Shown here in pieces: positions 1 through 64,000 of a stretch of 64,000 nucleotides of DNA. The DNA lies in assembly GCA_903879985.1 (NCBI GenBank), contig CAIRNR010000004.1, positions 96,762-160,761 of the forward strand, read 5' to 3'. This DNA comes from an uncultured candidate division WWE3 bacterium (GTDB taxonomy: Bacteria; Patescibacteriota; WWE3; UBA101185; UBA10185). The notes under the pieces were generated by a model that saw nothing but the letters and a program-made list of their open reading frames with translations, was not told where the DNA came from and did no database searches. The position numbers and the translations under genes were made by a program. Every line of letters begins with the position of its first letter. Position 1 is the first letter of the stretch.

Positions 1-49
1 GTGCTGATTCTGTTTTCATGTTTTGATTATACAGTAACTGCCTTGTAGC

Positions 50-808
50 TTAATTCTCAAAGTATTTTTTAGTTATGGCAATAACAATACCGTATCGATT
101 TTCATTTGTTATGTTTTTAAGCAACTCCGGTAGACTGGGGAGATTTTGTTTTTCATACGTGGTTCCGGCAATACCAGAGGTTTCTCTTTGAGCATATTCG
201 ATATCTCCAAAGTCAGTAGTAGATTTTTCTACGAATTCTATTTGTATTGTTTGGTCATTCTTTGAATATCTTGCGACTGAAGAAGGTAGATTGGAGACAT
301 CGTACACACCTGTGCCGTTTAAACGTTTTGTCCCGTAAGACTTATCGTATACGTCCGCAAGATATTGCATTGGTTGGTTGCCATCTCGATCTGTATACGT
401 AGCTGTCCAACCTAGCTTATTTATATCTTTTTCAAAATTAAGTATTGTTTGTTTAAAATCGCCGTTGAAACCATAATAACTAGTGATTTTATAAGCACAT
501 TGACTTGCATAACCATCAGTTCTTTTCCAATTGCTTTCTCCACGATGACAGCGATCGTAAAAAGATGTTGTATATTCTTTAAGATATCCTAGTTTATTTA
601 TTTCACTAAAACTGTTGTTTATATCAGTAACTGTAGTGTTACGAGCAATTACAACTTTGCTGTTATTAGGATCTACGTTTGGTTTCATATTTCTCCATAG
701 ACCGTCGGCACCTCCATTTATGGCGAGAATTATAAGAACAACAGCACAAAAAGCTGCTACTGTAAGTATGCCTCCTAAAATAATAAGTATGTTAATAAAT
801 TTGTTCAT
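50..808 (-). CDS. hypothetical membrane-anchored/secreted protein
   Basis: Long ORF with an N-terminal hydrophobic anchor (ILIILGGILTVAAFCAVVLIILAI). No catalytic motif recognised. Confidence 0.45.
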   Translation of the reverse strand: MNKFINILIILGGILTVAAFCAVVLIILAINGGADGLWRNMKPNVDPNNSKVVIARNTTVTDINNSFSEINKLGYLKEYTTSFYDRCHRGESNWKRTDGYASQCAYKITSYYGFNGDFKQTILNFEKDINKLGWTATYTDRDGNQPMQYLADVYDKSYGTKRLNGTGVYDVSNLPSSVARYSKNDQTIQIEFVEKSTTDFGDIEYAQRETSGIAGTTYEKQNLPSLPELLKNITNENRYGIVIAITKKYFEN

Positions 809-817
809 ATATAATCT

Positions 818-2146
818 TTAAAGGTGATAAACCTGTGACCAAGCGCCTACTTTGCAGTCGTTAATCGTTCTCATTTTCCAATATCCTCCAAACCAACCTG
901 CTGGTGTGCCTACTCCAACGTTTTCATGTCCATCGTTTGCCATAATTAAATGGAAAGGCAAAATTATCGGTGCATATCCAAACTGAATTTCAATTTTATT
1001 GCCGCCTACCGCAGACCATGTTATAGCCTGCGTGCTAGGATTAAAAGAAGACCATGTTGGCAGTGGGGGTTTTACCGCTAAGCAACGTGTATCCTTTTTA
1101 AATGTTTTATGGGCTGCGCTGCTAGATTGCGGAGTATTAGTATCGTGAAGAATATCGCCAATATCAATCTGACTTAAGTAACCATCACCAAAGCCATCAT
1201 CAGTAATACCTCCTATTACATATATCGAATAGTCGTCTATTACATTTGTTGCAAAAGCCTCGGCCACTGGAAGCTTATTGCTACTGGTTGTCCAAGAGAC
1301 ATCTCCATCGCTTATTGTTCCGATATACACCCGATCGTTACGATCAAGATCCGTCCAACCTCCCATAGCGTATATGGTGCTTCCTTTTATTACGGCTGTT
1401 TCGCAGGAGACACCGTCTGGAAGATCGTTGTTGCTTGTGGTCCAAGTGACATCTCCGTTGCTTACAGTGCCGATATATATTTTATTACTGTGGTGACTAC
1501 CCGTTTCTCCGCCTATTAAATAAATTGTGTTACTGTCTAGAACACTAGCTGGATAAGCTAACGGTACCGGGAGATCCTGCGCACTTGTGGTCCATGTGAT
1601 ATCTCCATTATTTATAGTACCTAAATATACCTTTGCACTGTTACCCACACTATCGTTGCCGCCTATAAGGTATATAGTATTACCGTCTATTATGCTGGTT
1701 GCATTCGCCAGTACTACGGGAAGATTATTACTGCTTGTTGTCCAGGTTACGTCGCCATTGCTTATCGTGCCTATATAAACTTTGTTGAGAAATCCGTCTT
1801 CATTTAATCCACCTAAAAGATAGATTTTATTACCGTCTATTACACTTGTTGGAAAAGCTAAAACTGAAGGAGTAGTATGCGCACTAGTAGTCCATGTTAC
1901 GTCACCGTTGTTTATGGTTCCAATATATACAGCATCCGTGTAACTATCACCTATATAACCACCCATAAGATAAATATTATTTCCATATTTAACGCTTGTT
2001 GAATTGGATATCGATATTGGAAGAGTATTGGTGCTGGTAAACCATTGCACATCAGGGCTTTCGGCAAAGCAAGTGTGTGTAGCAAAAGTTAGAACAGAAA
2101 ATATAATTAGTAATGCGGGTATTAGACTAGCAGGTTTTTTAAGCAT
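818..2146 (-). CDS. secreted Kelch-type beta-propeller repeat protein with conserved C-terminal domain
   Basis: Signal peptide (..TFATHTCFA/ESP). About six tandem ~48-aa repeats of IYL(I/L/M)GG...VY(I/L)GTIxNGD(V/I)TWTTS; the GG doublet, Tyr and Trp are Kelch hallmarks. C-terminus HKTFKKDTRCL..KP..TW is shared with ORFs 24073..25089 and 25701..28409. The antisense ORFs at 1278..1496 and 1587..1778 are repeat artefacts. Confidence 0.6.
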   Translation of the reverse strand: MLKKPASLIPALLIIFSVLTFATHTCFAESPDVQWFTSTNTLPISISNSTSVKYGNNIYLMGGYIGDSYTDAVYIGTINNGDVTWTTSAHTTPSVLAFPTSVIDGNKIYLLGGLNEDGFLNKVYIGTISNGDVTWTTSSNNLPVVLANATSIIDGNTIYLIGGNDSVGNSAKVYLGTINNGDITWTTSAQDLPVPLAYPASVLDSNTIYLIGGETGSHHSNKIYIGTVSNGDVTWTTSNNDLPDGVSCETAVIKGSTIYAMGGWTDLDRNDRVYIGTISDGDVSWTTSSNKLPVAEAFATNVIDDYSIYVIGGITDDGFGDGYLSQIDIGDILHDTNTPQSSSAAHKTFKKDTRCLAVKPPLPTWSSFNPSTQAITWSAVGGNKIEIQFGYAPIILPFHLIMANDGHENVGVGTPAGWFGGYWKMRTINDCKVGAWSQVYHL

Positions 2147-2228
2147 ACTCTATGTTTAATGTTAGTTATGTGGGGTGGTTAAGTCAATAAGGTTTTGGTT
2201 GTTTTGTGTAGCCAGCTAACACCTTGGG

Positions 2229-2912
2229 GTGATTATAGTATATATTATTTATATGGCAGAGTTCATGAAAATATTAGACTTTAATAATGTAAACGAAAAT
2301 GGTGGCATCGAGGATTTTCGTTCATATATTGGTCATCAAGAATCATTAGGAAAAATAGAATTGGGATTTGAGAGAAAAGAAGGCAGAGGCAAGGAATTTG
2401 TAAGAGTTACGCTCCAAAATGGAGAGGAGGCTCGTGATGTTGGTACATATTTTGCAAAACAATTCGTCCGTAAGGAAGATGCTTTAAAAGAAATAAAAAA
2501 ATGCTGGTACTTTGAGAAGTACGGTATTCCTGTACCAACAACGCATAGGTATGTTGAACAAGATGGTAAACACTATGTTGTTTATACAGACCTCACGGAT
2601 GGTGGAAAAAATGAAGTATGGTCAGGAAATAACCTTACCGAAGAAAAAAAACGCCCTAATTTAACAGAGGAACAATTTGAGGAAGTCGCGTATCAAATAA
2701 GAGATATTTCCGAAACGGCAGCTTCTAGAGACTTCCTTATAAATGGAGACGCCTATTTTATTGTTAAAAAACCTGATGGCTTAGTGAATGTAGTAGTGGG
2801 AGATCTTGGTTATGGTGTTTCCGAATATCCTGTTAGTTCAGAAATGTACGATGCTAAAAAAAATAATATGGAAGAAGCTGAATGGATAATTACGTGTATT
2901 AAAGGTGATTAA
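2229..2912 (+). CDS. hypothetical protein, possible atypical kinase-like fold
   Basis: ORF. Weak resemblance to protein-kinase-like motifs (SRDFLINGDAY, VVGDLGYG resembling HRD/DFG). The start may be the downstream ATG at 2253 (MAEFMKIL). Confidence 0.35.
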   Translation: MIIVYIIYMAEFMKILDFNNVNENGGIEDFRSYIGHQESLGKIELGFERKEGRGKEFVRVTLQNGEEARDVGTYFAKQFVRKEDALKEIKKCWYFEKYGIPVPTTHRYVEQDGKHYVVYTDLTDGGKNEVWSGNNLTEEKKRPNLTEEQFEEVAYQIRDISETAASRDFLINGDAYFIVKKPDGLVNVVVGDLGYGVSEYPVSSEMYDAKKNNMEEAEWIITCIKGD

Positions 2913-2998
2913 GGTTGTTATCTGTACGTATTGGAAAGAAGCCGACCCGATTGTTGATGTAGCAACCAAGAACACTGACGTGTTACGATGCTACTTGT

Positions 2999-3274
2999 CT
3001 ACAGTCTACATCTTACTGTAAGCACTTTTTCTGCCCAACGAAGTCTTGTAAAGGGGTCTGAAATATTAGGTAAGCTTATACTTAAGTCTTTGAGTTGTTC
3101 TTTCAAAGCTAACTCGCTATCTGTCAATGTTGTTTTATCAAAATCTTTTATAGCGTGGGTAAGGAATTCACTTACAGAATCAGTGGGAAGTTGCTTATGC
3201 AAGTTTCCTGCAGCAGTTACTACCCTAAATAAGTCCATTTTTATCGAATTTAATATAAATTGTTTATCTCTCAT
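2999..3274 (-). CDS. hypothetical protein
   Basis: ORF. Its start overlaps the stop of the upstream ORF by 4 nt (ATGA), suggesting translational coupling. Confidence 0.3.
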   Translation of the reverse strand: MRDKQFILNSIKMDLFRVVTAAGNLHKQLPTDSVSEFLTHAIKDFDKTTLTDSELALKEQLKDLSISLPNISDPFTRLRWAEKVLTVRCRL

Positions 3275-3492
3275 AATTCAAGGAAACGTTTAGTTAAACC
3301 TTCTAATTTATTCCTAACTTCAGCATCCATAATCTCATAAGTATTTTTGCCTAACGCAGGTTTATAGTTACTCATTGCCATATACTCTACTTCCTTTGTA
3401 CTAACTCTATATCCCCCACCATAAAGGTCTTCCTGTCTACTGCCACCTTGCACTAAGACTTCTTCGCAGTCAATATGGTATTCACCTCCCAC
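3271..3492 (-). CDS. hypothetical small protein
   Basis: ORF, first gene of a two-gene overlapping pair with 2999..3274. Confidence 0.3.
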   Translation of the reverse strand: MGGEYHIDCEEVLVQGGSRQEDLYGGGYRVSTKEVEYMAMSNYKPALGKNTYEIMDAEVRNKLEGLTKRFLEL

Positions 3493-3523
3493 AGCTAATA
3501 TTTCATTTTTATGAAAATTAATT

Positions 3524-3916
3524 TTACTGGCTGGATGTGGAAGTTGGGTTGGCTAATTTAACAGGTTTCTGATCGTTTGGAAGTGATGGCCAGCGAATTG
3601 TTAAAAACAGACAATCTTCCTCAACCGTCCAGGAATGCGCAGTGCCCGAAGGATAAAAAGCATAATCACCTTCTTTTTCTAATGTGATTTTTTGATCGCC
3701 AAATATAAAAGTAAATTTTCCCTTAATTAATATGCCTAAAGAATGTGCTTCACTATTTTGAGCTACGACTTCCTTGTTTTCGCCCTTTTTGTGTACTCCC
3801 CACTTAATTTCAACATTACCTGTTTTAAAAGGTGAAGTATCTTCCATGAAATGACCCATAATCCATCCACGATGTGAAGGCGATTCTGTATTAAAGTTTC
3901 CTGTGGTTATATTCAT
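3524..3916 (-). CDS. cupin-domain protein
   Basis: Double-stranded beta-helix-like motifs (GxH..E..G, GDYAFYPSGTAHSW) typical of small cupins. Confidence 0.5.
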   Translation of the reverse strand: MNITTGNFNTESPSHRGWIMGHFMEDTSPFKTGNVEIKWGVHKKGENKEVVAQNSEAHSLGILIKGKFTFIFGDQKITLEKEGDYAFYPSGTAHSWTVEEDCLFLTIRWPSLPNDQKPVKLANPTSTSSQ

Positions 3917-3953
3917 GAATATATTATAGCGCGGATATAGTATTTTTAAATGT

Positions 3954-4463
3954 TTGGCTGGAGTTGGTGTTTTTTGTTTGAAATTTAGCCAGTTTATGTC
4001 AAACTTAGTTATGAACTATTTTCGAAAACTATTTGAAGCAGCATCAAAAGAAGAACCAGTAGAGCAACCAGCAGTATCAAGAGCTGAACTATTGCAAAAT
4101 GAAATGCTTACACTTACGCTTCGACGAGAACTACCTACCCGATTTGAATATAAGACATCTGAAGGTGAACACGTGGCAGTATGGTTTGATGCCCTTGGTA
4201 AGCAAACGGATGAGTTTAATCACGATAACTTCGATAAATTTTTAGATATTGGAAAATTCCATTTAATCCAGGAAAAGGATGATCATGATATGCAGGTTCT
4301 TATAAAATCTATGAGTCAACTGTTTGCTCGCGATTTAGGAACATGTGTAAAGATTAATGATCAATGGTTTGATGCAGAAGGTGCTATGGTAGATGCGGAG
4401 GACGCCGCTAGATTTGAGACAATGTTGAATGAACTTCCCCTAAGAAAATTGACAGTGGATTAA
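3954..4463 (+). CDS. hypothetical protein
   Basis: ORF with no recognised motif. An alternative start lies at an internal Met (MSNLVMNYF). Confidence 0.4.
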   Translation: MAGVGVFCLKFSQFMSNLVMNYFRKLFEAASKEEPVEQPAVSRAELLQNEMLTLTLRRELPTRFEYKTSEGEHVAVWFDALGKQTDEFNHDNFDKFLDIGKFHLIQEKDDHDMQVLIKSMSQLFARDLGTCVKINDQWFDAEGAMVDAEDAARFETMLNELPLRKLTVD

Positions 4464-4472
4464 GTAAAGTTT

Positions 4473-4546
4473 TGGCTGGGGGACAGGGATTCGAACCCCA
4501 ATAGTCGGGACCAAAACCCGAAGTCCTACCATTAGACGATCCCCCA
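4473..4546 (-). tRNA. tRNA-Gln (anticodon UUG)
   Basis: Cloverleaf read from the reverse complement: acceptor UGGGGGA/UCCCCCA with the U1-A72 pair typical of bacterial tRNA-Gln, anticodon stem TCGGG/CCCGA, loop TTTTGGT, T-loop TTCGAAT, encoded CCA. Confidence 0.75.
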
Positions 4547-4629
4547 TAAGTAAACACTCACAAAACTAACTCGGCAATTATATCACCGAAATACGCATAT
4601 AGCGCAAGCAAATCAGCAGCGTTTAAAAG

Positions 4630-5124
4630 TTACTTCACCACCGCCAACTCACTCATATCAAACGCTCTTTCATCAATCAAATTCCCAAACTCATCCAAAA
4701 CCCTCAATTTATAAAACTGAGGTCGCAGATTCACAACACTTCCATTAATCTCGTATAAAACATCCACTTTTTCATTAACATCACTGGCGTCGCCACTCAA
4801 AGTTATGTTTAAATCCTGGGCAAAATTAACAAATGGCCAGCTAGTTTTAAAGCTCACACTTGGGTTTAAAGTAGCCTTTTGGATCTTTCCTTGCTTTTCT
4901 GTAAGTCTCAGCATAAAGTCCACGCCGTACAACTTGTCCTTTGCTACCACATCGCTATTATCTTTAATAATCAATGGTGCTTCAGGTGCGGTTCCAGCCG
5001 TTAAGTTAGTTATAGTGTACTTAAGCTTTGGTGATGCATTTAAAAATAACAAATATATTCCAACTCCTAAAGCAAAAGCTCCGCTGGCTAACATTAATAT
5101 GGTTTTACGGCTATAGAATGTCAT
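4630..5124 (-). CDS. hypothetical membrane-anchored protein
   Basis: ORF with an N-terminal TM segment (ILMLASGAFALGVGIYLLFL). Confidence 0.45.
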   Translation of the reverse strand: MTFYSRKTILMLASGAFALGVGIYLLFLNASPKLKYTITNLTAGTAPEAPLIIKDNSDVVAKDKLYGVDFMLRLTEKQGKIQKATLNPSVSFKTSWPFVNFAQDLNITLSGDASDVNEKVDVLYEINGSVVNLRPQFYKLRVLDEFGNLIDERAFDMSELAVVK

Positions 5125-5158
5125 GCCACAATATTACCATTTTTGTTATAATTCATAA

Positions 5159-5866
5159 ATGATGCCTCAAATGTTTAAGGCTACCTTGAAGCAAAAAACG
5201 ACTTTATCTCCCAAAGCAACTGGACTGACCCTACAGTTAATTGAACCTACTAAAATTGAATTCAATCCCGGACAGTTTGTTAACTTAAAAGTTGCCGACG
5301 CTGTTTATAGGGCTTATTCAATTGCATCTCCGTGTGCACAACAAGATAAAATTTTCTTAATCGTTACAACAAGTCACGAAGGTGTCGGTTCTGAATATGT
5401 GCGAAATCTTCATATTGGCGACGAAGTTACGTTTATTGGGCCATCAGGAAAGTTGCATTTAAAAGAAAAACATTCTAAAGCTATTTATTTTTTCGCAACC
5501 GGTTCTGGTATAGCTCCATTTATTTCAATGCTTGAACAATTAGCATGTGATAATTATTCTGGAAAGATTCATTTGTTTTTTGGTGTTCGTCATCCAGAAG
5601 AAGTTTTATGTTTAGATGAATTAACAGGTTTAAAAAAACGTCTAAAGGATTTTACGATAGACTTTTATGTTTCTAATCCTCAAGATGATTTTATGGGTGT
5701 AAAAGGCAGGGTTACTGCGGCTATTCCAAATATTACCGATTTTAATGCGGACTTTTATTTATGTGGGCATCCTCAAATGGTCGAAGATGTTAACACTGCT
5801 TTAAAAGCTAAAGGTGTCCCCGACGAAAATATTATTTGCGAGGGTTTTACTAAGACCTTGAAGTAA
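5159..5866 (+). CDS. ferredoxin-NADP reductase-like FAD/NAD(P)-binding oxidoreductase
   Basis: FNR-family motifs: RAYSIAS (RxYS FAD-binding), GPSGKL, and ATGSGIAPF (NAD-binding GxGxxP). Confidence 0.6.
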
Positions 5867-8264
5867 ACTTCAACCTCAAGCTATTACTCACAACCGAAAC
5901 AGAACTTGCTGCCATAGCCATGCTTGCGATTATTGGTGACAACAATATGCCAAAGAATGGAAACAATATTCCGGCGGCTACTGGGATTCCGATGATGTTG
6001 TATCCAAATGCCCAGAAAAGATTTTGATTAATAATGCGTAGTGTTTTTCGTGAAAACTCCAGAGTATCTACAACTTTGTTTAAGTCACCGTTGATTATTA
6101 CAATATCGCCTGTTTCAATGGCTACGTCTGTTCCTGTTCCCATGGCGATACCGACATTGGCTTGAGCAAGCGCTGGTGCGTCGTTTATTCCGTCACCGAC
6201 CATTGCCACTACATAATTTTTATTTTCATATTGAAGTTGCTTAACTTTTTCAGCTTTCATTTGTGGTAGAACATCCGCAATAACTTTATCGATGCCAAGT
6301 TCTTTTGCAACGGCATTAACTGATATAGCATTATCCCCAGAAAGTATTCCGGTTAGTATTCCAAGCTTTTTAAGTTTGTTAATGGCTTCGCGTGAGCTTG
6401 GTTTTATTGTGTCCGAAATTCCAATAATTGCTGCTGCTTTATTTCCAACCGCAACTAACGAAACTGTTTGACCTTGTGCTCTAAGTTCGTCTGCTTTTTG
6501 GGATAGCTCTTGTGATACTTCTACATTTTTATTTTTTAATAAGCTGGCTGTGCCAATTAAAATATTATTGTTTTGAATGGTTGCTTGTACGCCTTGACCG
6601 GATATATCTTCAAACTTTTCTGGTTCTATACCGGTTGCCGACACATTTAAATAATTAACAACGGCTATAGCCAACGGGTGATGCGATTTCTTTTCAACAC
6701 TAAGCACAAAATTATTTACTTCAGCTTTTTCAAATCCATCAAAAACTTCAAACGTTTTTACTTGAGGTTTGCCAACGGTAAGTGTTCCTGTTTTATCAAA
6801 GAGAACAAAGTTTATTTTTCTGGCAGTTTCAAGAGCTTCGGCGTCTTTAATTAATATACCGTTTCGTGCAGCCAAACCTGTTCCAACCATAACTGCTGTT
6901 GGTGTTGCTAAGCCAAGTGCGCAAGGGCAAGCTATTATTAAAATAGTTGTAGCTATATAAACAGCTAACTGAATTGGACTTTGTCCTGCTAAGATTCCTA
7001 ATTGAGGTGCCACAAAAAACCAGAACAAAAAAGCAAGTGCTGAAATTCCAATCACAATAGGAACGAATACTGCAGAAACGCTGTCTGCGATTTTTTGGAT
7101 TGGTGCTTGTGTTGCCTGTGCGTCTTGAACCATTTTAACGATTTGGGCGAGTAAAGTTTTATCTCCAACTTTTGTGGCTTTAAACATAAACGTTCCAGAT
7201 GTGTTGATTGTTCCCCCAACCACGCTATCGCCAGCTTTTTTTTCGTTAGCAATCGGCTCACCTGTAACCATTGACTCATCTACAAAAGAATTTCCGCTCT
7301 CTACAATGCCGTCTACGGGGATTTTCTCGCCTGGTTTGATGATTATTACGTCCCCAACTAAAACTTGGGATATTGGTACAACAACCTCTGCGCTATTTCT
7401 AATTACTGTGGCATCTTTTGCTTGTAATTTTAGTAACGCTTTAATTGCGTCTCCGGTTTGTCCTTTTGAACGAGCCTCGAGTAATCGTCCAAGTAAGATA
7501 AAAAAAATGATAAAAACGCTGGCTTCAAAATATACTTGGGATTCTCCTGCTATACCTTTGAATAATGCCGGAAAAAATGTAACAACTGAGGAAAAAAGCC
7601 ATGCCGAAAAAGTTCCCAACGAAATAAGTGTATCCATATTTGAAGCGCCTACTTTTATAGCGGTTATTGCGGACTTAAAAATGTTTTTACCACCGATAAA
7701 TAACACGGGTGTTGCAAGTAAGAACTGAAGTATGTTTAGAATAGAAATTCTAAGTGGTATAACCGCGCATTCTTCAATACATGCGGGTTGAGGTAAGTTT
7801 ATGTAGCCAACTAAATCAGCTAACATCGGTAAACCAAGTTTCTCACCAAATGCCATCCAAAACATAATTAGTAAAAATGGAAAAAGTGCTATGCCTACAA
7901 AAGTTAATGTTTTTTTAAGGTTTTCGTATTCTTCCTTTTTCATCATTTCTGCGTGATTGTGCATATGTCCGTGACCGTCGTCGTGCATTTCCATATTTTT
8001 GTTATCTAAAAGTTTGTAATCCCCTACCCTTTCCACAGCTTTTTTTAAGTCTTCAAATGAAACTTTGTCTTTGTCATACTCAACCGCCATAGTTTCTCCG
8101 GCAAAGTTTACATATACTTTTGAAACTTCTGGAATTTTACAAACCGATCCTTCAATTAAAGCTTTACATGATGCGCAATGAGTTCCTATAACGGAAAATG
8201 TTTCTTTTACAATGCTCATTAATTTACCTCCACTGTAACAGGAGGAACCATTCCCATGATACAA
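5850..8264 (-). CDS. copA: copper-translocating P1B-type ATPase
   Basis: N-terminal HMA CxxC ([12 protein letters not shown]), His-rich stretch ([11 protein letters not shown]), TM CPC motif ([13 protein letters not shown]), phosphorylation motif DKTGTLT, hinge GDGINDAP. Confidence 0.9.
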
Positions 8265-9541
8265 GTAATCTTAAAGGTTCCTTTTTTCTGTGGAGTGAAT
8301 TCGAATACATTTAATCCTTGATGCAAAGTAACTGAACCATCAAATAGTCCTCGACCTACTACTGTTGTTCCACAGCCGGTCATTCCATTGTTAGTAAAGT
8401 TCCATGTTACTGGAACACCTTGCTTTAATTGTACATTGTTTGGTGTGTATTCAAATCCACTTGCTTCCATAGTTAGTATCTGATTTGTTTTTATTATTGT
8501 GCTTTCTACTTGTTTCGTTTTGCTCATACTAGACTTTAGGTTGCTCAGGCTGGTAAATCCTAAAACATTAAATTGAGAGTTAATGTTAATAATTGCAAAA
8601 AATATGACCAGTATTCCGGCGGTATAGCTGAATACTTTTGAAAATGTGTGGTTTGCATAAAGTTTAACACTTGAAAAACTAATAAGGGCTAACATTGGTA
8701 AGGTACCAAGCGCGAAGCTTAATAACATGAGTGAGCTTGTCTTAAAGTCTCCAGTTGATAGTGCCAAGGTTTGTACAAGAATGGTAAAGCCGCATGGTAC
8801 AAAAAAGGTTAATGCTCCAACCAAAAATGGAAAATATTTTCCAGAAAAGTTGTTTTCTTTTGTTAAAAACTTTGGAGCTTGAATCTTTATTTTCTGTGCC
8901 CAAGATATATCGAGCATTTGTATTCCAAGCAAAAGCATTATTACAGAAACTATTATTGTGAAAACTGCAGTTGATTCTGCCGATAACTTAAACACGCTAC
9001 CGACTGTTCCTAACATTCCGCCAAGTACGGCAAAAGAAGCAAGTCTTCCGGTGTTAAACATTATAAAAGGTACGGCTTTATTACTTGTTTTATTGTTTTC
9101 GGTCCAAGTTTTAGAAAGAGACAACAGTATGCCTCCGGTTAGCGCCGCGCACGATGAAAGTCCCGCTGCAATTCCAAAAAAGAAGAATGCTGGTAGTGAT
9201 GATGTAGAACTTATTTGAAATTTACTTAATATTCCTATTTTTTCGTTAAGTATAAAAATTGCTGAAATTCCGGCCACAATAAATAGTGCTTTTCTAAATT
9301 CCGCAAATTTATTTTGTTGATGTGGAGTTGATGAAAATGTATAACCAAGGTCTTTAAATTCTGAGTTTAATTTTTCTATTGTTGGGATGTCTTTGGTGTT
9401 CTCGGCGAGGATCTCCACTTGTTTGGTAGATAAATGAGCTTTAACTTGCGATATTCCTTCATGTTTTCCAAGATTTCTTTCTATAAGATTTTCACAAGCT
9501 TTACAATGCATGCCTTTAACGTACAAAGTTGTATTTTCCAT
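8219..9541 (-). CDS. heavy-metal-associated domain / DsbD_2-type transmembrane / cupredoxin-like fusion protein
   Basis: N-terminal HMA ([12 protein letters not shown]), polytopic membrane core, C-terminal ~90-aa cupredoxin-like domain ([21 protein letters not shown]..). Overlaps the copA start by 46 nt, consistent with an operon. Confidence 0.65.
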
Positions 9542-9560
9542 TTAGTTAAACCTCCTGTAA

Positions 9561-9827
9561 TTATTTATACTTATAAATTCCCATTAATTCTTTTACTAAC
9601 TTTTCTTTTTCACCATTTTGAGCTTGCTCTATTACGCAAGTTCCCAGGTGTTCTTCCATGATTTCAAGATCAAGATTTTTTAGAGCTTTTTGGACAGCTA
9701 GCGATTGCATGAGGATGTTAACGCAGTAGGTATCGTTGTCTATCATTTTTTCGATAGCACCAAGATGTCCTTTTATGATTTTTATTCTGTGAAGTATCTT
9801 TTGTTTTTTGCAGGTTTCGTGGTTCAT
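9561..9827 (-). CDS. csoR: CsoR/RcnR-family metal-sensing transcriptional repressor
   Basis: 88-aa protein with RIKIIKGHLGAIEKMI..YCVNILMQ..H..C, the conserved Cys/His positions of the CsoR family. Sits immediately upstream of the copper operon. Confidence 0.7.
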   Translation of the reverse strand: MNHETCKKQKILHRIKIIKGHLGAIEKMIDNDTYCVNILMQSLAVQKALKNLDLEIMEEHLGTCVIEQAQNGEKEKLVKELMGIYKYK

Positions 9828-9845
9828 AGGATTTCTTACATTTTA

Positions 9846-9864
9846 GTCCCCCCTATGGGGATAC
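9846..9864. promoter_or_regulatory. GC-rich inverted repeat, candidate CsoR operator
   Basis: GTCCCCCCTATGGGGATAC, a C4-N3-G4 hairpin or palindrome in an otherwise AT-rich divergent promoter region 20-40 nt upstream of the csoR start. Resembles known CsoR boxes (TACCC..GGGTA type). Confidence 0.3.
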
Positions 9865-9903
9865 ATAAAAAGTTATCACATATAGATGGCCGGCGCAATA
9901 ATA

Positions 9904-9912
9904 TGCTACAAT
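9904..9912 (+). promoter_or_regulatory. extended -10 promoter element (TGcTACAAT)
   Basis: TGnTACAAT lies 34 nt upstream of ATG 9946, with an AAAGGAGG RBS at 9933..9940. Confidence 0.3.
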
Positions 9913-9945
9913 GCTCCAAATAGACCTATAATAAAGGAGGAGAAT

Positions 9946-10167
9946 ATGGAAGGAAAAATAGTAATTCTTGAATTTATGGAATGGGTAAAGACACCTATAG
10001 GTAGTAAGGAAACTAAGAAGGTTTCAGAAATGGCCATATGTGCACGCAATTTTAACGAAGGTCAGACTGTAACTTATGGTGTCGCGGAATATGTGGTGCT
10101 TAAAGTAAACCACGATTTGAATGTGGACAAAACGTATGTCCAATTAATGCGAAAAGACTTGTTATAG
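9946..10167 (+). CDS. hypothetical small protein
   Basis: ORF with a strong SD (AAAGGAGG) 6 nt upstream of ATG 9946. The ORF track's longer N-terminal extension lacks an RBS. Confidence 0.4.
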   Translation: MEGKIVILEFMEWVKTPIGSKETKKVSEMAICARNFNEGQTVTYGVAEYVVLKVNHDLNVDKTYVQLMRKDLL

Positions 10168-10176
10168 GAGCTTAAA

Positions 10177-10806
10177 GTGGCAAAGAAACAAAAATTTGAC
10201 TTCTTGTATTTTGATATTGGGAAGACGCTTTTTAATTACGATAACAGTATCGAGCGCATTTCCTCCAAACTGGGTATGGATCCCATCGTGTGCCAGAAGC
10301 TTTGGGAAATTGCTAACCCCGAAATGTATTTGGGGCATATGACCATGGCAACCTTTGAAAAATCTCTCACGGCTGTCTCCAAATACAAAGGCCCTGATTT
10401 TGACTTTATGGGACTCTGGATGGAGGGTTACACTTGTTTCCCTGGTATGTACCAGCTTCTTGTAGAGCTCACGGCGCATTATCGCATGGGCGTAATCAGC
10501 AACCTTTACGACGGGCAATTCAAAAAAGCAGAGGAAATGGATTTGCTTCCTGTAATAAATTGGGACGCACGAATTTTCTCACACGCCGCCCATATTGCCA
10601 AACCGGACACGCTTCTTTTCGAAATCGCGGAAATACGTGCACGGATCAAAACCAAAACCGATTTGTCACCAAATCGGATTTTGCTTGTGGATGACACTTT
10701 ACAAAACATTCGTGCTGCGCAAAACAGAGGATGGCAAGTTTATTTATTTAACCCTGATTATCCCGACGCCTGCGCTAGCGAGCTGAAAGAAATGCTACTT
10801 CCGTAA
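10177..10806 (+). CDS. HAD-superfamily hydrolase
   Basis: HAD motif I FDIGKT (DxG..T) near the N-terminus and motif IV LVDDTLQNIRAAQNRG. G+C looks slightly higher than in the neighbouring genes. Confidence 0.6.
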   Translation: MAKKQKFDFLYFDIGKTLFNYDNSIERISSKLGMDPIVCQKLWEIANPEMYLGHMTMATFEKSLTAVSKYKGPDFDFMGLWMEGYTCFPGMYQLLVELTAHYRMGVISNLYDGQFKKAEEMDLLPVINWDARIFSHAAHIAKPDTLLFEIAEIRARIKTKTDLSPNRILLVDDTLQNIRAAQNRGWQVYLFNPDYPDACASELKEMLLP

Positions 10807-10833
10807 GTGCCAGGGTGAAAGTAAGAATACCAA

Positions 10834-10873
10834 AGCAGGTTATTGTTGAAAAACACTAGCCTGCTATTTTTTT
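10834..10873 (+). terminator. putative intrinsic terminator
   Basis: AGCAGG..(20-nt loop)..CCTGCT followed by a T7 run. The loop is long, so this is weak. Confidence 0.3.
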
Positions 10874-11560
10874 ATTCTTTTCAATTTCTTCTTTAATCAA
10901 TGCGTCTACCAGTTCAGGATTTTTGCGCGCTTTATATTCAATAATCGTCGATGAGTGATGCGCTTTATGATAATCCCAGCCCGTCGACATTAAATATCTC
11001 TCGTGAAGTTCATGAAGTAAAACAAAATCCATTTCGCTGGCGGCTAAGTCATCATCAAGCCAAACTTCATCAAAAGGAACAAAATCGTAAACAAAATGAT
11101 GTCCACCTTCGGTGTAGTCTATAAAATATAAATCACGTACGATCTCTCCGTTAACAACAAAGACTTTAACAGCATCAAAACCTTTTAATTCTTTAACATA
11201 TAATTCTTTTTTAAATTCCTTTGGCTTTTTCTCTACCTTTTCAATTTTTTGCATAAACGCTGATCTTTTACGTTGTATAGCTTCTTTCGCGTCGGCTTTA
11301 ACTATCGCTTTTTCGTAAGGCATGCCCTGTTCCATTAGTAACCACTCTAAAAGCATGTGATCGATAAAATATGAATCTTCCGTTGGAGTTTTTTCGTAAT
11401 CTATCCAAAGTTCGTGTGTAGGAATAAACGGAAACCTAAAATGTTGGCCAAAGTTTGTAAATTCGGCGTCCATGTTGCTTCTAATATATTTGCCGTCAAC
11501 TCGCCAAACTGTGAAGCCATCTACTTCTTGAATTTTTTCTATGTAAGGTTTGTTGGGCAT
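10856..11560 (-). CDS. hypothetical protein
   Basis: ORF with no recognised motif. Confidence 0.45.
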   Translation of the reverse strand: MPNKPYIEKIQEVDGFTVWRVDGKYIRSNMDAEFTNFGQHFRFPFIPTHELWIDYEKTPTEDSYFIDHMLLEWLLMEQGMPYEKAIVKADAKEAIQRKRSAFMQKIEKVEKKPKEFKKELYVKELKGFDAVKVFVVNGEIVRDLYFIDYTEGGHHFVYDFVPFDEVWLDDDLAASEMDFVLLHELHERYLMSTGWDYHKAHHSSTIIEYKARKNPELVDALIKEEIEKNKKIAG

Positions 11561-11566
11561 GATTAA

Positions 11567-12232
11567 TTATTTAAGAACTACAAAAGAATTTAAAAAAGTA
11601 TCAGCACCCTTTAACTCTTTTTCTTTAGACATTACTGAGACCATATAAATATAGAACATCGTGTCTCGTTTTTTGGCTATTAACATTCCTTTTGCGTAAA
11701 CATTGTTTGGGTAGTTGTATAACATAAAGTTTAGTTGACCGTTATATTTATTTGCGTCATACGTAGGTGGTTCCGTGGAATTGTAGTCCTGATTACCCAA
11801 AGTATTTTTTAATATTGTTTCCAATAAAGCTTGATTAATTTCTTTTTTAAATGGCATAGGATAACCGAATGTTGTGACGACATAGGACTCTTTTAATGTT
11901 CCAAAGGAATAGTCGTTTCGTAAAACGCTGGTATCAGGTGAAGTTATACGTTGTTGTTCGGGTTTTCCGTTGAAGTTTGCAGAGAACCCGTCAACATAGG
12001 ATGTGAATTTGTTATCGGAATCAATGGTTGTTGCTGGTGAACTTTCTGATGTGACTGTGCCTGCAGTGCTTAATTTATTTTCAGAAGTCGTATCAGTTGA
12101 TTTAAGGACCCCTTTAAAAGATAAATAGTCACGTAAGCCAAACGCTGCAAGAACTAAAACAACCACTACAACTAATGCGGAAGTCCAGTATTTAAGTGCC
12201 AGAGTTCTAATTTTAATTAGTTGTAGTCGCAT
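11567..12232 (-). CDS. hypothetical membrane-anchored protein (paralogue of 12233..12955)
   Basis: N-terminal TM. The C-terminal half aligns with the neighbouring ORF (..KGMLIAKKRDTMFYIYMVSVMS..FLNSFVVLK versus ..KGMLVTRTRDNEFFVYIVSVVS..FLNSFELTD). Confidence 0.5.
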   Translation of the reverse strand: MRLQLIKIRTLALKYWTSALVVVVVLVLAAFGLRDYLSFKGVLKSTDTTSENKLSTAGTVTSESSPATTIDSDNKFTSYVDGFSANFNGKPEQQRITSPDTSVLRNDYSFGTLKESYVVTTFGYPMPFKKEINQALLETILKNTLGNQDYNSTEPPTYDANKYNGQLNFMLYNYPNNVYAKGMLIAKKRDTMFYIYMVSVMSKEKELKGADTFLNSFVVLK

Positions 12233-12955
12233 TTAATCAGTAAGTTCGAAGGAATTCAAGAAATTAGCAGCGCCTTTAGGTTCTTTATCGAATGACACAA
12301 CAGATACTATATATACAAAGAATTCGTTATCTCTGGTTCTGGTTACAAGCATACCTTTTATGTATTCGCCTCTTGTAGAGTTATACATTAAAAAGTGTAA
12401 GGTGCCGTTACCAAAATATGGATCAAAGGTTGTTGGTTCGGCAACTGTAAGGTTTTGCGTTGTTAAAACATTATTCAGTATGGAATCAAGAGATTCTTTA
12501 GTTATATCTTTTGTAGGAAGTGTTGGGTAAGTTAAAGCGATTATTGCGTAGTCATCACCCATATACGAAAGTGAATAATCCGTTCTTAATGCGTTAGAAC
12601 CTGGTGAAGCTACCTGGTTTTGTGTTGGTTCACCGTTAAAATCCACTGAGAATGAGTTAACATAGGACCTAAATTTTGTAGAACTGTCATCGGTTGAAAA
12701 TGCCGATCTAGTTGGTACCGGAGTGTCGGTTGGGATTGGGAAGTTTTCGCTAAATTTGTCGGCAACAACTTTTGGATCCTTAGAATCCACGGTTATAACT
12801 TTTGTTTTACCGTTAGCGTCTATTCCGACGATTTTGGTCTTAAAAGCGTCACTAAGTACAGTAAATCCGTAAAAACCTACGGCTATAAATACGACTACGG
12901 CTAAAATAATTAATACGGTAAAGGAATATAAAGTTACATTAGTTTTTTTGGTCAT
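12233..12955 (-). CDS. hypothetical membrane-anchored protein (paralogue of 11567..12232)
   Basis: N-terminal TM. Shares the C-terminal domain with the adjacent ORF, indicating a tandem duplication. Confidence 0.5.
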   Translation of the reverse strand: MTKKTNVTLYSFTVLIILAVVVFIAVGFYGFTVLSDAFKTKIVGIDANGKTKVITVDSKDPKVVADKFSENFPIPTDTPVPTRSAFSTDDSSTKFRSYVNSFSVDFNGEPTQNQVASPGSNALRTDYSLSYMGDDYAIIALTYPTLPTKDITKESLDSILNNVLTTQNLTVAEPTTFDPYFGNGTLHFLMYNSTRGEYIKGMLVTRTRDNEFFVYIVSVVSFDKEPKGAANFLNSFELTD

Positions 12956-13004
12956 TATGTTTAAATGTTAACGGGTATTAGCCTATATGTAAATAACTTT
13001 GCGC

Positions 13005-13565
13005 TCACCAATGATACCTATCACAAATCACAGGCAAGTCAGGCCTACTAATTATTTCTTTCATTAAATCATCACTGCCTTCAACATATAATACGTCGTT
13101 ACCAGAAATAAATTGTTTTAGTTTCCCGTAAGTTTCCATTGAATAAAATCTTTGAGCACCATCTGTAAGTATGTCTGCGCCCAGCGACTTGTAATAATCG
13201 CTTAATTTTGGATTGCAAAATCCTATGGCGGTTTTAGCGTGTTCTTTTGCGTACTTAACCATTTCTTTTAGAATAATCCCTCCATAACCCATTTTTGGAA
13301 CAAAGGATATCAAAGTTGCCAATCCTAAAACTTCGAATTCTTTGTTATCGAAAACAATTTTTACGTTGTGAAATCTGGCAAATGCCGTAAATTTATTTGA
13401 AGAGTCCTATAGCATAAAATACAGTTTTTCCCAATCTTCGTTTTCCGGTAATGGTTTAATTACACTTTTTGAATTGAAGTGTTTTACTCGCGCATCATTA
13501 ATTATTTTGAGTTCTGGTTGCGTTAGCTCTTTGCCCGGTTTTATTTTAAGGGTGTATTCAGGCAT
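13005..13565 (-). pseudogene. GNAT-like acetyltransferase interrupted by one in-frame TAG
   Basis: ATG at 13565 with a single continuous frame down to 13005, apart from a TAG at 13409..13407 (..EKLYFML*DSSNKFTAFARFHNVKIV..). The downstream part contains a GNAT motif-A-like VPKMGYGGIIL. TAG is used as a genuine stop elsewhere in the window (17087..17089). Confidence 0.45.
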
Positions 13566-13568
13566 TTT

Positions 13569-13973
13569 TTATAAACCTAATTTAGTAGCTATCAGGTATG
13601 TTACACAGGTTACTGTAGCCGATAACGATGTGCCCCATAATAGATCCACAAGTGTAACTATTAAGGGCCAGTTTTTAACGGTTGCTAAATTAGTTAGATC
13701 GTATGTTGAGTAAGTTGCTAATCCAAATAGTGCCCCCATTAAAACTGCCGATATCAATGAATGTTTAAGCAAGCTTGGCTCTATAACCAATAGAACAAGT
13801 CCCACAATAAATATTAAGTAAAAAATTAGCGCTGCAATTAAGTTTGGTTGTTCTGCCATTAAAAACCCAATGTGAGCTTTGTAAAATTTAGGAGCAACAA
13901 ATATAAGCCAGACAGAGTCTATTAGTAATAATACTGGTAAGGCGATGCCGTATAGTTTAAGAAAAGTTATCAT
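13569..13973 (-). CDS. hypothetical polytopic membrane protein
   Basis: Four predicted TM helices. No motif recognised. Confidence 0.45.
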   Translation of the reverse strand: MITFLKLYGIALPVLLLIDSVWLIFVAPKFYKAHIGFLMAEQPNLIAALIFYLIFIVGLVLLVIEPSLLKHSLISAVLMGALFGLATYSTYDLTNLATVKNWPLIVTLVDLLWGTSLSATVTCVTYLIATKLGL

Positions 13974-14024
13974 ATGATTAAATGTTACTCCATCAGCTTA
14001 ATTATTTCATCACACTGAATTTAC

Positions 14025-14951
14025 TTATTGCGAAAATTTAGATCCATTAAGGCTTCCGTCATTATTGTAGCCTTTGCTTTCCCAAAAACCTTTGTAATTA
14101 GTATCACTTGATAATTCGATTTTAGTTATCCATTTTATCCACTTATAACCCCATTTCTGCTCGGCAACTAATTGAAAGGGAAAACCTCTTTCAGGTGGCA
14201 GTTCTACACCATTCAATATATATGCCAACATAATATTATTTTGAAGAACGTAGTCTAGTGGAAAGGAAGTTGAATAGCCGTCGGCAGCATAAAATATAAT
14301 AGTTGTAGCCTTGGGATCAATTTGTGAGTTTTTCAAAATGTCTTTAACCAATACTCCTTGCCATAAGGCCTTAACACTCCAACCTTCCACACAGTTGAGA
14401 GTTACTACTTTTTTGTAATTGGGTAAACCGACAATATCATTGTAACTATATGATGTCGGCGATGTTACCAAGCCACTTACTTGCAGTTTATAAGATTCTT
14501 TATTGATATACTGCACGCCTTTAATAGAATTTTCTCTAAAATCATTTACGGAACCCAACTTCTCTCCGTTATAATCATTAATTTCTACTGCCGAAAGATT
14601 TATAACCTGTTTAGATCTTAGGTAGTTCGAAAGTAAAAATAGTGCACTTCCCAAGAGAAAAATACTACAGATAACTATAAATGCACGAAAAATCGCATTT
14701 TTAGATAGTTGATAGTTTCCAATAAACGCTTTAACTAAACCTTCTCTCTTTAAAATAAGGTGTACAAGAATAAGTGCGGCTAAAATTATTCCGCTCCAAT
14801 CATGAATAACAGCTATTTTTGATGCTGGAAGGTAGTTATATATAAACAGAAAGTATCTTGCGAATTCCGGAAATCTTATGATGCCAGTGAATGCCAAAAA
14901 TAAAGTGTCGATAAACATACAAACTATACTAAGACGTTTAATAATGTGCAT
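14025..14951 (-). CDS. membrane-anchored molybdopterin-dependent oxidoreductase (sulfite-oxidase/MsrP-like Oxidored_molyb domain)
   Basis: C-terminal domain with the TLNCVEGWSVKALWQGVLVKDIL signature (CxEGWS) of Mo-cofactor oxidoreductases, preceded by an N-terminal module of about 4 TM helices. Confidence 0.5.
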   Translation of the reverse strand: MHIIKRLSIVCMFIDTLFLAFTGIIRFPEFARYFLFIYNYLPASKIAVIHDWSGIILAALILVHLILKREGLVKAFIGNYQLSKNAIFRAFIVICSIFLLGSALFLLSNYLRSKQVINLSAVEINDYNGEKLGSVNDFRENSIKGVQYINKESYKLQVSGLVTSPTSYSYNDIVGLPNYKKVVTLNCVEGWSVKALWQGVLVKDILKNSQIDPKATTIIFYAADGYSTSFPLDYVLQNNIMLAYILNGVELPPERGFPFQLVAEQKWGYKWIKWITKIELSSDTNYKGFWESKGYNNDGSLNGSKFSQ

Positions 14952-15016
14952 ACATTTATCTTAACATTTATATATTTTACAGGTTGCCAAATTAAACAAT
15001 ATGCTAAAATCTATAA

Positions 15017-15877
15017 ATGCAAGATCCTACACAATCTCAGTCTAAAACGTTGGTAGAAAAACTTAATGAGTGGGTAGATACCAATCAAGAAACACCTACA
15101 GGTGTCAGTTATAATACATATTCAACTAATACGCGTGGTAAAGATACAGAAGGTAGTTACCTAATATATTTTCCGCCAACTTATGAGAAAGATGTAAACA
15201 GAAGATATCCTGTTTTATTTTGGCTCCATGGTGGCAATGGAACAGCACGTGAAGGTGTTTGGGCGATTCAGAATTATTCCCGTGCCATTAACGAAGGTAA
15301 AATACCGGAAGTAATTATTGTTTCAGTGCAAGCCTTACCTATTGGCAGATATTTAAACTCAAAAGATGGGAAGCAACCTATTGAAGATGTCATTATTAAA
15401 GATCTTATTCCACATATTGATAGTACATACAGAACAATTACCCACAGAGAAAACAGGTGGATTGAGGGAATGTCTATGGGTGGGTATGGTGCGTTGAGAT
15501 TTGGATTTAAATATCCTGATTTATTCGGCGTGGTATCCGCAATTGCTCCAAGTATCTTGCGAAATCTAACTGAAGAACCCGAGGAAGTAGGCGTTTCGTT
15601 TGGAAATAGCCAAGAATATTTTGAAGAAGTTGGCCCTTGGCATATAGCGGAAGTAAACGCAGAAAAATTTTTACAAAATAAAAACAGATTAAGGATATTT
15701 ATAGGAGATAACGATATCAGGCTATTACAGTCAGTACGCAATTATCATCGATTATTATCGGATCTAAAAGTATCAACCGATTATAAAGAGATTCCAGGGG
15801 CAAATCATATTTATGCTGAGGTAGCCACAAATTGCGGTGACGAATTTTTCACTTTTTGGAAAACAGCTTTAAATTAA
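15017..15877 (+). CDS. alpha/beta-hydrolase esterase
   Basis: GxSxG nucleophile elbow (EGMSMGGYGAL) and the FWLHGGNG oxyanion region of the putative-esterase family. Confidence 0.6.
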   Translation: MQDPTQSQSKTLVEKLNEWVDTNQETPTGVSYNTYSTNTRGKDTEGSYLIYFPPTYEKDVNRRYPVLFWLHGGNGTAREGVWAIQNYSRAINEGKIPEVIIVSVQALPIGRYLNSKDGKQPIEDVIIKDLIPHIDSTYRTITHRENRWIEGMSMGGYGALRFGFKYPDLFGVVSAIAPSILRNLTEEPEEVGVSFGNSQEYFEEVGPWHIAEVNAEKFLQNKNRLRIFIGDNDIRLLQSVRNYHRLLSDLKVSTDYKEIPGANHIYAEVATNCGDEFFTFWKTALN

Positions 15878-15879
15878 TT

Positions 15880-15935
15880 TGGTGGGCCCAATAGGGGTCG
15901 AACCTATGACCTTTCGGATGTGAGTCCATCGCCTC
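15880..15935 (-). pseudogene. tRNA 3'-half remnant (anticodon-loop to CCA)
   Basis: The reverse complement reads ..CTCACATCCGAAAGGTCATAGGTTCGACCCCTATTGGGCCCACCA. It has a perfect T-arm and acceptor 3' strand plus CCA, but no 5' acceptor or D-arm partner. Confidence 0.5.
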
Positions 15936-15944
15936 AATTAAATC

Positions 15945-16021
15945 TGGTGGGCGGTGCGGGGATCGAACCTGCGACCTTTCGGATGTAAACCGAATGCTCT
16001 AACCAGCTGAGCTAACCGCCC
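15945..16021 (-). tRNA. tRNA-Val (anticodon UAC)
   Basis: GGGCGGTTAGCTCAGCTGGTTAGAGCATTCGGTTTACATCCGAAAGGTCGCAGGTTCGATCCCCGCACCGCCCACCA. Perfect acceptor, anticodon loop TTTACAT, encoded CCA. Confidence 0.85.
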
Positions 16022-16032
16022 AGATTTAATTT

Positions 16033-16064
16033 AAACGAATGCTACCCAACTGAGCTAACTCCCC
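16033..16064 (-). pseudogene. tRNA 5'-half remnant (acceptor + D-arm)
   Basis: The reverse complement reads GGGGAGTTAGCTCAGTTGGGTAGCATTCGTTT, which resembles the 5' half of the adjacent tRNA-Val and then breaks off. Confidence 0.4.
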
Positions 16065-16135
16065 AAATTGCACAATACTAAAGACATTTTACCAAGATTA
16101 TTTAAATTTGCACCATTTTCTGTTTAAATTAGAGT

Positions 16136-17089
16136 GTGGCAAGAAGAAAACAACGTGCTAAAGATAACGATTTTTTACTATTAACGCTTCCTTTTTTGGC
16201 GGTAGGAATTTTGACGTTTGTTTTTTTCTCCCAACGAGCCAAAATACAATTGCCAAATAGCCTTGCTGATATACCAAATACCCCTCTTATTGTTGAAAAT
16301 AAAATGTCCGCTGCCGATATAGAAGCTGCCAAAAAGATTCAGGGTATGCGGGATGACTTTGCTGTACTTTCTACTAAGATCAAGCAGGAAAGTGGCGTTT
16401 ACGGTTTGTATATTAAGGACGAAAATCGAAAAATTGATTTTAAATATAACGAATCAGGCGAGTTTTATGCTGCATCTCTATATAAATTGCCCATAGCTGC
16501 TGCAGCATTAAAAGCAATAGAAAAAGGAAAACTAACTAAAGATACAAAAATCACTTACCTACCATACGATTATTCTTCCGGTACAGGTGAAATTAACACA
16601 TATAATTATGGTATCGAACTGCGAACCGAAGATGTTTTAACAGAGCTTCTAAAAAATTCAGATAATACCGCTCAAAGCATGATTTTACGTCAGCTTGATT
16701 TTAACTACGTCGAGGATACATTTAGTGCGTTAGTTCCTGATCCAAAAACAAGCACATATTTTAGATACAACACTTCCACGGCCTATGAAGTAGGTTACGT
16801 TGTAGATCAACTTTACTTTGGAAAATATCTAAATAGTGATAGCAAAGTGTTTTTAAAGGACACGTTAATTGGTACATCTTTTGAGGATCGTATAAGTGCT
16901 TACTTAAAACCGGGCCTTAAGTTTTCTCACAAAATAGGAAGCTGGCCTGAAACATGGCACGATTGTGGTGTAGTATATGGCAAATACGATCAAGTTGTAG
17001 TTTGTTTAATGAGCACCAGTGCTCCGTATGAAAACTTTTTAAACGTGTCCAAGCAGGTTGGAGAATTTATTTCTAAATATTATGAGTAG
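16136..17089 (+). CDS. class A beta-lactamase-like / penicillin-binding-protein-family serine hydrolase, membrane-anchored
   Basis: N-terminal TM anchor, then S-x-x-K (ASLYK), SDN (NSDNTAQ) and K(T/S)G-like (KIGSW) motifs in the canonical order. Ends with a TAG stop. Confidence 0.6.
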   Translation: MARRKQRAKDNDFLLLTLPFLAVGILTFVFFSQRAKIQLPNSLADIPNTPLIVENKMSAADIEAAKKIQGMRDDFAVLSTKIKQESGVYGLYIKDENRKIDFKYNESGEFYAASLYKLPIAAAALKAIEKGKLTKDTKITYLPYDYSSGTGEINTYNYGIELRTEDVLTELLKNSDNTAQSMILRQLDFNYVEDTFSALVPDPKTSTYFRYNTSTAYEVGYVVDQLYFGKYLNSDSKVFLKDTLIGTSFEDRISAYLKPGLKFSHKIGSWPETWHDCGVVYGKYDQVVVCLMSTSAPYENFLNVSKQVGEFISKYYE

Positions 17090-17375
17090 TACATTTCAAA
17101 GAACAATCGAAAATTTTGTATGTGAGAATTGCGGATACAGTGTTGAGGGAAATGGTTATACAAATCACTGTCCTAAATGTTTATGGAGCAAACACGTTGA
17201 TGTAAATCCAGGCGATCGTTTAAACGATTGCAAAGGTTTAATGAAACCAATTAGTTTTGAAATTAAAAATGGCGAAACTATTTTGTCACAGAAATGTGTG
17301 GTTTGCGGAGATGTTCGTCGCATAAAACTACTGCCAGGCGATAACACCGAAGTGCTATTTCAAATTGGCGTCTAA
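17082..17375 (+). CDS. zinc-ribbon protein
   Basis: Two CxxC pairs plus a third (CENCGYS..CPKC..CVVCG). The ATG at 17082 overlaps the upstream stop. Confidence 0.45.
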   Translation: MSSTFQRTIENFVCENCGYSVEGNGYTNHCPKCLWSKHVDVNPGDRLNDCKGLMKPISFEIKNGETILSQKCVVCGDVRRIKLLPGDNTEVLFQIGV

Positions 17376-17427
17376 ACAGGCCTAAAAACACCCTAAATAA
17401 CCATATAGTATACAAATAGGATATATG

Positions 17428-17436
17428 TGGTACAAT
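17428..17436 (+). promoter_or_regulatory. extended -10 element (TGgTACAAT) upstream of the RRM-protein gene
   Basis: TGnTAnAAT lies about 115 nt upstream of ATG 17552, which implies a long 5' leader. Confidence 0.3.
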
Positions 17437-17551
17437 GTTTTTGCTCTAGTGACGTTAGAAGTATTACGAGTTTGTCTCTTATGTATTTCCCGCTCCTTAG
17501 AGTTAGTTGTATGCAAGTATTTTATACAAAATCGAAGGGCGGTGATATTAA

Positions 17552-17827
17552 ATGACCAAATTATACGTGGGTAACTTATCCTATTCTATGACCGATTCTA
17601 CCTTAGCCGACGCTTTCGCCGCCTATGGAACAGTCGCTTCAGCTACTATTATAATGGATAGAGCTTCAGGAAGAAGTAAAGGTTTCGGTTTCGTCGAATT
17701 AGAAGATGACGCAGCAGCTCAATCAGCTATTAACGAAATGAACGGTAAGGATGTTGACGGACGCAAGATCTCAGTATCAGTCGCTAGACCTCAAGAAGAT
17801 AGACCAAGAAATAACTTCAGAAGATAA
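17552..17827 (+). CDS. RRM-type RNA-binding protein
   Basis: RNP-2 (LYVGNL) and RNP-1 (KGFGFVEL) motifs. 91 aa, like bacterial Rbp proteins. Confidence 0.8.
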   Translation: MTKLYVGNLSYSMTDSTLADAFAAYGTVASATIIMDRASGRSKGFGFVELEDDAAAQSAINEMNGKDVDGRKISVSVARPQEDRPRNNFRR

Positions 17828-17856
17828 TCTCGTTACGCTTTGACGTCTGATAAAAA

Positions 17857-17883
17857 GGCCGGGCTTTTTAGCTCGGCCTTTTT
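17857..17883. terminator. rho-independent terminator (bidirectional position)
   Basis: GGCCGGGC-TTTTTA-GCTCGGCC followed by TTTTT. Lies between convergent genes. Confidence 0.6.
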
Positions 17884-17890
17884 CGTTGTG

Positions 17891-18328
17891 TTAAAGTATA
17901 GCCTCTTCAAGACTTTTGGATGTACGACCAAAGAAGTATGGTAGCCATGGTTTATACGATTTATATATCTTCAAATACGTGAATATATCTATTACAAAAT
18001 TAATCAAAAATCCCAGGAACAAATAATAAATGCTGTTATGTGTAAGATAAGAAAGTATCAAGGCGATGCTTAAAAACTGAAAAGTATGAAAAATATATAA
18101 ATGTGGCCTATGAAGCCTAAACTCATGCCTAAAAAACTTTATCATTCCCGAATAAGTATGGTATTTAGCCAAATAATATAAAACGTGGTCAAGATCGATA
18201 ATAAACGAACCGGCAATTATTAGTATGGTTTGAGCGTATGAGAATCTGAAAAGTAAGGCTGCACCCAGTGGAGTTATGAAGTTTATCGCAAATTCGAGTA
18301 GGATTTTTTTGTTTAGTTTAGATAGCAC
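17891..18328 (-). CDS. hypothetical membrane protein with DxDHxLY motif (DUF457-like putative membrane metal-dependent hydrolase)
   Basis: Polytopic membrane protein. IIDLDHVLYYL resembles motifs of LexA-regulon membrane hydrolase-like proteins. The paralogue 55332..55814 carries FPDGDHLLYWF. Confidence 0.35.
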   Translation of the reverse strand: MLSKLNKKILLEFAINFITPLGAALLFRFSYAQTILIIAGSFIIDLDHVLYYLAKYHTYSGMIKFFRHEFRLHRPHLYIFHTFQFLSIALILSYLTHNSIYYLFLGFLINFVIDIFTYLKIYKSYKPWLPYFFGRTSKSLEEAIL

Positions 18329-18696
18329 TTCTTTTATATTACTATAAACGATAGTATTCTAAAAACATGCTGCATTTTATATTGAGTGCAATAAGTCTTC
18401 CTTTTGAATTCCTCTTTGCCTTTCTCGTATTAGCTTTTCCCTACTATGTTGTTCGTCTTCTACTAGAAAGAGAGAATGCTCAAAAGAATAAGAGAGATTG
18501 AGACTTAAATGAAAAAGAGTATTGTTTATCTATGGATAAGAACGATTATTCTTCGATGCGTTTTGTTGTAGGTGCATGTTTTGGTGGCGGGCTTGCGCTT
18601 GTCATTCAAGTAATAAATCTTTTGCATTTAAATCCATTTATTAAGTAATAATATTCAAGCGTGAAAAGTTTAGTCACCTATAAGTAAGGGATTACA

Positions 18697-18772
18697 TGGT
18701 GGGAAGAGTGGGAGTCGGACCCACATAGCCGGTTTTTCAGACCGGTGCCGTGACCACCTTGGCTATCTTCCC
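18697..18772 (-). tRNA. tRNA-Phe (anticodon GAA)
   Basis: GGGAAGATAGCC..CCGGTCTGAAAAACCGG..GTGGGTCCGACTCCCACTCTTCCCACCA. Anticodon loop CTGAAAA. The unusual T-loop TCCGACT lowers confidence slightly. Confidence 0.75.
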
Positions 18773-18775
18773 TTA

Positions 18776-18850
<75 letters not shown>

Positions 18851-18865
18851 ACGAATGCAATGAGT

Positions 18866-18895
18866 GCGAGTGCGCGACGAAGTCGCAACTCTCGC
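18866..18895. other. conserved hairpin motif upstream of the tRNA-Gly/Phe operon
   Basis: GCGAG-TGCGCGACGAAGTCGCAAC-TCTCGC, with an inner GCGAC/GTCGC hairpin. A near-identical core with a different but still complementary outer stem occurs at 31195..31225. Confidence 0.4.
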
Positions 18896-18976
18896 GAACT
18901 ACAAAAGCTTACACATTATATTGATACCAGCCCAAAAAGTCCAGAAGCCAGCCTAAGAGGTACGTACATAGCTATT

Positions 18977-20680
18977 TTACCAGCTTCCACCGCCTCCGCC
19001 ACCACCACCGCCGCCTGAGAAACCCCCACTAAAACCACTGCCAAATCCGGAACTTGATCTTGTCGCTGTAGCAGCTTGCACAGTGTCTCCCATGGAGTGT
19101 GTGAATGCTGTAATCAATAACAAATTCTCACCGTCATACCAATCGGCTTTATATGTGGAGATATCTTTAAATTTGCCCACCCAGATCTTTTCGCATCCAA
19201 AGGCTGTTGCGTAAGGTAGCAACTTTTCAAAAAACATTTGATTTTGAGCCTGAAAATCTAATTGCTCGGTTTGAGAGGCTAAAAAGTTTTTCAGAGATAC
19301 TGCTTCGGAATATTTTTCTATACCTAAATCTGTGCGTCTAGCTGATTTACGACCCCAAAATATCGACAATATTGTTAAAGGTATGTTTAGACCAAAGTAT
19401 AAGGATAATACGCTTAAAGTAGTAAAGAACGTATCAACTGTTGAAGGATTTTCCTTATAGAAGCCGCGTGTTTTTAAATCCTTCAGAACTTCTTTTTTAT
19501 ACGTAACAATGCTGTCCGAAAAAGCTGTGGGTTTTTTCAAACTGTTCATTGAAACTGTATCACTGCCAAATATGCCTGCAAAAAGTTTTACTTCTTTATC
19601 ACCAATGCTTTCTCCAATTTCCAAATCTTTTATTTTTGTAAGGCTAATATCGTCGGTTCCTTTTTGAGTTATTTTCAAATAGCCCTTTTGAGCAAGCCAA
19701 ATAATAAGTGCCACGACATCTCTGTTATCCATTGTAGAGTCTATCAGCGCCCCTACTTCTGCAGGATTAAGAGGAACACCTTTGGCGTCATTAGGTGGTT
19801 GAAACCATGCAGCAACTATTTTCTGCTTTTTCTTTATATTCATTTTTTCGCTGATTATGCGAAACAGAACAAATCCCGGAATAAGTAAATACCAGATGAT
19901 TGATCCGATGCTAAATATAATAGTTTGTACAATTGTAAATGCGACGCCAGTGAGATCGTTTGATGGAACTGGTTCTATAACGGCGACTAATCCTTTTGGA
20001 AATCCTGCTACTGTTGATAGTCCCTCACCAACTGAAAGATCCGTTGCGGAATAATCGTATGTTCCAAATGCATAGCTTGAGGTGCAATCTTTGGCTTTAC
20101 TTCCGACCACTCCTGTGTAACAGGTTGTATTTGTATTTTGAGAAGAAACTGATTTGGGTAGTACTACTTCTGACGTTGCATATAAAATTGGAACTGTCCA
20201 ACCATTTCCTGTGGTATTCCAATAAAGTTCATCGTGGTCACTGAAATAGGTAATTGCTCCTGAAACAGTGTAGTTAATTACGTATGTGTGTAAGCCGGTA
20301 ATAGTTGCATTCGGATCACCAACTTTTAGTGTTATCTGTCCCCCACTTTGCTCTGTTGTGTATTTATATGGACGGCCATAGGAATCCGTAATTGAAGTAA
20401 CATCTATAGTTAGTTTGTATTTTTTGCCGTCACTATTTTGTTTTACGTAAGAAATATATCTGTAGATACCGTGTTTTTGTAAATTACCAAAATCGTAATC
20501 AATTGTTTCTGTAACTGCTATTGTTCCATCTGAGTTTACTTTTACTTGGGAATCAAAAGATGAAATATTTTCCGCCGGAGGAGTAAGTACATGCTTAGTC
20601 GTTTGCGCATATACAACATGGGAAGTAATCAAGGTAAAAAAAACAATACCAACGCTAAATGCGAATATTTTTAATTTCAT
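18977..20680 (-). CDS. DUF2207-like membrane protein with glycine-rich C-terminal tail
   Basis: Signal peptide (..VVYA/QT), a large ectodomain, two TM helices and a C-terminal SGFGSGFSGGFSGGGGGGGGGGSW tail. This architecture is typical of the DUF2207 family; that attribution is from memory. Confidence 0.45.
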   Translation of the reverse strand: MKLKIFAFSVGIVFFTLITSHVVYAQTTKHVLTPPAENISSFDSQVKVNSDGTIAVTETIDYDFGNLQKHGIYRYISYVKQNSDGKKYKLTIDVTSITDSYGRPYKYTTEQSGGQITLKVGDPNATITGLHTYVINYTVSGAITYFSDHDELYWNTTGNGWTVPILYATSEVVLPKSVSSQNTNTTCYTGVVGSKAKDCTSSYAFGTYDYSATDLSVGEGLSTVAGFPKGLVAVIEPVPSNDLTGVAFTIVQTIIFSIGSIIWYLLIPGFVLFRIISEKMNIKKKQKIVAAWFQPPNDAKGVPLNPAEVGALIDSTMDNRDVVALIIWLAQKGYLKITQKGTDDISLTKIKDLEIGESIGDKEVKLFAGIFGSDTVSMNSLKKPTAFSDSIVTYKKEVLKDLKTRGFYKENPSTVDTFFTTLSVLSLYFGLNIPLTILSIFWGRKSARRTDLGIEKYSEAVSLKNFLASQTEQLDFQAQNQMFFEKLLPYATAFGCEKIWVGKFKDISTYKADWYDGENLLLITAFTHSMGDTVQAATATRSSSGFGSGFSGGFSGGGGGGGGGGSW

Positions 20681-20736
20681 TGTTAAATTATATATAAAGC
20701 CTGCGGAAAAAAAAGGGACAGTAATAGCTAAATTAC

Positions 20737-20949
20737 TTATTTCTTTTTCTTTTTTGCTTTATACGTGCTAATGCCTAACAACGAATACACGCCACAATAT
20801 CCCACTACACCAGTTATTAGTAACATAGTACCAAGAACAGCTGCTACTAACTGAACTGTGCCTGTTAAGAAGAACGCAGCTAAGAATAAACTCGTTACTC
20901 CTGCTGTGGTACGTATTCCTCTATCAAAATTACTTTCATTTACTTTCAT
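20737..20949 (-). CDS. small membrane protein (DUF2892/YgaP-like)
   Basis: 70 aa, two TM segments with a conserved-looking G..C..Y.LLG.ST pattern and a poly-Lys C-terminus. Confidence 0.4.
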   Translation of the reverse strand: MKVNESNFDRGIRTTAGVTSLFLAAFFLTGTVQLVAAVLGTMLLITGVVGYCGVYSLLGISTYKAKKKKK

Positions 20950-21058
20950 TGTATTTCCCCTTAAATATTTACTTAATTAATGATACACATTTTTGTTATA
21001 CTCTGTATATACTTTGAAAACATATCAATGAAAGACTACACACTAAGGAGAGTGCACC

Positions 21059-21553
21059 ATGTCTTTTTCAAACGATTCCGTAAATGCAATTTGGAAAAGG
21101 TCTGGAGGGCCATTGGCAAAATGTTTTACATGCGGAAGAAAATGTGCCGATGGTTGGAATCTAGATGCAAGTCACATGGATCACACGAAAAATCATGATT
21201 ACGATGATCCTACGCGAGGTCAACTTGAATGTCTTTGGTGCCATCTGACCAGACACGTTAGATATTATTATGAGTATTGTTTAAAGGAGGATAGTTCTAA
21301 GAAAAGGTTGAGAGAAAATCGTTATATGTGTCATGCATTGGTTATGCGTATTTTAGCAGGAGAAGATCGGCATGAGCGCGGACCAGTACCAAGAACACAT
21401 AAAGAAATTAAGACAACAAGGAAAGAGCTTGTGGTTTTGATTGAAGCAGAGTTTAAAAAAGCAAGAAAAGCCGCGAAAAAGAATAACTTTAAGGAAAAAC
21501 CACTTATAAAGGCGGAGGAGAAAATCTTAGAACTTTGCTACATGATCCGTTAG
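21059..21553 (+). CDS. HNH endonuclease
   Basis: CFTCGRKC..DASHMDH..N..(N)..LECLWCH, a zinc-finger-embedded H-N-H catalytic motif. Strong RBS (AAGGAGAG) before ATG 21059. Free-standing gene. Confidence 0.6.
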   Translation: MSFSNDSVNAIWKRSGGPLAKCFTCGRKCADGWNLDASHMDHTKNHDYDDPTRGQLECLWCHLTRHVRYYYEYCLKEDSSKKRLRENRYMCHALVMRILAGEDRHERGPVPRTHKEIKTTRKELVVLIEAEFKKARKAAKKNNFKEKPLIKAEEKILELCYMIR

Positions 21554-21588
21554 GTTAGTTTTAGTTTAGCAGGTAATAGCTTTTGGCT

Positions 21589-22929
21589 TTATCTGCTTTT
21601 TTTGTTTTCGTCTGCCACAAACTTTATGACCCGATGTAAAGCTTCAACCATTTTTTCTTTATTATTAGTAAATGTCAGCCTATACCAATTGCCACAATCT
21701 TTTGGCATATCAAAAGCTTCCCCTGGTGCCAAAACAACGCCTGTATTAAAAAACATTTTCTTAAAAAAATCGTATGTAGTACCTGTGTGGTCAATTTTTA
21801 AACCCATGTTTATTCCTGCATCAGGTACTATTGCTTTAATGTATGGGGAGGCCTTAAGTTCGCTTAAAACTAAGTCTCTATAATCAATATATTCTGAAAT
21901 TGTTTCTTTTACTTCTCTAGTGTATTGAGGAAGTTCCTTGGAATAGTTGCCTATAATTTCAAATTCACGTGAGTTTTCTTTTTTTCTAGAATCATCTATA
22001 TCGTAACCGCCTTTCATTAATGTTCTTAGCAAAATATCTTTAACTATAAAATTATCAAAAACTGTGGGCGGACACGTATATGATGTGTCTACAATCAAGT
22101 TTAGTTCGTTCATTAATGCTTCACTGCCAAGAACATATCCCATGCGTATTCCAGGGGCTGCACGATCCTTAGAAAATGCTTTAACTCGTATTATGTAGTC
22201 TTGGTTTTGGTTAACAGACCCAATATTTGGTACCGGTTTAAAACCCATGTCGTAAAATATTTCGTCAACAATTATGTAAATCTTTTTTTCGTTAGAAAGT
22301 GTAACGAGTCTTTCAAGTTCGGTTTCACTAAAGAATTTTCCAAATGGAAAGCTTGGGTTGGTTAAAATAATAAAACGAGTTTCAGAATCAATACTATTTT
22401 CAATGTCTTCTATTGTTGGCAAAAATCCTCGATCTTCTTTACCACAAACCTTTACGATTTTAAATTTCTTCCAAAGTACTCCTTCGTATACAGGGTATGC
22501 TGGTTGGACCAAAATGGCGTTGCCTTTGTATTTATAATGCTGAAGTAATACTTTTAGCGACATGGAAAAACCACCAGTAGAACTAAGCACCATAGCCACG
22601 TTATTTTCGGTAAACCGATTGATACCTTGAATATAGTTTTCGTATTTGGCTATAACATCCCGAACAAAAGGATTTCCTAGCTGGTGTGTGTAGCTGAAAT
22701 AAGATTTTTTAACTGATTCACTTAAAACTTCTGTTAAACATGTGGGAATTGGAAACTCATCGCGATCTACGTCACCTCCACCAAGATGCATGTAAAACCC
22801 AAGTTGTTTTTGAATTTTTCCGGAATAGTCTAACCAATCCCTAATATATTGGTGATAGTATCGAAAAGCGTAAGGTACACGATTATCTAAAATCGTCGGT
22901 GTATAAGAACCTTTAAGAGGTTTATTCAT
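21589..22929 (-). CDS. class I/II PLP-dependent aminotransferase
   Basis: AFSKDRAAPGIRMGYVLG matches the SxSKxxxxxGxRxG PLP-lysine motif. About 440 aa fold-type I. Separated from the upstream ORF by a 9-nt gap. Confidence 0.7.
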   Translation of the reverse strand: MNKPLKGSYTPTILDNRVPYAFRYYHQYIRDWLDYSGKIQKQLGFYMHLGGGDVDRDEFPIPTCLTEVLSESVKKSYFSYTHQLGNPFVRDVIAKYENYIQGINRFTENNVAMVLSSTGGFSMSLKVLLQHYKYKGNAILVQPAYPVYEGVLWKKFKIVKVCGKEDRGFLPTIEDIENSIDSETRFIILTNPSFPFGKFFSETELERLVTLSNEKKIYIIVDEIFYDMGFKPVPNIGSVNQNQDYIIRVKAFSKDRAAPGIRMGYVLGSEALMNELNLIVDTSYTCPPTVFDNFIVKDILLRTLMKGGYDIDDSRKKENSREFEIIGNYSKELPQYTREVKETISEYIDYRDLVLSELKASPYIKAIVPDAGINMGLKIDHTGTTYDFFKKMFFNTGVVLAPGEAFDMPKDCGNWYRLTFTNNKEKMVEALHRVIKFVADENKKSR

Positions 22930-22938
22930 GTTTAATTT

Positions 22939-24042
22939 CTAGTTAATTTGATCAAAGACCAGAGATTTATCCAAGTTTTTAGGATCCCTAATAAACGCTA
23001 TGGCCTCAGTTGTGCTTAAAATAGGAATTAAATATTTTTCACGTTCATCTAGGGCAACTCGTGGACAAAGTGTTGAAACTAAAATATCAAAATCTGTGCT
23101 ATTAATCGAATCAGAGTTAAAGAAATCTACCAGCACTATATCTGTTATGTATCCGCCTTTTTCATATTCTTTTTGAAGCTTTAATAATGATTCCATGCGA
23201 GATTGCCCAAACTTATTGCTGATTATAAAACCAACCTTTTTAGCTTTTTTAAGCTGCTGTTTGAGCGCTGTTAGTTTTGTTCTGTGTAGCTTCAGAAGTT
23301 TTTTATACTCATAAATATTCGTATCTCCTGACACCGGATCAAAGCATATAACATCTTTATGGGTAGCTAAAGACACAGGTAAAGCGTGAAAACCTCCGCC
23401 TTCAAACATTACAAACACGTCTACTTTGTCCATAACTTTTGTGGCCGAAGATGGATTACATCCTAAAACTTGACCTGCAAATCCAACGCGATCAGTACCT
23501 TTACCAACGAAAACATTTATACCTGCTGCGGTTAAAGCTTTTTTAGCTATTGGAACATTTTTAATATATTGAACTGAGCTTATTAATCCAATGTTTTCAA
23601 TTTTATTTTTACTTAAGTAAGCCACAGCTTTTGTAATTTGATCGTCGATACCGATTTTCATGTATAAAGGTACATAAACAACTTTAAATTTCTTTGGGAG
23701 AATTCTATTACTAATAGCAACGTTTCCAAAGTGAATTATTTTATTAATGCCTAATGTCTCGAATTGATAGTACTTAATGTCGCAAGCACCAAAGCAAGTG
23801 TCACCGGATAATATTATCTTTGTATTAAGAGATTTTTCCAGGTATGCGATTAAATCGTGTGAAAACTTTTTTAATCCTTCAGGGATTTCTAAGCCTACTA
23901 ATGCATCTTTTACAGTACCAAGCTCGGTTTTAATTCTATCTATTTCTAGTTCGTATTTGTCTAGGAAATCCTCAAAACTCTCGTAGTCGGGATGTAAACG
24001 ATTAACAAAAGGCTTAGAAGTATGATGATAAGGCTCAATCAT
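22939..24042 (-). CDS. Dph2-like (diphthamide-synthase-family / 3-amino-3-carboxypropyl transferase-like) protein, tentative
   Basis: ILSGDTCFGACDIKYY resembles the GD(V/T)xYGACC signature of the Dph1/Dph2 non-canonical radical-SAM family. Three spaced Cys (C83/C87, C195, C233) over about 360 aa fit its three-domain layout. The attribution is from memory of the Pfam signature only. Confidence 0.3.
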   Translation of the reverse strand: MIEPYHHTSKPFVNRLHPDYESFEDFLDKYELEIDRIKTELGTVKDALVGLEIPEGLKKFSHDLIAYLEKSLNTKIILSGDTCFGACDIKYYQFETLGINKIIHFGNVAISNRILPKKFKVVYVPLYMKIGIDDQITKAVAYLSKNKIENIGLISSVQYIKNVPIAKKALTAAGINVFVGKGTDRVGFAGQVLGCNPSSATKVMDKVDVFVMFEGGGFHALPVSLATHKDVICFDPVSGDTNIYEYKKLLKLHRTKLTALKQQLKKAKKVGFIISNKFGQSRMESLLKLQKEYEKGGYITDIVLVDFFNSDSINSTDFDILVSTLCPRVALDEREKYLIPILSTTEAIAFIRDPKNLDKSLVFDQIN

Positions 24043-24072
24043 TGGGTGTATTCTAGCACAAGATGTAAAGAG

Positions 24073-25089
24073 TTACTTAATGTTGTACCAACCGTCTGGA
24101 AACAACGAGTTTGAAACAGCCTCTCCGTATTCTCCTGTTTTACAATGGTTAATAGGTTGAAGCTTTATTTTTTGCCAACTTTGCACGCCTTGTAGAAATT
24201 CGCTTCCATCATTACTAACATTGGATATCTGCCATGGAAAGTTTCCTGTTCCGTCGTCTATTTTTATATTAACCTTATCAGCGCCATACTGTGTCCATGT
24301 AAGGAGCATTCCCGCTTTTCCTTCTTTTTGTGAGGATTGAAGTTTAATCCATGTTGGCGAATATGGCTTTTTCCAAAGGCAACGTGTATCTTTTTTAAAG
24401 GTTTTAACGTTTGCACTTGCACGTGATTCGGTCACTTCTCCCCAATATAAGCTTTGTGGATTGTTGAATTCTCCTTCTGAATTATTTAAGCCATTTAAAA
24501 TTGATGCGGTGTAGTTACCCGTGCCATCAGTTATGCCTACAGTTACTGGTTGAGAAAATTGATCGGGGTTATCGCCGTAGTTTAGTTGAAAATTTCCATT
24601 TGGATATAAAACTAATTCTGAGTTTACGCGTATAGAACTACCTAAAAAAGTATTTTCCCAACGTACAACAAATCTAGAAGAATTTGAATCAATATAAATG
24701 TCATCATTTGGGAAATCACCATTATATGTATCCATGTCAGCGTCGTTAACTAAGATTCTTTTAATTCCATCTGTATTATCCGTTATATCCATCTCATAGT
24801 TATCCATATTATCGTCATATCCTTCATCAGGTTGATCGCTAAAGGCAACGGATGAGTTTGATGTTACCCATATCTTATTGTAAGTTTTGCCATAAAAGGT
24901 AAATGGAAACGGAAGTGTGTATTCAAAAAATTCATCGTCTTCATGAAAATTTTGTGCTGTTCCCCCGGTAATAAATGATTGAGGTATTTGGTGTTCTACT
25001 GTGGTCTCATCGGCAGCATAGGCTAAAGGGCTAAGCGTGAAAACTGAAATTAGAGCTATGCTTAAAACGGCAGCAACTTTAATCTTCAT
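24073..25089 (-). CDS. secreted protein with the shared ~105-aa C-terminal domain
   Basis: Signal peptide at the internal Met (MKIKVAAVLSIALISVFTLSPLAYA/ADE). C-terminal KTFKKDTRCLWKKP..TW..LTWTQYGADKVNIKIDDGTGNFPW..NDG..VQSWQKIKLQPINHCKTG..GWYN is about 60% identical to the C-terminus of ORF 25701..28409. Confidence 0.55.
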   Translation of the reverse strand: MKIKVAAVLSIALISVFTLSPLAYAADETTVEHQIPQSFITGGTAQNFHEDDEFFEYTLPFPFTFYGKTYNKIWVTSNSSVAFSDQPDEGYDDNMDNYEMDITDNTDGIKRILVNDADMDTYNGDFPNDDIYIDSNSSRFVVRWENTFLGSSIRVNSELVLYPNGNFQLNYGDNPDQFSQPVTVGITDGTGNYTASILNGLNNSEGEFNNPQSLYWGEVTESRASANVKTFKKDTRCLWKKPYSPTWIKLQSSQKEGKAGMLLTWTQYGADKVNIKIDDGTGNFPWQISNVSNDGSEFLQGVQSWQKIKLQPINHCKTGEYGEAVSNSLFPDGWYNIK

Positions 25090-25139
25090 AGCATAATAAT
25101 GATAAAGTTTTGCTGAGAAGTCAACATGATAGATGATGC

Positions 25140-25145
25140 TATAAT
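25140..25145 (+). promoter_or_regulatory. -10 hexamer TATAAT; probable leaderless transcript for the peroxiredoxin gene
   Basis: TATAAT ends 6 nt before ATG 25152 with no SD in between. Confidence 0.3.
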
Positions 25146-25151
25146 TCAATT

Positions 25152-25718
25152 ATGACAAACCAAATAGGAAAACAAATAGCAAACGCAAATTTTGAGATTT
25201 ATTTCGAGGACAAATTCTCTAAAGTTAAGTTCACAGACTACATAGGAAAATGGTTAGTTCTTCTTTTTTATCCCGCTGATTTTACATTTGTATGCCCTAC
25301 TGAACTCAGTGAAGCGGCTTCCTTTTACGAACAGTTTAAAAACTTAAATGCTGAAATAATTAGCGTTTCCACCGACACTGTTTATAGTCATAAAGCCTGG
25401 CATGATTCATCTAAGGTTATAGCAACAATTTCCTATCCAATGGCAGCAGATAAAACCGGAGAACTTTGCAAAATGTTTGGTACCTATATCGAGGAAGAAG
25501 GTTTATCTTTACGCGGAACATTTATAATTGATCCGGACGGAAAATTAATTTCAAGTGATATTCACAGTAACGATATTGGCAGAAGCACCGAAGAAATATT
25601 ACGAAAATTACAAGCAGCAATTTATGTTAGAGAAAATCATGGTGAAGTTTGTCCTGCTTCATGGAAACCTGGTAAAGCTACACTAAAGCCAGGTGTGGAT
25701 TTAGTTGGAAAGATCTAA
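25152..25718 (+). CDS. 2-Cys peroxiredoxin (AhpC/TSA family)
   Basis: Peroxidatic Cys motif FTFVCPTE and a resolving Cys region (GEVCPASW). Confidence 0.85.
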   Translation: MTNQIGKQIANANFEIYFEDKFSKVKFTDYIGKWLVLLFYPADFTFVCPTELSEAASFYEQFKNLNAEIISVSTDTVYSHKAWHDSSKVIATISYPMAADKTGELCKMFGTYIEEEGLSLRGTFIIDPDGKLISSDIHSNDIGRSTEEILRKLQAAIYVRENHGEVCPASWKPGKATLKPGVDLVGKI

Positions 25719-28409
25719 GTTATACCAGCCGTTAGGATATAAATCCAAAGAAAATGGATTGCCATAGTCACCTGACTTACAATGATTGATTGGTTTTATC
25801 ATAATTTTCTGCCAGCTTTGTACATTTGGCAAAAAAATATGGCCGTCATTAGCTGTGTCTGAAATTTTCCATGGATAGTTTCCTGTGCCGTCGTCTATTT
25901 TTATATCCATTTTATCTGCACCAAATTGAACCCAAGTTAAATTCATTCCTTGTATCCCGTTATTAGTAGCCGATGTAGCAGATATCCATGTGGTTGCTTC
26001 AGGTTTTTTCCATAAACATCTAGTATCTTTCTTAAATGTTATTGAATTTTGAGACTGAATGTTTGAATCATCTGGAGCTATTTCAATTGTATAAATGATT
26101 CCGCGGTTAGTTTCGCCTCCTTGACTGGTCATACCATATAATTTGTTGTTATAAAATTTTACAGATCCGTAAGGAAAAGCGCCTTCCACAGTACTACGCA
26201 CAAAATCATGTAATAGTTTAAAGTTTGTTCCATCAGTTTTGATCGAATAGATTACTCCAGCAGAACTACTACCTCCAAATACCGTAGTCCCATATATTGT
26301 ATCGCCCTCAATATAGAGTGGTCCAAACCAAGGAGTATTTCCATTATTAAGATCAGATGAAAAATCATGCAAATCCTTAAAGTTATTTCCATCAGTATCT
26401 ACAGAATATAGCGAACCTCCGGCTAACGCACCATCGTTAGAAGTAGTGCCATAAAGAGTATTACCTACAATTGCTAAAGCAGCTTGGGGACCGGTACCAT
26501 AACTAATGTTATTAAAATCGTGCACTATTTCAAAATCAGTTCCATCAGGATTTATAGAATATACTACACCTAAGCCTAATTCTCCGCCTCTTGCCGCAAC
26601 CCCAAATAATTTTCCTTGATACTCAACCAAACCACCAACCGGGTTATATCCATCTGCAGCATTATTATTTGCAAATGAATAAACTACCTCAAAGTTCAAT
26701 CCATTGGGATCAAAACGATACAATGTACCAACATCGTTAGCACCGCCAGAATAAGTAGTTCCATATAATTTATTGCTATAAAAAATTATGCTACCAAAAG
26801 GTTGTGCGCCATCTCCGACAAACGCACTAAATGAATGCAGAACTGCAAAGTTATTTCCGTCAATATCAACAGAAAAAATCGTACCATAAGGATTCACGCC
26901 ATCCATGTTATTTACACCATATATTTTCCCATTGTAAATTAGTGGATTTCCTTGTGGCATATCACCTTCACTAGCATCTATCATACTGTGAATCGCGCTT
27001 ACATGATTATTTGAAGGATCAAATGAAAATATTGCTCCCACATAATTAGTGCCGCCATATTCTGAAAAACCATATAAAATTCCACCTGATTCAGTAAGGG
27101 TACTTGTAGGATTAAAGCCATACTGAGACTCATCAGTAGCAAATGAATGAACCACGTTGTAGGTATAAGGGTAAGTTGTTACATTCACAGTATTTCCCGC
27201 TGAAACATCTTGATCTGTTAAAACATCGACTTGAACTCTATAGTTAACGCCGTTTATAAATGTTTCGACTACATGACAAGAAAATGTATAAGGATCAGAC
27301 CCTTCAAAAGTACATGAACCCATATTTGGTAAAACGTAATAAGAACTTGTATCCAAGTTATAAACAGAATATTTTACAGAGGTTACGTTACCTGCATTGT
27401 TATATCCGCTAATTGTTCCAACAATAGTGGGGTGTGTTTCTTGTGAAAGATCTGAATTGTGAACATTACTAACATCTATGTATGGTTGACCGGAATTTGT
27501 TCCATAATATCTTGCTACAAAATCAAGTTGATTGCCTTTTAATTCAGCTTTTGGAATTTTTACCTCGCAGGTTTGGTGTTTATAGCTAACTTTACTAGTA
27601 ATTCCAAAGGCGCATTTTCCATACGTATCAGTGTAGTCATCAATTCTATATTCTTTTTGTAATTCTGCTGTAGCCGGGTTTTGTGCAATAACTTTTAGCC
27701 AGTCAGAACCGTATTCGTTTGTATTATCACCTGTAATATCAAAGGCCATGTAAACATAATCAGAATCGTCTTTCATGTAAATATAAGTTTTAGCCGATGG
27801 ATGCCCTGTGGTTGAATAAAACATTGGTGAATAGTCGGCATCAACTTTTCCGTCAACCTCCGTAAGTAGTCCATCAACATTTAGCGATCCGTTATTTTTA
27901 AATGTGTACGATTGATAAGGTGTTCCCCAATCAGGAAATCTAAACGCATTTATTTCATACGATTCATATTGGTTTGCCTTTAGTGTTAAAACTGATTTAC
28001 CTTTACAAACACTCGGGATATTCCAAAGTAGTTCCACCGGCATATCATGATTAATAATAACGTTTTGGTCATCGGCACTGATATCGGCTAAAACGCTTTC
28101 GCCTGATTGTACATATTTTGCATACTCAGGTGTGATTGTTTTACCGCAAGCATCCAATTTTATTAAATCTATATCAGCGTAAGTTGTGTTCTCTTGGACA
28201 ATTTGAATTTTAACTTGTCCGTTTTTTGGTGTTACAACAAAGGTTTTTGTTTGATACGTGATTGTAAAAGGCTCCTTATAAATATCTGTCCATTTGCCGT
28301 CGGTTTCTTGTGAAATATTAAAAGTACCTTGTGCTGCTTTGACAGCGGGAAAAGAAAACAAAGCCATGATAAAAACTAATGCCAATGAAGCTCTCAGATA
28401 TTTAAGCAT
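25701..28409 (-). CDS. large secreted beta-propeller repeat (GloVer/TIGR03803-like) protein with the shared C-terminal domain
   Basis: Signal peptide (..FPAVKA/AQG). Seven ~45-aa repeats of xLYG(T/V)Txx(G)Gxxx(G)x(I/V)(Y/F)S(I/V)xxDGxNFxxLH(D/S)F. C-terminal ITFKKDTRCLWKKP..W..KIDDGTGNYPW..INHCKSG..GWYN domain. Confidence 0.6.
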   Translation of the reverse strand: MLKYLRASLALVFIMALFSFPAVKAAQGTFNISQETDGKWTDIYKEPFTITYQTKTFVVTPKNGQVKIQIVQENTTYADIDLIKLDACGKTITPEYAKYVQSGESVLADISADDQNVIINHDMPVELLWNIPSVCKGKSVLTLKANQYESYEINAFRFPDWGTPYQSYTFKNNGSLNVDGLLTEVDGKVDADYSPMFYSTTGHPSAKTYIYMKDDSDYVYMAFDITGDNTNEYGSDWLKVIAQNPATAELQKEYRIDDYTDTYGKCAFGITSKVSYKHQTCEVKIPKAELKGNQLDFVARYYGTNSGQPYIDVSNVHNSDLSQETHPTIVGTISGYNNAGNVTSVKYSVYNLDTSSYYVLPNMGSCTFEGSDPYTFSCHVVETFINGVNYRVQVDVLTDQDVSAGNTVNVTTYPYTYNVVHSFATDESQYGFNPTSTLTESGGILYGFSEYGGTNYVGAIFSFDPSNNHVSAIHSMIDASEGDMPQGNPLIYNGKIYGVNNMDGVNPYGTIFSVDIDGNNFAVLHSFSAFVGDGAQPFGSIIFYSNKLYGTTYSGGANDVGTLYRFDPNGLNFEVVYSFANNNAADGYNPVGGLVEYQGKLFGVAARGGELGLGVVYSINPDGTDFEIVHDFNNISYGTGPQAALAIVGNTLYGTTSNDGALAGGSLYSVDTDGNNFKDLHDFSSDLNNGNTPWFGPLYIEGDTIYGTTVFGGSSSAGVIYSIKTDGTNFKLLHDFVRSTVEGAFPYGSVKFYNNKLYGMTSQGGETNRGIIYTIEIAPDDSNIQSQNSITFKKDTRCLWKKPEATTWISATSATNNGIQGMNLTWVQFGADKMDIKIDDGTGNYPWKISDTANDGHIFLPNVQSWQKIMIKPINHCKSGDYGNPFSLDLYPNGWYNLDLSN

Positions 28410-28452
28410 TAAGTAAATGATAGTTAATATGTGCGTATGTGTAAATGAAGAT

Positions 28453-29859
28453 TTATCGCTTTAGCTCAAGCTCACTAATCTTCTTAATAGAATCAACAAA
28501 TTCGCCTAAGTGACTTACTAAAATCACAGGACCTGCAAAGTTGTTTATGGTTTTAGCAATAACAGGGATATGTCTAAAGTTAATATGGTTAGTTGGCTCA
28601 TCTAAAATCAATAACCCTGGTTGTTGCAAAACAAATCGCGCGTAACAAAGTAATCCTTTTTGACCTTCGGATAATGTACCAATTTTGTTATTTAACATTG
28701 CGCCGTTTAATAAAAAAGCTGCAGCCGTGGCGTAAATTTTCTGACCTATTTTTTCTTGGGCTACAGAATACAACGAATCATAGCAGGTTTGATCAAAATC
28801 TAACTCTGAAAAATCCTGACTGTAATACCCTACTCTTATTTTTGGATTGATATCTGCAGCATCTCCGGTTAGCATCGCTTTTAACAAGGTGCTTTTTCCA
28901 ATTCCGTTTGGGCCTTTTATTAAAAGTCGTTCACCCTTAATAAGTTCACGTTCGATTGGGCGTTTGATTTTTATAACGTATCCTACAAATTCCTGAGATG
29001 GAATTGTAAAATCAGGAATAGTCTTATCTTCTTGGCGCATAACCACTAGTTCTTCACGGTCTTCGGCAATGTCTTCTCTAATTCTTCGAGCAAGGTGACT
29101 CATGGCAATACTTTTTCCACCAAGCCTGTTAACTTTTTCAAATCGTTCTTTAATACTTCGCTCAAGACGTGAGTTTAAAAATTGGTCCCTTTCTAGCTTT
29201 GCGGCAATTTCTTCCAAAACGTCAAAATAGTTACCGTCAAATTGTTCAACCTTTTTGGTATGACTATCAAGATTTAAAACACCCTCAGTAAAACTGTTTA
29301 AAAAGTCCGCGTCGTGCGAAATAACAATACAAGTTTTTTGATAGTTCATTAAAAAGTTTGTGATGTGCTCAATACCGTCTTTATCCAAGTTGTTTGTAGG
29401 TTCATCTAGTAGCAAAATGTCGGGTTTTGAAAAAATAGCGTACGCAAGCAAAAGTCGAGCTTTTTCGCCGCCAGAAAAGTGTCGCACCTTTTTGTCCATT
29501 GGCGCGTTAAAATTTACTGCGTTTAATACCTTAACAATTTCGCCTTCAATTCCAGCTTGTATGTCGGTAACTGCTGTTTTAAAAAAATCTACAACGCTGA
29601 GGTCAAGTCTTTCCTCAGGGATCATTTGTTCAGCAATTCCTACTGTAGCCGAGTCAGAAATGCTTATTTTGCCACTTGTAGGTTTAAGTTTGCCTAATAA
29701 CAACTTAAAAATTGTGCTTTTTCCTGCACCATTCTGCCCAATAATGGTTACAATCGAGTTTTTACGTACAGTTAAACTAGCCTCGTCTAAAAGAAGCTTT
29801 GTTTCGGAATATCCGAAGGAAACCTGATTAAATCTGATTATTACGTTATCTTCGTTCAT
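28453..29859 (-). CDS. ABC-F family ATPase (tandem ABC domains, no TM domain)
   Basis: Two Walker A (GQNGAGKST, GPNGIGKST), two signature motifs (LSGGEK, LSEGQK) and a linker between them. Confidence 0.8.
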   Translation of the reverse strand: MNEDNVIIRFNQVSFGYSETKLLLDEASLTVRKNSIVTIIGQNGAGKSTIFKLLLGKLKPTSGKISISDSATVGIAEQMIPEERLDLSVVDFFKTAVTDIQAGIEGEIVKVLNAVNFNAPMDKKVRHFSGGEKARLLLAYAIFSKPDILLLDEPTNNLDKDGIEHITNFLMNYQKTCIVISHDADFLNSFTEGVLNLDSHTKKVEQFDGNYFDVLEEIAAKLERDQFLNSRLERSIKERFEKVNRLGGKSIAMSHLARRIREDIAEDREELVVMRQEDKTIPDFTIPSQEFVGYVIKIKRPIERELIKGERLLIKGPNGIGKSTLLKAMLTGDAADINPKIRVGYYSQDFSELDFDQTCYDSLYSVAQEKIGQKIYATAAAFLLNGAMLNNKIGTLSEGQKGLLCYARFVLQQPGLLILDEPTNHINFRHIPVIAKTINNFAGPVILVSHLGEFVDSIKKISELELKR

Positions 29860-29947
29860 AGCAAGTAGCTATTGTACCAAATCTATGGGTTATTGGATAT
29901 TAAAAAGCGATAAATTAGGTTAAAGGTTTCGTATAAGCTTAGTTGCC

Positions 29948-30454
29948 TTATTCAGTGTAACGCAACAAAAAATCCGAATATTCCCTTAACTTAGAAGAAA
30001 GTACACTCTTATCTTGAGTTTTTAAGTAATCAAACAACATGGAGTATGTATCGTCTCTGTCTTTTTTAAGCGCCAACCATTCTTTTCTAAATTCAGGATC
30101 CTCATGCATATAGTTGCGAGCTAAAACGGTCATTTCGTTATCGTGATCGAATGAATCATACACACCATCAATCTCCCTGTTCAAAAATTCTGCCAAGAAG
30201 ATTACTTCACCTATTTCAGGAACTGAGGGATTCTGAGTTTCCTTAAGTTTAGTAATTTTTATTTCTAATCTTTCCAATAACGTGTGAAGATAGCCTTTAC
30301 TATCTACAATTCTAGATTTAACTAATTCAAGAGTTTTACCTTGAAGGTCTTCTTTAGAATAATTTTGCGTAGTTAAATCGTAAGCTTTTTTTTGGAATTC
30401 ATTTAATGTATTTTGCATGACTAAATAGTACGCGTTGCAGTTTCGCTGGTCCAT
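29948..30454 (-). CDS. hypothetical protein
   Basis: ORF with no recognised motif. Confidence 0.4.
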   Translation of the reverse strand: MDQRNCNAYYLVMQNTLNEFQKKAYDLTTQNYSKEDLQGKTLELVKSRIVDSKGYLHTLLERLEIKITKLKETQNPSVPEIGEVIFLAEFLNREIDGVYDSFDHDNEMTVLARNYMHEDPEFRKEWLALKKDRDDTYSMLFDYLKTQDKSVLSSKLREYSDFLLRYTE

Positions 30455-30504
30455 AATTAATTTGATGGCCTATTAACGATCTAATGAGAATTTCGGGTAG
30501 TACT

Positions 30505-30870
30505 TCATCTTATAATCTGATGCTCAAACCATTGTTCTTGGAAATGAGTTGCTTTTTCTATTTCAGCGTCTGTAAGCTCAATGTTTTCTGGGACAACTAC
30601 CAGTTTGTCGTCATCATCTTTAAGTCTATGCACTATAGCTATAACTTTTCCTTTGGCCGTTTCTACGGGTTCATTAATACCTAGGAAATATGCGTCCAAA
30701 TCTTCCCCATCAGGTGCTTTAACGTCCTTTATATATCCATAATTTGCTTCATATTTGAACCCATGCTTTGGATGTAATGAACCCAATTGGCGGTCTATTG
30801 TAAGTTCAACCTCTTTACCTAGATATACCTCGGCTAATTTTAGGGATTCAGATTTTTGGATTTCATTCAT
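30505..30870 (-). CDS. inorganic pyrophosphatase-like protein (family I, N-terminally short)
   Basis: ANYGYIKDVKAPDGEDLDAYFLG matches the NYGxIPxTxxxDGDPLDxL core, and DDKLVVV matches the DxK motif. At only 121 aa it lacks the usual N-terminal strands. Confidence 0.45.
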   Translation of the reverse strand: MNEIQKSESLKLAEVYLGKEVELTIDRQLGSLHPKHGFKYEANYGYIKDVKAPDGEDLDAYFLGINEPVETAKGKVIAIVHRLKDDDDKLVVVPENIELTDAEIEKATHFQEQWFEHQIIR

Positions 30871-30946
30871 AGTTGTATCTTATCAGAAAAGAGTCACTCC
30901 TACTTTGTTTAAGTGAAGAAATGTTGGTTTGTCATTGTTAAAACTA

Positions 30947-31032
30947 TGGTGGGCGAGACAGGACTTGAACCTGCACGGGTTTTACCCCATAACGACCTCA
31001 ACGTTACGCGTATGCCATTCCGCCACTCGCCC
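30947..31032 (-). tRNA. tRNA-Leu (anticodon GAG)
   Basis: Type II tRNA: 3-bp D-stem, anticodon stem TAACG/CGTTA with loop TTGAGGT, long variable arm, T-loop TTCAAGT, CCA. Confidence 0.8.
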
Positions 31033-31094
31033 ACGAACACTAGCGATTATATACAAAATTAGGCTAAATGACGAGCCTAAGTTTAACTTTAGTT

Positions 31095-31180
31095 TGGTGC
31101 CAGAGGTGGGACTTGAACCCACATATCCTTGCGGATACAGCCTTCTGAAGACTGCGTGTCTGCCATTTCACCACTCTGGC
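31095..31180 (-). tRNA. tRNA-Leu (anticodon CAG)
   Basis: GCCAGAGTGGTGAAATGGCAGACACGCAGTCTTCAGAAGGCTG..GTGGGTTCAAGTCCCACCTCTGGCACCA. Type II with a long variable arm. Confidence 0.8.
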
Positions 31181-31194
31181 GCGAGTATTCGAGT

Positions 31195-31225
31195 GCCAGT
31201 GCGCGGACAAGGTCGCAACGCTGGC
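31195..31225. other. conserved hairpin motif upstream of the tRNA-Leu operon
   Basis: GCCAG-TGCGCGGACAAGGTCGCAAC-GCTGGC. Second copy of the motif at 18866..18895: the core is conserved and the outer stem co-varies. Confidence 0.4.
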
Positions 31226-31281
31226 TAAAAACTTAGGCTGACCATAAAAAAATCTTAAGATCAGCCCTTACCAAAATAATG

Positions 31282-31431
31282 TCATCGTCTCCCCGTTTTT
31301 TTACCTCGAGTATTTCCACTTCTGATTACTGCCGAATGTTCTATCTTTGAATTTCTGTAAACCAATTTCTGACGAACGCCTATGGTTTTACTTGCAGCAG
31401 CTTGATCACATTGTGGCAATTTAGTCGACAT
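31282..31431 (-). CDS. possible small basic protein (49 aa) missing from the ORF track
   Basis: ATG at 31431 is preceded by AAAGGAGAG at the ideal spacing. Product MSTKLPQCDQAAASKTIGVRQKLVYRNSKIEHSAVIRSGNTRGKKTGRR. No family recognised. Confidence 0.2.
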   Translation of the reverse strand: MSTKLPQCDQAAASKTIGVRQKLVYRNSKIEHSAVIRSGNTRGKKTGRR

Positions 31432-31459
31432 AAACTCTCCTTTGATAGATTTTCGTACA

Positions 31460-32086
31460 TCATAACATAAGAAGTTCGTTAGGTTTACTGATTATAAAAT
31501 CGGGATTAGATTGCTTTAATACTTGCTCACTATTTAGTCCCCAAGTTACCGAACAAGCGTGAATTCCGGCTTTTCTTGCGGCATCAATGTCGCGAGTTTC
31601 ATCACCAATATATACAGTTTCCAATGGGTTTAGATTATATTTTTTGAGAACACGCCTCAGTACTTTGTCTTTACCAAAAACATGAATTGAGCTGTCTACA
31701 AAGTCAAAGATTGGCATATTATTCTTTTCCAAAAACTTTTTCACAGGCTTTTTTCGACTGGATGTAACTATTCCAATAACACATTCAGCGCTTTTTAGGT
31801 ATTCTAAAGTTTCTTTCATATCAAAAACAGCTTCTGAATTTGGAATTTCTTTGCTTAAACCGTTTAAGAACAAAAACGTAAAATAGAATAGTTGAATTTT
31901 TGAAAGGTGTAATTGCGCGTAAAGATCACGCGAACTTAAATTTCTTATTTCCTCGATACTTGGTAAATCACCTTTTATAATTTTGTAGCGAGAATTAATA
32001 TCTTTCGCAACTGCCAACGACGTATACAACGTATTAGCAATAGTGCCGTCAAAATCAAAAATATAGTTTTTAAATCTTAAATCCAC
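31460..32086 (-). CDS. HAD-superfamily phosphatase
   Basis: Motif I FDFDGTI (DxDGT) and motif IV IGDETRDIDAARKAG. Confidence 0.6.
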   Translation of the reverse strand: MDLRFKNYIFDFDGTIANTLYTSLAVAKDINSRYKIIKGDLPSIEEIRNLSSRDLYAQLHLSKIQLFYFTFLFLNGLSKEIPNSEAVFDMKETLEYLKSAECVIGIVTSSRKKPVKKFLEKNNMPIFDFVDSSIHVFGKDKVLRRVLKKYNLNPLETVYIGDETRDIDAARKAGIHACSVTWGLNSEQVLKQSNPDFIISKPNELLML

Positions 32087-32090
32087 AAGT

Positions 32091-32861
32091 TTAGTCTACA
32101 ACTTTTATGTCGACAGTTGTAATCTTTACAGGACTCACGGGTTTGGATTTTTCACCTTGAGGTTGATATGTAACTTCTGCTGTAGCGATTTTATCAACGG
32201 CATCCATACCTTTTGTTACTTTTCCAAAAATAACGTAGTTTTTGGGAAGAGCTGCATCTTTATGCATGATGAAAAACTGACTTCCGTTGGTATTTGCTCC
32301 TGCATTTGCCATAGCAACTGTACCTCTGGTGTATTCTCCATCAATAACTTCATCGTCAAATCTATAACCTGGACCACCTGAACCGGTACCTGTTGGGTCA
32401 CCGCCTTGGATCATAAATCCTGAGATAACTCTGTGAAATATTGTGTTGTCGTAGAATTTAACATTAGCTAAAGCTATAAAATTATTTACAGTATATGGAG
32501 TTTTACTGGCATTAAATTGAATTGTTATATCACCTGCGGTTGTATGCAAAACTGCAGAGTAAGTTTTTGTCTTATCTATTGTGAGTGGTGGCATAGTTTT
32601 TCCCATTGGATTAAATGGTATAACTTGAGCGGTACTTGGGCCTGAGGTAGAACTGGAATCTGGACTAGAAGTTGGCTGAATATCTGTTGGTGTTGGCATT
32701 TTTTGATCTCCTTGAGAAGTTAAATTAAGTAAATTATCTTGAGATGCGCTAGTTTGCTCCACTGAATTGGTTTCTTTTGGAGTAGTGCTCGCATTGTAAA
32801 TTAAGATTCCGCTTATGAGTAAAACTATTACGGTAAGAAATACTGCATGTTTCGTATTCAT
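32091..32861 (-). CDS. cyclophilin-type peptidyl-prolyl cis-trans isomerase, membrane-anchored/secreted
   Basis: FHRVISGFMIQGGDP, GTVAMANAG and NGSQFFI cyclophilin signatures. N-terminal TM and a Ser/Thr/Pro-rich linker. Confidence 0.85.
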   Translation of the reverse strand: MNTKHAVFLTVIVLLISGILIYNASTTPKETNSVEQTSASQDNLLNLTSQGDQKMPTPTDIQPTSSPDSSSTSGPSTAQVIPFNPMGKTMPPLTIDKTKTYSAVLHTTAGDITIQFNASKTPYTVNNFIALANVKFYDNTIFHRVISGFMIQGGDPTGTGSGGPGYRFDDEVIDGEYTRGTVAMANAGANTNGSQFFIMHKDAALPKNYVIFGKVTKGMDAVDKIATAEVTYQPQGEKSKPVSPVKITTVDIKVVD

Positions 32862-33004
32862 AAGTAACTATTTTAGCACAAGAAATTAGTAAAAATAAAC
32901 GGGTGGGTTTGTAGCAATTCTGCGATATTTGACCTATAGCTGTAGTTGGTTTAAAATCGCTCCAATAGTTCAACCCAATTAAAAATGAAAGTGGAGGAGT
33001 TAAG

Positions 33005-33202
33005 ATGGCAACTTTAGGTGGAAAAGAATATAAGTGTAAGGACTGCGGGCAGATATCGTATGAGCAAAAATTGAAATCACAGAGAATTTGGAAAAAATCT
33101 CAGGTACTTGCCTGCTTATTTTGTGGCAGTAAAAATCTGAAACTCCAGGAAGTCACTAATGACTGGTGCCATTCTATAAAATGTATGATCGGCGGAAATT
33201 AA
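33005..33202 (+). CDS. small zinc-ribbon protein
   Basis: CKDCGQ..CLFCGS, i.e. two CxxC pairs, in 65 aa. Confidence 0.35.
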   Translation: MATLGGKEYKCKDCGQISYEQKLKSQRIWKKSQVLACLFCGSKNLKLQEVTNDWCHSIKCMIGGN

Positions 33203-33238
33203 ATAACCAGCAACAATATACAATTAAGGAGATATGCA

Positions 33239-33646
33239 ATGCTAGGAAAGGTCAGAAAGGGGTTTTTGTATGTTAAAATCCCCGGTTTCATATTAAACCG
33301 AAACCTAAAACATACGGCAACGTTATTTTTTGCACCATACGAAGATTTAAATGAAAAATCAAAAGGCACAATAATAACGATTGCGCTAATAAAGGATCAT
33401 GAGTGCACGAGATTCATTAATAGGTGGGATGTTGCACCTGGCTACGGACTTTTCAAAGGTAATGGAATGATCCGCAGAGCCACTGATGCGGACATTCAGG
33501 ATTTTTTGGAGGCACCAACAAAGGCGGCTTCTGTTTCTAATACGACCTGGGCAGAAAATGTGTCACGGTTAGTCGAGTTAGAAGCTGGAGAAAAGGAACG
33601 TGTAAAAAAAGTTGCTAGTGCCGTAAAGTTTGGGGTCGTGGTTTGA
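33239..33646 (+). CDS. hypothetical protein
   Basis: ORF with no recognised motif. Confidence 0.4.
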   Translation: MLGKVRKGFLYVKIPGFILNRNLKHTATLFFAPYEDLNEKSKGTIITIALIKDHECTRFINRWDVAPGYGLFKGNGMIRRATDADIQDFLEAPTKAASVSNTTWAENVSRLVELEAGEKERVKKVASAVKFGVVV

Positions 33647-33714
33647 AGTTTTTTAAGTTTAGAGCTCTCGTATTTTGCTAAAAGTTATATGCAAATACGG
33701 GAGCTTTATTTTCA

Positions 33715-33789
33715 TGGTGAGGACGGAGGGATTCGGACCCTCGACAAATCGGTTAAGAGCCGATTGCTCTACCACTGAGCTACGTCCCC
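33715..33789 (-). tRNA. tRNA-Lys (anticodon CUU)
   Basis: GGGGACGTAGCTCAGTGGTAGAGCAATCGGCTCTTAACCGAT..GAGGGTCCGAATCCCTCCGTCCTCACCA. Confidence 0.85.
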
Positions 33790-33842
33790 AATCGAAACAT
33801 TATAATACCAAAATTGCGTAAAATGAAGTAAAATGGCGTCCA

Positions 33843-34895
33843 ATGGCAAACCAGATCAACTTTTTACAACCAAAAACCCGCGAAGCTAAGATCGAAGAGA
33901 TACTTAATCGCTACAATCAGCCGGAATACCGCCTTAAACAGGTGTTCGAAGCTATTTACAAAAAACACGTTAAAACCTACGACGAAATAACAACTCTTTC
34001 AAAGGAACTACGCGAAGATTTTAAAAACGAGCTTGGAGATATACTAACACTAAAACCGATCGCCATCACTACCGACGAATTTACCGAAAAAGTACTATTT
34101 GAAACTATCGACGGAAGCAAAATTGAGGCCGTAAAAATCAAATATAAAGATCACACCTCATTATGTGTTTCTTCACAAGCTGGTTGCGCATTAGGATGTA
34201 AATTTTGTGCTACAGGAACCTTGGGTTTTAGAAAGAACTTGAGTCCCGACGAAATTTGCGACCAACTTCTCTACTTCATTCAAAAAGGTGAAAAAATAGA
34301 TACGATCGTATTTATGGGTATGGGTGAACCTTTTGCTAACCCACAATTGTTTGACGCACTAGCCATGCTTACAGATCCAGATTATTTTGGATTAGGTCAA
34401 AGAAAAATTAGTGTTTCTACAGTCGGACTTATTCCCGGTATTCAAAGACTCGCAAAGGAATTTCCACAAATAAACTTAGCCTACTCATTACATTCGGCTT
34501 TTCACGAACAAAGAATGGAATTAATGCCAGTTGCCAAAGTTTACCCTGCCGAAGCAGTTTTTATTGAATTAAAAGATTATATTGAACAAACAAATCGAAA
34601 AGTTTTCATTGCTTACTTATTAATCAAAGGCGTTAACGATTCACCTGAACATGCTAAAGCACTGGCAGCTCTAATTAAAAAACAAGGTCCTAAGTCTTAT
34701 CTTTATCATATTAACTTAATTAAATTCCATGAAAGTGATGTTGTTAAAGGAATGAAAAAACCCGATGAAACAGCAGTTGAACGTTTTAGTACCGTTTTAA
34801 TGCATCGCGGAATAGCTTATACACTACGACAAAGTTTTGGTGAAGAAATTGACGCAGCTTGTGGTCAATTGTTTGCAAAGAATAGAAAAAAGTAA
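33843..34895 (+). CDS. rlmN: 23S rRNA m2A2503 methyltransferase RlmN/Cfr-family radical SAM enzyme
   Basis: Radical-SAM CxxxCxxC (SSQAGCALGCKFCATG) together with the RlmN-typical N- and C-terminal regions. Confidence 0.85.
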   Translation: MANQINFLQPKTREAKIEEILNRYNQPEYRLKQVFEAIYKKHVKTYDEITTLSKELREDFKNELGDILTLKPIAITTDEFTEKVLFETIDGSKIEAVKIKYKDHTSLCVSSQAGCALGCKFCATGTLGFRKNLSPDEICDQLLYFIQKGEKIDTIVFMGMGEPFANPQLFDALAMLTDPDYFGLGQRKISVSTVGLIPGIQRLAKEFPQINLAYSLHSAFHEQRMELMPVAKVYPAEAVFIELKDYIEQTNRKVFIAYLLIKGVNDSPEHAKALAALIKKQGPKSYLYHINLIKFHESDVVKGMKKPDETAVERFSTVLMHRGIAYTLRQSFGEEIDAACGQLFAKNRKK

Positions 34896-34980
34896 AAAGG
34901 TGAAAACGCAGGCACATAGTTATTTGTGCGGGATAGAATTTTTTAGGTTCTAGTTTTCACATCTCCCATTTAAAACATAT

Positions 34981-35397
34981 TTAGGCTTTATTGGTGATGT
35001 TAGCCAAGAAATCCAGGTACCACTTTTGTAACTCGTTTCCCTGGGCATCTTTACCTGAAAACAAGGCTGTGTTGGCAACGTCAGCTAATTGCTTAACGCT
35101 GTCGGGATTGTTACGATCGAATGTGTCCGGGTCGTATCCAAGCGCACTGAACAATCTTCGCTGGGCCGTGGCGTCGAGTGTAACTTTGCCGGGTTTTATG
35201 GTTACGCCCTCAAACTGACATTCAGGTTTAAAACCATGTTCTGCGAGCCAACTAAGAGCCTGTTGAATTTTGTTGGCCTGCGTTACACCAATGATTCCCT
35301 CATTTTGATCCCTAACGATAACCGCGGCACAAATGGAACAAGCCATCTGTTCCATGAGCATAGGATTAACGCGTTGTCCTACAAGTATTTGGTACAT
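34981..35397 (-). CDS. hypothetical protein (GC-elevated islet)
   Basis: ATG at 35397 with an AAAGGAG SD. The ORF track's TTG-initiated extension is an overcall. Composition is visibly more GC-rich than the flanking genes. Confidence 0.4.
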   Translation of the reverse strand: MYQILVGQRVNPMLMEQMACSICAAVIVRDQNEGIIGVTQANKIQQALSWLAEHGFKPECQFEGVTIKPGKVTLDATAQRRLFSALGYDPDTFDRNNPDSVKQLADVANTALFSGKDAQGNELQKWYLDFLANITNKA

Positions 35398-35603
35398 CTT
35401 GCGCTCCTTTAACCTGCAATAACTTTTGCGTTTGGAAAGCCATGTTCCTTGAGCCAGGCGATTGCTTTTGCCGGTTCTTTGGTTTCGACAATCATTGTAC
35501 CGGTATCCGAATTTGTGATGCGCGTATAACGTTGAGCGCAGCAGCGAATACAGCAGACATAAGCGTAGGAAGTTTTCCTCCAGCCTCAATGACTACTTCG
35601 TCT
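35398..35603 (-). pseudogene. frameshifted small gene remnant
   Basis: Two short overlapping frames (MNEDEVVIEAGGKLPTLMSAVFAAALNVIRASQIRIPVQ* and MIVETKEPAKAIAWLKEHGFPNAKVIAG*) joined at an ATGA overlap. Looks like one gene split by a frameshift. Confidence 0.3.
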
Positions 35604-35837
35604 TCATTCATAACGAACCCCGTTTCTGGAAACCATATTTGCCGTTAAGCCGTTAGCCAAGAACCAATTTTCTGCCGTCTCGATGCTTTTAGCATAAAAC
35701 GAAATCGTTCTTGCGCCGGCGTGTTGAAAGATTGCACCTCTTTCCACAACAAGCGCAAAAGCCTTGAGCTCTTCATTTGAGAGCATGCGATTAAGCGAAA
35801 ACACAAATAAAAGCTTTCGTGTTGCTTTTTTAGCCAT
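35604..35837 (-). CDS. hypothetical small protein (GC-elevated islet)
   Basis: 77-aa ORF, first in the islet's small-gene string. Confidence 0.35.
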   Translation of the reverse strand: MAKKATRKLLFVFSLNRMLSNEELKAFALVVERGAIFQHAGARTISFYAKSIETAENWFLANGLTANMVSRNGVRYE

Positions 35838-35899
35838 TTACTCCTCCTTATATTTATAAGATTTTACGAGATTATACTACTTGGGTTACAAAAAGTTTA

Positions 35900-35922
35900 T
35901 CTGGTGCGCCTGGAGGGAATCG
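35900..35922. repeat. 23-bp direct repeat copy of the tRNA-Arg 3' end (att-like)
   Basis: TCTGGTGCGCCTGGAGGGAATCG is identical to 36042..36064, which is the T-loop 3' half, acceptor 3' strand and CCA of tRNA-Arg. The copies are separated by a 119-bp GC-rich spacer. Confidence 0.6.
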
Positions 35923-36043
35923 GTCACCGGTTCTCGCTTGCTAGCTCGTCCGTCGACCCCGCCTCAGTCGCCTTCGCTCCTTGCGGCTTTCTCATCCCCT
36001 GGCGAAGACAGCTAGCTACCACCTTCGGTGATATCTACCTGTC

Positions 36044-36119
36044 TGGTGCGCCTGGAGGGAATCGAACCCCCAATGACTTGTTCCGAAGACAAGTGCCTTA
36101 TCCGTTAGGCCACAGGCGC
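36044..36119 (-). tRNA. tRNA-Arg (anticodon UCG)
   Basis: GCGCCTGTGGCCTAACGGATAAGGCACTTGTCTTCGGAACAAGTCATTGGGGGTTCGATTCCCTCCAGGCGCACCA. Confidence 0.8.
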
Positions 36120-36202
36120 ATAATTTAAATTACATACTAACTAACGTCACCATTATACACGTCAAACTAACACGCTAGCTACATACATGCTAAAATAATG
36201 CC

Positions 36203-36637
36203 ATGGAAAAGTTCAAAAAGATTTTGCCAATTATCTACGTTTTAACGTTGGTTTTAGGCGGACTTTATATAAATTCCGTACTTAAAGAGGGAAACCTAAC
36301 AGTAGGTACCAAGTCCAAACAAACCCAAGAAGAAGCGCACCCCGCGGTAGCGTATCTTGACGTAGAAGACGGTAAATCTGTAGTTACATACCGCGTACGC
36401 ATGGAAACTATCAATACAGTAAACGATTTATTGTTACAGCTACATGATAAAAATGGTTTTATGTTCGAGAAAATATCTTATACCTCGGGTACAGTTATAG
36501 ACTTAGTAAATGGAAAAACTGCCCCACAAGGTTACGCATGGAAACTATTTATTGGTGACAAAGACATTACCGGAAATATAGAAAACACTGACTTGATAGA
36601 CGAACAACATTACACTCTTAAACTACTCAAATCTTAA
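36203..36637 (+). CDS. hypothetical secreted/membrane-anchored protein
   Basis: N-terminal TM or signal (ILPIIYVLTLVLGGLYINSVL). Confidence 0.4.
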   Translation: MEKFKKILPIIYVLTLVLGGLYINSVLKEGNLTVGTKSKQTQEEAHPAVAYLDVEDGKSVVTYRVRMETINTVNDLLLQLHDKNGFMFEKISYTSGTVIDLVNGKTAPQGYAWKLFIGDKDITGNIENTDLIDEQHYTLKLLKS

Positions 36638-37801
36638 AGCTTCTATTGGATCTTTTTTACTAGCGTTAACGGCAGGATAAGTTCCGAACACCACACCAAC
36701 GGTTAACGAGAACCCCAAGGCCAATACAATAGCCCACCACGGCACTTCCGCCCGGACAAACGACTGGACTGCAAAGGTGGCTAACCAACCTAATCCTAAA
36801 CCAACCAGGCCGCCTAAAACGCTTAACAAAACTGACTCAATAACAAACTGTAAACCAATATTTCCAGACGTTGCTCCAAGTGCCTTTCTTAAACCAATTT
36901 CCCGCGTACGTTCGGTTACGGAAACAAGCATGATATTCATAATACCTATGCCTCCTACCAACAACGAGATTCCGGCAATAGCTCCCAAACCAACCGAAAC
37001 CATGCTCAAGATATTATTGATAGAAGTTAAAATATCTTTGGAAGAAAACACGGTAAAGTCATCTTTTTTTAAATCTTTCATTAAAATAAGTTCAGTTTCT
37101 TTAATAACTGTATCAACATCTCCGGCATTTTTTGTTTTTAAAACGATGCTACTTATATTTGTAAGGTTAAAGGCATTTTCTGTGGTTTTAATCGGCATGT
37201 AAATACGATCGTCAAAACTGCTTCCCTTAGACGCAACAGTACCAATGACTTGAAACGTTTCTTTTTCTACTTTAATTCTTTCGCCAATCGGACTTCGTGT
37301 ACCAAAAAGTTGCTTAACTACTTCAGATCCAAGTACGACAACACGCGCTTTAGCAGTATCTTCAGCATCTGTATAAAATCTACCTTTATCTACATTTAAT
37401 GCCCCTATATCAACTACAGACTGCGTAGTTCCAAAAATTGTAGATAGATAAGTTTTTGTTTTATATGTAGCATCTTTGGATAAACGTATTGATGGTGCGA
37501 TTGCTAAAACTTTATCGCTGGAGTTTAACTTAAGCAGGTCGTAATGTTTGTTTTCAAGTTTATTACTCGAATAAGCTTTGGAAGGATCGCCGGTTGTAAT
37601 TCCACCGGGACCTACAATTACTGTATTGGAACCTAATGCGCTAAATTGATCGGTGATGTAATTTTGAAAACCTTGAACTACTGAAACCAACGTAACAACA
37701 GAAAACACACCAATAATAACGCCGAGCATTGTTAAAAATGAACGTGCTTTATTTAAAAGTAATGCATTAATTGCTGTTTTTAGAGTTTCAAGTAGGTGCA
37801 T
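36623..37801 (-). CDS. ABC transporter permease, MacB/FtsX family
   Basis: N-terminal TM, large periplasmic domain and a C-terminal FtsX-like 3-TM bundle (..REIGLRKALGATSGNI..). Confidence 0.8.
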   Translation of the reverse strand: MHLLETLKTAINALLLNKARSFLTMLGVIIGVFSVVTLVSVVQGFQNYITDQFSALGSNTVIVGPGGITTGDPSKAYSSNKLENKHYDLLKLNSSDKVLAIAPSIRLSKDATYKTKTYLSTIFGTTQSVVDIGALNVDKGRFYTDAEDTAKARVVVLGSEVVKQLFGTRSPIGERIKVEKETFQVIGTVASKGSSFDDRIYMPIKTTENAFNLTNISSIVLKTKNAGDVDTVIKETELILMKDLKKDDFTVFSSKDILTSINNILSMVSVGLGAIAGISLLVGGIGIMNIMLVSVTERTREIGLRKALGATSGNIGLQFVIESVLLSVLGGLVGLGLGWLATFAVQSFVRAEVPWWAIVLALGFSLTVGVVFGTYPAVNASKKDPIEALRFE

Positions 37802-37819
37802 ATAAGTTAATAAGGCTAC

Positions 37820-38494
37820 TTAATTTTCAACTACACAACCATCGTGCATAACTATTCGGCGTTGCGCGATTTTAGCTAAGTCTTCATCGTGAGTAACAAG
37901 AATAATAGTTTTACCCTGGGCGTTTAAATCCAAAAACTTTTTAACTATTTCGTCGCCTGTTTTCGAATCCAAATTTCCAGTAGGTTCGTCTGCCATTATT
38001 AGTGCCGGATCATTAACAAGCGCACGTGCAATTGCCACGCGTTGTTTTTGTCCACCAGAAAGTTCATTTGATTTATTGTGAATACGATTTTCCAAACCTA
38101 CCAACTTAATCATTTCCATAGTTTTGTCCATCCATTTTGACGCTGGAACATTGCTGTATTTTAGTGGGAGCATTACGTTGTCCAACACACTGGTACGCTG
38201 TAAAAGATTAAATGATTGAAAAACAAAACCGATTTCGTTGTTTCTAACTTTTGCTAATTGCTTTTCCTTAAGTCCTTTTGTGTTTGTTCCGTTAATAATT
38301 ACTTCTCCGGAGCTTGGCGTGTCTAGTAAACCTAAAATATGCATCAATGTGGATTTACCTGATCCCGACTTTCCTACAATCGCCACAAACTCTCCCTGAT
38401 TAATCAAAACAGACACACCTTTTAAGGCTTCTATTCTTTCTTCGCCTAAATCATATATTTTGTATACTTCTGTTGCTTGAATTATTGCTGACAT
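37820..38494 (-). CDS. ABC transporter ATP-binding protein (MacB/LolD-like)
   Basis: Walker A GKSGSGKST, signature LSGGQKQRVAIARAL, Walker B IMADEPTGNLD. Confidence 0.85.
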   Translation of the reverse strand: MSAIIQATEVYKIYDLGEERIEALKGVSVLINQGEFVAIVGKSGSGKSTLMHILGLLDTPSSGEVIINGTNTKGLKEKQLAKVRNNEIGFVFQSFNLLQRTSVLDNVMLPLKYSNVPASKWMDKTMEMIKLVGLENRIHNKSNELSGGQKQRVAIARALVNDPALIMADEPTGNLDSKTGDEIVKKFLDLNAQGKTIILVTHDEDLAKIAQRRIVMHDGCVVEN

Positions 38495-38510
38495 TTGATT
38501 TAACCTAATC

Positions 38511-39572
38511 CTAGTTTAGTATTTGCGCGTTATAACCATCATCGATTTTTGCGTCTTTTTGTGGCACAACAATTTGCTCGCTGATTGGAGTCTTAACTTC
38601 GGTATAAACATCGCCTTCTAAACCGGTTTCAATATATTGTTTGTACAATTTTTTATTTCTTACGACCCAAACGTATGGTTTTTGATCAATATCAAAGAAT
38701 ATTTCATCGGCCGTAAGAGCACTAACTTCCGTTTGAGTTGTTTGCAAAATTATGTAAGCATCACCGGTCATACCAAGCTTAATAGAATGTGCAGAATCTG
38801 GTGTAACGTTGATTTTAACTACAAAGTTATCAGTGGTTGAATCTGCGTATAAAGGTAAGGTGTTAACTTTTCCTTTAAAAGAAAATCCAACAAAAGAATC
38901 CAGCTTAACATCAACGTCTTGACCTTCTTTAAGCAAGCCATAGTCTTCCTGACCAACTTGAATTTCAAACATGACATCATTAAGATCGGCTAACTTAACA
39001 ATTGTTTCACCAGCTCCTGCAGTTTCGCCAGGGTCTTTTAATACGTCGACAATAGTTCCATCAAATGGCGCGTACAAAGATGAGTTACCAAGTAAAGCTT
39101 GTTGAGCATTATATGTTGCGTTTGCTTGAGCAACTTGCTCATTTAATTGGCGCAATTTATTTTGATAAGGTGTTTCACCTTTAAGGGCATCAACATTTTG
39201 AGCTTTTTGGTAAATAAACAGTTCACGTTGTCTCTCTAAAATATCTTTTGCACTTTTATATGCTTCAATAGTTTGAGATAGTGACGACGTGTCTAGGTAT
39301 GCAAGAGTTTGACCACGCGTAACTGTATCGCCTTTTTTTACATACACTTGTGAAATCTTACCCATTCCAGGAAATGACATATCCGATTGATTATTTGATT
39401 TTATAGTTCCACTAGCAGAAACCGTTCTTGTAACAACTTTGTTCTCTAGTTGAACCTTTGAAACTATTGTTGTAAGACTTTTTGGTTTAATAAAAAAGAA
39501 CCAGACTACAAAAGCAACAAGAATAATGGGTATGATTTTAAGTAATAATTTCCAAACGTTAAATTTCTTCAT
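38511..39572 (-). CDS. HlyD/MacA-family periplasmic adaptor (membrane fusion protein)
   Basis: N-terminal TM, a coiled-coil hairpin region and beta-barrel/lipoyl-like segments. Sits in an operon with the ABC ATPase and permease. Confidence 0.7.
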   Translation of the reverse strand: MKKFNVWKLLLKIIPIILVAFVVWFFFIKPKSLTTIVSKVQLENKVVTRTVSASGTIKSNNQSDMSFPGMGKISQVYVKKGDTVTRGQTLAYLDTSSLSQTIEAYKSAKDILERQRELFIYQKAQNVDALKGETPYQNKLRQLNEQVAQANATYNAQQALLGNSSLYAPFDGTIVDVLKDPGETAGAGETIVKLADLNDVMFEIQVGQEDYGLLKEGQDVDVKLDSFVGFSFKGKVNTLPLYADSTTDNFVVKINVTPDSAHSIKLGMTGDAYIILQTTQTEVSALTADEIFFDIDQKPYVWVVRNKKLYKQYIETGLEGDVYTEVKTPISEQIVVPQKDAKIDDGYNAQILN

Positions 39573-39593
39573 ATTAAGTGATATTATTTTAGC

Positions 39594-39968
39594 ATGATTA
39601 ATATTTTTAAGTCACATCATCCTGTCCGACATGCCAAGAGTTTTAAATATGCTTTTGCAGGTATTTTTCATGCATTAATAAACGAACCTAATTTTAGGGT
39701 TGAGGTCGTTATAGTGTCGATAGTTGTAGCTGCGGGTTTGCGTGTGGGTCTATCAAACTTAGAATGGGCGATAATTGTTATTACAATGGGTTGGCTACTC
39801 TCAGCAGAAATGATTAATACCGTTGTTGAAGAAACGGTTGATGCATTTGTTCAAGAATTTCACGAAGCTGCAAAGATTATAAAGGATTTAGCTGCGGGTT
39901 ATGTGTTAATAACAGCATTTGTATCAGGATTCGTGATGCTTTTTATATTTTTTCCACACCTTTGGTAA
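39594..39968 (+). CDS. dgkA: DgkA-family lipid kinase (diacylglycerol/undecaprenol kinase)
   Basis: EPNFRVE..MINTVVEETVD..AAKIIKDLAAG matches the prokaryotic DAGK core (E..N..E..VD, AK..KD). Confidence 0.65.
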   Translation: MINIFKSHHPVRHAKSFKYAFAGIFHALINEPNFRVEVVIVSIVVAAGLRVGLSNLEWAIIVITMGWLLSAEMINTVVEETVDAFVQEFHEAAKIIKDLAAGYVLITAFVSGFVMLFIFFPHLW

Positions 39969-40454
39969 AAATCTATCTGCGCAAATCAACAAAGTAAGAT
40001 ATAATCCGCCAAAAAAATATCCTGCTATAACATCCTGAACGTAATGTGCACCAACAAGCACACGAGATATTCCAACCAATGACACAAAATATATGCACAC
40101 AAGTCGCATAAGAGTTATTACCCAATAATTTACCTTTTTAAGTTTAAAAGTTAAGTAAAATACGAATCCCCAGAAAGCCGTATAAAAAACTACATGAGAA
40201 CTTGGAAAACTGTACATATCTCCCAACAAATATGGATTGTAATGAAACATCGGTGGGCGAGGTTCTTTAAAGATTAGTTTTAAAACCGTGGCGTATATAC
40301 CACTGGCAACTGAAAACAATAAAATAAAACCCTCACGAATATACTTTTCCTCTACTAAAAATAGAAAAAGGGCTAACGTTACAACTATTGGCAAAATTCT
40401 ACTGTCACCATAGTCACTAACTATTTTTATTTGATTGATAATAAAGGCAGACAT
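39924..40454 (-). CDS. PAP2-family lipid phosphatase
   Basis: KEPRPPMFH (KxxxxxxRP), PSSH (PSGH) and RVLVGAHYVQDV (SRxxxxxHxxxD) motifs. Confidence 0.65.
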   Translation of the reverse strand: MSAFIINQIKIVSDYGDSRILPIVVTLALFLFLVEEKYIREGFILLFSVASGIYATVLKLIFKEPRPPMFHYNPYLLGDMYSFPSSHVVFYTAFWGFVFYLTFKLKKVNYWVITLMRLVCIYFVSLVGISRVLVGAHYVQDVIAGYFFGGLYLTLLICADRFLPKVWKKYKKHHES

Positions 40455-40466
40455 CGGTTATATTAG

Positions 40467-42032
40467 CTAAAAACCTTGATCTTTAACTTCGGCTAATGTT
40501 CCGGTTTTCATTTGATAAATTCTTACCATTGCTACACCATCACGGGAAAAAGTATAGACTGGGTCATATTTTGAAGCCCAATAAAAGGCTTTATCGCTGG
40601 AAATAATGTCAGTATGACTTTGAGGGTTATTTATGTAAACATAAAACCCTGCTAAAGTTCCGTCTTTTTGTAAAGGTATAAAGTATCTGGTTATTGCCTC
40701 GCGCTCATTAGTTGTATAGGCAGTAACCTCAGGATGTGATGCAACAAAAGATTTAATACCATCCCAATTCCTATAATATGGAAAACCAAACAAACTTAAG
40801 TTATAAACGGGAGTTGGTTCAGGAAAATTCCAGATCAAAAACTTTTCTTGTGTCCACGGATACTCCTGAGAGTGATCGTCGAAAATAGCGTAAGCCTGAG
40901 CGGAAACAAACATAAAGATAGCAAATATGCCTAACATAAATATTATGTAAGCTGGTAACTTAGGTAAAACTTTAAAAATAACTTTTTCAATAAACAAAAC
41001 TCCCAATCCCATGATAACCATCAAAGGAATAATGTACGTGTAAATATGAGTTCCGGGAATAGAAATTAATTTTTCCATAAAGATGGCTGGAAGTGCCATC
41101 CAGGCAACAACTGCAATTACTGTATTTCTAAATCCAGAACTAAACTTAAAAGGTTCAAGTTTTTTAAAACGAATAAACTGCAGTGACAGAAAAAACGCGC
41201 CTAGTGCTAACAAAGCTGTATAAATATGAACTACGTAAATAGGCTGGTAAACTACAAACAAATATTTCGAACTTGATAACTTAGTATTAGCAGAACCTGT
41301 AACACGTCCCATCCAGTAATCTTTTGTAGCCTGTGAAAGTGTAAGTACAAAAGGAACGTAAAATGCCAACAACATTGCTCCGCTAATAGCCAAAGATATT
41401 ATTAAATGTTTCAAAAGTGATTTGTTCTCTTTCCACCACTTAAATAAAACGTAAAGAGCTAAGGGTGCAATAAAAACTCCGTCGTAATGAGAAAGTAATG
41501 AAATAGCCCAGAATATAAAACCCAAATAAATTCCGGAAATCTTAAACTTGTCCTCTTTCCAAGCCAATACAAACATATAAAGTGACAAAATCATAAATAC
41601 GATCGCTAAGGATTGATACTGAACTATTCTGGAAAAAGCGATTAAAAAACCGTTGGTAGCAAAGAAAAACGATGCATAAAAAGCAACACGTTCGTTCGTA
41701 AGTTTTTGAACTAATTTATAAAATGCCCAAACAGCAACAATACCCGCGATTGCAAAAGGCAGGCGTATTAAAAATCGGTTAGTGTAGTCGGCATTAATGA
41801 ATTTAAGCAAATAAGTAACAAAAAACTGAAGCGGCCCTTTGCGTTGATCCATTAAAAAACTAAAAAAGTTTTGACCTGGATCTGGGTAATACAAGGCTTT
41901 AATCTCATCTCCCTGATAATCGGAATAACCCAAGTTGTACAATCTTAAAAAAGTTGAAAGCAGAAGAATAGATAATAGGGGCAAACTTACTTTTTTGAAA
42001 TAAGAGAACATATTGGAATTATTATAAACCAT
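40467..42032 (-). CDS. GT-C family glycosyltransferase (PMT/ArnT-like dolichyl/undecaprenyl-phosphate-sugar transferase)
   Basis: More than 12 TM helices with an N-terminal loop DE motif (YQGDEIKALYY). Overall ArnT/PMT_2 topology. Confidence 0.55.
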   Translation of the reverse strand: MVYNNSNMFSYFKKVSLPLLSILLLSTFLRLYNLGYSDYQGDEIKALYYPDPGQNFFSFLMDQRKGPLQFFVTYLLKFINADYTNRFLIRLPFAIAGIVAVWAFYKLVQKLTNERVAFYASFFFATNGFLIAFSRIVQYQSLAIVFMILSLYMFVLAWKEDKFKISGIYLGFIFWAISLLSHYDGVFIAPLALYVLFKWWKENKSLLKHLIISLAISGAMLLAFYVPFVLTLSQATKDYWMGRVTGSANTKLSSSKYLFVVYQPIYVVHIYTALLALGAFFLSLQFIRFKKLEPFKFSSGFRNTVIAVVAWMALPAIFMEKLISIPGTHIYTYIIPLMVIMGLGVLFIEKVIFKVLPKLPAYIIFMLGIFAIFMFVSAQAYAIFDDHSQEYPWTQEKFLIWNFPEPTPVYNLSLFGFPYYRNWDGIKSFVASHPEVTAYTTNEREAITRYFIPLQKDGTLAGFYVYINNPQSHTDIISSDKAFYWASKYDPVYTFSRDGVAMVRIYQMKTGTLAEVKDQGF

Positions 42033-44085
42033 ATACGTGGAGTTCGTTCATGGCACGAGTAACAGCAACAAAAGCTTTGCGCGCGGTATCAATGTTTTTT
42101 ACTTTATCCAAATTTAGGTCAAGAATATAAACCTTGGCAAATTCCAAACCCTTACAGTCCTCACTTCGCATAAGGTAAATTCCCTTTGGTATATAACGAA
42201 TTCGGGTTGTGCTATCAAGGCGTAACACCTGTTCATTGTCTAAACCCAGCCCTTCTGTAATTTTAGTGGCTTCCTCAAACAATTCGTCGTCTAAGCTAAT
42301 TACACCAATACTTTTATTTAAGTCTTTGGCGTCAGTTTCAATTTCTTTTTTAAATTTGGCCATTAACTCTTCTTTGGATTTAAATTTTTCAATAACAGGT
42401 TCTTCACCTTTTCGGTTAATAGACTTTGGCAAATATTTAGAAGTATATGGGCTCAATATTTTGCAGGCCAATTCGATTATTGGACGCGTACTTCTATAGT
42501 TAGTGTCAAGTTCAAACGTAGAAGCATTCTTTGCTTCCTGAATAACAGTTGTAATTTCTTCCCATTTGTCGATGCCATCTTGTTCAACCGACTGATTTAA
42601 GTCACCGAAAATAGCAAATCTTCCGCGCATAACAATTTTACTTAAAAACAAATATTCCAACACGCTAAAGTCTTGGCCTTCATCTGCCACGCAATATTCA
42701 TACTTTGGGAATTTGGTTATACCAACTAATTCTGTGTAGGCTGCTAAATATAATAATGTTTCTAAGTAGCCCATTTGTCGTTTGGTATTTAGTTTCATGT
42801 CACGTATTAACGTTGGCAAAGCCTTTTGTTTTATTTGTGTGCGCAAATCACCTAATCTTTTTACCAATGAACGAATGGTTTTTATGTTTTCTTTATACAA
42901 ATACGCTTTAATAGAACCAGAACTTACTTCCTTTAACATATCTTTTTGCATAATTAACTCTTCTTCAATATCGTTTGTGGCCTCGTTTAAATTCTCGTAT
43001 GGAGTTGCTGTTTCAATATATTTAAAACCACCAAATGACGCATATTCAGGATTAGAAAAGATGTCGCTAATTTTATTTCGATAAACGTCGTGAATTTGCT
43101 GAACTTTTTTAGTGAACTCTTTTATTTTTGCCATATCAAATACTGTTGTGTCTTGCCCCTTGTTTAAATCCATTTGGATATCAAGTTCTTCTCTAAAAAC
43201 AATATGAACAATAAGTTCGCGCAAAGTTTTGTAGTTAATGTCAAAAATTCCAAGTTTTGGAAAAAGCGTAGAAAGATAGCCAACTAGTATTTGATTTTTT
43301 GCTACCAAAATAGAGCGTTCCGGATGAATTAATGTTGGATAGTTAAAAAATATATGTGCCAGTTTGTGAATAGCAACTGTACTTTTTCCACTACCAACAC
43401 AACCTTGAACAATACAAACTTGTCGTGGATCGGCTTCGATAATGTCCATTTGTGAAATCTGAATTGTTTCAATAATATCTTCCAAAACACCGCCGGTTCT
43501 ACTTTGAATTTTTTCAATGATAATTTCGTTTTCATCAAGTTGAATATCATTGTTATAAAACTTTACTAATTCTGCATTTTCAACTTCATAAGTTCGCTTT
43601 AATGTTAAATCGCGTTTTTGCATGCCGTCAGGAGTATCGTACATAACGTCTTTTTGAGGGTAGCGGTAGCGGTAATAAACAGTAGCAACCTTTGCGCGCC
43701 AGTCTATAACAACAGGCTCTTTTTCGGTGTAACCAAACTTACCAATATAAAAAGGTCGATTAACTTTATCGGCAGCATCCTTTAAATCAATTCGGGCAAA
43801 GTAAGGTTCCTTCATCAAAAAATCCAACTCTTCCATACGTTTAAATCTATCTTTTAAGTTGAGTGATTGGTTTTTATCGTGAAGTTGCTCTAAAAATATT
43901 TCAAAATCAGCGCCGTACTCAGTTTCGCGAAGCTCTTTTAGACGATCTAGGTTAGTGTCGCCTACAGCAATAAGGCCTTCTTCAAGAGTCGCCTTTGCAA
44001 GTTTGATCTTAGTAACAACTTTTTCTAAATGTTGTCGTTCTTCCTTTAAAATTTCGTCCATTCTATTTAAAATCCTTTTTAGCAA
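42022..44085 (-). CDS. UvrD/Rep-family SF1 helicase, HelD-like
   Basis: Walker A GCVGSGKST, motif II CVADEGQDFS, motif IV FELDTNYRSTRPI, motif VI VAVTRAMNELHVYG. The N-terminal ~200-aa non-helicase extension is as in HelD. Confidence 0.7.
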   Translation of the reverse strand: MLKRILNRMDEILKEERQHLEKVVTKIKLAKATLEEGLIAVGDTNLDRLKELRETEYGADFEIFLEQLHDKNQSLNLKDRFKRMEELDFLMKEPYFARIDLKDAADKVNRPFYIGKFGYTEKEPVVIDWRAKVATVYYRYRYPQKDVMYDTPDGMQKRDLTLKRTYEVENAELVKFYNNDIQLDENEIIIEKIQSRTGGVLEDIIETIQISQMDIIEADPRQVCIVQGCVGSGKSTVAIHKLAHIFFNYPTLIHPERSILVAKNQILVGYLSTLFPKLGIFDINYKTLRELIVHIVFREELDIQMDLNKGQDTTVFDMAKIKEFTKKVQQIHDVYRNKISDIFSNPEYASFGGFKYIETATPYENLNEATNDIEEELIMQKDMLKEVSSGSIKAYLYKENIKTIRSLVKRLGDLRTQIKQKALPTLIRDMKLNTKRQMGYLETLLYLAAYTELVGITKFPKYEYCVADEGQDFSVLEYLFLSKIVMRGRFAIFGDLNQSVEQDGIDKWEEITTVIQEAKNASTFELDTNYRSTRPIIELACKILSPYTSKYLPKSINRKGEEPVIEKFKSKEELMAKFKKEIETDAKDLNKSIGVISLDDELFEEATKITEGLGLDNEQVLRLDSTTRIRYIPKGIYLMRSEDCKGLEFAKVYILDLNLDKVKNIDTARKAFVAVTRAMNELHVYGL

Positions 44086-44785
44086 TTAAAACTACGAATT
44101 CGCCCTTAAACTTATTCTGCTTACCACTAAATTGTGTAATAAGCTCAGACACTTTACCGCGCTGTAACTTCTCATACATTTTTGTCAGGTCATTTGCTAA
44201 AACAACATAACGATCGCCTAACGCTTCTGAAATTTCGTCTAACATTTTACCAATTCTAAAGGGAGATTCATATATGATGATTGTTGTATCAAGCTGGCCA
44301 TATTGTGTTAAAAGATTTTTGCGTTGTGTAGAAGACTTAGGTAGAAAGCCTAAAAACGTAAATTTATCTGTTGGAAGTCCACTAATCGATAAAGCAGAAA
44401 TAATGGCAGATGGTCCGGGAATACTCACTATCTCGTAACCTTCATCAGCTAATTGGGAAACAAGTTTAAAGCCGGGATCGGAGATTACCGGTGTACCGCT
44501 GTCTGAAACTATAGCTAAATCCTGACCAGCATTTAGTATATCTTTAACTTGTGGGTAAATTCTGTCGTGATTTTGATCTCGATATGAAATTTGTTTATTT
44601 TGAATGGAGTATTTTCTAAAAAGCTTGTCGGTTTCGCGCGTATCTTCGGACAAAACTACTGAAACATTTTTTAAGGTGTTTAAGGCACGTACAGAAAAAT
44701 CATCCAAGTTTCCAATGGGTGTTGCGACTACATATAACTTGCCTTTTTTAAGGACCGGCGAATCCATCGAAGGTGATGAATACAT
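44063..44785 (-). CDS. rsmI: 16S rRNA (cytidine1402-2'-O)-methyltransferase
   Basis: Tetrapyrrole-methylase fold motifs (LYVVATPIGNLDDFSVRALNTL, GTPVISDPG) typical of RsmI. Confidence 0.8.
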   Translation of the reverse strand: MYSSPSMDSPVLKKGKLYVVATPIGNLDDFSVRALNTLKNVSVVLSEDTRETDKLFRKYSIQNKQISYRDQNHDRIYPQVKDILNAGQDLAIVSDSGTPVISDPGFKLVSQLADEGYEIVSIPGPSAIISALSISGLPTDKFTFLGFLPKSSTQRKNLLTQYGQLDTTIIIYESPFRIGKMLDEISEALGDRYVVLANDLTKMYEKLQRGKVSELITQFSGKQNKFKGEFVVLIAKKDFK

Positions 44786-44789
44786 CTGA

Positions 44790-45905
<1,116 letters not shown>

Positions 45906-45939
45906 CAACAAGGATACCTTTTTAGACACGAACTTTTAT

Positions 45940-46359
45940 CTATTCTTGAGGCAGTAGCTCCAAAACCTCAGCTATATTCATCCATTTTTCAGTTTTCGGA
46001 TTGTAGTACGCCAGATATGCACAGCCATTGTTGAATGAAACCAGGTCTGCGTGTGAGTAGGCCTCGCCGTATACAATTTTGCCCATTCTGCGACAATCGT
46101 GACGCTTTGCTGCCTCCGGGCTTTTAAAAACATTCACAAGCACGTATGGGCGATTATCGTTTTCAAAACGCTCGGCACGAATATAAATCGGTTCGCCACT
46201 GCGCCGACGAATCAAGTGGCCATCATATGAATGGACTCTGCCACATTTTGCGCAAGGAAATACCGTGGTACAGCTCATGCAACCTGTTTGCAACGCGGCG
46301 CTTATGGTAAAATCAATCAAGCCCTCGCACTGCGCGACCCTACACTTAACAGCAGGCAT
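45940..46359 (-). CDS. Cys4 zinc-ribbon protein, paralogue B (GC-elevated islet)
   Basis: ATG 46359 with an AAGGAG SD. KCRVAQCEGLIDF..CAKCGRVH, then a C-terminal domain aligning with the upstream paralogue. Confidence 0.45.
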   Translation of the reverse strand: MPAVKCRVAQCEGLIDFTISAALQTGCMSCTTVFPCAKCGRVHSYDGHLIRRRSGEPIYIRAERFENDNRPYVLVNVFKSPEAAKRHDCRRMGKIVYGEAYSHADLVSFNNGCAYLAYYNPKTEKWMNIAEVLELLPQE

Positions 46360-46373
46360 TTTTTGCTCCTTTT

Positions 46374-46775
46374 TTACACCACATCTTTGAATACCAGTAC
46401 GGCGATATCTTTTGAAACCCACGTATTATTCGCGGGATTAAAATATCCGGCCATCTGGCTATTGGTAGCAAACAGCAACAGTTTGCTATGGGTATGCGAC
46501 TCGCCTACAACCTTGCCCAGCTTAGTATTGTGGACCATTGCAGCTTGCTCAGTTTCAAAAAGCCACATAACAATAGCAGGGCCGTTCTCTGGAACCAGCT
46601 TTTCACCACGAAGATATAACATCTTTCCTTGGCTATCAAAGGCAGGACTATCATCGACAATCCTATGTAGCCGGCCGCATTTTGAACAGGGATGTAAAGA
46701 TTGCATCCCATATGAATACGTGATCGCAGTGTCCAGAAGACCATTGCAACCAAAAACTTTGCAACTCCGTAACAT
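46374..46775 (-). CDS. Cys4 zinc-ribbon protein, paralogue A (GC-elevated islet)
   Basis: ATG 46775 with an AGGAGA SD. SCKVFGCNGLLDT..CSKCGRLH. About 30% identical to paralogue B across its length. Confidence 0.45.
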   Translation of the reverse strand: MLRSCKVFGCNGLLDTAITYSYGMQSLHPCSKCGRLHRIVDDSPAFDSQGKMLYLRGEKLVPENGPAIVMWLFETEQAAMVHNTKLGKVVGESHTHSKLLLFATNSQMAGYFNPANNTWVSKDIAVLVFKDVV

Positions 46776-46973
46776 TTTTTCTCCTTTCACTAGATTTCTT
46801 TTACGGCATTCTAGTTTAAAGTGAATCTGTCGTCAAATAAGCAAATACTTACCTTGAAAACTAACCAATATCCTGCCATAATGAACGTGACTCACAAGGA
46901 GAGCCGATCCCAACCAACTAACAAAAATAAACAACATTGATAAACATAAATTATGTTGTACTATCGGCCCACC

Positions 46974-48374
46974 ATGTTTAAACGTATGGAAACAGAGGCA
47001 ATAATAAAAGCTAAAGAACTCGCTTACAAAGTGCATGAAAACCATTTCAGACTTTCAGGCGAATCATATTTTGACCACGCAAGCAGGGTTGTTGATCTAT
47101 TGCAGGAAACAGGCATTAACGACGAAGAAACCCTAATAGCAGCATATTTTCATCACGCACTTGATGTAGCACCAAAGAACTATGATTTAATTCATAAAGA
47201 ATTTGGTGAAAACGTTGCAAACATCGTCAAAGAATACAACGAACTTTCGGGCGGAAATATCAGTTCAATAGACCCAAATACAAACGGCGACACTATAGTT
47301 CAAACTTATTTTAACCTGATAAAAAACCAAAAAACTTTAATAATTAGGTTGGCTGATAAAGTTGATAATATAAAGTCGGTATACACTCTTCCTAAAGTAA
47401 TGGCAGATAAAGTAGCTCAAAAAGCACTTTTACTTTACTCCCCTATTTCTCAATTACTTGGAATCGGTAAATTTACAAAAGTACTCGAAGATCAGGCACT
47501 TAAAATTCTCAATCCAGGGGAATATTACAAAATTGTGCATTATGTTGAAGATAAACTACCAGAAATCCAAGATACTCTCAAAGACACTTCTCAATTTATA
47601 AAAGAAATCTTGGCAGAAAAAGGTATTAAGGCCAAGGTTGAACATAGGGTTAAGCACGTGTATTCAATCCATAAAAAGCTTTTAACATTAATTGCTGAAG
47701 GAAAAGCTAAAGATTTGTCAGGAGTTTACGATATTGCTGCTATGCGTGTTTTGGTAAATACAGTTGAAGAATGCTACGCAGTTGAAGGCATATTAAAGCA
47801 AATCTGGGACGACAGCGCAGGCAAACGTGACGATTACATCACACATCCTAAACCAAGTGGTTATAAAAGTTTGCATAATACTTTTCAAGTAAAACCTGGA
47901 TTTATGCTTGAAATTCAAATAAAAACACATCAAATGCACGAGGAAAATGAATTTGGTGTAGCAAGTCATACTTTTTATAAAACTGGAGAAACCTTAAAAA
48001 AGAAAATGTTCGCAAATCCTAACTGGCTAAAAGAGATTAACTTTGGGATAAATCGTGCAGCTATAAAAATTGATCAGTTTACGGATAACGTTTATGTCTT
48101 TACCCCTAAAGGGGATATTAAAGAATTGCCACGCGGCGCTAACTTAATAGATTTTGCGTATTACGTTCATAACGATTTAGGAAATAGCTGTATTGGCGGT
48201 GTTGTAAACGGCGAGCTTCAAAAACTAACTTATGAACTTCAAGATGGGGATCGTGTGGAAATAAAAACTTCTAAAAATAGAAAGAAACCAAGTCCCGACT
48301 GGGAAGACGTTGTTAAAACAAAACGCGCCAAAGATGAAATTCGAAGATCGCTAAAGGAAGTTATGCAGTATTAA
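46974..48374 (+). CDS. short RelA/SpoT-homologue (p)ppGpp synthetase with degenerate HD domain and TGS domain, no ACT/RIS C-terminal region
   Basis: Synthetase motifs (YKSLHNTF, EIQIKTHQMHEENEFGVASHTFYK) and a TGS domain (VFTPKGDIKELPRGANLIDFAYYVH). The HD-domain catalytic site reads FHHALD instead of LHDxxED. Confidence 0.75.
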   Translation: MFKRMETEAIIKAKELAYKVHENHFRLSGESYFDHASRVVDLLQETGINDEETLIAAYFHHALDVAPKNYDLIHKEFGENVANIVKEYNELSGGNISSIDPNTNGDTIVQTYFNLIKNQKTLIIRLADKVDNIKSVYTLPKVMADKVAQKALLLYSPISQLLGIGKFTKVLEDQALKILNPGEYYKIVHYVEDKLPEIQDTLKDTSQFIKEILAEKGIKAKVEHRVKHVYSIHKKLLTLIAEGKAKDLSGVYDIAAMRVLVNTVEECYAVEGILKQIWDDSAGKRDDYITHPKPSGYKSLHNTFQVKPGFMLEIQIKTHQMHEENEFGVASHTFYKTGETLKKKMFANPNWLKEINFGINRAAIKIDQFTDNVYVFTPKGDIKELPRGANLIDFAYYVHNDLGNSCIGGVVNGELQKLTYELQDGDRVEIKTSKNRKKPSPDWEDVVKTKRAKDEIRRSLKEVMQY

Positions 48375-48388
48375 CTTGCACCACGCAA

Positions 48389-49705
48389 CTAAGCCGCGAT
48401 CTCTTCGATTGTGGCACCAAGTTTACGATAAACATCTATAATTTCGGGATAACGTCTTTTAATAACTTCCCAACTTTCAATTTTTGTTTCAACAGGATCT
48501 GCAAGTGCTGCCAAAAATATAGCTTGCGCCGCCTGAATTATTGAAGGTGAAACTACTTTTCCTCCAGTGAAATTAATAGGCCCTGTAACAATAACCCTTT
48601 GTGGATCAGCCATGAATATGTTTGCACCCAAAACGTTTAACTCGCGAATAAAGTCTAAGCCTGTTTCGTACATCCAGTTTTGAATCAAAGTTTTTCCATG
48701 GGTTTTGCAAGCTAACGTAACCACGCTTGGCAAAGCATCAACGGGAAACCCCGGCCAAGGTCGTGGAGAAACTTTTGGTAAATCATCGCCTGCCAAAGGA
48801 AAACCCGATTCAGCACAGTTAATCACTAGATCTTTAGTACCATCTATAATTAAATCTTCGCCACTAGTGGTTATGCCGATATTCCATTTTTGAAAAAATT
48901 GAACAAGTCCTCCGGAAACCCTTGGAATGTTTGCTCCCTTAACAACTAATTTACCTTTGGTAATAGCAGTGGCAATAATAATTCCGGCAATATCAATTTG
49001 ATCAGGCTCAGGAATAAATGTTGCGCTAGCAAATACGTTTTTACCCGTGATACAAAGTTTATTTGATTCTAAACCAGAAACAGTTGCACCCATTTCCTCA
49101 AGCAATTTAATTAGCTGCGTAACATGCGGTTCAGCGGCGGCTTCGGTAATATCAAATTCTGCTTCACAACCAGCAGCGTACATAGCGATATTTTCTGTAG
49201 CTGTAACACTTGCTTCCATCATCCAAATAGAATAGTGCTTAAGTAATGGAGTTGTGCGTTCGAAGTTTGCAAAACCGTCAGATATTTCTGTAGTTACACC
49301 AACTTTAGCAAAAGCATCAATATGTGCAGCAATAGACCTTCTGCCTAAAACACATCCGCCAGGTAAAGGAATGCGAGCTTTACCAAAGCGCGCCAACAAC
49401 GGACCGGCGAACAAAATTGAAGATCGCATAGCATTTCCATTTATGCTATCGATTTCATACGTTTTTATGTTTTTGCAATTAACGGTTATAAGCGAAAAGT
49501 CGTGATCGTCGACCTCGGCGCCAAGAATTCTTAAAGCGTCAAGCATTCGCACAACATCTGTAGATTTTGGAAGATTATGATAAGTGACTGTATCTGAGGT
49601 TAAAACACTGGCAGCAAGTGCCGGTAACATAGCATTTTTGTTGGGAACAGGAGTTATTTCACCAGAAAGTTGTTTTCCACCCGTAATTTTAAGAATATTG
49701 GGCAT
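48389..49705 (-). CDS. murA: UDP-N-acetylglucosamine 1-carboxyvinyltransferase
   Basis: Active-site Cys loop RIPLPGGCVLGRRSIAAHIDAF and the EPSP-synthase-fold repeats. Confidence 0.85.
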   Translation of the reverse strand: MPNILKITGGKQLSGEITPVPNKNAMLPALAASVLTSDTVTYHNLPKSTDVVRMLDALRILGAEVDDHDFSLITVNCKNIKTYEIDSINGNAMRSSILFAGPLLARFGKARIPLPGGCVLGRRSIAAHIDAFAKVGVTTEISDGFANFERTTPLLKHYSIWMMEASVTATENIAMYAAGCEAEFDITEAAAEPHVTQLIKLLEEMGATVSGLESNKLCITGKNVFASATFIPEPDQIDIAGIIIATAITKGKLVVKGANIPRVSGGLVQFFQKWNIGITTSGEDLIIDGTKDLVINCAESGFPLAGDDLPKVSPRPWPGFPVDALPSVVTLACKTHGKTLIQNWMYETGLDFIRELNVLGANIFMADPQRVIVTGPINFTGGKVVSPSIIQAAQAIFLAALADPVETKIESWEVIKRRYPEIIDVYRKLGATIEEIAA

Positions 49706-49749
49706 ATAAAGAACTAGCAAGTGCAATTCAACGTTTAATACGCGAAAAC

Positions 49750-49926
49750 TTACTTAAGTCTTTGAATTTCTTTGTGAAGAGTATGCTTCTTTAAACTAGG
49801 GTTATACTTCATTATCTGAAGCTTTTCAGTAGTGTTTATTTTGTTCTTTTGGGTAACGTAGGTTCTTCGACCAGTGACGGTACATTCAAGTCCAATTATT
49901 AATCTGTTGCCTTTTTTCTTTGCCAT
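49750..49926 (-). CDS. rpmG: 50S ribosomal protein L33
   Basis: [49 protein letters not shown] matches the bL33 pattern (KNK/EKLEL/K(F/Y)(D/N)P..(K/R)H). Confidence 0.7.
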
Positions 49927-49986
49927 GTATTGCAATATATTATAAAATCAATTAAATTTCAACTATCTGTTTTTTTAAAGGAACCT

Positions 49987-52452
49987 ATGGAAAACTACGA
50001 TCATAAAAATATTGAGAATAATTGGAAGGAAAAATGGTATAAGGACAACATATACGAGGCAGTAGACTTTTCCCCGAAACCAAAAAAATACATATTAGCT
50101 GAACTTCCATATCCTTCAGGTAGAGCTCTACATATAGGTCATGCAATGAGATATACCGTTCCTGAGGTTTATTCTAGATACTTAAGAATGAAAGGCTTCA
50201 ATGTGCTTTTCCCTATGGGCTGGGACGCTTTTGGACTTCCAACCGAGGGTTATGCCATAAAAGCAAACAAAACTCCTCAGGAAGTCATTCAGGAGCTTGG
50301 AACCAACTATAAAGCAGCTATGCAGGACATGGGTTACGGAATCGATTGGAATCGTGAAATAAACACAAGTGATCCTAAATATTATAAATGGACTCAATGG
50401 CTTTTTCTTAAGTTTTACGAAAACGGACTCGCAGAACCAAAAGAAATGCCCGTTTGGTGGTGCCCGGAGCTTGGTAACTTAGCCGACGAGGAAGTTTTAA
50501 CGGCAGCCGACGGCGGTAAAGTATCAGAGCGTGGTGGCTACAAGGTAGAAAAGAAAATGTATAAGCAATGGGTATTAAAGATGCCTATGTATGCTGAAAA
50601 GCTAATTCAAGGCTTAGACGACACCGATTTCCCTGACTATATAAAAACAGCTCAAAAGAACTGGATCGATAAAAAAGTTGGAATCAACATTACGTACAAT
50701 ATCGAAAACTCTGACGAAACAGTAATAGTGTTTACCACGCGTCCGGATACTAATTTTGGTGCCACCTTCATCGTTTTAGCTCCTGAAAGCGACATAATCA
50801 GCAAAATCACAAGTGCGGAGCAAAAAGCAGCCGTTGATGAATACGTGGAAAAGGCCAAAAACAAAAGCGATATGGAGCGAATCGTTGAAACTAAAGTTAA
50901 AACAGGTGTCTTTTTGGGTGCTTATGCTATTAATCCTTTAACGACTTACAAAATGCCAATTTATGTAGCTGACTATGTATTGGGAAGCGTTGGCACAGGT
51001 GCAGTAGTTGGTGTTCCCGGCCACGATATGCGAGACTTTGAGTTCGCACAAAAGTTTAATATTCCGGTTATACGCGTAGTAGTTGGCAAAGACGGCGACA
51101 AATCTGACATTACAACCGCATCACAAGTAAACGAATCTGACGGAACAATGATTAACTCCGCATTTTTAGACGGAATGGACATTCACGATGCTACAGAAAA
51201 AATAATGGACTACCTTGAAGAAAAAGGTTGGGGCAAACGCACAGTTACATACAAAATCCGAGATTGGGTATTTGCCAGACAAAGATACTGGGGCGAACCT
51301 ATTCCGGTTGTATACAAAGAAAATGGCGAAATAGAAGCTATTGTAAAAACCACGGACGTCGAAGGCGTTAAAAAGAAACTTCCGCTGGAACTTCCTTATA
51401 CAAAAGACTTTAAACCCCAATCAGATGGGTCATCTGCACTAGCCCGCATGGATGATTGGTTAAATACAACTGACAGTGAAGGTAAACCGGCCAAACGTGA
51501 AACTCAGACAATGCCGACTTGGGCAGGTTCAAACTGGTACTTCATCCGCTACATCGATCCAAAAAACGACGAAGTATTTGCTGATTTTGAAAAAATGAAA
51601 TATTGGTTACCGGTCGACAAATATTATGGCGATCCCGGTCATACAACAATGCACCTACTATACTCAAGATTCTGGTACAAATTCTTTTACGACCTTGGTT
51701 TAGTACCAACAACCGAACCTTATAAATACAGAATGACCGGCGGTTTATTACTTGGACCTGACGGACAGAAAATGTCTAAGTCCAGAGGAAACGTTGTAGA
51801 ACCAGGAACTTTAATTGAACAATTCGGTGCTGATACCGTAAGAATGACCTTATGTTTTATTGGTCCATATGAAGACACATATCCTTGGAACGAAAATAGC
51901 GTTAAAGCTGTTCATAAATTTATAAATAATATTTACGCACTTAAAGCTAAAGTTAACGGGAAAGAGTCATCACTAGAAACACAAAAGATGTACAACAAAA
52001 TGATTAAGAACGTTACAGGCATGGCCGAAAACTTAAAGATGAATACAGCCGTAAGTGAATTTATGATCTTCGTTAACGCACTTAAAAAAGAAGAAAACAT
52101 TAATATTGAAATCTGGAAAGGTTTTACCAAAGTTCTAGCTCCATTTATTCCTTTTACTGCCGAAGAATTATGGCAAGAAGCAAATGGCTTTACAGAGTGG
52201 AAAAAGGAAAACAGTGTTCATTTACAAGAATGGCCAACCTATGACGAAAAATTAGCAACTGAAAATCTGCTAAAAATAGCTGTTCAAATTAACGGCAAAG
52301 TAAAAGATGAAGTTGAAGTTTCACTGGCCGAATCCGAGGATTCAGTTAAAACAAAAGTACTAGCAAGCGAAAAAGTTAAAGCCGCACTTGGCGAAAACAC
52401 AATTAAGAAATTTATTTACGTCCCCGGTAAAATCGTAAACATCGTAGCATAA
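49987..52452 (+). CDS. leuS: leucyl-tRNA synthetase
   Basis: HIGH (HIGHAMRY) and KMSKS motifs, CP1 editing domain, about 820 aa. Confidence 0.9.
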   Translation: MENYDHKNIENNWKEKWYKDNIYEAVDFSPKPKKYILAELPYPSGRALHIGHAMRYTVPEVYSRYLRMKGFNVLFPMGWDAFGLPTEGYAIKANKTPQEVIQELGTNYKAAMQDMGYGIDWNREINTSDPKYYKWTQWLFLKFYENGLAEPKEMPVWWCPELGNLADEEVLTAADGGKVSERGGYKVEKKMYKQWVLKMPMYAEKLIQGLDDTDFPDYIKTAQKNWIDKKVGINITYNIENSDETVIVFTTRPDTNFGATFIVLAPESDIISKITSAEQKAAVDEYVEKAKNKSDMERIVETKVKTGVFLGAYAINPLTTYKMPIYVADYVLGSVGTGAVVGVPGHDMRDFEFAQKFNIPVIRVVVGKDGDKSDITTASQVNESDGTMINSAFLDGMDIHDATEKIMDYLEEKGWGKRTVTYKIRDWVFARQRYWGEPIPVVYKENGEIEAIVKTTDVEGVKKKLPLELPYTKDFKPQSDGSSALARMDDWLNTTDSEGKPAKRETQTMPTWAGSNWYFIRYIDPKNDEVFADFEKMKYWLPVDKYYGDPGHTTMHLLYSRFWYKFFYDLGLVPTTEPYKYRMTGGLLLGPDGQKMSKSRGNVVEPGTLIEQFGADTVRMTLCFIGPYEDTYPWNENSVKAVHKFINNIYALKAKVNGKESSLETQKMYNKMIKNVTGMAENLKMNTAVSEFMIFVNALKKEENINIEIWKGFTKVLAPFIPFTAEELWQEANGFTEWKKENSVHLQEWPTYDEKLATENLLKIAVQINGKVKDEVEVSLAESEDSVKTKVLASEKVKAALGENTIKKFIYVPGKIVNIVA

Positions 52453-52454
52453 AA

Positions 52455-52483
52455 AAAGCCTAGGGTTTAAGTTCCTAGGCTTT
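52455..52483. terminator. rho-independent terminator between convergent genes
   Basis: AAAGCCTAGG-(9-nt loop)-CCTAGGCTTT immediately after the leuS stop. Confidence 0.5.
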
Positions 52484-52504
52484 AATTATTATTCTAATCC
52501 AAAA

Positions 52505-53362
52505 TTACTTTAAGTAGAACGAAACTGACACAGTCTTGTACACATCTGATGAACCGGCTTCAATTGGAATTCCAGCGCCACCACCTGCGGTTACAACTTT
52601 GTCGTACATCATTGGATAAGGTGTTGGATATTCACTACTACCTTCGGACATGCTGGCAACTTTTCCTACTGTTCTTCCTGTATTCATCGCCATAGCCTCG
52701 GCTTTAGCACGAGCGTCTGCAACTGCTTCCTGCAAAAGTTTGTTGTCATTAACGGTTGTGTTATCAACTCTTAAGTTTGGACCATACATCGAAGCATTAT
52801 CGACACTAGACATTAACTTTGTTAAATCTGCTGATTTAGTAAGGTCTCTTAAAGTTACATTTACTGTATATGTAGCAGACCAATCACCTTTTTGATATTT
52901 GGTTAAACCTGCATCTAAATATGCTGTATCTTGCTGATAAACATTAAAGTTGGTTGTTTGAACATCTTCTGCGGGCAGACCAAAATCGTTAAGCTGTTTT
53001 ACAACAGTGGAAGCTTTATCACTAACATCTTGAACAGCTAGGGATTTATTGGCGTTTGTAGAAGTAATAGTTAACGAAAAATCTGCAACTTGATTCTTAA
53101 CACGTGTTTGAGACTTTCCGGACACTGTTATTGTGTTTTTTACTTGAGAGTCTTTGTAGTACCAAGTACCTACAACAGCGGCTACAACTAACAACACAGG
53201 TACTAAAATCATCAGCAAAGGAGACTTCCTTTTGCAGCAATTTTCGTGCATATCACATTTATCATGATCGTGGCCTCCGTGGTGGTGATCATGCATATGC
53301 TCGTGCTCAACTTCTGTACTTACTGGCGAACTTATAGGGGCTTCAGTTTGTGAATTTTTCAT
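52505..53362 (-). CDS. SIMPL/DUF541-domain protein with His-rich N-terminus
   Basis: N-terminal HEHMHDHHHGGHDHDKCDMHENCC, one TM helix, then a ~200-aa domain resembling SIMPL (26-kDa periplasmic immunogenic protein family). Confidence 0.45.
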   Translation of the reverse strand: MKNSQTEAPISSPVSTEVEHEHMHDHHHGGHDHDKCDMHENCCKRKSPLLMILVPVLLVVAAVVGTWYYKDSQVKNTITVSGKSQTRVKNQVADFSLTITSTNANKSLAVQDVSDKASTVVKQLNDFGLPAEDVQTTNFNVYQQDTAYLDAGLTKYQKGDWSATYTVNVTLRDLTKSADLTKLMSSVDNASMYGPNLRVDNTTVNDNKLLQEAVADARAKAEAMAMNTGRTVGKVASMSEGSSEYPTPYPMMYDKVVTAGGGAGIPIEAGSSDVYKTVSVSFYLK

Positions 53363-53428
53363 ACATAAATAGTAGCATAAAAATAGTTAATTACTGCAAG
53401 CGAGTCTTTATGATGATAGAATCAAAGT

Positions 53429-54193
53429 ATGAGCTTAGTTAAGACACCTCAGCAAATAGAAATAATGCGCAAAAACGGGAAAATACTCGGAAATATTCTT
53501 GTGGAACTAAAAGAAATGATAAAACCCGGTTTAGACGCGTGGGATTTGGAACTTAAGTTTATAGAGTTGTGCAAAAAGAATTCCGTGAATCCTTCGTGCA
53601 AAGGTTATAGACCTTATTACCTTCCGCCTTTCCCAACGGGTCTTTGTGTAAGTGTAAATACTCAGTGCGTGCATTGTTATCCAAAAATGGGACAAATACT
53701 TAAAGAAGGAGATTTAATCACTGTGGATACAGTAATAGATGCAAAAGGATTGTTCGTAGACAGCTCATTTGTAACAACAGTAGGTGAAGCTTCTGAACTA
53801 AAACAAAGATTAGTTAAAACAAGCTACGACGCGTTGCAAAAAGCATTGAAAGAAGCTAAAGCAAATAAACGTATTGGAGATATCGCAAACGCACTTCAAA
53901 CAACAGCCTATAAAAATAAATTAAATGTTTTGGAAGATTACGCAGGTCATGGAATAGGAACCGAGATGCACGAAGATCCCGAAGTACCTTGTACCGGAGA
54001 TCCAAACACAGGATTGAAACTTAAAGACGGAATGATAATTTGCATTGAGTCATTAATATGCACAGGAGAATCAGATGTGAAGTATCAAAACAGCTGGGAG
54101 ACGATAATGCGCGATGGAGGATTTTTTGGGCAGTTTGAACATACCGTTTTGATAAAAGAAGGCGGAAATGAGATACTTACACTGCCTGACTAA
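53429..54193 (+). CDS. map: methionine aminopeptidase type I
   Basis: Metal ligands in the conserved contexts (VDTVID, YAGHGIGTEMHEDP, ICIESLI, EHTVLI). Confidence 0.85.
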   Translation: MSLVKTPQQIEIMRKNGKILGNILVELKEMIKPGLDAWDLELKFIELCKKNSVNPSCKGYRPYYLPPFPTGLCVSVNTQCVHCYPKMGQILKEGDLITVDTVIDAKGLFVDSSFVTTVGEASELKQRLVKTSYDALQKALKEAKANKRIGDIANALQTTAYKNKLNVLEDYAGHGIGTEMHEDPEVPCTGDPNTGLKLKDGMIICIESLICTGESDVKYQNSWETIMRDGGFFGQFEHTVLIKEGGNEILTLPD

Positions 54194-54215
54194 TGCCCTT
54201 TAGTCTGCTCATACC

Positions 54216-55316
54216 ATGACATTAAAAGATATCTTAACCGGAAAAGCCACGCAAAACAGCCTTGATCGCAAGGTTTTCTCTTTATTGGCCACATTTTTGG
54301 TCATAATAGCACTGTTTGTTATAGCTGGATTTTTGTTCCCAACGGCCGTTTCCATCATTTTAAACATCTTTTGGATGGTGCTTTTAACCTCGGCAGTGAT
54401 CTTTTTTGGCCTTGGAATCCTCGTTATATTGGGTATGCGTAAGGAAGTTAGCCGAATACTAGATATATTGCTCGAAGGCTCCCTTACTTTTATCGACTTT
54501 TTAGACTTTTTAAGAAGCCTTTGGCACAAGTTTTTACAATTGCTTAGAGAGTTTTTAATCTTTGCCGCTCCAATATTTTCATACATAATTGCAGGTTTAA
54601 TATATGTTCTTTTGCTAATCATTTATAAAACTGTAGGTAAAAGCAATGACGTTACAATTTTAACTATAGTCATAACCGTAGTTGCAATCGCACTTTTTGG
54701 AATAATCAGTAAACCAGAACCAAATGCAGCAGAACCAACAAAGTTTGCTCAAATATTTTTTAAACGTTTTAAAAACGGATTAGTAGACAGTTCGGAAGTA
54801 ATTTTATTCGTATTCTTCTTAACAATGGATAGCACTAACCTATTCTTTTTACCCGCAAACTTAAACGTAGTACTTCATGCAAAAATATATGGCTATGACC
54901 TAATGCAAAGAAGTTTTGTTTACGATCATAATATTTGGACAACTTTAAACTTAATAGTAACAACCGTCACAATAGAAATTTTGAGAAATATCATTAGAAT
55001 ATTTGCTTTGGCCCGCAGATATTACCTAGATCAATCCCGCGAATTTGGTTACGAAGATAAACACGGAACCCTTTACTTAATAAAAGAAGCTATAAGACAA
55101 AGCTTTAACGAGTCAAAAAATGATTTAATAAAATTCGTTACGTTTAACACAGTTTTATTTGCAGTGTTCTTACTTTTCCCAAGACTTAAAATATTAACTT
55201 TAGCTGTAGCAAGTGCTACAAACTTAATACTTGATATTGCAATTATGTCCAGACTTACAGCTAGCAAAGGTCAAGACTTAATATCAAGATCACTAGCAAA
55301 GCTATTTAAACTTTAA
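54216..55316 (+). CDS. hypothetical polytopic membrane protein
   Basis: About 9 hydrophobic helices. No motif recognised. Confidence 0.45.
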   Translation: MTLKDILTGKATQNSLDRKVFSLLATFLVIIALFVIAGFLFPTAVSIILNIFWMVLLTSAVIFFGLGILVILGMRKEVSRILDILLEGSLTFIDFLDFLRSLWHKFLQLLREFLIFAAPIFSYIIAGLIYVLLLIIYKTVGKSNDVTILTIVITVVAIALFGIISKPEPNAAEPTKFAQIFFKRFKNGLVDSSEVILFVFFLTMDSTNLFFLPANLNVVLHAKIYGYDLMQRSFVYDHNIWTTLNLIVTTVTIEILRNIIRIFALARRYYLDQSREFGYEDKHGTLYLIKEAIRQSFNESKNDLIKFVTFNTVLFAVFLLFPRLKILTLAVASATNLILDIAIMSRLTASKGQDLISRSLAKLFKL

Positions 55317-55331
55317 AAAGAAACTGCCCAT

Positions 55332-55814
55332 ATGCGCGACACATTAATCAGAAAAAGCCAAAATAATCATATGACAATCCACGTTTTGCTAGGGATTATC
55401 TGCGGATTACTTGTAGAAAGACTTTACCCAAGCGAAGAAGCCAAAAAATTAGTTTTAATTGGTGTGCTTGGAAACATTTTTCCTGATGGCGATCACTTGT
55501 TATATTGGTTTTACTATGGAAGAAAAACTGAATATTCTAAAATGGTTAAACAGCTTTTGCGAAAATTCAAACTACGTGGCGTTTGGCGTTTTTGCACAAA
55601 TAATCACAAAGAACTAACGTCCTTATATTCACACAATTTAGCAGCACCATTACTTACGTTTGTACCATTTTTGTATTTTCAAAATAACGACACACACATT
55701 TACTTACAAATATTCTTACTTTCTTGGACTGTTCATTACATATACGACATCCTAGAAGACTTGCTTATGCTTGGTCACTTAAACCCTAACTGGTACTTTC
55801 ATTTTAAAAAATAA
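55332..55814 (+). CDS. hypothetical membrane protein with DxDHxLY motif (paralogous family to 17891..18328)
   Basis: FPDGDHLLYWF motif. Polytopic. Confidence 0.35.
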   Translation: MRDTLIRKSQNNHMTIHVLLGIICGLLVERLYPSEEAKKLVLIGVLGNIFPDGDHLLYWFYYGRKTEYSKMVKQLLRKFKLRGVWRFCTNNHKELTSLYSHNLAAPLLTFVPFLYFQNNDTHIYLQIFLLSWTVHYIYDILEDLLMLGHLNPNWYFHFKK

Positions 55815-55872
55815 TCCCTCTAGTATCTTCGGTATTCTTTCGTGTTTTAATAAATTAGCGTAAAATATTTTA

Positions 55873-57123
55873 ATGGATACAAACAAACCTTTAGCGGAAA
55901 TTTTGCGCCCGCAAAACTTAGCCGATTTTATTGGCCAAGATAAAATAGTTGGTAAAGAAGGAATTATTTCTAAACTACTTGAAGGTGTTGGTGATACAGG
56001 ATTTTTCCCTTCACTCGTTTTTTGGGGACCACCAGGCACCGGTAAAACTACACTGGCAAGAATAATTGCCTACACGCTTAACCGACCATTCTTTGAATTT
56101 TCGGCGGTAAATGCATCGGTAAAGGAAATAGAAAAAGCGATTAATGAAAGTACAGCACACAGCGCATCAAAAAAAACATTAACTCTATTAGAAGATCCAA
56201 ATATTTCAAAATCAACAAAAATTGGAAAACCAGTTGTATTTATAGACGAAATTCATAGGTTTAATAAAGCTCAACAAGATGCGTTATTGCCACAAGTTGA
56301 AAGTGGCCGAATTACACTGATTGGTGCTACAACGGAAAATCCTTCGTTTGAAGTTATTTCGCCACTTTTATCCCGTTGCAGAGTGGTTGTGTTAGCACAA
56401 CATACAGAAGAGGATTTAGATAAAATTATTGAACGCGGGGCCAAGCATTTAAATGTAGAGCTCGGAAAAGAAGGACGTAGGTTTTTAGCGACAGCATCAA
56501 ACGGTGACGCACGCGTAGCACTAAATGTATTGGAAATTGCATCAAATTTAAATAAAAGCGGAAAACTTGAAGTTAAAGACCTAGAAACTGCGTTGCAAAA
56601 AGAACAGCTGGCATTTGATTTAAAAGGTGAAGAATTTTACAACACAATTTCGGCACTTCATAAATCAATGAGAGGCTCAGATCCAGATGCGGCACTTTAT
56701 TGGCTGGCACGTATGTTAGAAGCCGGACAAGACCCGTTATACATAGCCAGACGCGTTATTAGGTTTGCATCCGAGGATATTGGCCTTCGCGATCCACAAG
56801 CGCTGATTTTGGCCGTAGCGGCTTTTAACGCATGTGAAAAACTTGGAATGCCTGAATGTAATTTAGCTTTGGCTGAAGCTGTTGCTTACTTGGCTAAATC
56901 TCCAAAAGATAATCGACTCTATATTGCATATGGAAAAATTGCTGAGGATGTTAAAACGTTTGGAAACTTGCCTGTACCTCTTCATATTAGAAACGCGCCA
57001 ACAAAGTTAATGAAAAACTTGGGATATGGTAAGGATTATAACTATTATCACAGTCCAAAAGGTGAGAAGTTGCCTGATATTGAGTATTTGCCGGATAAGT
57101 TAAAGGGTAAGAAGTATTTATAA
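55873..57123 (+). CDS. rarA: replication-associated recombination protein A (MgsA/RarA AAA+ ATPase)
   Basis: Walker A GPPGTGKTT, Walker B plus sensor VFIDEIHRFNKAQQDALLPQVE, C-terminal MgsA helical domain. Confidence 0.85.
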   Translation: MDTNKPLAEILRPQNLADFIGQDKIVGKEGIISKLLEGVGDTGFFPSLVFWGPPGTGKTTLARIIAYTLNRPFFEFSAVNASVKEIEKAINESTAHSASKKTLTLLEDPNISKSTKIGKPVVFIDEIHRFNKAQQDALLPQVESGRITLIGATTENPSFEVISPLLSRCRVVVLAQHTEEDLDKIIERGAKHLNVELGKEGRRFLATASNGDARVALNVLEIASNLNKSGKLEVKDLETALQKEQLAFDLKGEEFYNTISALHKSMRGSDPDAALYWLARMLEAGQDPLYIARRVIRFASEDIGLRDPQALILAVAAFNACEKLGMPECNLALAEAVAYLAKSPKDNRLYIAYGKIAEDVKTFGNLPVPLHIRNAPTKLMKNLGYGKDYNYYHSPKGEKLPDIEYLPDKLKGKKYL

Positions 57124-57219
57124 AGCACATTAGAAATTGCGCCGCGATCATCTACGAAAAAAGAAAACCCGCAGAGTGTATAAATACAAACTACGGGTTT
57201 CAATGATGAAAAATCCTGG

Positions 57220-57666
57220 TTATGGGCAATACACAGGGTCTCCCGGTTTCGAAATCTTGTCCAAATAGGCGGCAACCTCCTCAGGACTTAAAATCGAGAT
57301 TATATAGATGACCGATTTACCTTGAGTTAACGAGCGCGTAACCCTTGCTTTTACATAGATTTTTTCCGCGTTCTTCATAGCACCTGACCAAACACCCAGG
57401 AACATTCTCGGATAAGTTATATCGGCATTGCCATGAACAAAGTCTGTGTATTCCACAGGTGTCGCACTGGCAAAACCAAAAGCGTCAAACTGTACGTCCG
57501 TGAGGTGCAATACAACAAAAGCTGGTTGCACATAACATTTGGGTAAATTGCTGGATGCAAATACGTCGTCCCATAAACCGTAAATACCCCCACCGACAAA
57601 AACTAAGACACCAATAAGTATCAAAACCAACGCGCCCATTACGAGTTTTTCCGAAAACCGTGCCAT
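57220..57666 (-). CDS. hypothetical membrane-anchored protein
   Basis: N-terminal TM helix. Confidence 0.4.
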   Translation of the reverse strand: MARFSEKLVMGALVLILIGVLVFVGGGIYGLWDDVFASSNLPKCYVQPAFVVLHLTDVQFDAFGFASATPVEYTDFVHGNADITYPRMFLGVWSGAMKNAEKIYVKARVTRSLTQGKSVIYIISILSPEEVAAYLDKISKPGDPVYCP

Positions 57667-57747
57667 TTTTCCTCTCCTCCTTTAGTTTATTTTACTAAGC
57701 TGCGAACATTGTACCCGTCACTATAGGGCAAGTCAAAAACGTATAAC

Positions 57748-59004
57748 TTACTCAAGATCCTTAACGCCACCAAACGAAATCCTATCCTGGACATACTTAA
57801 CCGCATCAATCAATCGCCCGGGCGTTATAACAAACTCACCAAACTTATCATTAATATTATCCAAAGCATCATTTAAACGTTCTTTCTTTTCAACGTCCTC
57901 AAACATATCCATTTGAGCACAATCACTTTTAACCAAATCAAAACAAGACTCGGCTAACAAAGCCACGGGTTTTCCTTTATACGGAGACTTACACAAAATC
58001 CTAAAAACTTCTTTGTAAATATCGCGAGAATCAAACAACGCTTTGCCAACAACATGTCCATGATGCCAAAAACTTCCGTCACGATAAGTTACAGATACAT
58101 GAATTCCTTTTGTTTTATACGAAGCTTTTCGCAAACGCCGCGCAGTTTTATCTACCAACTTATACATAATAGGAGCCAAGTCTTCCATTTTAGAAAAAGG
58201 TTTTGGTAGTGCGTAAGAATTACCATAACTATGGCGACCAAACTCAACGTCATCAATTTCCCAGCCGTGCAAACGCAAATACCAATGATAGCCAACAATA
58301 GAATGGAAGGCCTGTTGCAACGCCACCGCGTCGGCGTTATAAAAATCCATAACAGAGTAAATATTATATGCACCAAGCCGGGCAGCATTGTGACGTTTAA
58401 TCCCGCATAAATCCATCAATTCCATACCAGAAAAAATCTGCAAATAATTATCCTTGTGTATTTCCACTAAACCATCTGGCTTTTGCAAACCTGATGCAAC
58501 CTTGGCCAAATATCTATTAGGACCAATCCCAATTGAAACGGTAATGTAATCCCCTACTTCCTTTTTTATTCTCTGTTTAATTTCTAAAGCGACATTTGTA
58601 ATACCGCGGGAAAGTGACGGGAAACCTTCGAGATCAATAATAAATTCATCGATTGATTTTGGAATAACTACACTGCTGTAAGTTTGTAACAATGCTTTTA
58701 ATTTTAAATGAACGTCTCGATATTTTTGGGGATCAGGTGTGAGAACAGTTAAGTTGGGGCATAATAGTTTTCCTTCCTTAACATGCATGCCAGTTTTAAC
58801 ACCCAAACGTTTAGCGTCATAAGATGCGGCCAATATACAACCGTTTGGCGTGTTGTAGGCAGCAACGGCAACTGGTTTACCACGCAAAAGCGGATTCGCT
58901 TGCTGTTCAATAGTGGCAAAGCACGAGTTTATATCCATAAGCATTATGGTCGCGGGCTTTGGGTTAAAAGGTAAGTTGTTTGGGTGGTTTTGAGGTGTCC
59001 ACAT
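57748..59004 (-). CDS. dinB: Y-family DNA polymerase IV
   Basis: Y-family palm motifs (LMDINSCFATIEQQANPLLRGKPVAVA and SIDEFIIDL). Confidence 0.8.
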   Translation of the reverse strand: MWTPQNHPNNLPFNPKPATIMLMDINSCFATIEQQANPLLRGKPVAVAAYNTPNGCILAASYDAKRLGVKTGMHVKEGKLLCPNLTVLTPDPQKYRDVHLKLKALLQTYSSVVIPKSIDEFIIDLEGFPSLSRGITNVALEIKQRIKKEVGDYITVSIGIGPNRYLAKVASGLQKPDGLVEIHKDNYLQIFSGMELMDLCGIKRHNAARLGAYNIYSVMDFYNADAVALQQAFHSIVGYHWYLRLHGWEIDDVEFGRHSYGNSYALPKPFSKMEDLAPIMYKLVDKTARRLRKASYKTKGIHVSVTYRDGSFWHHGHVVGKALFDSRDIYKEVFRILCKSPYKGKPVALLAESCFDLVKSDCAQMDMFEDVEKKERLNDALDNINDKFGEFVITPGRLIDAVKYVQDRISFGGVKDLE

Positions 59005-59039
59005 AAATTTTTAGCGCCAAGCCGCACTACAGGGGCGAC

Positions 59040-59300
59040 TTAGTCGGCCTCCCCATCAGAAATCTCCTCAACAATCCAAGATAAAGAATCGGTATTAAAT
59101 AAAATCTTAAAATATAACGTGGGGCTTGCTACCGAAAACACATGCATCATCGTTTTTCCTTGTCGATACGAATGATGATAACCAAAAATAGTAACTTTGT
59201 GCTGGCGACCTTCCCACAACAGCGAGTGTGGCGCAAATATGCGTGTTTTATGGTTATAAATACATTGGACTGTTGTGGGAGTTTGGAGTTTTTGTAGCAT
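59040..59300 (-). CDS. hypothetical small protein upstream of dinB
   Basis: 86-aa ORF on the same strand, 35 nt upstream of dinB. Confidence 0.3.
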   Translation of the reverse strand: MLQKLQTPTTVQCIYNHKTRIFAPHSLLWEGRQHKVTIFGYHHSYRQGKTMMHVFSVASPTLYFKILFNTDSLSWIVEEISDGEAD

Positions 59301-59373
59301 GTACTAATAATACCCGAATAAGACACGAAGGTGAAGAGGTGTTTGTGTTATCGAGTATAATAAAAAAAGTAAT

Positions 59374-60330
59374 ATGCAAGACGAATCAAAAAAGTTAAAG
59401 AAAACAATATCCATCGTATCACCAGCGTACAACGAAGCCGAAAATGTTTCATTAATGGCCAAAGAAATTCTTGAAGTTATTAAAAAGCTTGAAGATAAAT
59501 ATGATTTTGAAATAATTTTTGTCGACGACGGCAGCGATGATGAAACATGGAACAATATTATGGAATTAAATAAAAACGATCCTCGCGTGAAAGGCCTAAG
59601 CTTTGCCAGAAACTTTGGACATCAAATAGCACTTACGGCAGGTTTAGACGCAACAACAGGTGATGCCGTAATATATTGCGACTCCGACCTACAACACCCA
59701 CCAGAATTATTTAAAGAAATGATTAAAAAATGGGAAGAAGGCTTTAAAGTTGTACATACAGTAAGAACATCAACAGATAGTGAACCACTCAGCAAAAAAG
59801 TAATGTCAAAAGCTTTTTATAGATTTATTAACATGCTGTCTGATGTACGAATCGAGCAAGACATGGCCGACTTTAAACTTTTGGATCGCACAGCACTAGA
59901 TAAATTAAACTCTATGCGAGAACACAACAGATTTTTACGAGGAATGGTGCCTTGGATTGGTTATAAACCGGCATATGTAAAATTTATAGCACGCAAAAGA
60001 ATTCACGGTAAACCTTGGTACTCCTTTAGGAAAAACTTAACTTTTGCAAAAACAGGCATACTATCTTTTTCTGTAAAACCACTGAAGTACATTGGATATT
60101 TAGGATTGTTCTTAATGTCTACATCTGTTTTGGCGATTTGTGTCGGGTTGGCAATGTCAGTTATTACAAAAGGATGGTACTTTTCTCCAAACGTCACACT
60201 AACTTTGTTTAATACTTTTTTGATTGGCGTTGTTTTAACCAGCTTAGGAATTATGTCTTTATACTTAAGCTATGTTTATTACGAAGTTATTGGAAGACCT
60301 TTGTATATTATTTCAGATAAAACTCCATGA
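59374..60330 (+). CDS. GT2 polyprenyl-phosphate glycosyltransferase (DPM1/GtrB/ArnC-like) with C-terminal TM helices
   Basis: VSPAYNEAENV, FVDDGSDDET and CDSDLQHPPE (DxD) motifs. Two C-terminal TM helices. Confidence 0.75.
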   Translation: MQDESKKLKKTISIVSPAYNEAENVSLMAKEILEVIKKLEDKYDFEIIFVDDGSDDETWNNIMELNKNDPRVKGLSFARNFGHQIALTAGLDATTGDAVIYCDSDLQHPPELFKEMIKKWEEGFKVVHTVRTSTDSEPLSKKVMSKAFYRFINMLSDVRIEQDMADFKLLDRTALDKLNSMREHNRFLRGMVPWIGYKPAYVKFIARKRIHGKPWYSFRKNLTFAKTGILSFSVKPLKYIGYLGLFLMSTSVLAICVGLAMSVITKGWYFSPNVTLTLFNTFLIGVVLTSLGIMSLYLSYVYYEVIGRPLYIISDKTP

Positions 60331-61151
60331 ATAATGAACCATTAGTTAGTGTTGTAATGCCAGCATATAACGCCGAAGAATATATTGGTGAAGCTATTGA
60401 AAGTATTTTGGCACAAACATATAAAGACTTTGAATTTATTATTGTCGACGACGGAAGCAAAGACAGAACCAAAGAGATAATTAATGAATACACAAAAAAA
60501 GATAATCGCATAAAAGTGTTTGTACAGGAAAAGAATTTGGGGATTAGTGCTGCGTTAAATAGAGGTATTAGTGAGGCTAAGGGAAAATATATTGTACGGA
60601 TGGATACGGACGACTACAGCTACCCTACGCGTATTGAAACTCAAGTTAATTTTATGGAAACACATCCTAAAGTTGTGGTATCCGGAGCAGCGATACAAAT
60701 CTGCGATGAAAAATTGAATTTATTACATGTGCGAACATATAATCCGACCGATAAAGCTATAAGAAAAAATATTTTCAAATATAATCCATTCGCCCACCCA
60801 GCTACTATTTGGCGCAAAGAAGAATTGATAACCGCCGGTGTATATAACAAAGATTTATGCGACGTTGAAGACTATGATTTATATTTTCGAGTCGGTAAAT
60901 TAGGTGAATTTTACAACTTGAACGATATATTATTAAAGTATAGACAGTCTTCCAAGGGTATTTCGCAGACTAAGGCCAAGAGGCAACAAAAACTGACACT
61001 TTATATCAGAATAAAAGCAATATTTGAGTATGGTTACAAAATGTCGTTAAGTGATAAAGTTTACTTCGCTATGCAACTGATAGCTACAGTATTCTTACCT
61101 GCAAAATTAATCTACAAATTATTTTTCCTATTTAGAAAATTCTTTAGATAA
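60327..61151 (+). CDS. GT2 family glycosyltransferase
   Basis: VVMPAYNAEEYI and IVDDGSKDRT motifs. Its start overlaps the upstream stop by 4 nt. Confidence 0.75.
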   Translation: MNNEPLVSVVMPAYNAEEYIGEAIESILAQTYKDFEFIIVDDGSKDRTKEIINEYTKKDNRIKVFVQEKNLGISAALNRGISEAKGKYIVRMDTDDYSYPTRIETQVNFMETHPKVVVSGAAIQICDEKLNLLHVRTYNPTDKAIRKNIFKYNPFAHPATIWRKEELITAGVYNKDLCDVEDYDLYFRVGKLGEFYNLNDILLKYRQSSKGISQTKAKRQQKLTLYIRIKAIFEYGYKMSLSDKVYFAMQLIATVFLPAKLIYKLFFLFRKFFR

Positions 61152-61153
61152 TA

Positions 61154-63310
61154 TTATTGTTGCAGTTGCTTAATATTTATATGTTCACTATCAGACCATA
61201 AATCAAAAGAGGTTGAAAGTGCACCAATATTAATTAAGTTATTAATACTTTTAGATATATCAAAAGTATTTTCCACGGGTTTTATATCATAAGTTGCATT
61301 CTTATTTGTTGATGCCGAAATACAATAAATATCGTTAGCTTTCTTGTTAACAACGTGATCAACCAGAATAGTCCGCGAAGAAATATCCGGTAAATATTGG
61401 AAACTATACGTCCCTAAAATATTCTTATCTGCCACAAGATACGAACCCTTTACACCAGTAAGCTCATAAATAGAATCAAAATTTCTAAAAAATTTAGAGG
61501 ATATAGGTAAATTAAATGTCTGAACAAAACCTTTAAGCACCTGCTCAGCAGTACATCCCGGATAATTTATCAGAAGCTTTTTATCCGTTAATATCTTCCC
61601 ATCTACACTAGAAAAGTTTTTGACTAGAGATACGTCTTGATTGTTAGGATTTTCTTTACAATCAACAAATAATTTAAAGTTTACGGATTCGGCACTAAAT
61701 TGATTAATATCTTGCACAAAAAAGACAGAGGTCGGTACCGAACTTTTTAAGACATCTCTAAGTTTAGAAGAGTTTATCAACGAAAGCAGTGTTAATTTCT
61801 TGTCGGTATTAACAACATAATAATTGGCCGTTGAAAGATCAAAATTAATATTGTCCGGATTGATATTATGAATGCGGCTAAAATATGGGTTAAATATCAT
61901 GTAAGAATCCGCAAACAAAGAATCATTTTTTGGTGATTGAATTATGTAATCGGCCGAGAATACATTTTTAGGTAAATCTACATGCGTTGGTAAATAAAAA
62001 CTATCACGCATAAGTGTCACTTTTTTATAAACTGTTATATTAGGCTTATTAGCTAGCGTCCACCCAAACAAAGCTAACGGGATCAATACAAGTCCGACGT
62101 ACAATCGGTAACGTGCTGCGCGTGTTATTAAAAAAGAATTTTTTGGTATAAGTTCTAATATTGCGGCTAGAGCAAAGAAAATACTTCCTGTACTAATATC
62201 AGTAAAGATAATGGCAATAATGCTAGTAAGTATAAGGATACATTGAATTGTAAGGACCAATGCAGCATTTACCCGAATTTTTGTAGTTTTTCCTATTGCT
62301 ACATCTACTACTTTTACAAAGTCTACCAAGTACAGTGCTATAAAGAAAAACACCGCTATCAGAATATATAAATAAAATAGCAAATACTTTATGTCTATAT
62401 TTGTAAATGCAGTTGTAATGCTCTGCATACTAAGCTTTGATCCCAAATCAATATGATGTACCGTAGCGATAATAAGCAAAAGCATAAGTACAATGGCACA
62501 AAGTAATGAACAATACACATTTATCCAACGATATGTCGTTAAAAACGAAGAAACTTTTAACCAAATACTGTGATAATAACTACGTCTAAATAGAAACTTT
62601 TTATCATTTTTAAAATCTCTGAAAATTCCATTGAATACAGTTAATATTAATATAATTACTGCCATATATATAAGAATATGAGAAAAATAGTTAGAAAAAT
62701 TCATAAGTAAGTTATAGTGCGTAGCAGACTTGTCTACATAATTCTTTTTTATATTAGAAACATTATTTATGATTGAGGAATTACTATTATCAAAAGAGGA
62801 TAAATATTTAATTAGCAATTCTCGATACTGTGGTACAAATAATAGGCTCTCTGGCAAATATATAGTGTTAACCCCTAGAAAAGTTGTTCTATAGATATTA
62901 AGCTTAGTAGCAGTCAAATCGGCAGTTCCTATATCAACTAATTTTGTAGGCAAAGAAATAGCATTTCTTTCTATTACAGCATCGGGTGTACATAAAAATT
63001 TGGCGTCTACGTATGAATTATCACAAATTACAAACATAGTATTGTACCTGGGGATAGCTGATAACAGATACGTATCCTTTGGATTAAGTTGTGTAGTGAA
63101 AACCAAAAGGTTATCCACTGTGACATCTAGCGTACCAGCTTTAACTGAATCATACGTGTTAACACGAATACCTAAATCTTCAAAGACATTTTGATAATAT
63201 ATATTCCTAGTTTGCGCATAATTTTTAGTAATTACACACTGCATAAGAATAAAGAAAATTATTAGTTTAATTTTTAGTGGCACGTTGTTTTGCATAAAAT
63301 ATTTCACCAA
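61154..63310 (-). CDS. large polytopic membrane protein, unknown function
   Basis: 718 aa. An N-terminal secreted region, a central block of about 6 TM helices, and a large C-terminal soluble domain. Confidence 0.4.
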   Translation of the reverse strand: MVKYFMQNNVPLKIKLIIFFILMQCVITKNYAQTRNIYYQNVFEDLGIRVNTYDSVKAGTLDVTVDNLLVFTTQLNPKDTYLLSAIPRYNTMFVICDNSYVDAKFLCTPDAVIERNAISLPTKLVDIGTADLTATKLNIYRTTFLGVNTIYLPESLLFVPQYRELLIKYLSSFDNSNSSIINNVSNIKKNYVDKSATHYNLLMNFSNYFSHILIYMAVIILILTVFNGIFRDFKNDKKFLFRRSYYHSIWLKVSSFLTTYRWINVYCSLLCAIVLMLLLIIATVHHIDLGSKLSMQSITTAFTNIDIKYLLFYLYILIAVFFFIALYLVDFVKVVDVAIGKTTKIRVNAALVLTIQCILILTSIIAIIFTDISTGSIFFALAAILELIPKNSFLITRAARYRLYVGLVLIPLALFGWTLANKPNITVYKKVTLMRDSFYLPTHVDLPKNVFSADYIIQSPKNDSLFADSYMIFNPYFSRIHNINPDNINFDLSTANYYVVNTDKKLTLLSLINSSKLRDVLKSSVPTSVFFVQDINQFSAESVNFKLFVDCKENPNNQDVSLVKNFSSVDGKILTDKKLLINYPGCTAEQVLKGFVQTFNLPISSKFFRNFDSIYELTGVKGSYLVADKNILGTYSFQYLPDISSRTILVDHVVNKKANDIYCISASTNKNATYDIKPVENTFDISKSINNLINIGALSTSFDLWSDSEHINIKQLQQ

Positions 63311-63668
63311 GCACAGCTAACACAAGTGTTATATACATTAGTTTGGCAGGAAATTGAGTAAATTCTCTATAACCTAAAAACATTGCAATAGCGGAAATAC
63401 TTAAAAGTATTATTGAAATAAAATATAAATACTGTTTAAACAAAATTATGAGTAAGAAAATAATACCAACACAAAGTGAAATAATTGCCGTCGCATATAT
63501 CACCGATATCCCAGAATACCAGACAATTATAAAAATGTTCAGCAACGCCAATAATCTCGTAAGGTAAACAGTATTAAAATTTCTAAAGATAGCTTTACCG
63601 GACCTTAATACCAAAAGTATATATATTGCGACTTCGATAAATATAATAATAAATTTAGTTATTTCCAT
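63267..63668 (-). CDS. hypothetical small membrane protein
   Basis: Four TM helices. Confidence 0.4.
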   Translation of the reverse strand: MEITKFIIIFIEVAIYILLVLRSGKAIFRNFNTVYLTRLLALLNIFIIVWYSGISVIYATAIISLCVGIIFLLIILFKQYLYFISIILLSISAIAMFLGYREFTQFPAKLMYITLVLAVLGEIFYAKQRATKN

Positions 63669-63670
63669 AA

Positions 63671-63910
63671 TTATTTTATTAAATAAATTAATGCACCATT
63701 CTTACTTACAGGAATACCGTAATGTAAATTCAAATACATTGTTAAATCTTGTACTCGATTAATTGCAGCATTTTCAGCATGTACTTTACTCAATAGATCC
63801 GCTGAAATATTTCTCGGATAGTATACTAAAAGATTTATATTATGTTCCTTCAGAAACAGAGAATTGACATCGGCGTGGAATAACGAAGGAATTAATTGGT
63901 CCGGCTGCAA
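63671..63910 (-). CDS. hypothetical protein (possibly 5'-partial at window end)
   Basis: ORF near the window edge. The frame may continue upstream beyond position 64000. Confidence 0.3.
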   Translation of the reverse strand: MQPDQLIPSLFHADVNSLFLKEHNINLLVYYPRNISADLLSKVHAENAAINRVQDLTMYLNLHYGIPVSKNGALIYLIK

Positions 63911-64000
63911 TGCTAAATCTTTATTATAGTTGTCTACAGGATTATTAAGATTAACGTGAGAAACCCACCCCCAAAATATGGAATAATAGTCACCTTTTGG

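Follow-up and report, generated by a model that had tools for sequence, protein, structure and literature searches.

A Dph2-like gene and the PLP-enzyme gene next to it, found in a CPR bacterium of a WWE3-type family (1.0-Mb genome, 97.8% complete, contamination 0.08%), point to a SAM-derived modification of a new kind. We consider it somewhat probable, with considerable room for doubt, that the Dph2-type enzyme would place a 3-amino-3-carboxypropyl (ACP) radical onto a small-molecule acceptor and that the PLP enzyme would then carry out a step on the adduct. The two genes lie in a stretch of 64,000 nucleotides, called the window below. As the first-pass annotation had described them, they are on the same strand and 9 nt apart:

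22939..24042, minus strand: Dph2-like [4Fe-4S] SAM enzyme, 367 aa, predicted ACP-radical transferase (PF01866, TIGR03682, PDB matches, AF2 model)
22930..22938, minus strand: spacer of 9 nt from the Dph2-like stop codon to the PLP-enzyme start codon, read from the sequence
21589..22929, minus strand: PLP-dependent enzyme of class I aminotransferase fold, 446 aa (PF00155; nearest solved relative PseP/SbzP)

The 367-aa protein is a genuine member of the Dph2 family and is predicted to be catalytically intact. A resemblance to this family had been proposed from the motif ILSGDTCFGACDIKYY (residues 77-92), and the match found with PF01866, the profile then suggested for a search, is far beyond chance (E=4e-55, 187.8 bits with a cut-off of 33.2, profile positions 2-293 of 302). 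The NCBIfam equivalog model for archaeal Dph2, TIGR03682, gives 236.3 bits, above its cut-off of 202.8, and TIGR00322 gives 194.1 bits (cut-off 35); the eukaryotic DPH2 model TIGR00272 reaches 29.8 bits, below its cut-off of 184. The sequence matches in the PDB are 6bxm, 6q2d and 3lzc, with E from 5e-39 to 3e-34, and the identity to archaeal Dph2 is at most 36% among the matches listed. We predicted the structure using AF2 (pLDDT 90.6) and compared it using Foldseek with 6bxn, 6q2e, 3lzd and 6q2d, giving TM scores of 0.85-0.91 and E of 1e-26 to 1e-29. The Dph2 structures matched by the model are those of P. horikoshii, M. smithii and Ca. Methanoperedens (Cmn), and the comparison with P. horikoshii Dph2 that the first-pass annotation had recommended thus agrees with the family assignment. 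One more element was read in front of the gene:

24050..24058, minus strand: extended -10-like element TGcTAGAAT, ending 7 nt before the Dph2-like ATG (sequence reading only)

It is possible that this element serves as the gene's own promoter, which would leave a very short leader. A consensus promoter scan of the region found 17 promoters with 16.9 expected, i.e. chance level, and 0 terminators.

The cofactor sites of the protein are intact when aligned to those of solved Dph2 structures. The predicted cluster ligands are encoded as follows:

23782..23784, minus strand: Cys87 codon, first cluster ligand, second Cys of CFGAC, aligned to the 3lzc Cys with tagged position 95
23458..23460, minus strand: Cys195 codon, second cluster ligand, in GQVLGCN, aligned to 3lzc position 199
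23065..23067, minus strand: Cys326 codon, third cluster ligand, in a CPR motif, aligned to 3lzc position 323

We take positions 95, 199 and 323 of 3lzc to be C59, C163 and C287 of PhDph2. C87, C195 and C326 are invariant in all 30 sequences aligned, and they come one per domain from three domains, with no CxxxCxxC motif. The first-pass annotation had guessed C83/C87, C195 and C233 as ligands. C87 and C195 indeed align with the ligands of the solved Dph2, but C83 and C233, which are conserved within the clade, fall outside the ligand columns, and the third ligand is C326 by the 3lzc alignment. The SAM pocket of CmnDph2, formed by G158, H180, Q237, V265, R285, D289 and D290 (PMC10669111), maps to G194, H219, Q280, F308, R328, D332 and E333, with five of the seven residues identical and two conservatively replaced. 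R328, which stands just after C326 in the CPR motif, corresponds to Arg285 of this pocket. The clade member P0005 deviates here by R328C and D332N, which counts against the favoured reading.

The host has neither the canonical substrate nor the later steps of the diphthamide pathway. The single EFG_IV protein in its 97.8%-complete genome is a typical bacterial EF-G and no EF-2 was found there; Dph5 (TIGR00522) and Dph6 (PF01902) have 0 matches each in this genome, whereas the same models match in all four control archaea. Genome G495, in which the pair also occurs, encodes bacterial-type GTPases only and no EF-2. An acceptor different from EF-2 is hence needed, as had been argued before, because this is a bacterium with EF-G only and with no Dph5 or Dph6. 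The proteins of the clade are named 'diphthamide biosynthesis enzyme Dph2' in public annotation. For an EF-2-less bacterium this name is almost certainly wrong in function. MetK is absent from 84 of the 86 family genomes, and no MTA nucleosidase/phosphorylase of the PNP_UDP_1 family was found in the host genome, so that the supply of SAM and the disposal of MTA are unexplained, a point against the favoured reading. The window encodes another radical SAM enzyme, which is RlmN-like, and Fe-S maturation should therefore be available. None of the 6 runs listed for the stretch is an RNA run.

The Dph2-like clade is rare, with ten representatives among 1.84 billion proteins. It is monophyletic (UFBoot 100, SH-aLRT 99, stem 0.49) and, judged from this tree, has a single origin; its closest named sequences belong to Thermoplasmata and Micrarchaeota and form a polytomy, so the tree names no single donor lineage. 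In principle, the gene could have come from archaea by transfer and persist without a function, or it could be archaeal DNA that was misbinned or misassembled. The family is otherwise archaeal and eukaryotic, with PF01866 matches in only 4 archaea among 14 control genomes and at least 80 loci in genome_contigs that are all archaeal among the matches listed, and the distribution of the clade is very patchy. However, we regard this explanation as highly improbable, and the selection and context data already contradict it. Both genes are under purifying selection, with pN of 0.22-0.34 against pS of 0.80-0.87 (saturated), they diverge in step, and all catalytic residues are kept across a deep clade. 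The gene is located in the middle of its contig (~119-121 kb of 182 kb), its neighbours are tRNAs and genes of bacterial type, and in GC content it resembles its surroundings. The explanation is further opposed by the contamination figure given above, by a relative that lies in a single 897-kb bacterial contig, and by the recurrence of the stretch in runs of a second study. No relative was found among 69 pattern matches in viral_contigs.

The Dph2-like gene is strictly paired with the PLP-enzyme gene in the three loci with context. The two genes are adjacent in all three, so the pairing, whose conservation in related genomes had been named as a check, is kept in every related locus with context; at locus L085 they overlap by 4 nt. 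Their orthologues are both carried by the same two of the 134 genomes of the class, a co-occurrence count that is drawn from related and hence non-independent genomes. For P0003, a member of the Dph2-like clade, and for P0057 the longest contig is reported with the same length, 11,483 bp. Complex prediction for the two proteins gave a score of 0.00 in a run with no controls, and is evidence neither way. No fused form was seen among proteins of 644-2000 aa, which is weak evidence, and our literature search found no paper on a Dph2-like/PLP operon. In G495 an 84-aa ORF lies between the PLP gene and the gene of a transporter S-component; it has no Pfam match and does not resemble the Cys/His ORF of 164 aa that lies next to the cassette (the gene pair) of the window.

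The alignment of the clade with 190 archaeal Dph2 sequences indicates that the acceptor side of the enzyme is remodelled. The His of the HFGH motif, present in 97% of the archaeal sequences, is Asn107 in all ten clade members, and the Gly before the GxFH motif (81%) is Glu214, again in ten out of ten, giving the replacements His107Asn and Gly214Glu. H6, T8, N162, D230, C233 and F234 are found in the clade only. The first two of these belong to an added peptide:

23989..24042, minus strand: codons 1-18, encoding the N-terminal peptide MIEPYHHTSKPF... that is specific to the clade; His6 and Thr8 are conserved, and flexibility is predicted (alignment, pLDDT)

H6 and T8 are kept in nine of the ten clade members, the tenth being truncated, and the column of the peptide is a gap in ~95% of the 190 archaeal sequences. 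Residues 1-18 have pLDDT below 50 in the AF2 model. A conserved and apparently flexible His peptide of this kind agrees no less well with modification of a protein, or of the enzyme itself, than with a small-molecule acceptor.

The acceptor could hence be a protein histidine, either the enzyme's own His6 (PYHHTSKP) on the same or the partner subunit or a His of another protein, e.g. EF-G, and the PLP enzyme would then act on protein-bound ACP in the manner of Dph5. We consider this unlikely, yet serious enough to be weighed in full. The only acceptor known for Dph2 is a protein His (PMC3541065, and passages of a preprint). The H-x-T peptide is shared by nine of ten clade members and absent from archaeal Dph2, its predicted disorder is what one would expect of a substrate tail, and there is no separate precursor-peptide ORF conserved among the three loci. 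ACP bound to a protein would keep its alpha-amino and alpha-carboxylate groups free, much as it does when Dph5 acts on ACP-EF2. On the other hand, we know of no PLP enzyme that acts on a protein-bound residue, the tail is undocked in the AF2 monomer model, and a stoichiometric self-modification has no obvious need for a PLP enzyme or an importer. Domain IV of EF-G carries a conserved His at its tip, and the loop DGS(F/Y)HEVDSSE is retained. However, EF-G is universal while the cassette is carried by two of 134 genomes, and its tip loops are identical between carriers and non-carriers, with none of the 14 carrier-specific columns falling within them. EF-G as an adapted target was rejected, since its domain IV loops have no carrier-specific change.

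The partner was labelled a class I/II aminotransferase in the first-pass annotation. The fold in this label is well founded, as PF00155 matches the 446-aa protein with E=7.5e-34 and 117.9 bits (cut-off 19.7), and the AF2 model has pLDDT 86.8. A transaminase function is not supported in the same way: among the best 25 of the 68 matched NCBIfam families no named transaminase equivalog cut-off is reached, the top one being GntC with 150.7 bits, far under its cut-off of 415, and by sequence the protein is closest to PseP/SbzP. PseP (8k3h) is its top PDB match both with the single sequence (E=7.9e-26, aligned 47-405) and with the family profile (E=3.5e-41, aligned 47-439), where it gives the sole full-length alignment. 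The profile margin over ordinary transaminases is modest (144.5 vs 129.7 bits) and vanishes when folds are compared, which weighs against the favoured reading. The alignment with PseP spans an insertion of ~50 residues behind the Pfam aminotransferase core that is absent from ordinary transaminases. ACC synthases are also among the PDB matches. In the protein atlas the enzyme falls into generic aminotransferase clusters only, one of CPR bacteria and one of actinobacteria (463 aa), the latter being the best structural match; we take these as leads only.

22168..22170, minus strand: Lys254 codon, predicted PLP (Schiff-base) lysine, aligned with PseP K629

K629 is the internal-aldimine lysine of PseP (PMC13518217). 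K254, D222, R262 and R417 are invariant in all ten members of the PLP-enzyme family. From general knowledge of the fold, we assume that K254, D222 and R262 bind PLP and that R417 is the Arg for the alpha-carboxylate. As the enzyme reaches no transaminase equivalog cut-off among these 25 families and is closest by sequence to the SAM-using PseP/SbzP, it may or may not be a transaminase.

The PLP enzyme might itself use SAM, as SbzP, Mur24 and ACC synthase do, through a vinylglycine-type PLP intermediate. The Dph2-like protein would then supply or modify the second substrate, or the two enzymes would be alternative routes to one C4 unit. PseP/SbzP as the closest solved relative, with the ~50-residue insertion covered and the PLP Lys aligned, agrees with this idea, as do the ACC synthases among the matches, and several SAM-accepting PLP enzymes are documented in the passages of a review. 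We nevertheless find it quite improbable. Of the PseP residues critical for SAM/NAD binding, i.e. F457, R466, Y699, Y418 and F413 (PMC13518217), R466 is lost (Asn86), F457 and Y699 have no more than conservative counterparts (Y77 and F323), and Y418 and F413 fall in regions that the alignment does not cover. By fold, too, PseP does not stand out from transaminases, being at Foldseek rank 8 (E=1.4e-24) among class I aminotransferases with E of 6e-26 to 1e-22. In addition, two SAM-cleaving enzymes would be costly in an organism unable to make SAM.

The Dph2-like/PLP pair is confined to genomes that have a rare island of a YkoE-like ECF importer and a methyltransferase. One operon encodes the importer, with a PF09819 S-component, a fused double ATPase (A-A') and a T component of CbiQ type, and PF09819, two PF00005 domains and PF02361 occur together in G000, G495, G442, G463 and L086. 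The ATPases score 282 bits with TIGR04520/04521, just below the cut-offs. The S-component is found in four of the 86 family genomes, both cassette carriers among them, and the two-domain MTS methyltransferase of the island is found in five of 86 and adjoins the S-component in four out of four cases. In L085/G495 the cassette is directly next to the island, and in L086 it lies within it; in the genome of the window the two are ~72 kb apart. This adjacency elsewhere could be inherited synteny. Two genomes have the island with no cassette, and therefore the transporter must serve a purpose independent of the cassette. The sole solved relative is YkoE (PDB 5edl, E=8.7e-6), which likens the system to group I ECF importers of the YkoEDC type; the island importer differs by standing next to an MTS methyltransferase, and the similarity is so distant that no substrate can be inferred from it. 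A link between the loss of MetK and the island was also considered and rejected, since the 84 of 86 family genomes have no MetK regardless of the island.

We propose the following course for the favoured reaction. The Dph2-like protein would carry the [4Fe-4S] cluster on C87, C195 and C326 and hold SAM in the geometry of Dph2, and SAM would be reductively cleaved to methylthioadenosine and the ACP radical. The radical would go to an acceptor other than EF-2, because the host has no EF-2 or later diphthamide enzymes and the acceptor side appears rebuilt. The likeliest acceptor may be an electron-poor heteroaromatic compound, presumably a small molecule imported by the YkoE-like ECF transporter. 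The PLP enzyme could afterwards transaminate the ACP adduct at its free alpha-amino-acid end, or close a ring or perform gamma-chemistry there. More tentatively, and as a rather doubtful special case, we speculate about a Minisci-style addition of the ACP radical to an imported heteroaromatic micronutrient, such as a thiazolium or pyrimidine of the thiamine/HMP type or nicotinamide, with ring closure or transamination of the ACP arm by the PseP-like enzyme. Such a pathway would end in a new metabolite derived from SAM, which would be either an analogue of a cofactor or an antivitamin. The clade offers a direct handle on a second reaction of ACP-radical chemistry, because its cofactor sites are intact, its genes are under purifying selection, its hosts have no EF-2, its acceptor side appears rebuilt and its PLP partner is constant. 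Such a reaction would extend the range of what non-canonical radical SAM enzymes are known to catalyse. It would be, in addition, a rare example of ultra-small CPR bacteria that spend SAM on a specialised metabolism and yet are apparently unable to make it.

Among the known systems, the archaeal Dph2 homodimer, i.e. 2-(3-amino-3-carboxypropyl)histidine synthase (3lzc/3lzd, 6bxk-6bxo, 6q2d/6q2e), is the closest to the Dph2-like enzyme, with a shared family, the same three-domain fold, one Cys per domain and five of seven SAM-pocket residues identical. It differs in that the host of the Dph2-like enzyme has no EF-2, Dph5 or Dph6, near-invariant positions are switched (H107N, G214E, D333E), and an N-terminal His peptide, a long clade stem and an obligate PLP partner are added. 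According to a preprint, only one enzyme type besides Dph2/Dph1 is known to form the ACP radical, and the sole known role of Dph2/Dph1 is the first diphthamide step on EF-2. If the micronutrient reading given above is true, the reaction would be the first of the Dph2 family outside EF-2 and would parallel the SbzP annulation by a radical route. SbzP/PseP (PsePQ; 8k3h/8k3i) is a PLP-dependent [3+2]-annulation enzyme that uses SAM and beta-NAD. It resembles the PLP enzyme as its top solved match by single sequence and family profile and in the alignment of K629 with K254. In contrast, the identity is only ~21%, Asn86 stands in place of R466, the margin over transaminases is 15 bits, and an SbzQ-like oxygenase is neither fused to the PLP enzyme nor found near it.

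Apart from Dph2/Dph1, the preprint names ArsL of arsinothricin biosynthesis as the one enzyme known to form the ACP radical. As described there, ArsL is similar to the proposed system in being bacterial, in cleaving SAM reductively to MTA and the ACP radical, in its small-molecule acceptor and in having a second tailoring enzyme alongside. However, ArsL does not share the Dph2 fold but has that of CxxxCxxC radical-SAM enzymes, to which an RCCLKC tail is added, and its partner is the methyltransferase ArsM rather than a PLP enzyme. Excerpts on microcin C describe the same order of steps for MccD/MccE, in which ACP is first transferred from SAM and its amino-acid end is then processed in a PLP-dependent step, and excerpts on staphylopine describe CntL as placing ACP on free histidine. 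These excerpts present MccD/MccE and CntL as nucleophilic systems of methyltransferase or NAS fold with no Fe-S cluster, and the PLP-dependent part of MccE as a decarboxylase domain, whereas the pair described here combines a predicted radical enzyme of Dph2 fold with a class I aminotransferase fold.

The 367-residue protein is a true member of the Dph2 family, presumably put to a new use by its CPR host. Its gene and that of its PLP partner together form the cassette considered here:

22939..24042, minus strand, Dph2-like ORF, 367 aa; ILSGDTCFGACDIKYY at residues 77-92
21589..22929, minus strand, PLP enzyme ORF, 446 aa; PF00155 match with E=7.5e-34

The first-pass annotation had proposed both ORFs, and they exist on the minus strand, 9 nt apart, with the motif in place. 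Its assignment to the Dph2 family was confirmed by PF01866 (E=4e-55, 187.8 bits, cut-off 33.2). The protein also passes the NCBI archaeal Dph2 equivalog model TIGR03682 (236.3 bits, cut-off 202.8) and matches the solved Dph2 structures 6bxm, 6q2d and 3lzc with E-values of 5e-39 to 3e-34. Against Dph2 of Ca. Methanoperedens, M. smithii and P. horikoshii, the AlphaFold2 model (pLDDT 90.6, pTM 0.89) reaches TM scores of 0.85-0.91; TM drops to ~0.3 for the next fold class.

Tagged positions 95, 199 and 323 of 3lzc, which we take to be the cluster cysteines C59, C163 and C287 of PhDph2 after subtraction of an assumed 36-residue tag, align on C87, C195 and C326 of the Dph2-like protein, all conserved without exception in the 30 clade and archaeal sequences compared (the clade being ten bacterial Dph2-like sequences). 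Two of the ligands guessed earlier, C87 and C195, are therefore borne out by this alignment, whereas C83, the first Cys of CFGAC, and C233, a clade-specific invariant, lie outside the ligand columns. The SAM-contacting residues described for CmnDph2, i.e. G158, H180, Q237, V265, R285, D289 and D290 (PMC10669111), map to G194, H219, Q280, F308, R328, D332 and E333 using the +4 offset of chain 6bxm, with five of the seven identical and two conservative. The cluster and SAM sites are intact as judged from these alignments.

A word-indexed search of 5.8 billion proteins with the Dph2-like protein returned 54 matches, only five of which are close (64, 59, 52, 49 and 44% identity), the others being at 34% or less. 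When 1.84 billion representatives were searched exhaustively with a profile, 1668 matched at E<=1e-3. The outstanding scores, 325-644 bits, belong to P0002, P0006 and P0067-P0070; P0071-P0075 follow as a shoulder ahead of the archaeal plateau near 208 bits. All ten clade members group together (UFBoot 100, SH-aLRT 99, stem 0.49) in a careful maximum-likelihood tree of 54 rows, with P0071 as their sister (100/97), and the clade's position is unresolved among Thermoplasmatota, Methanosarcinales and one Micrarchaeota sequence. Of 401 genomes sampled from the phylum, only the host genome (G000) has a PF01866 match above the cut-off, and the protein occurs in two of the 134 genomes of the class, G000 and its relative G495. 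At least 80 Dph2 loci were found in the species-genome collection, and among the matches listed all are archaeal with no more than 36% identity. Nine family members are nearer to G000 by EF-G (79-85%) than G495 is (78%) and all lack the gene, so its distribution is patchy. Our literature search found nothing joining WWE3 with diphthamide and, among the papers listed, nothing on Dph2 in CPR; in passages of PMC6143161 and PMC3541065, Dph2 is treated as archaeal and eukaryotic with no mention of a bacterial homologue.

Contamination as the source of the gene is very unlikely, since it lies mid-contig, its GC content is like that of its surroundings and the stretch was found again in lake-water runs from a second study; the assembly (1,010,933 bp, 8 contigs, completeness 97.78%) has a contamination of 0.08%. 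The 64%-identical relative, from the same GTDB family, is named 'Dph2 [candidate division WWE3 bacterium]' by NCBI, so the host is probably a WWE3-type CPR bacterium. The window also encodes RelA/SpoT, a MurA/AroA-family enzyme, a bacterial TGT, LeuRS, DinB, MacB/HlyD, an RlmN-like radical SAM enzyme and 8 tRNAs.

The host lacks EF-2, Dph5 and Dph6: neither Dph5 (TIGR00522) nor Dph6 (PF01902) was found in the 97.78%-complete genome, and its only EFG_IV protein is a bacterial EF-G of 694 aa. The main rival to a small-molecule acceptor, a histidine of a protein (the His6 tail of the enzyme itself and EF-G among the candidates), is in our estimate rather unlikely, and the EF-G version gains no support from the EF-G tip loops, which are identical in carriers and non-carriers. 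Taking the whole reading together, we somewhat favor a small-molecule acceptor.

The acceptor side of the enzyme is rebuilt in the clade. Comparing its ten members with 190 archaeal Dph2 sequences, we observed that the cofactor columns are common to both, while other near-invariant archaeal columns are switched: His (97%) to Asn107 and Gly (81%) to Glu214 in all ten, Asp (82%) to Glu333 in nine and Gln (92%) to Glu52 in seven. N162, D230, C233 and F234 are the clade's own invariants, and N107 is the only clade switch found in the sister P0071. Nine of the ten members (the tenth is truncated) begin with a peptide in which His and Thr are conserved, in the forms PYHHTS(K/R)P, HYTFRP or PHHT, and which is missing from archaeal Dph2; residues 1-18 are the only part of the model below pLDDT 50. 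The clade member P0005 (49% identity) carries R328C and D332N in the SAM pocket (CPCIVLNERE), retains all three cluster cysteines as well as the His peptide at the N terminus, and may be a degenerate or divergent copy.

The proposed operon with the PLP gene is conserved at the three loci, of the ten clade members, whose context we read: the window, L085 in G495 and L086, a 7.7-kb metagenome contig. The PLP gene is directly 3' of the Dph2-like gene in all three; the spacing goes from a 4-nt overlap (L085) through 9 nt (window) to 104 nt (L086). The PLP proteins of L085 and L086 are 66% and 53% identical to that of the window. Of the 134 class genomes, the two with the Dph2-like gene, and no others, have a PLP orthologue. 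The PLP family, with 12 matches (five at 48-54%, two at 28-29%), is as rare as the Dph2-like clade, and its member P0057 is reported from an 11,483-bp contig, as is P0003 of that clade. Neither fused forms, among proteins of 644-2000 aa, nor viral copies, among 69 pattern matches in viral contigs, were found. For both genes across the three loci, synonymous sites are saturated (pS 0.80-0.87), pN is 0.22-0.34 and the two genes diverge in step (dN pairs 0.29/0.26, 0.40/0.39 and 0.44/0.38), which indicates a co-inherited pair under purifying selection.

K254, D222, R262 and R417 of the PLP enzyme are kept in 10 of 10 sequences. The earlier label of class I/II aminotransferase holds for the class I fold. 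No named transaminase equivalog was reached among the NCBIfam families listed (best 25 of 68), where the top match is the cyclodehydratase GntC (150.7 bits, cut-off 415). The best solved relative is PseP (8k3h), both with the single sequence (E=7.9e-26 versus 2.5e-21 for the next) and with the family profile (E=3.5e-41, 144.5 bits; next 1e-36, 129.7 bits), and it alone aligns end to end, including a ~50-residue insertion. PseP/SbzP are PLP enzymes that bind SAM, eliminate MTA and join the C4 unit to beta-NAD (PMC13518217; PMC10491745). The PLP lysine of PseP, K629 (PMC13518217), aligns with K254, and F457, Y699 and R466 align with Y77, F323 and N86, respectively. A fold search with the model did not separate PseP from ordinary aminotransferases. 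Since sequence favors PseP and fold does not, we describe the partner as a PLP enzyme of the class I fold that has affinity to PseP/SbzP and may or may not be a transaminase.

Several other features lie around the cassette:

17058-17375, plus strand, RNHCP-domain zinc-ribbon protein, 105 aa
17552-17827, plus strand, RRM-type RNA-binding protein, 91 aa
21059-21553, plus strand, 164-aa ORF with many Cys/His pairs (CFTCGRKC...SHMDH...CLWCH), convergent with the PLP gene
24050-24058, minus strand, extended -10-like element TGcTAGAAT, ending 7 nt before the Dph2-like ATG
24073-25149, minus strand, secreted protein upstream of the cassette
25701-28409, minus strand, secreted protein upstream of the cassette

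The RNHCP and RRM-type genes, a few kb away, are not conserved beside the cassette in relatives. The 164-aa ORF, with a basic C-terminal half, resembles an HNH or zinc-finger protein; it has no Pfam match and no counterpart in L085 or L086. The two secreted proteins have a common C-terminal domain of ~105 aa (…FKKDTRCLWKKP…INHCK(T/S)G(E/D)YG…) without a Pfam match, and relatives do not keep the 30-nt gap between the nearer gene and the Dph2-like gene. As read from the sequence, the -10-like element would mean that a transcript begins at the cassette with no leader or almost none.

Besides the cassette, L085 and L086 encode a transporter made up of a PF09819 S-component, a fused double ECF ATPase and a CbiQ-type T component, together with a two-domain MTS methyltransferase whose N-terminal half (~250 aa) has no family match. 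G000 has the same four genes on contig C4 (43.7-48.5 kb; L167 3739-8497), outside the window and ~72 kb from the cassette; L167, L177, L178, L179 and L086 are the loci of this island. Among the 86 family genomes the S-component occurs in four (G000, G495, G442 and G463) and the methyltransferase in the same four, where it adjoins the transporter, and in G461. Both Dph2 carriers are island carriers, and island carriers are scattered by EF-G relatedness; these counts come from related genomes and hence are not independent. The cassette lies just upstream of the S-component gene in G495 and between the T component and methyltransferase genes in L086. Its place directly upstream of S is taken in G463 and G442, which lack the cassette, by a KNTase/ANT(4')-like nucleotidyltransferase of 254 aa (L177 9086-9850 and L178 9103-9867; 107 bits, cut-off 350), and an NTP_transf_2/DUF4037 protein is encoded two genes upstream of the G495 Dph2-like gene. 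The only solved relative of the S-component is YkoE (E=8.7e-6), which belongs to the group I S-components and whose structure includes its vitamin substrate (PMC5037267). The co-occurrence suggests that the cassette is functionally linked to an imported, micronutrient-like molecule.

MetK, whether bacterial (TIGR01034) or archaeal (PF01941), is absent from the 97.8%-complete G000, and the bacterial form is absent from 84 of the 86 family genomes and present in two. With SAM-dependent enzymes still encoded (RlmN-like, methyltransferases and the Dph2-like protein), the lineage has to take up SAM from outside. The PNP_UDP_1 family, whose MTA/SAH nucleosidases and phosphorylases could dispose of MTA, gave no match in G000.

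We propose that the Dph2-like enzyme would cleave SAM reductively to MTA and a 3-amino-3-carboxypropyl (ACP) radical, that this radical would add to a non-EF-2 acceptor, and that the PLP enzyme would process the free alpha-amino-acid end of the adduct. The two-enzyme system is readily testable. Several precedents exist. Nicotianamine aminotransferase belongs to the class I transaminases and works on the amino group of an ACP unit. Dph2 and ArsL are given as the only ACP-radical enzymes in passages of a preprint, the acceptor of ArsL being arsenite (10.1101/2024.02.01.577332). Free histidine receives ACP from CntL, a PLP step is coupled to ACP transfer in MccD/MccE, and the PLP enzymes Mur24 and SbzP use SAM (PMC10491745).

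Follow-up and report, generated by a model that had tools for sequence, protein, structure and literature searches.

A divergent fibronectin type III-like domain at the C-terminus of secreted Patescibacteria proteins: a possible cell-proximal pedestal for varied cargo

A large part of bacterial diversity falls within the Patescibacteria (CPR), bacteria that live attached to host cells and whose ways of mounting surface proteins are poorly understood. An earlier note on the 64-kb stretch of DNA analysed here (the window) had pointed to three genes whose products begin with a signal peptide and end in a shared cysteine-containing domain, and had suggested that this domain is a lineage-specific surface-anchoring or sorting module. 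We asked what the domain is, how widely it occurs, and whether it could hold these proteins at the cell by itself.

All three genes were recovered at 818..2146, 24073..25089 and 25701..28409, and all lie on the minus strand, so that the shared domain occupies the low-coordinate end of each. The longest gene (25701..28409) encodes a 902-aa secreted protein comprising a predicted signal peptide (MLKYLRASLALVFIMALFSFPAVKA, 28335..28409, read by eye from the sequence), an unassigned region of ~390 residues, seven GloVer repeats and the C-terminal domain (residues 790-902, 25704..26042, Cys codons 26016-26018 and 25779-25781). The repeats match NCBIfam TIGR03803 with a score of 203.8 bits (cut-off 44) over seven stretches, and the region they occupy, placed by eye from the repeat pattern at 26079..27161 (approximately residues 417-777), is the probable beta-propeller ectodomain of this protein. 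An identical database protein, P0004, occurs on at least 9 contigs, among which the order of genes is the same. The second gene (24073..25089) encodes a 338-aa secreted protein with a predicted signal peptide, an acidic domain of ~200 residues and the C-terminal domain (residues 229-338, 24076..24405, Cys codons 24379-24381 and 24142-24144); its ATG at 25089 agrees with the start of a 96%-identical homolog, P0003, and its N-terminal 200 residues have no match in Pfam or NCBIfam. A weak internal similarity in this protein (DGTGNY) was not significant (E 0.35). The third gene (818..2146) encodes a 442-aa secreted Kelch-repeat protein (Pfam PF24681, E 2.3e-23; Kelch_1, E 3e-16, five stretches) that ends in a diverged copy of the domain, assigned to subfamily B (residues 347-442, 821..1108, Cys codons 1082-1084 and 854-856). 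By eye, each predicted signal peptide starts with basic residues, which are followed by a hydrophobic core and a site resembling AxA. The parts upstream of the domain are unrelated among the three proteins, which terminate 0-3 residues past it. All three stop codons are TAA, and the gap to the next gene is 9-30 bp where the two do not overlap, so that a C-terminal extension cannot lie hidden behind a recoded stop; these abutting neighbours, the TAA stops and the long ORFs that are intact under table 11 rule out that read-through or an alternative genetic code masks a tail.

The similarity among the copies, which span ~100-110 residues, holds under alignment statistics. The domains of the 338-aa and 902-aa proteins are 64% identical over 108 residues without gaps (BLASTP, E 7e-55), close to the 60% first estimated, and the copy in the Kelch protein is indeed more diverged, with 32% identity to the 902-aa copy (BLASTP, E 2e-11); it matches the domain HMM at E 6.6e-38 and is 56% identical to the domain of P0066, also a Kelch protein. 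The motifs (K/I)TFKKDTRCL and IN(H/D)CK described in the earlier note are present. With each domain as a tblastn query, no fourth copy was found in the 64-kb window (next-best matches, E >= 0.35).

Beyond the window, the domain is rare and confined to one lineage. A word-indexed protein search returned two matches, and the family was recovered by an exhaustive profile search, which yielded about 100 representatives among 1.84 billion proteins (95 profile matches at E <= 1e-10). Multi-stretch profile matches in very large proteins proved to be other Ig-like or FN3 arrays (fn3, Big_7, Kre9_KNH, DUF11, SprB) and were set aside as non-members. All named sources are Patescibacteria, as expected of the lineage-specific domain that had been proposed; it has no match in Pfam-A or NCBIfam, and NCBI annotates the proteins that carry it as 'hypothetical protein'. 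Pfam models for SLH, LysM, CW_binding, GW or similar wall-binding domains likewise did not match the C-terminal region. In about 100 members the domain is present once and is the last globular domain, in about 85 the protein ends within 0-8 residues of it, and a hydrophobic segment is present near the N-terminus of 76 of the 87 members that are full-length. At least ten unrelated types of ectodomain precede it, the upstream domains across the family including Kelch, GloVer, GLUG, S8 protease, FG-GAP, NHL, PD40 and TSP1-like modules. The profile search bears out the layout seen in the window: the module is strictly C-terminal, and the signal-peptide proteins that carry it have ectodomains of many unrelated kinds, as would be expected of a surface-display module; the label 'choice-of-anchor' that NCBIfam gives to the GloVer family supports the same reading. 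Between proteins of WWE3, Nomurabacteria and the window, the domain is 54-67% identical, and the N-terminal parts have no detectable similarity. The domain is also less acidic than what it carries (median pI 6.5 versus 4.15 for the ectodomains), reaching pI 9.3 in two window copies and 9.25 versus 4.05 for the rest of the protein in the 338-aa protein, which fits a module facing an anionic envelope.

Structure prediction identifies the domain as a divergent fibronectin-III-type (FN3) beta-sandwich of ~100-110 residues, with the seven strands of that fold. When the whole 338-aa protein is modelled with AF2, the FN3-like domain reaches pLDDT 85-96; the N-terminal domain falls below 50, and its model is unusable. 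At the sequence level the relationship is distant: the Pfam fn3 profile finds neither the 338-aa nor the 902-aa protein at E <= 1 and matches just 2 of 69 family members (PF00041, weakly, best E 3.4e-4), and hhalign aligns family alignment A2 with a 13-sequence FN3 alignment over 66 columns spanning strands B-G (probability 38.8%, E 3.2e-4). Matches of the profile to 'Cake' designed propellers among PDB sequences were judged spurious, as they involve a short repeated stretch, none significant alone. Unlike FN3 domains of PF00041, the domain has an additional F-x-x-D-x-R-C segment at its N-terminus and a pair of Cys, both conserved, is never tandem or internal, and in every named source belongs to Patescibacteria.

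The two cysteines had been said to sit at fixed positions, and an alignment of 69 family members bears this out, with an invariant second Cys and at least 90% conservation of the first; 87 of 98 domains contain exactly two. A disulfide between them is plausible from this conservation but is not confirmed by the models, in which the Cys-bearing N-terminal segment has a pLDDT of ~53-74. The residues invariant across the family, namely two Trp, Asn-Asp-Gly, Asn-x-Cys-x-x-Gly and a Pro, can be explained as structural core and turn positions and so give no evident ligand site. The extreme C-terminus is conserved within each subfamily, as ..GWYN-x, ..GSW, ..WLIDP or ..AFN.

Does the domain then anchor its carriers? 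About 14 homologs have 39-89 residues beyond it, and ~15% display, in order, cargo, domain, S/T-rich linker, VP[DE]TG, a transmembrane (TM) helix and a conserved basic ..ALKDFEKK tail; the broader pattern is an S/T/E/P-rich linker, [VL]P[DEAN]TG, a hydrophobic helix and basic residues. Judged by its sequence, this arrangement resembles a sortase-type signal, and the same order is found in Gram-positive LPXTG proteins with a wall-proximal domain. In contrast to LPXTG signals, these tails share a conserved but atypical motif on the cytoplasmic side, A-[LI]-[KR]-[DG]-F-E-[KR]-[KR], and they match no NCBIfam LPXTG model at E <= 0.1; used as a query, the VPETG-TM-FEKK tail gave no match, an uninformative result given that the index requires shared 5-mers. 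Because ~15% of homologs bear this separate anchor past the domain, the domain by itself is unlikely to be a sufficient sorting signal or the sole anchor. In tail-bearing homologs anchoring falls to another part of the protein, with the domain as no more than the final folded unit in front of it. Such a tail is missing from the three window proteins, none of which has an LPXTG-like motif with hydrophobic helix and basic residues, and a regex scan of the window ORFs found neither a sortase motif nor a tail-bearing paralog in the 64 kb. The earlier note had also looked to a co-occurring gene. Because the 69-sequence alignment was too diverse for scanning loci, we used alignment A1, which covers subfamily A only; across more than 20 such loci no conserved neighbour, shared partner or sortase gene emerged, and synteny was lineage-specific only. 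One tail-bearing homolog gene adjoins two FemAB genes.

Altogether, we tentatively favour a model, possible rather than probable, whereby the FN3-like domain is a cell-proximal pedestal or docking piece that keeps diverse cargo on the surface of CPR cells. In this model, Sec would export the proteins by means of the cleavable signal peptide, and the variable cargo (Kelch, GloVer, GLUG beta-helix, subtilase, FG-GAP, NHL, PD40 and others) would be followed by one FN3-like domain as the last fold. The F-x-x-D-x-R-C segment would precede the sandwich, its Cys most likely disulfide-bonded to the invariant Cys of N-x-C-x-x-G, where strand F ends. In some lineages, the S/T-rich linker, VP[DE]TG, TM helix and basic ..ALKDFEKK tail would tether the domain as a sortase-type or membrane anchor, while in the tail-less window proteins the domain itself may retain the cargo non-covalently, via an envelope component or an anchored paralog. 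The logic is that of dockerins, in which one conserved C-terminal module on diverse secreted catalytic and binding proteins could dock to an anchored partner; the folds are unrelated, however, the dockerin being an EF-hand-like calcium-binding duplication rather than an FN3 sandwich, and no cohesin-like partner has been identified for the domain described here.

The same separate anchor in about 15% of homologs admits a plainer reading, since the domain may itself be unable to anchor anything, and tail-less proteins may be released. The domain would then be a passive FN3 unit typical of the lineage, a spacer or a cap at the C-terminus that makes secreted proteins more stable (by protecting them from proteolysis, for instance), and the window proteins would be freely released exoproteins. 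We regard this as a serious if unlikely alternative. FN3 is a widespread spacer domain in bacterial extracellular enzymes, and the generic fold, the possible core and turn roles of the invariant residues, the lack of a partner gene in the compared loci and of an anchor signal in the window copies are all consistent with a cap. Yet spacer FN3 domains are typically internal, in tandem and fast-diverging, whereas this domain is always single and last and keeps its identity across CPR classes despite the unrelated remainder of the protein; its consistently less acidic character and the subfamily-specific extreme C-termini also argue against a purely passive role.

It is tempting to speculate in the opposite direction, that the domain is the recognition module of an as yet undescribed, Patescibacteria-specific display pathway, acting in its full form together with the VP[DE]TG-TM-ALKDFEKK tail, in which one envelope receptor or processing enzyme takes all cargo. 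This reading is unlikely on present evidence, but it would explain how episymbionts with a wall and without an outer membrane mount diverse adhesins and hydrolases, and it would have the tail-less window proteins attached by the domain alone.

FN3-like and Ig-like C-terminal modules are often carbohydrate-binding or adhesin domains, and the domain might instead bind a ligand on host cells or in the environment (a polysaccharide, for example), thereby targeting the variable enzymatic or adhesive N-terminal parts to the host of the episymbiont. The top Foldseek match is BhCBM56 (E 0.017), and the conserved pole of the modelled domain (N-terminal segment, C'-E loop and F-G loop) would, from the order of the strands, correspond to the usual binding face of FN3. 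Cultivated CPR bacteria are moreover episymbionts that need to bind hosts, as described in PMC11623550. Nevertheless, the geometry is wrong for host binding, as tail-bearing homologs place the domain at the membrane or wall of the producer with the cargo outward; there is no sequence match to CBM or adhesin families, and a scan of viral contigs found no relatives of the domain. We therefore consider this reading improbable. A preprint on the Pam pilus (10.64898/2026.03.03.709456) deals with CPR Ig-like pilins that differ from this domain, which it does not cover.

Weakest is the proposal of a dedicated sorting domain, read by a machinery specific to CPR bacteria that exports or attaches proteins, and perhaps cleaved or covalently processed. 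Its distribution does resemble that of the T9SS C-terminal domain (Por_Secre_tail, PF18962/TIGR04183), a small beta-sandwich of ~100 residues that occurs once per protein, in many paralogs, at the C-terminus of unrelated secreted proteases, propellers and adhesins; the F-x-x-D-x-R-C motif in a low-confidence segment at the junction of cargo and domain is a candidate recognition or processing site, and in about 400 kb of related loci the unusual tail occurs only on domain-bearing proteins. This proposal is nonetheless very doubtful, given that neither window proteins nor family members match Por_Secre_tail, TIGR04183 or other NCBIfam sorting models, that the 40-90 residues following the domain in about 15% of members place it away from the extreme C-terminus, that no candidate machinery gene is linked to it in the compared loci, and that Sec signal peptides already explain export from a bacterium thought to have no outer membrane. 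To our knowledge, a T9SS-type signal does not tolerate residues after the C-terminal domain, and we know of no outer membrane or T9SS in Patescibacteria; among 30 window ORFs scanned against Pfam, none matched a T9SS family.

The module offers a sequence handle on the surface proteome of CPR bacteria, as one conserved domain recurs in about 100 secreted proteins that are unrelated in their other parts, at what would be the end nearest the cell; proteases and beta-helix, beta-propeller and TSP1-like proteins are among them. It also draws attention to the atypical sortase-like tail, which may mark an anchoring route of its own. Should the domain be no more than a structural cap, its value would be confined to a better annotation of the 'hypothetical proteins' of CPR bacteria.

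Three proteins of the window, all encoded on the minus strand, end in a common domain of about 100-110 residues: a 442-residue Kelch-repeat protein (ORF call at 818..2146), a 338-residue protein (24073..25089, with a longer TTG-start reading extending to 25149) and a 902-residue GloVer protein (ORF call at 25701..28409). The domain copies of the 338- and 902-residue proteins are 64% identical over 108 residues without gaps (E 7e-55), and the copy in the Kelch protein is 32% identical (E 2e-11). Upstream of the domain, the 442-residue protein consists of Kelch repeats (Pfam, E 2e-23) and the 902-residue protein of seven GloVer repeats (TIGR03803, 203.8 bits), while the 200-residue region of the 338-residue protein has no family match in Pfam or NCBIfam. 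These results bear out the earlier note, which had claimed a homologous C-terminal domain behind unrelated upstream parts in these three ORFs. All three N-termini follow a basic, hydrophobic, AxA-type pattern that we read by eye as a signal peptide. The stop codon is TAA in each gene and the next gene abuts or overlaps each of them; therefore, no sequence follows the domain in the window proteins. With each copy as a tblastn query, no further copy was found in the window below E 0.35 outside the three sites. At 24466..24546 (minus strand), in the N-terminal region of the 338-residue protein, VTVGITDGTGNYTASILNG is similar to the domain's IKIDDGTGNFPWQISN at E 0.35, which is not significant; this likeness may be chance or a remnant.

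A database protein with exactly the sequence of the 902-residue protein occurs on at least nine contigs, which come from several metagenome samples and keep the gene order; the 902-residue protein is therefore the product of a real gene in a recurrent organism. The window has a G+C content of about 36% and carries bacterial housekeeping genes (LeuRS, RelA/SpoT, TGT, an EPSP-synthase-family enzyme of the MurA/AroA type and an ABC-F ATPase). All eight genome loci encoding relatives of the domain are labeled Patescibacteria, as candidate division WWE3, Saccharibacteria, Nomurabacteria or 'Patescibacteria group', and cluster members bear the NCBI name 'hypothetical protein [Patescibacteria group bacterium]'.

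Other genes of the window were also noted. A 1-Cys/AhpC-type peroxiredoxin gene (25152..25718, plus strand) lies between the two adjacent domain-bearing genes and is convergent with the 902-residue protein gene, whose 3' end it overlaps by 18 bp; further contigs from this organism show the same arrangement. Directly downstream of the 338-residue protein gene, and adjoining a class I/II aminotransferase gene, is a gene for a Dph2-type 'diphthamide synthesis' radical-SAM family protein (22939..24042, minus strand; PF01866, E 4e-55), encoded here by a bacterial (CPR) genome, whereas diphthamide is normally made by archaea or eukaryotes. Another gene (50..808, minus strand) begins 9 bp past the stop of the Kelch-domain gene, with which it may be co-transcribed; its 252-residue product has a TM anchor at the N-terminus and matches no Pfam family. 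In a copper/heavy-metal cluster (5850..9541, minus strand), a P-type ATPase carrying an HMA domain adjoins an HMA-DsbD_2-cupredoxin fusion. No thiol-redox membrane protein other than this DsbD-like membrane reductase was seen in the window.

A word-indexed search with the domain returned two relatives only; when 1.84 billion representatives were searched exhaustively with a five-sequence HMM, 129 matched at E <= 1e-3, 95 of them at E <= 1e-10. True single-domain members number about 100. Proteins that the profile matches in several stretches carry other Ig-like or FN3 repeats in arrays and were rejected as family members. Each member has a single copy of the domain, which is always its last folded unit, and in about 85 proteins the C-terminus lies 0-8 residues past the domain. 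The cargo upstream of it is extremely diverse: family searches identified six cargo types (GLUG, supported by a faint Pfam Glug match; S8 subtilase; PD40/TolB-like propeller; Kelch; GloVer; and TSP1-like Cys-rich), and FG-GAP repeats, NHL-like repeats, right-handed beta-helices and Ig-like arrays were assigned by eye from the sequences. The domain of the 902-residue protein shares 54-67% identity with WWE3 and Nomurabacteria proteins whose N-terminal 500-700 residues have no detectable similarity to it. As read from such alignments, the spread of the domain is one of modular shuffling under strong constraint. An N-terminal hydrophobic segment is present in 76 of 87 full-length members, and the remaining 11 look like truncated gene calls. 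Four subfamilies can be distinguished by their conserved extreme C-terminus (..GWYN-x; ..GSW or ..YHL; ..WLIDP; ..AFN); in the window, two copies belong to the first of these and the remaining copy to the second. In subfamilies C and D, small members (P0069 and P0090 and, by eye, P0064, P0079, P0086 and P0099) join the domain to Cys-rich modules with the pattern W-x-x-W-S-x-C-S-x-x-C-G-G-G; P0090 scores above the Pfam TSP_1 cut-off (23.5 versus 21.6 bits). Surface proteins presumably of Patescibacteria thus include some with thrombospondin type-1-like repeats.

AlphaFold2 models the isolated domain with seven strands (mean pLDDT 82.6), and within the full-length model of the 338-residue protein the domain has a pLDDT of 85-96. 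The sequence evidence for FN3 is marginal but consistent: Pfam fn3 is matched by 2 of 69 members (best E 3.4e-4), the domain profile weakly picks up bacterial fn3 arrays, and hhalign places strands B-G in register with an FN3 alignment (probability 39%, E 3e-4). Judged by model and sequence together, the domain is of a divergent FN3 type and does not represent a novel fold. A conserved segment, [TV]-F-x-x-D-x-R-C-x4-P-x4-W, precedes strand A; the Cys of N-x-C-x-x-G at the F-G turn is invariant, an Asn-Asp-Gly turn is near-invariant, and 87 of 98 domains contain exactly two Cys. Going by FN3 strand order, one pole would hold both the N-terminal segment and the F-G loop, and a disulfide staple would follow naturally; the bond is putative, as the N-terminal Cys-bearing segment is modeled at low confidence (pLDDT 53-74).

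Some homologs (about 14 representatives, and 10 of the loci retrieved) have a tail after the domain that comprises, in order, an S/T/E/P-rich linker, a [VL]P[DEAN]TG motif, and a hydrophobic helix with a basic tail, usually ..[KR]-x-x-A-[LI]-[KR]-[DG]-F-E-[KR]-[KR]... In proteins P0005-P0010, P0013, P0019, P0025, P0047, P0075 and P0121 and at loci L007 (9002..10576), L008 (3660..6299), L014-L016, L019 and L020, the signal takes the form [VL]P[DEA]TG, TM helix and ..R-x-x-A-[LI]-[KR]-[DG]-F-E-[KR]-[KR]... This layout is that of a sortase sorting signal. The tail has no match to NCBIfam LPXTG models and differs from LPXTG signals in its atypical conserved cytoplasmic motif, which is retained even across subfamilies whose domains share only about 30% identity (P0075 and P0121 versus P0005). 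Related loci totaling about 400 kb show tails of this kind on domain-bearing proteins only. One tail-bearing gene adjoins two FemAB genes; FemAB enzymes make peptidoglycan cross-bridges, the attachment site of sortase substrates. The three window proteins lack the tail, and neither a sortase TLxTC motif nor an LPXTG-like tail was found anywhere in the 64-kb window.

The idea of a surface-anchoring or sorting module, put forward in the earlier note, thus survives in part: the module and its distribution stand, and the separate anchor in some homologs means that the domain is not simply 'the anchor'. We argue that it is the cell-proximal base of surface proteins and not an ordinary spacer, because it is present in one copy as the last domain, is conserved across CPR classes, carries varied cargo and, in those homologs that have an anchor, is placed just before it. 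With a median pI of 6.5 versus 4.15 for the cargo (9.3 versus 4.05 in two window proteins), the domain is much less acidic than its cargo, which suits a module facing an anionic envelope. Based on these arguments, we tentatively favor a mechanism in which the tail-less window proteins would be retained, or docked, non-covalently via the domain. The main rival, to which we give less credence, takes the window proteins for released exoproteins that the domain caps as a passive structural element; all its invariant residues are explicable as structural, and no partner gene was found. Binding of a host or ligand would fit the FN3 binding face but not the geometry of the tail-bearing homologs, and we consider it improbable. 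Least probable is a sorting signal resembling a T9SS CTD, which would fit the distribution of the domain, but some members extend past it, linked machinery was not found and Sec signal peptides are enough for export.

By logic, T9SS CTDs, the wall-proximal regions of LPXTG proteins and dockerins are closest to the domain; structurally, the closest known entity is the FN3 domain, although the window copies have no HMM match in Pfam-A or NCBIfam, even at E <= 1. No curated family in Pfam 2025 or NCBIfam June 2026 covers the domain, and full-text literature searches found no description of it. We conclude that these C-termini belong to a lineage-specific, position-restricted FN3 family with a putative Cys staple, and that, in some Patescibacteria, the tail seen on part of its members may mark a dedicated route of anchoring.

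Follow-up and report, generated by a model that had tools for sequence, protein, structure and literature searches.

Directly behind the tRNA-Arg(UCG) gene of an uncultured candidate division WWE3 bacterium, within a stretch of 64,000 nucleotides that is here called the window, a short GC-rich spacer is followed by a second copy of the 3' end of the tRNA. It is likely that spacer and distal repeat together form one intact, small, non-coding and structured tRNA-linked element that is built like the RtT RNA of Escherichia coli. Located at 35902-36041 on the minus strand, the unit belongs as an intact copy to a family of elements of ~105-155 nt, more than 100 copies of which were found in low-GC metagenome contigs; the copies that lie in conserved gene order belong to candidate division WWE3. 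In an earlier note on this DNA the same sequences had been interpreted as the att scar and cargo stump of an integrated element, an interpretation that is mostly wrong. In the literature on Patescibacteria, WWE3 and tRNA-linked elements, no description of the element was found.

The tRNA-Arg(UCG) gene (36044..36119, minus strand) is intact and encodes its CCA, as identified by ARAGORN and by the Rfam tRNA model (66.2 bits). Its last 21 nt and two trailer nucleotides make up the proximal copy (36042-36064, minus strand) of an exact direct repeat, the distal copy of which (35900..35922, minus strand) runs from C56 through CCA and a following GA. The earlier note's account of this repeat is borne out by the sequence: the 23-mer TCTGGTGCGCCTGGAGGGAATCG occurs exactly twice in the window, at 35900-35922 and 36042-36064, with 0.00 matches expected by chance from dinucleotide shuffles and no third copy in the window with up to three mismatches allowed. 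The intervening 119 bp (35923-36041) are as GC-rich as had been noted, with a GC content of 0.605 that lies in the top 0.1% of 119-nt windows (mean of the 64-kb window, 0.367), and contain no credible ORF. The palindromes quoted for this spacer are present, although they do not match the helices conserved in the element family. As contigs of several independent ENA, JGI and Logan samples carry repeat and spacer identical base for base, the arrangement is not an assembly artefact. About 35 nt upstream of the tRNA-Arg, a possible extended -10 promoter, TGTATAAT (36152..36159, minus strand), can be read from the sequence; a consensus promoter scan, for which a -35 hexamer is required, missed this site, which would drive the tRNA-Arg and, via read-through, the element.

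The element begins 3 nt past the 3' end of the tRNA, on the same strand, with a 5' hairpin, CAGGUAGAUAUCACC-GAA-GGUGGUAGCUAGCUGUC (36007..36041, minus strand), seen in the fold. Between tRNA and core, many copies in the family have a hairpin with a U-run that resembles a terminator and at which co-transcription with the tRNA could be stopped; the hairpin in the window has no U-run. A GAUAUCACC-loop-GGUGGUAGC hairpin with a loop of 3-4 nt is also found behind other tRNAs (L101, L167, L180, L199 and L200), and hairpin and core shuffle independently of each other, as illustrated by two loci (L105 and L109) that differ by the hairpin alone.

The conserved core (35902..36006, minus strand) is a three-way junction that includes the distal copy of the tRNA 3' end. 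Covariance model R1 covers it at full length with 80.8 bits, a score from a copy that itself contributed to the training of the model; for independent copies the range is 44-110 bits. The 5' strand of the closing helix P1 is an internal segment, CCAGGGGAUGAG (35991..36002, minus strand; columns 5-16 of alignment A2), which can pair with the beginning of the distal tRNA copy and contains the GAUGAGAA junction motif; its assignment comes from pair counts and from covariation with the local tRNA. P2, of 3 bp, and the Pa hairpin of GAGCGAAGGCGAC type, with a G(N)A / GA internal loop, follow at 35961..35987 (minus strand), with column pair 23-47 occurring as CG in 19, GC in 18 and UA in 8 copies and pair 32-39 as GC in 34 and AU in 9. 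The third arm (35923..35957, minus strand) comprises P3 (GUCGACGG / CCGGUGAC, including a G.U pair) and the Pb hairpin with its AGCA loop, where pair 65-73 is UA in 22 and CG in 20 copies and pair 62-76 is GC in 21, UA in 13 and GA in 12. P3 itself carries no covariation information because it was fixed by the search pattern, which also biases the sample of copies towards one subfamily. The non-tRNA part of the core ends in a GGUGAC terminus that directly abuts C56 of the tRNA copy, the first ~8-10 nt of which (C56 to about C65) provide the 3' strand of P1, the remainder forming a single-stranded tail that ends in CACCA.

A scan with the core motif returned at least 118 loci, and model R1 detects 110 copies at 99 loci, with a further one from outside the training set behind a tRNA-Leu(gag) (L092, 78.7 bits). 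In about 60 distinct low-GC instances the element follows 45-125 nt after a tRNA and is succeeded by that tRNA's own last 21 nt. The host tRNAs represent at least 12 amino-acid identities and at least 27 anticodon types, to which a confirmed occurrence at tmRNA is added. Copies occur singly or in tandem, always in the orientation of the host tRNA, and the two members of a tandem pair behind one tRNA-Gly have different hairpins and different P1 solutions. Solo copies without a tRNA also exist, as do copies with decayed distal tRNA ends. The repeat always starts at C56 and has a modal length of 21 nt; in 20 of 55 copies it runs on beyond CCA by 1-9 nt, so that one boundary is fixed and the other ragged.

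The sequence variation among these copies supports a fold of the tRNA-sense strand as a three-way junction in which P1 is closed with C56 to about C65 of the tRNA copy, the acceptor 3' strand and CCA being left as a tail. The covariation score of the family fold is 0.294, compared with 0.127 in shuffles (0 of 500 reach 0.294) and 0.05-0.095 in slid controls, and both sides have changed in 22 of its 33 pairs. P1 as a whole is 70% paired and covaries with the host tRNA; its core (columns 10-16) is paired in 37-45 of 47 copies, except at two tandem-G.A positions. The 5' strand of P1 pairs with its own tRNA copy at 5.47 of 8 positions versus 4.44 of 8 with the copies of other loci, a difference that none of 5000 permutations attained. 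Outside P1, the non-Watson-Crick pairs favour the tRNA-sense strand (G.A versus C.U, 61:2; G.U versus A.C, 59:8).

Occupancy of the tRNA sites varies among close relatives. The closest relative available (L088), in which the gene order is shared and the MacB permease is 79% identical to that of the window, has no spacer, repeat or islet at its orthologous tRNA-Arg(UCG), and of two near relatives compared at tRNA-Leu(gag), one is empty (L091) and one filled (L092). The lack of a copy in L088 and L091 could reflect precise deletion between the direct repeats instead of an ancestral empty site, and the near-identical cores found at different tRNAs (L092 at Arg, L095 at Gly) could be due to gene conversion instead of recent movement. 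At the same tRNA-Arg(UCG) locus, the element is also found in several WWE3 lineages with a more divergent MacB permease (only ~58% identity to that of the window). An RlmN scan of the genome collection saturated on a common peptide pattern and yielded only distant relatives; one locus (L036) turned up by chance.

The nearest known counterpart is RtT RNA (Rfam RF00391; rttR in the tyrT operon), which likewise comes immediately after a tRNA gene and shares its strand; its units start 8 nt after tyrV, compared with 3 nt after tRNA-Arg here. In E. coli, every 178-bp unit terminates with the 3' end of tRNA-Tyr repeated, CCA included (AAUCCUUCCCCCACCACCA copies), as the window element terminates with that of tRNA-Arg; annotated RttR begins 8 nt behind tyrV and reaches as far as the CCA of this repeated end. 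In both, the first nucleotides of the tRNA copy pair with an internal segment to form an outer helix, leaving a tail that ends in CCACCA; in RF00391 the strand GgGaaGG-A-U pairs with the tRNA copy and is followed by GAUGAGAA, a motif that succeeds the internal segment in both (window, GGGGAUGAGAAAG; RF00391 consensus, GgGaaGGAUGAGAA). Tandem arrays and variable copy number are common to the two as well. The inner folds differ, RtT having a long-range helix around a pair of hairpins and a long unpaired 3' segment in place of the compact three-way junction, and the tRNA copy starts at about A59 in RtT rather than at C56. Moreover, RtT is found at tRNA-Tyr only, in the E. coli K-12 locus examined, as against 12 or more tRNA identities plus tmRNA for the present family, and the tpr-like ORF is absent from the window element. 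RF00391 gives no match to the window element at E <= 1 in a 5-kb search or at E <= 10 in one of 251 nt, its gathering threshold (45 bits) not being reached, and model R1 reciprocally gives E. coli RtT only 3-7 bits, with large insertions. The window element is thus RtT-like and not a member of RF00391; with these scores, homology to RtT is unproven, and the common design could be convergent.

These features suggest how such an element might live. It would be transcribed with its tRNA, and the machinery that processes tRNA 3' ends would then release an RNA of ~140 nt with a tRNA-like end in CCA, just as RttR ends. Spread between tRNA genes would occur by an insertion in which the target sequence between C56 and a point just beyond CCA is duplicated, so that the tRNA stays intact, with the responsible enzyme presumably acting in trans. 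The internal segment may match its target by guiding insertion or through later compensatory change. A bolder proposal, which is unlikely, is that the unit is a self-targeting mobile RNA or DNA whose internal segment guides it to the T-loop and T-stem of a tRNA gene, behind which it inserts so that the 3' end of the target joins its fold. If true, the element would be a bacterial SINE-like retroposon that exploits the transcription and processing of tRNAs, or else an insertion module directed by its guide and served by a trans-acting enzyme, and E. coli RtT would be a domesticated or fossil relative. The 5' truncation associated with retroposition was not seen, as no copy is cut into the core and the shortest copies retain the whole junction. 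Clustering of the ORFs within 4 kb of all copies revealed no recurrent enzyme, the largest cluster near them being a spurious antisense ORF across the element.

The earlier note took the repeat for the attL and attR of a tyrosine or serine integrase, the 119 bp for the remnant of a decayed element and the adjoining islet for its cargo stump, a reading that is now very improbable. Direct repeats from the T-loop to the 3' end are of course the classical signature of tRNA-targeted integrases, and integrative elements directed at tRNA or tmRNA genes, together with their integrase-less derivatives (CIME-type), share with the window element both this repeat and an intact tRNA, with the insertion missing from a relative; the repeat does flank DNA that L088 lacks, and the islet is compositionally foreign. 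The spacer, however, represents a conserved structured family at full length, and the same ~105-155-nt unit with the same fold at ~60 independent loci is not expected from random decay. The repeat follows whichever tRNA is the host, across 12 or more identities, which is impossible for a single attP, and the conserved fold is of RNA type rather than a set of recombinase arm sites. Only 119 bp separate the repeats, no integrase, transposase, RT or Cas1 domain (Pfam) was found among the 54 ORFs of the window, and none of these recurs beside other copies. Among viral contigs, an exact scan with a spacer 30-mer gave no match, the 21-nt tRNA end matched only an unrelated phage tRNA-Arg(UCU) array, and the core motif is missing from IMG/VR apart from one chance match in a coding region of 70% GC. 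The alternative that the note had itself set against an att scar, namely that the 23-mer belongs to a structured RNA, is in kind what the predicted fold indicates, with the 23-mer as a strand of the closing helix.

The islet lies beyond the distal repeat, outside the repeat pair. Its reported GC elevation is real (34981-35837; GC 0.455, z = 2.9, top 0.4% of equal-sized windows), and three small co-oriented ORFs with AAGGAG(G) Shine-Dalgarno sites are present in sequence and translation, as described: an orphan of 77 aa with a strong AAGGAGG site (35604..35837, minus strand), a middle ORF (35409..35611, minus strand) that a frameshift divides into parts of 39 aa (35492-35611) and 28 aa (35409-35495) in different frames, a split on which sequence, translation and JGI gene calls agree, and an orphan of 138 aa (34981..35397, minus strand). 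The codon composition of the last is equally distinct, with a GC3 of 0.475 versus 0.298 +/- 0.047 for 56 other ORFs (z = 3.8), and it shares an A..WL(A/K)EHGF stretch with the middle ORF (local alignment, z = 6). Against 5.8 billion protein clusters this protein matched only itself, against 1.84 billion representatives (HMMER) it gave only weak matches to repeat proteins, and its AF2 model is unusable (pLDDT 51). The islet proteins have no credible match in Pfam, PHROG, PADLOC or, by tblastn, phage and plasmid sequences, and no homologue adjoins any other copy of the element. Given the position outside the repeats and the lack of homologues at other copies and of database matches, nothing links the islet to the repeat as cargo; it is a separate and probably horizontally acquired trio of orphan genes in a variable slot adjoining the tRNA-Arg.

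Two further explanations accept the family and differ as to its nature. One is a purely DNA-level miniature transposable element, in which a trans-acting transposase (casposase-like and HUH-type enzymes are examples) recognizes a fold of single-stranded DNA and makes cuts in the target at a spacing of 21 bp, RNA having no role. This is doubtful. In its favour, the copies are multiple, small, non-coding, flanked by target duplications and polymorphic in presence, with one boundary fixed at C56 and the other ragged; sheared G.A and G.T pairs are possible in single-stranded DNA too; and casposons (Cas1-solo transposons) are known for targeting tRNA genes at their 3' ends and for making unusually long duplications. 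Casposons are, however, kilobases long, with Cas1 and PolB, terminal inverted repeats and duplications of 14-15 bp, none of which is seen here, where the duplication is 21 bp or more. MITEs and small bacterial repeats such as Rickettsia palindromic elements and REP/BIME resemble the family in being small, non-coding, multi-copy and GC-distinct, and in polymorphic occupancy and a trans-acting enzyme. Unlike in MITEs, inspection of the sequence finds no terminal inverted repeats, the sole inverted repeat being that between the internal segment and the flanking tRNA copy; target (T-loop to 3' end) and orientation are strict, and the long duplication of ~21 bp has a flank that serves as one strand of the closing helix. 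The lack of Cas1 or transposase in the window or near other copies, the constant tRNA orientation, a unit end exactly as in processed RttR, and an internal G(N)A / GA loop with tetraloop-capped hairpins typical of RNA also argue against a DNA-level element.

The other explanation, an improbable one, is a host-beneficial RNA that is inherited vertically at each tRNA locus and does not move, gene conversion homogenizing the copies and recombination between repeats occasionally deleting them. Roles as a tRNA 3'-end mimic, decoy or processing signal are examples of such a benefit. Occupation of the same tRNA-Arg(UCG) locus in lineages with distant MacB sequences favours it, as do the covariation, which implies a fold under selection, and the fixation of E. 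coli RtT at tyrT with variable copy number. It is less easily reconciled with the 27 or more anticodon types and tmRNA that are occupied, tandem copies differing in hairpins and P1 solutions at one tRNA, solo copies without a tRNA, decayed distal copies and patchy occupancy among near relatives.

Several other identities were considered and rejected. The element is not a second tRNA, a tmRNA or an SRP RNA, as it has no acceptor or T-arm geometry and no Rfam match; among the curated Rfam models only tRNA passes, followed by tmRNA_permuted at 13.9 bits (E = 0.57). A hammerhead ribozyme, suggested by GAUGAG, is contradicted by UUCGAA at that position in about half the family. Derivation of the internal segment from a duplicated 5' half of the T-arm, with a 5-bp T-loop duplication, fails at tRNA-Leu, where the segment is GGACUUG, the reverse complement of CAAGUCC, rather than UUCAAGU.

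To our knowledge, RtT RNA has stood for decades as a peculiarity of the tyrT operon in E. coli, its origin and mechanism not known. The occurrence of the same design in Patescibacteria, with their tiny genomes, as a large covarying family turns a single-locus curiosity into a class open to comparative study, and an alignment and covariance model now exist for a structured RNA that Rfam misses. Duplications of tRNA 3' ends alone are no evidence of integrase-mediated islands. In assemblies of Patescibacteria genomes, moreover, the element accounts for scaffold gaps at tRNA loci.

The feature behind tRNA-Arg(UCG) is an intact copy of an RtT-like family of tRNA-linked structured elements in Patescibacteria, a family previously undescribed as far as the literature searched reaches. 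The tRNA gene, itself intact, lies at 36044-36119 on the minus strand (ARAGORN and Rfam), and the element, a spacer and a distal copy of the tRNA 3' end, follows it on the same strand at 35902-36041. The 23-mer TCTGGTGCGCCTGGAGGGAATCG occurs as two exact copies, at 35900-35922 and 36042-36064, with no third in the window even when 3 mismatches are allowed; shuffles put the number of matches expected by chance at 0.00. In the orientation of the tRNA, the repeat begins at C56 in the T-loop and includes the CCA and two trailer bases, and the 119 bp between the copies have a GC content of 0.605, in the top 0.1% of the window. Both the exact duplication and the GC-rich spacer described in the earlier note therefore stand, and the palindromes quoted there are parts of different hairpins of the element fold, not pairing partners. 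Because contigs from independent ENA, JGI, and Logan samples carry an identical arrangement of tRNA, spacer, and repeat, it is not an assembly artefact.

A scan of JGI metagenome contigs with the pattern GGGGTCGACGG-N12-35-AACCGGTGAC returned at least 118 loci, among which the high-GC matches are chance occurrences in coding DNA. About 60 distinct instances are low in GC, and in these a tRNA gene precedes the motif on the same strand, at a distance of 45-125 nt; the last 21 nt of the respective tRNA stand immediately behind the motif. The hosts of these instances are tRNAs for Arg, Gly, Gln, Ser, Pro, Lys, Leu, Val, Ile, Tyr, Glu, and Trp, with at least 27 anticodons. At one further locus (L211:6730-7271), a tmRNA gene called by ARAGORN is followed by a regular copy ending in the tmRNA's own last 21 nt; the same combination of tmRNA 3' end and element occurs at L107:230-408, where ARAGORN called no gene. 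The 5' boundary of the repeat is C56 in 52 of 55 cases; 27 repeats measure 21 nt and 20 others continue for 1-9 nt beyond the 3' end, and at some loci the distal copy has decayed. Where the gene does not encode CCA, the copy carries the genomic trailer, so that it derives from the local gene and not from the mature tRNA.

A covariance model trained on 47 copies detects 110, distributed over 99 loci, with as many as three copies within 3.6 kb; the 64-kb window has only one. Tandem doubles stand behind a single tRNA at L095:1783-2072 (also in L178), L102:58-308, and L169:4759-5027; in the tRNA-Gly tandem of L095 the cores are nearly identical, whereas the 5' hairpins and internal pairing segments differ. 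Solo copies with a tRNA-like 3' end and no tRNA gene detected upstream in the fetched locus occur in L101, L135, L162, L191, L204, and L206. At least two other, unrelated spacer types were also encountered. At L036:870-1057 (minus strand), a spacer of 112 nt separates tRNA-Trp from a 15-nt copy that begins in the T-stem; in L137, an extra unit of about 200 nt with an 18-nt copy at its end lies between tRNA-Ser(tga) and the covariance model match at 1362-1464, upstream of a regular element. Elements of such tRNA-linked design thus seem to exist in several families.

Read in the tRNA sense, the tRNA with its CCA is followed by a hairpin (not present in all copies, and often flanked by A- and U-runs), a short linker, an internal segment complementary to tRNA C56 to about C65, and the junction strand (G)AAUG. 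The 3-bp helix P2 then joins hairpin Pa across a G(N)A / GA internal loop, and after GGG comes helix P3 (GUCGACGG / CCGGUGAC) with hairpin Pb and its AGCA loop; no base separates P3 from the tRNA copy. In the family alignment this structure, closed by helix P1, pairs 83% of cells, with a covariation score of 0.294 compared with 0.127 +/- 0.007 after shuffling (0 of 500 reach the score) and only 0.05-0.095 with slid partners. Double changes are clear in P2 (CG 19, GC 18, UA 8), in Pb (UA 22, CG 20), and likewise in Pa, and the P1 pair opposite T-loop position 59 varies among UA 22, CG 13, UG 4, GC 3, and AU 2. P2, Pa, P3, and Pb were recovered independently by RNAalifold; P3, being fixed by the search pattern, is uninformative either way on structure. 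In P1, Pa, and Pb alike, tandem G.A and Watson-Crick pairs alternate. Positions outside P1 show 61 G.A to 2 C.U and 59 G.U to 8 A.C, which identifies the tRNA-sense strand as the one that folds. The internal segment pairs at 5.47 of 8 positions with its own tRNA copy and at 4.44 of 8 with other copies (0 of 5000 permutations). An origin of this segment as a duplicated T-arm half was rejected, as it is a true reverse complement (at tRNA-Leu, GGACUUG opposite CAAGUCC).

The 5' hairpin is shuffled independently of the core and is the sole difference between loci L105 and L109. One hairpin, GAUAUCACC-loop-GGUGGUAGC with a loop of 3-4 nt, occurs at 36007-36041 of the window and in L101, L167, L180, L199, and L200, with cores at different tRNAs; a second type, GUCCGCAGGAUUUGCGGAC, likewise recurs in front of cores. 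Both give the impression of small independent modules, or terminator cassettes, recombining with the core.

Occupancy varies among relatives. The flanking MacB-type permease has matches in candidate division WWE3 at 52-62% identity and in one relative, represented by L088 and L089, at 79%. There the order of permease, small ORF, tRNA-Arg(UCG), variable slot, rlmN, tRNA-Lys, PPIase, and HAD is kept, and AT-rich DNA and then a DedA/VTT gene stand directly behind tRNA-Arg; repeat, spacer, and islet are all missing from that site, where the covariance model has no match. In two more distant WWE3 genomes, L091 and L092, a GC-rich spacer of about 123 nt behind tRNA-Arg(UCG) ends in a copy of their own tRNA 3' end, which differs from that of the window, and its 3' half is clearly homologous to the window spacer. 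At tRNA-Leu(gag), L092 carries an element missed by the motif pattern and recovered by the covariance model, whereas its near relative L091 has an empty site, in which five bases separate the CCA from the next gene's start codon; gain or loss of the element thus takes place over short times. A published WWE3 assembly has a scaffold gap, a run of N at L090:7834-7944, exactly inside the element behind tRNA-Arg; such repeats are a probable cause of breaks at tRNA loci in short-read assemblies.

The adjacent islet (34981-35837) has the earlier described composition of three small co-oriented ORFs with Shine-Dalgarno sites, the middle one frame-split, and its elevated GC is confirmed (0.455 versus 0.367, z = 2.9; GC3 of the 138-aa ORF 0.475 versus 0.298 +/- 0.047, z = 3.8). 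ORFs 2 and 3 have a short A..WL(A/K)EHGF stretch in common (z = 6), and ORF 1 has no demonstrable kinship with either. The slot between tRNA-Arg and rlmN is itself variable, holding DedA/VTT in L088 and a 67-aa ORF and VIT1 in L091 and L092. Elsewhere in the window, ORFs without Pfam match at 10177-10806 (plus) and 57220-57666 (minus) have GC3 of 0.49 and 0.44, an excess over background as large as that of the islet, and may be other foreign genes. The segment 45940-46824, GC-elevated (0.41-0.44) with overlapping ORFs on both strands, has no match in Pfam or, at E <= 1, in Rfam. An ORF at 22939-24042 (minus) matches Pfam Diphthamide_syn (PF01866, E = 4e-55), a family associated with archaea and eukaryotes and unusual in a bacterium.

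The reading of the whole as an integrated-element remnant survives in one respect, insertion at a tRNA with duplication of its 3' end, and is lost in two. An integrase att scar is not what the repeat represents, as it bounds an intact copy of a structured family, and none of the 54 window ORFs has a detectable integrase, transposase, RT, or Cas1 domain. Nor do the islet ORFs look like a stump of cargo: lying beyond the distal repeat, they are outside any att-bounded segment, and no homologues stand beside any other element copy. The three have no match in Pfam, PHROG, or PADLOC, and the 138-aa ORF has none among phage and plasmid sequences; a search of 5.8 billion clusters with its protein returned only itself, and an exhaustive search gave spurious repeat-protein matches only. 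The islet is best read as orphan genes, acquired separately, in a variable slot.

The closest parallel in design is RtT (Rfam RF00391) of the E. coli tyrT operon, which contains 178-bp repeats that include the tRNA-Tyr 3' end. In MG1655 (L213, 1286200-1287800), three units stand behind tyrV and a fourth between tyrT and tyrV; every unit ends in AAUCCUUCCCCCACCACCA and scores 133-138 bits with RF00391. E. coli genomes in the ecoli_genomes collection hold 1 to 14 units (median 3), with 18 places located on plasmids. In the RF00391 consensus, GgGaaGG-A-U forms an outer helix with the beginning of the tRNA copy, GAUGAGAA comes next, and the 3' end is an unpaired ccaCCACCA; at the place corresponding to GAUGAGAA the window has GGGGAUGAGAAAG, and GAGAA stands there in 22 of 47 family members. 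However, the inner folds differ, RF00391 finds no match in 5 kb of the window at E <= 1 or in 251 nt at E <= 10, and the family model scores E. coli units, though in correct register, at only 3-7 bits. The element thus works like RtT without being a member of RF00391, and the likeness is one of design that does not imply common descent.

The annotated sRNA RttR starts 8 nt behind tyrV and finishes at the first copy's CCA. It thus covers exactly one unit, with the ends that tRNA-type processing would be expected to give. By analogy, the element would be co-transcribed with its tRNA and freed as an RNA of about 140 nt with a tRNA-like ...CACCA end. In the window, the 5' hairpin lacks a U-run and promoter prediction finds nothing between tRNA-Arg and element, which fits read-through from one into the other; co-transcription would not be obligatory, since a terminator-like hairpin intervenes between tRNA and core in many other copies. 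No protein family was found to recur beside element copies. For spread, insertion duplicating the target from C56 to just beyond the CCA is favoured; the intermediate may be DNA or RNA, and the internal segment may either guide the choice of target or come to match it later. An element with a fixed tRNA end of its own would create chimeric tRNAs at new hosts, whereas target duplication would leave the tRNA intact at any host tRNA.
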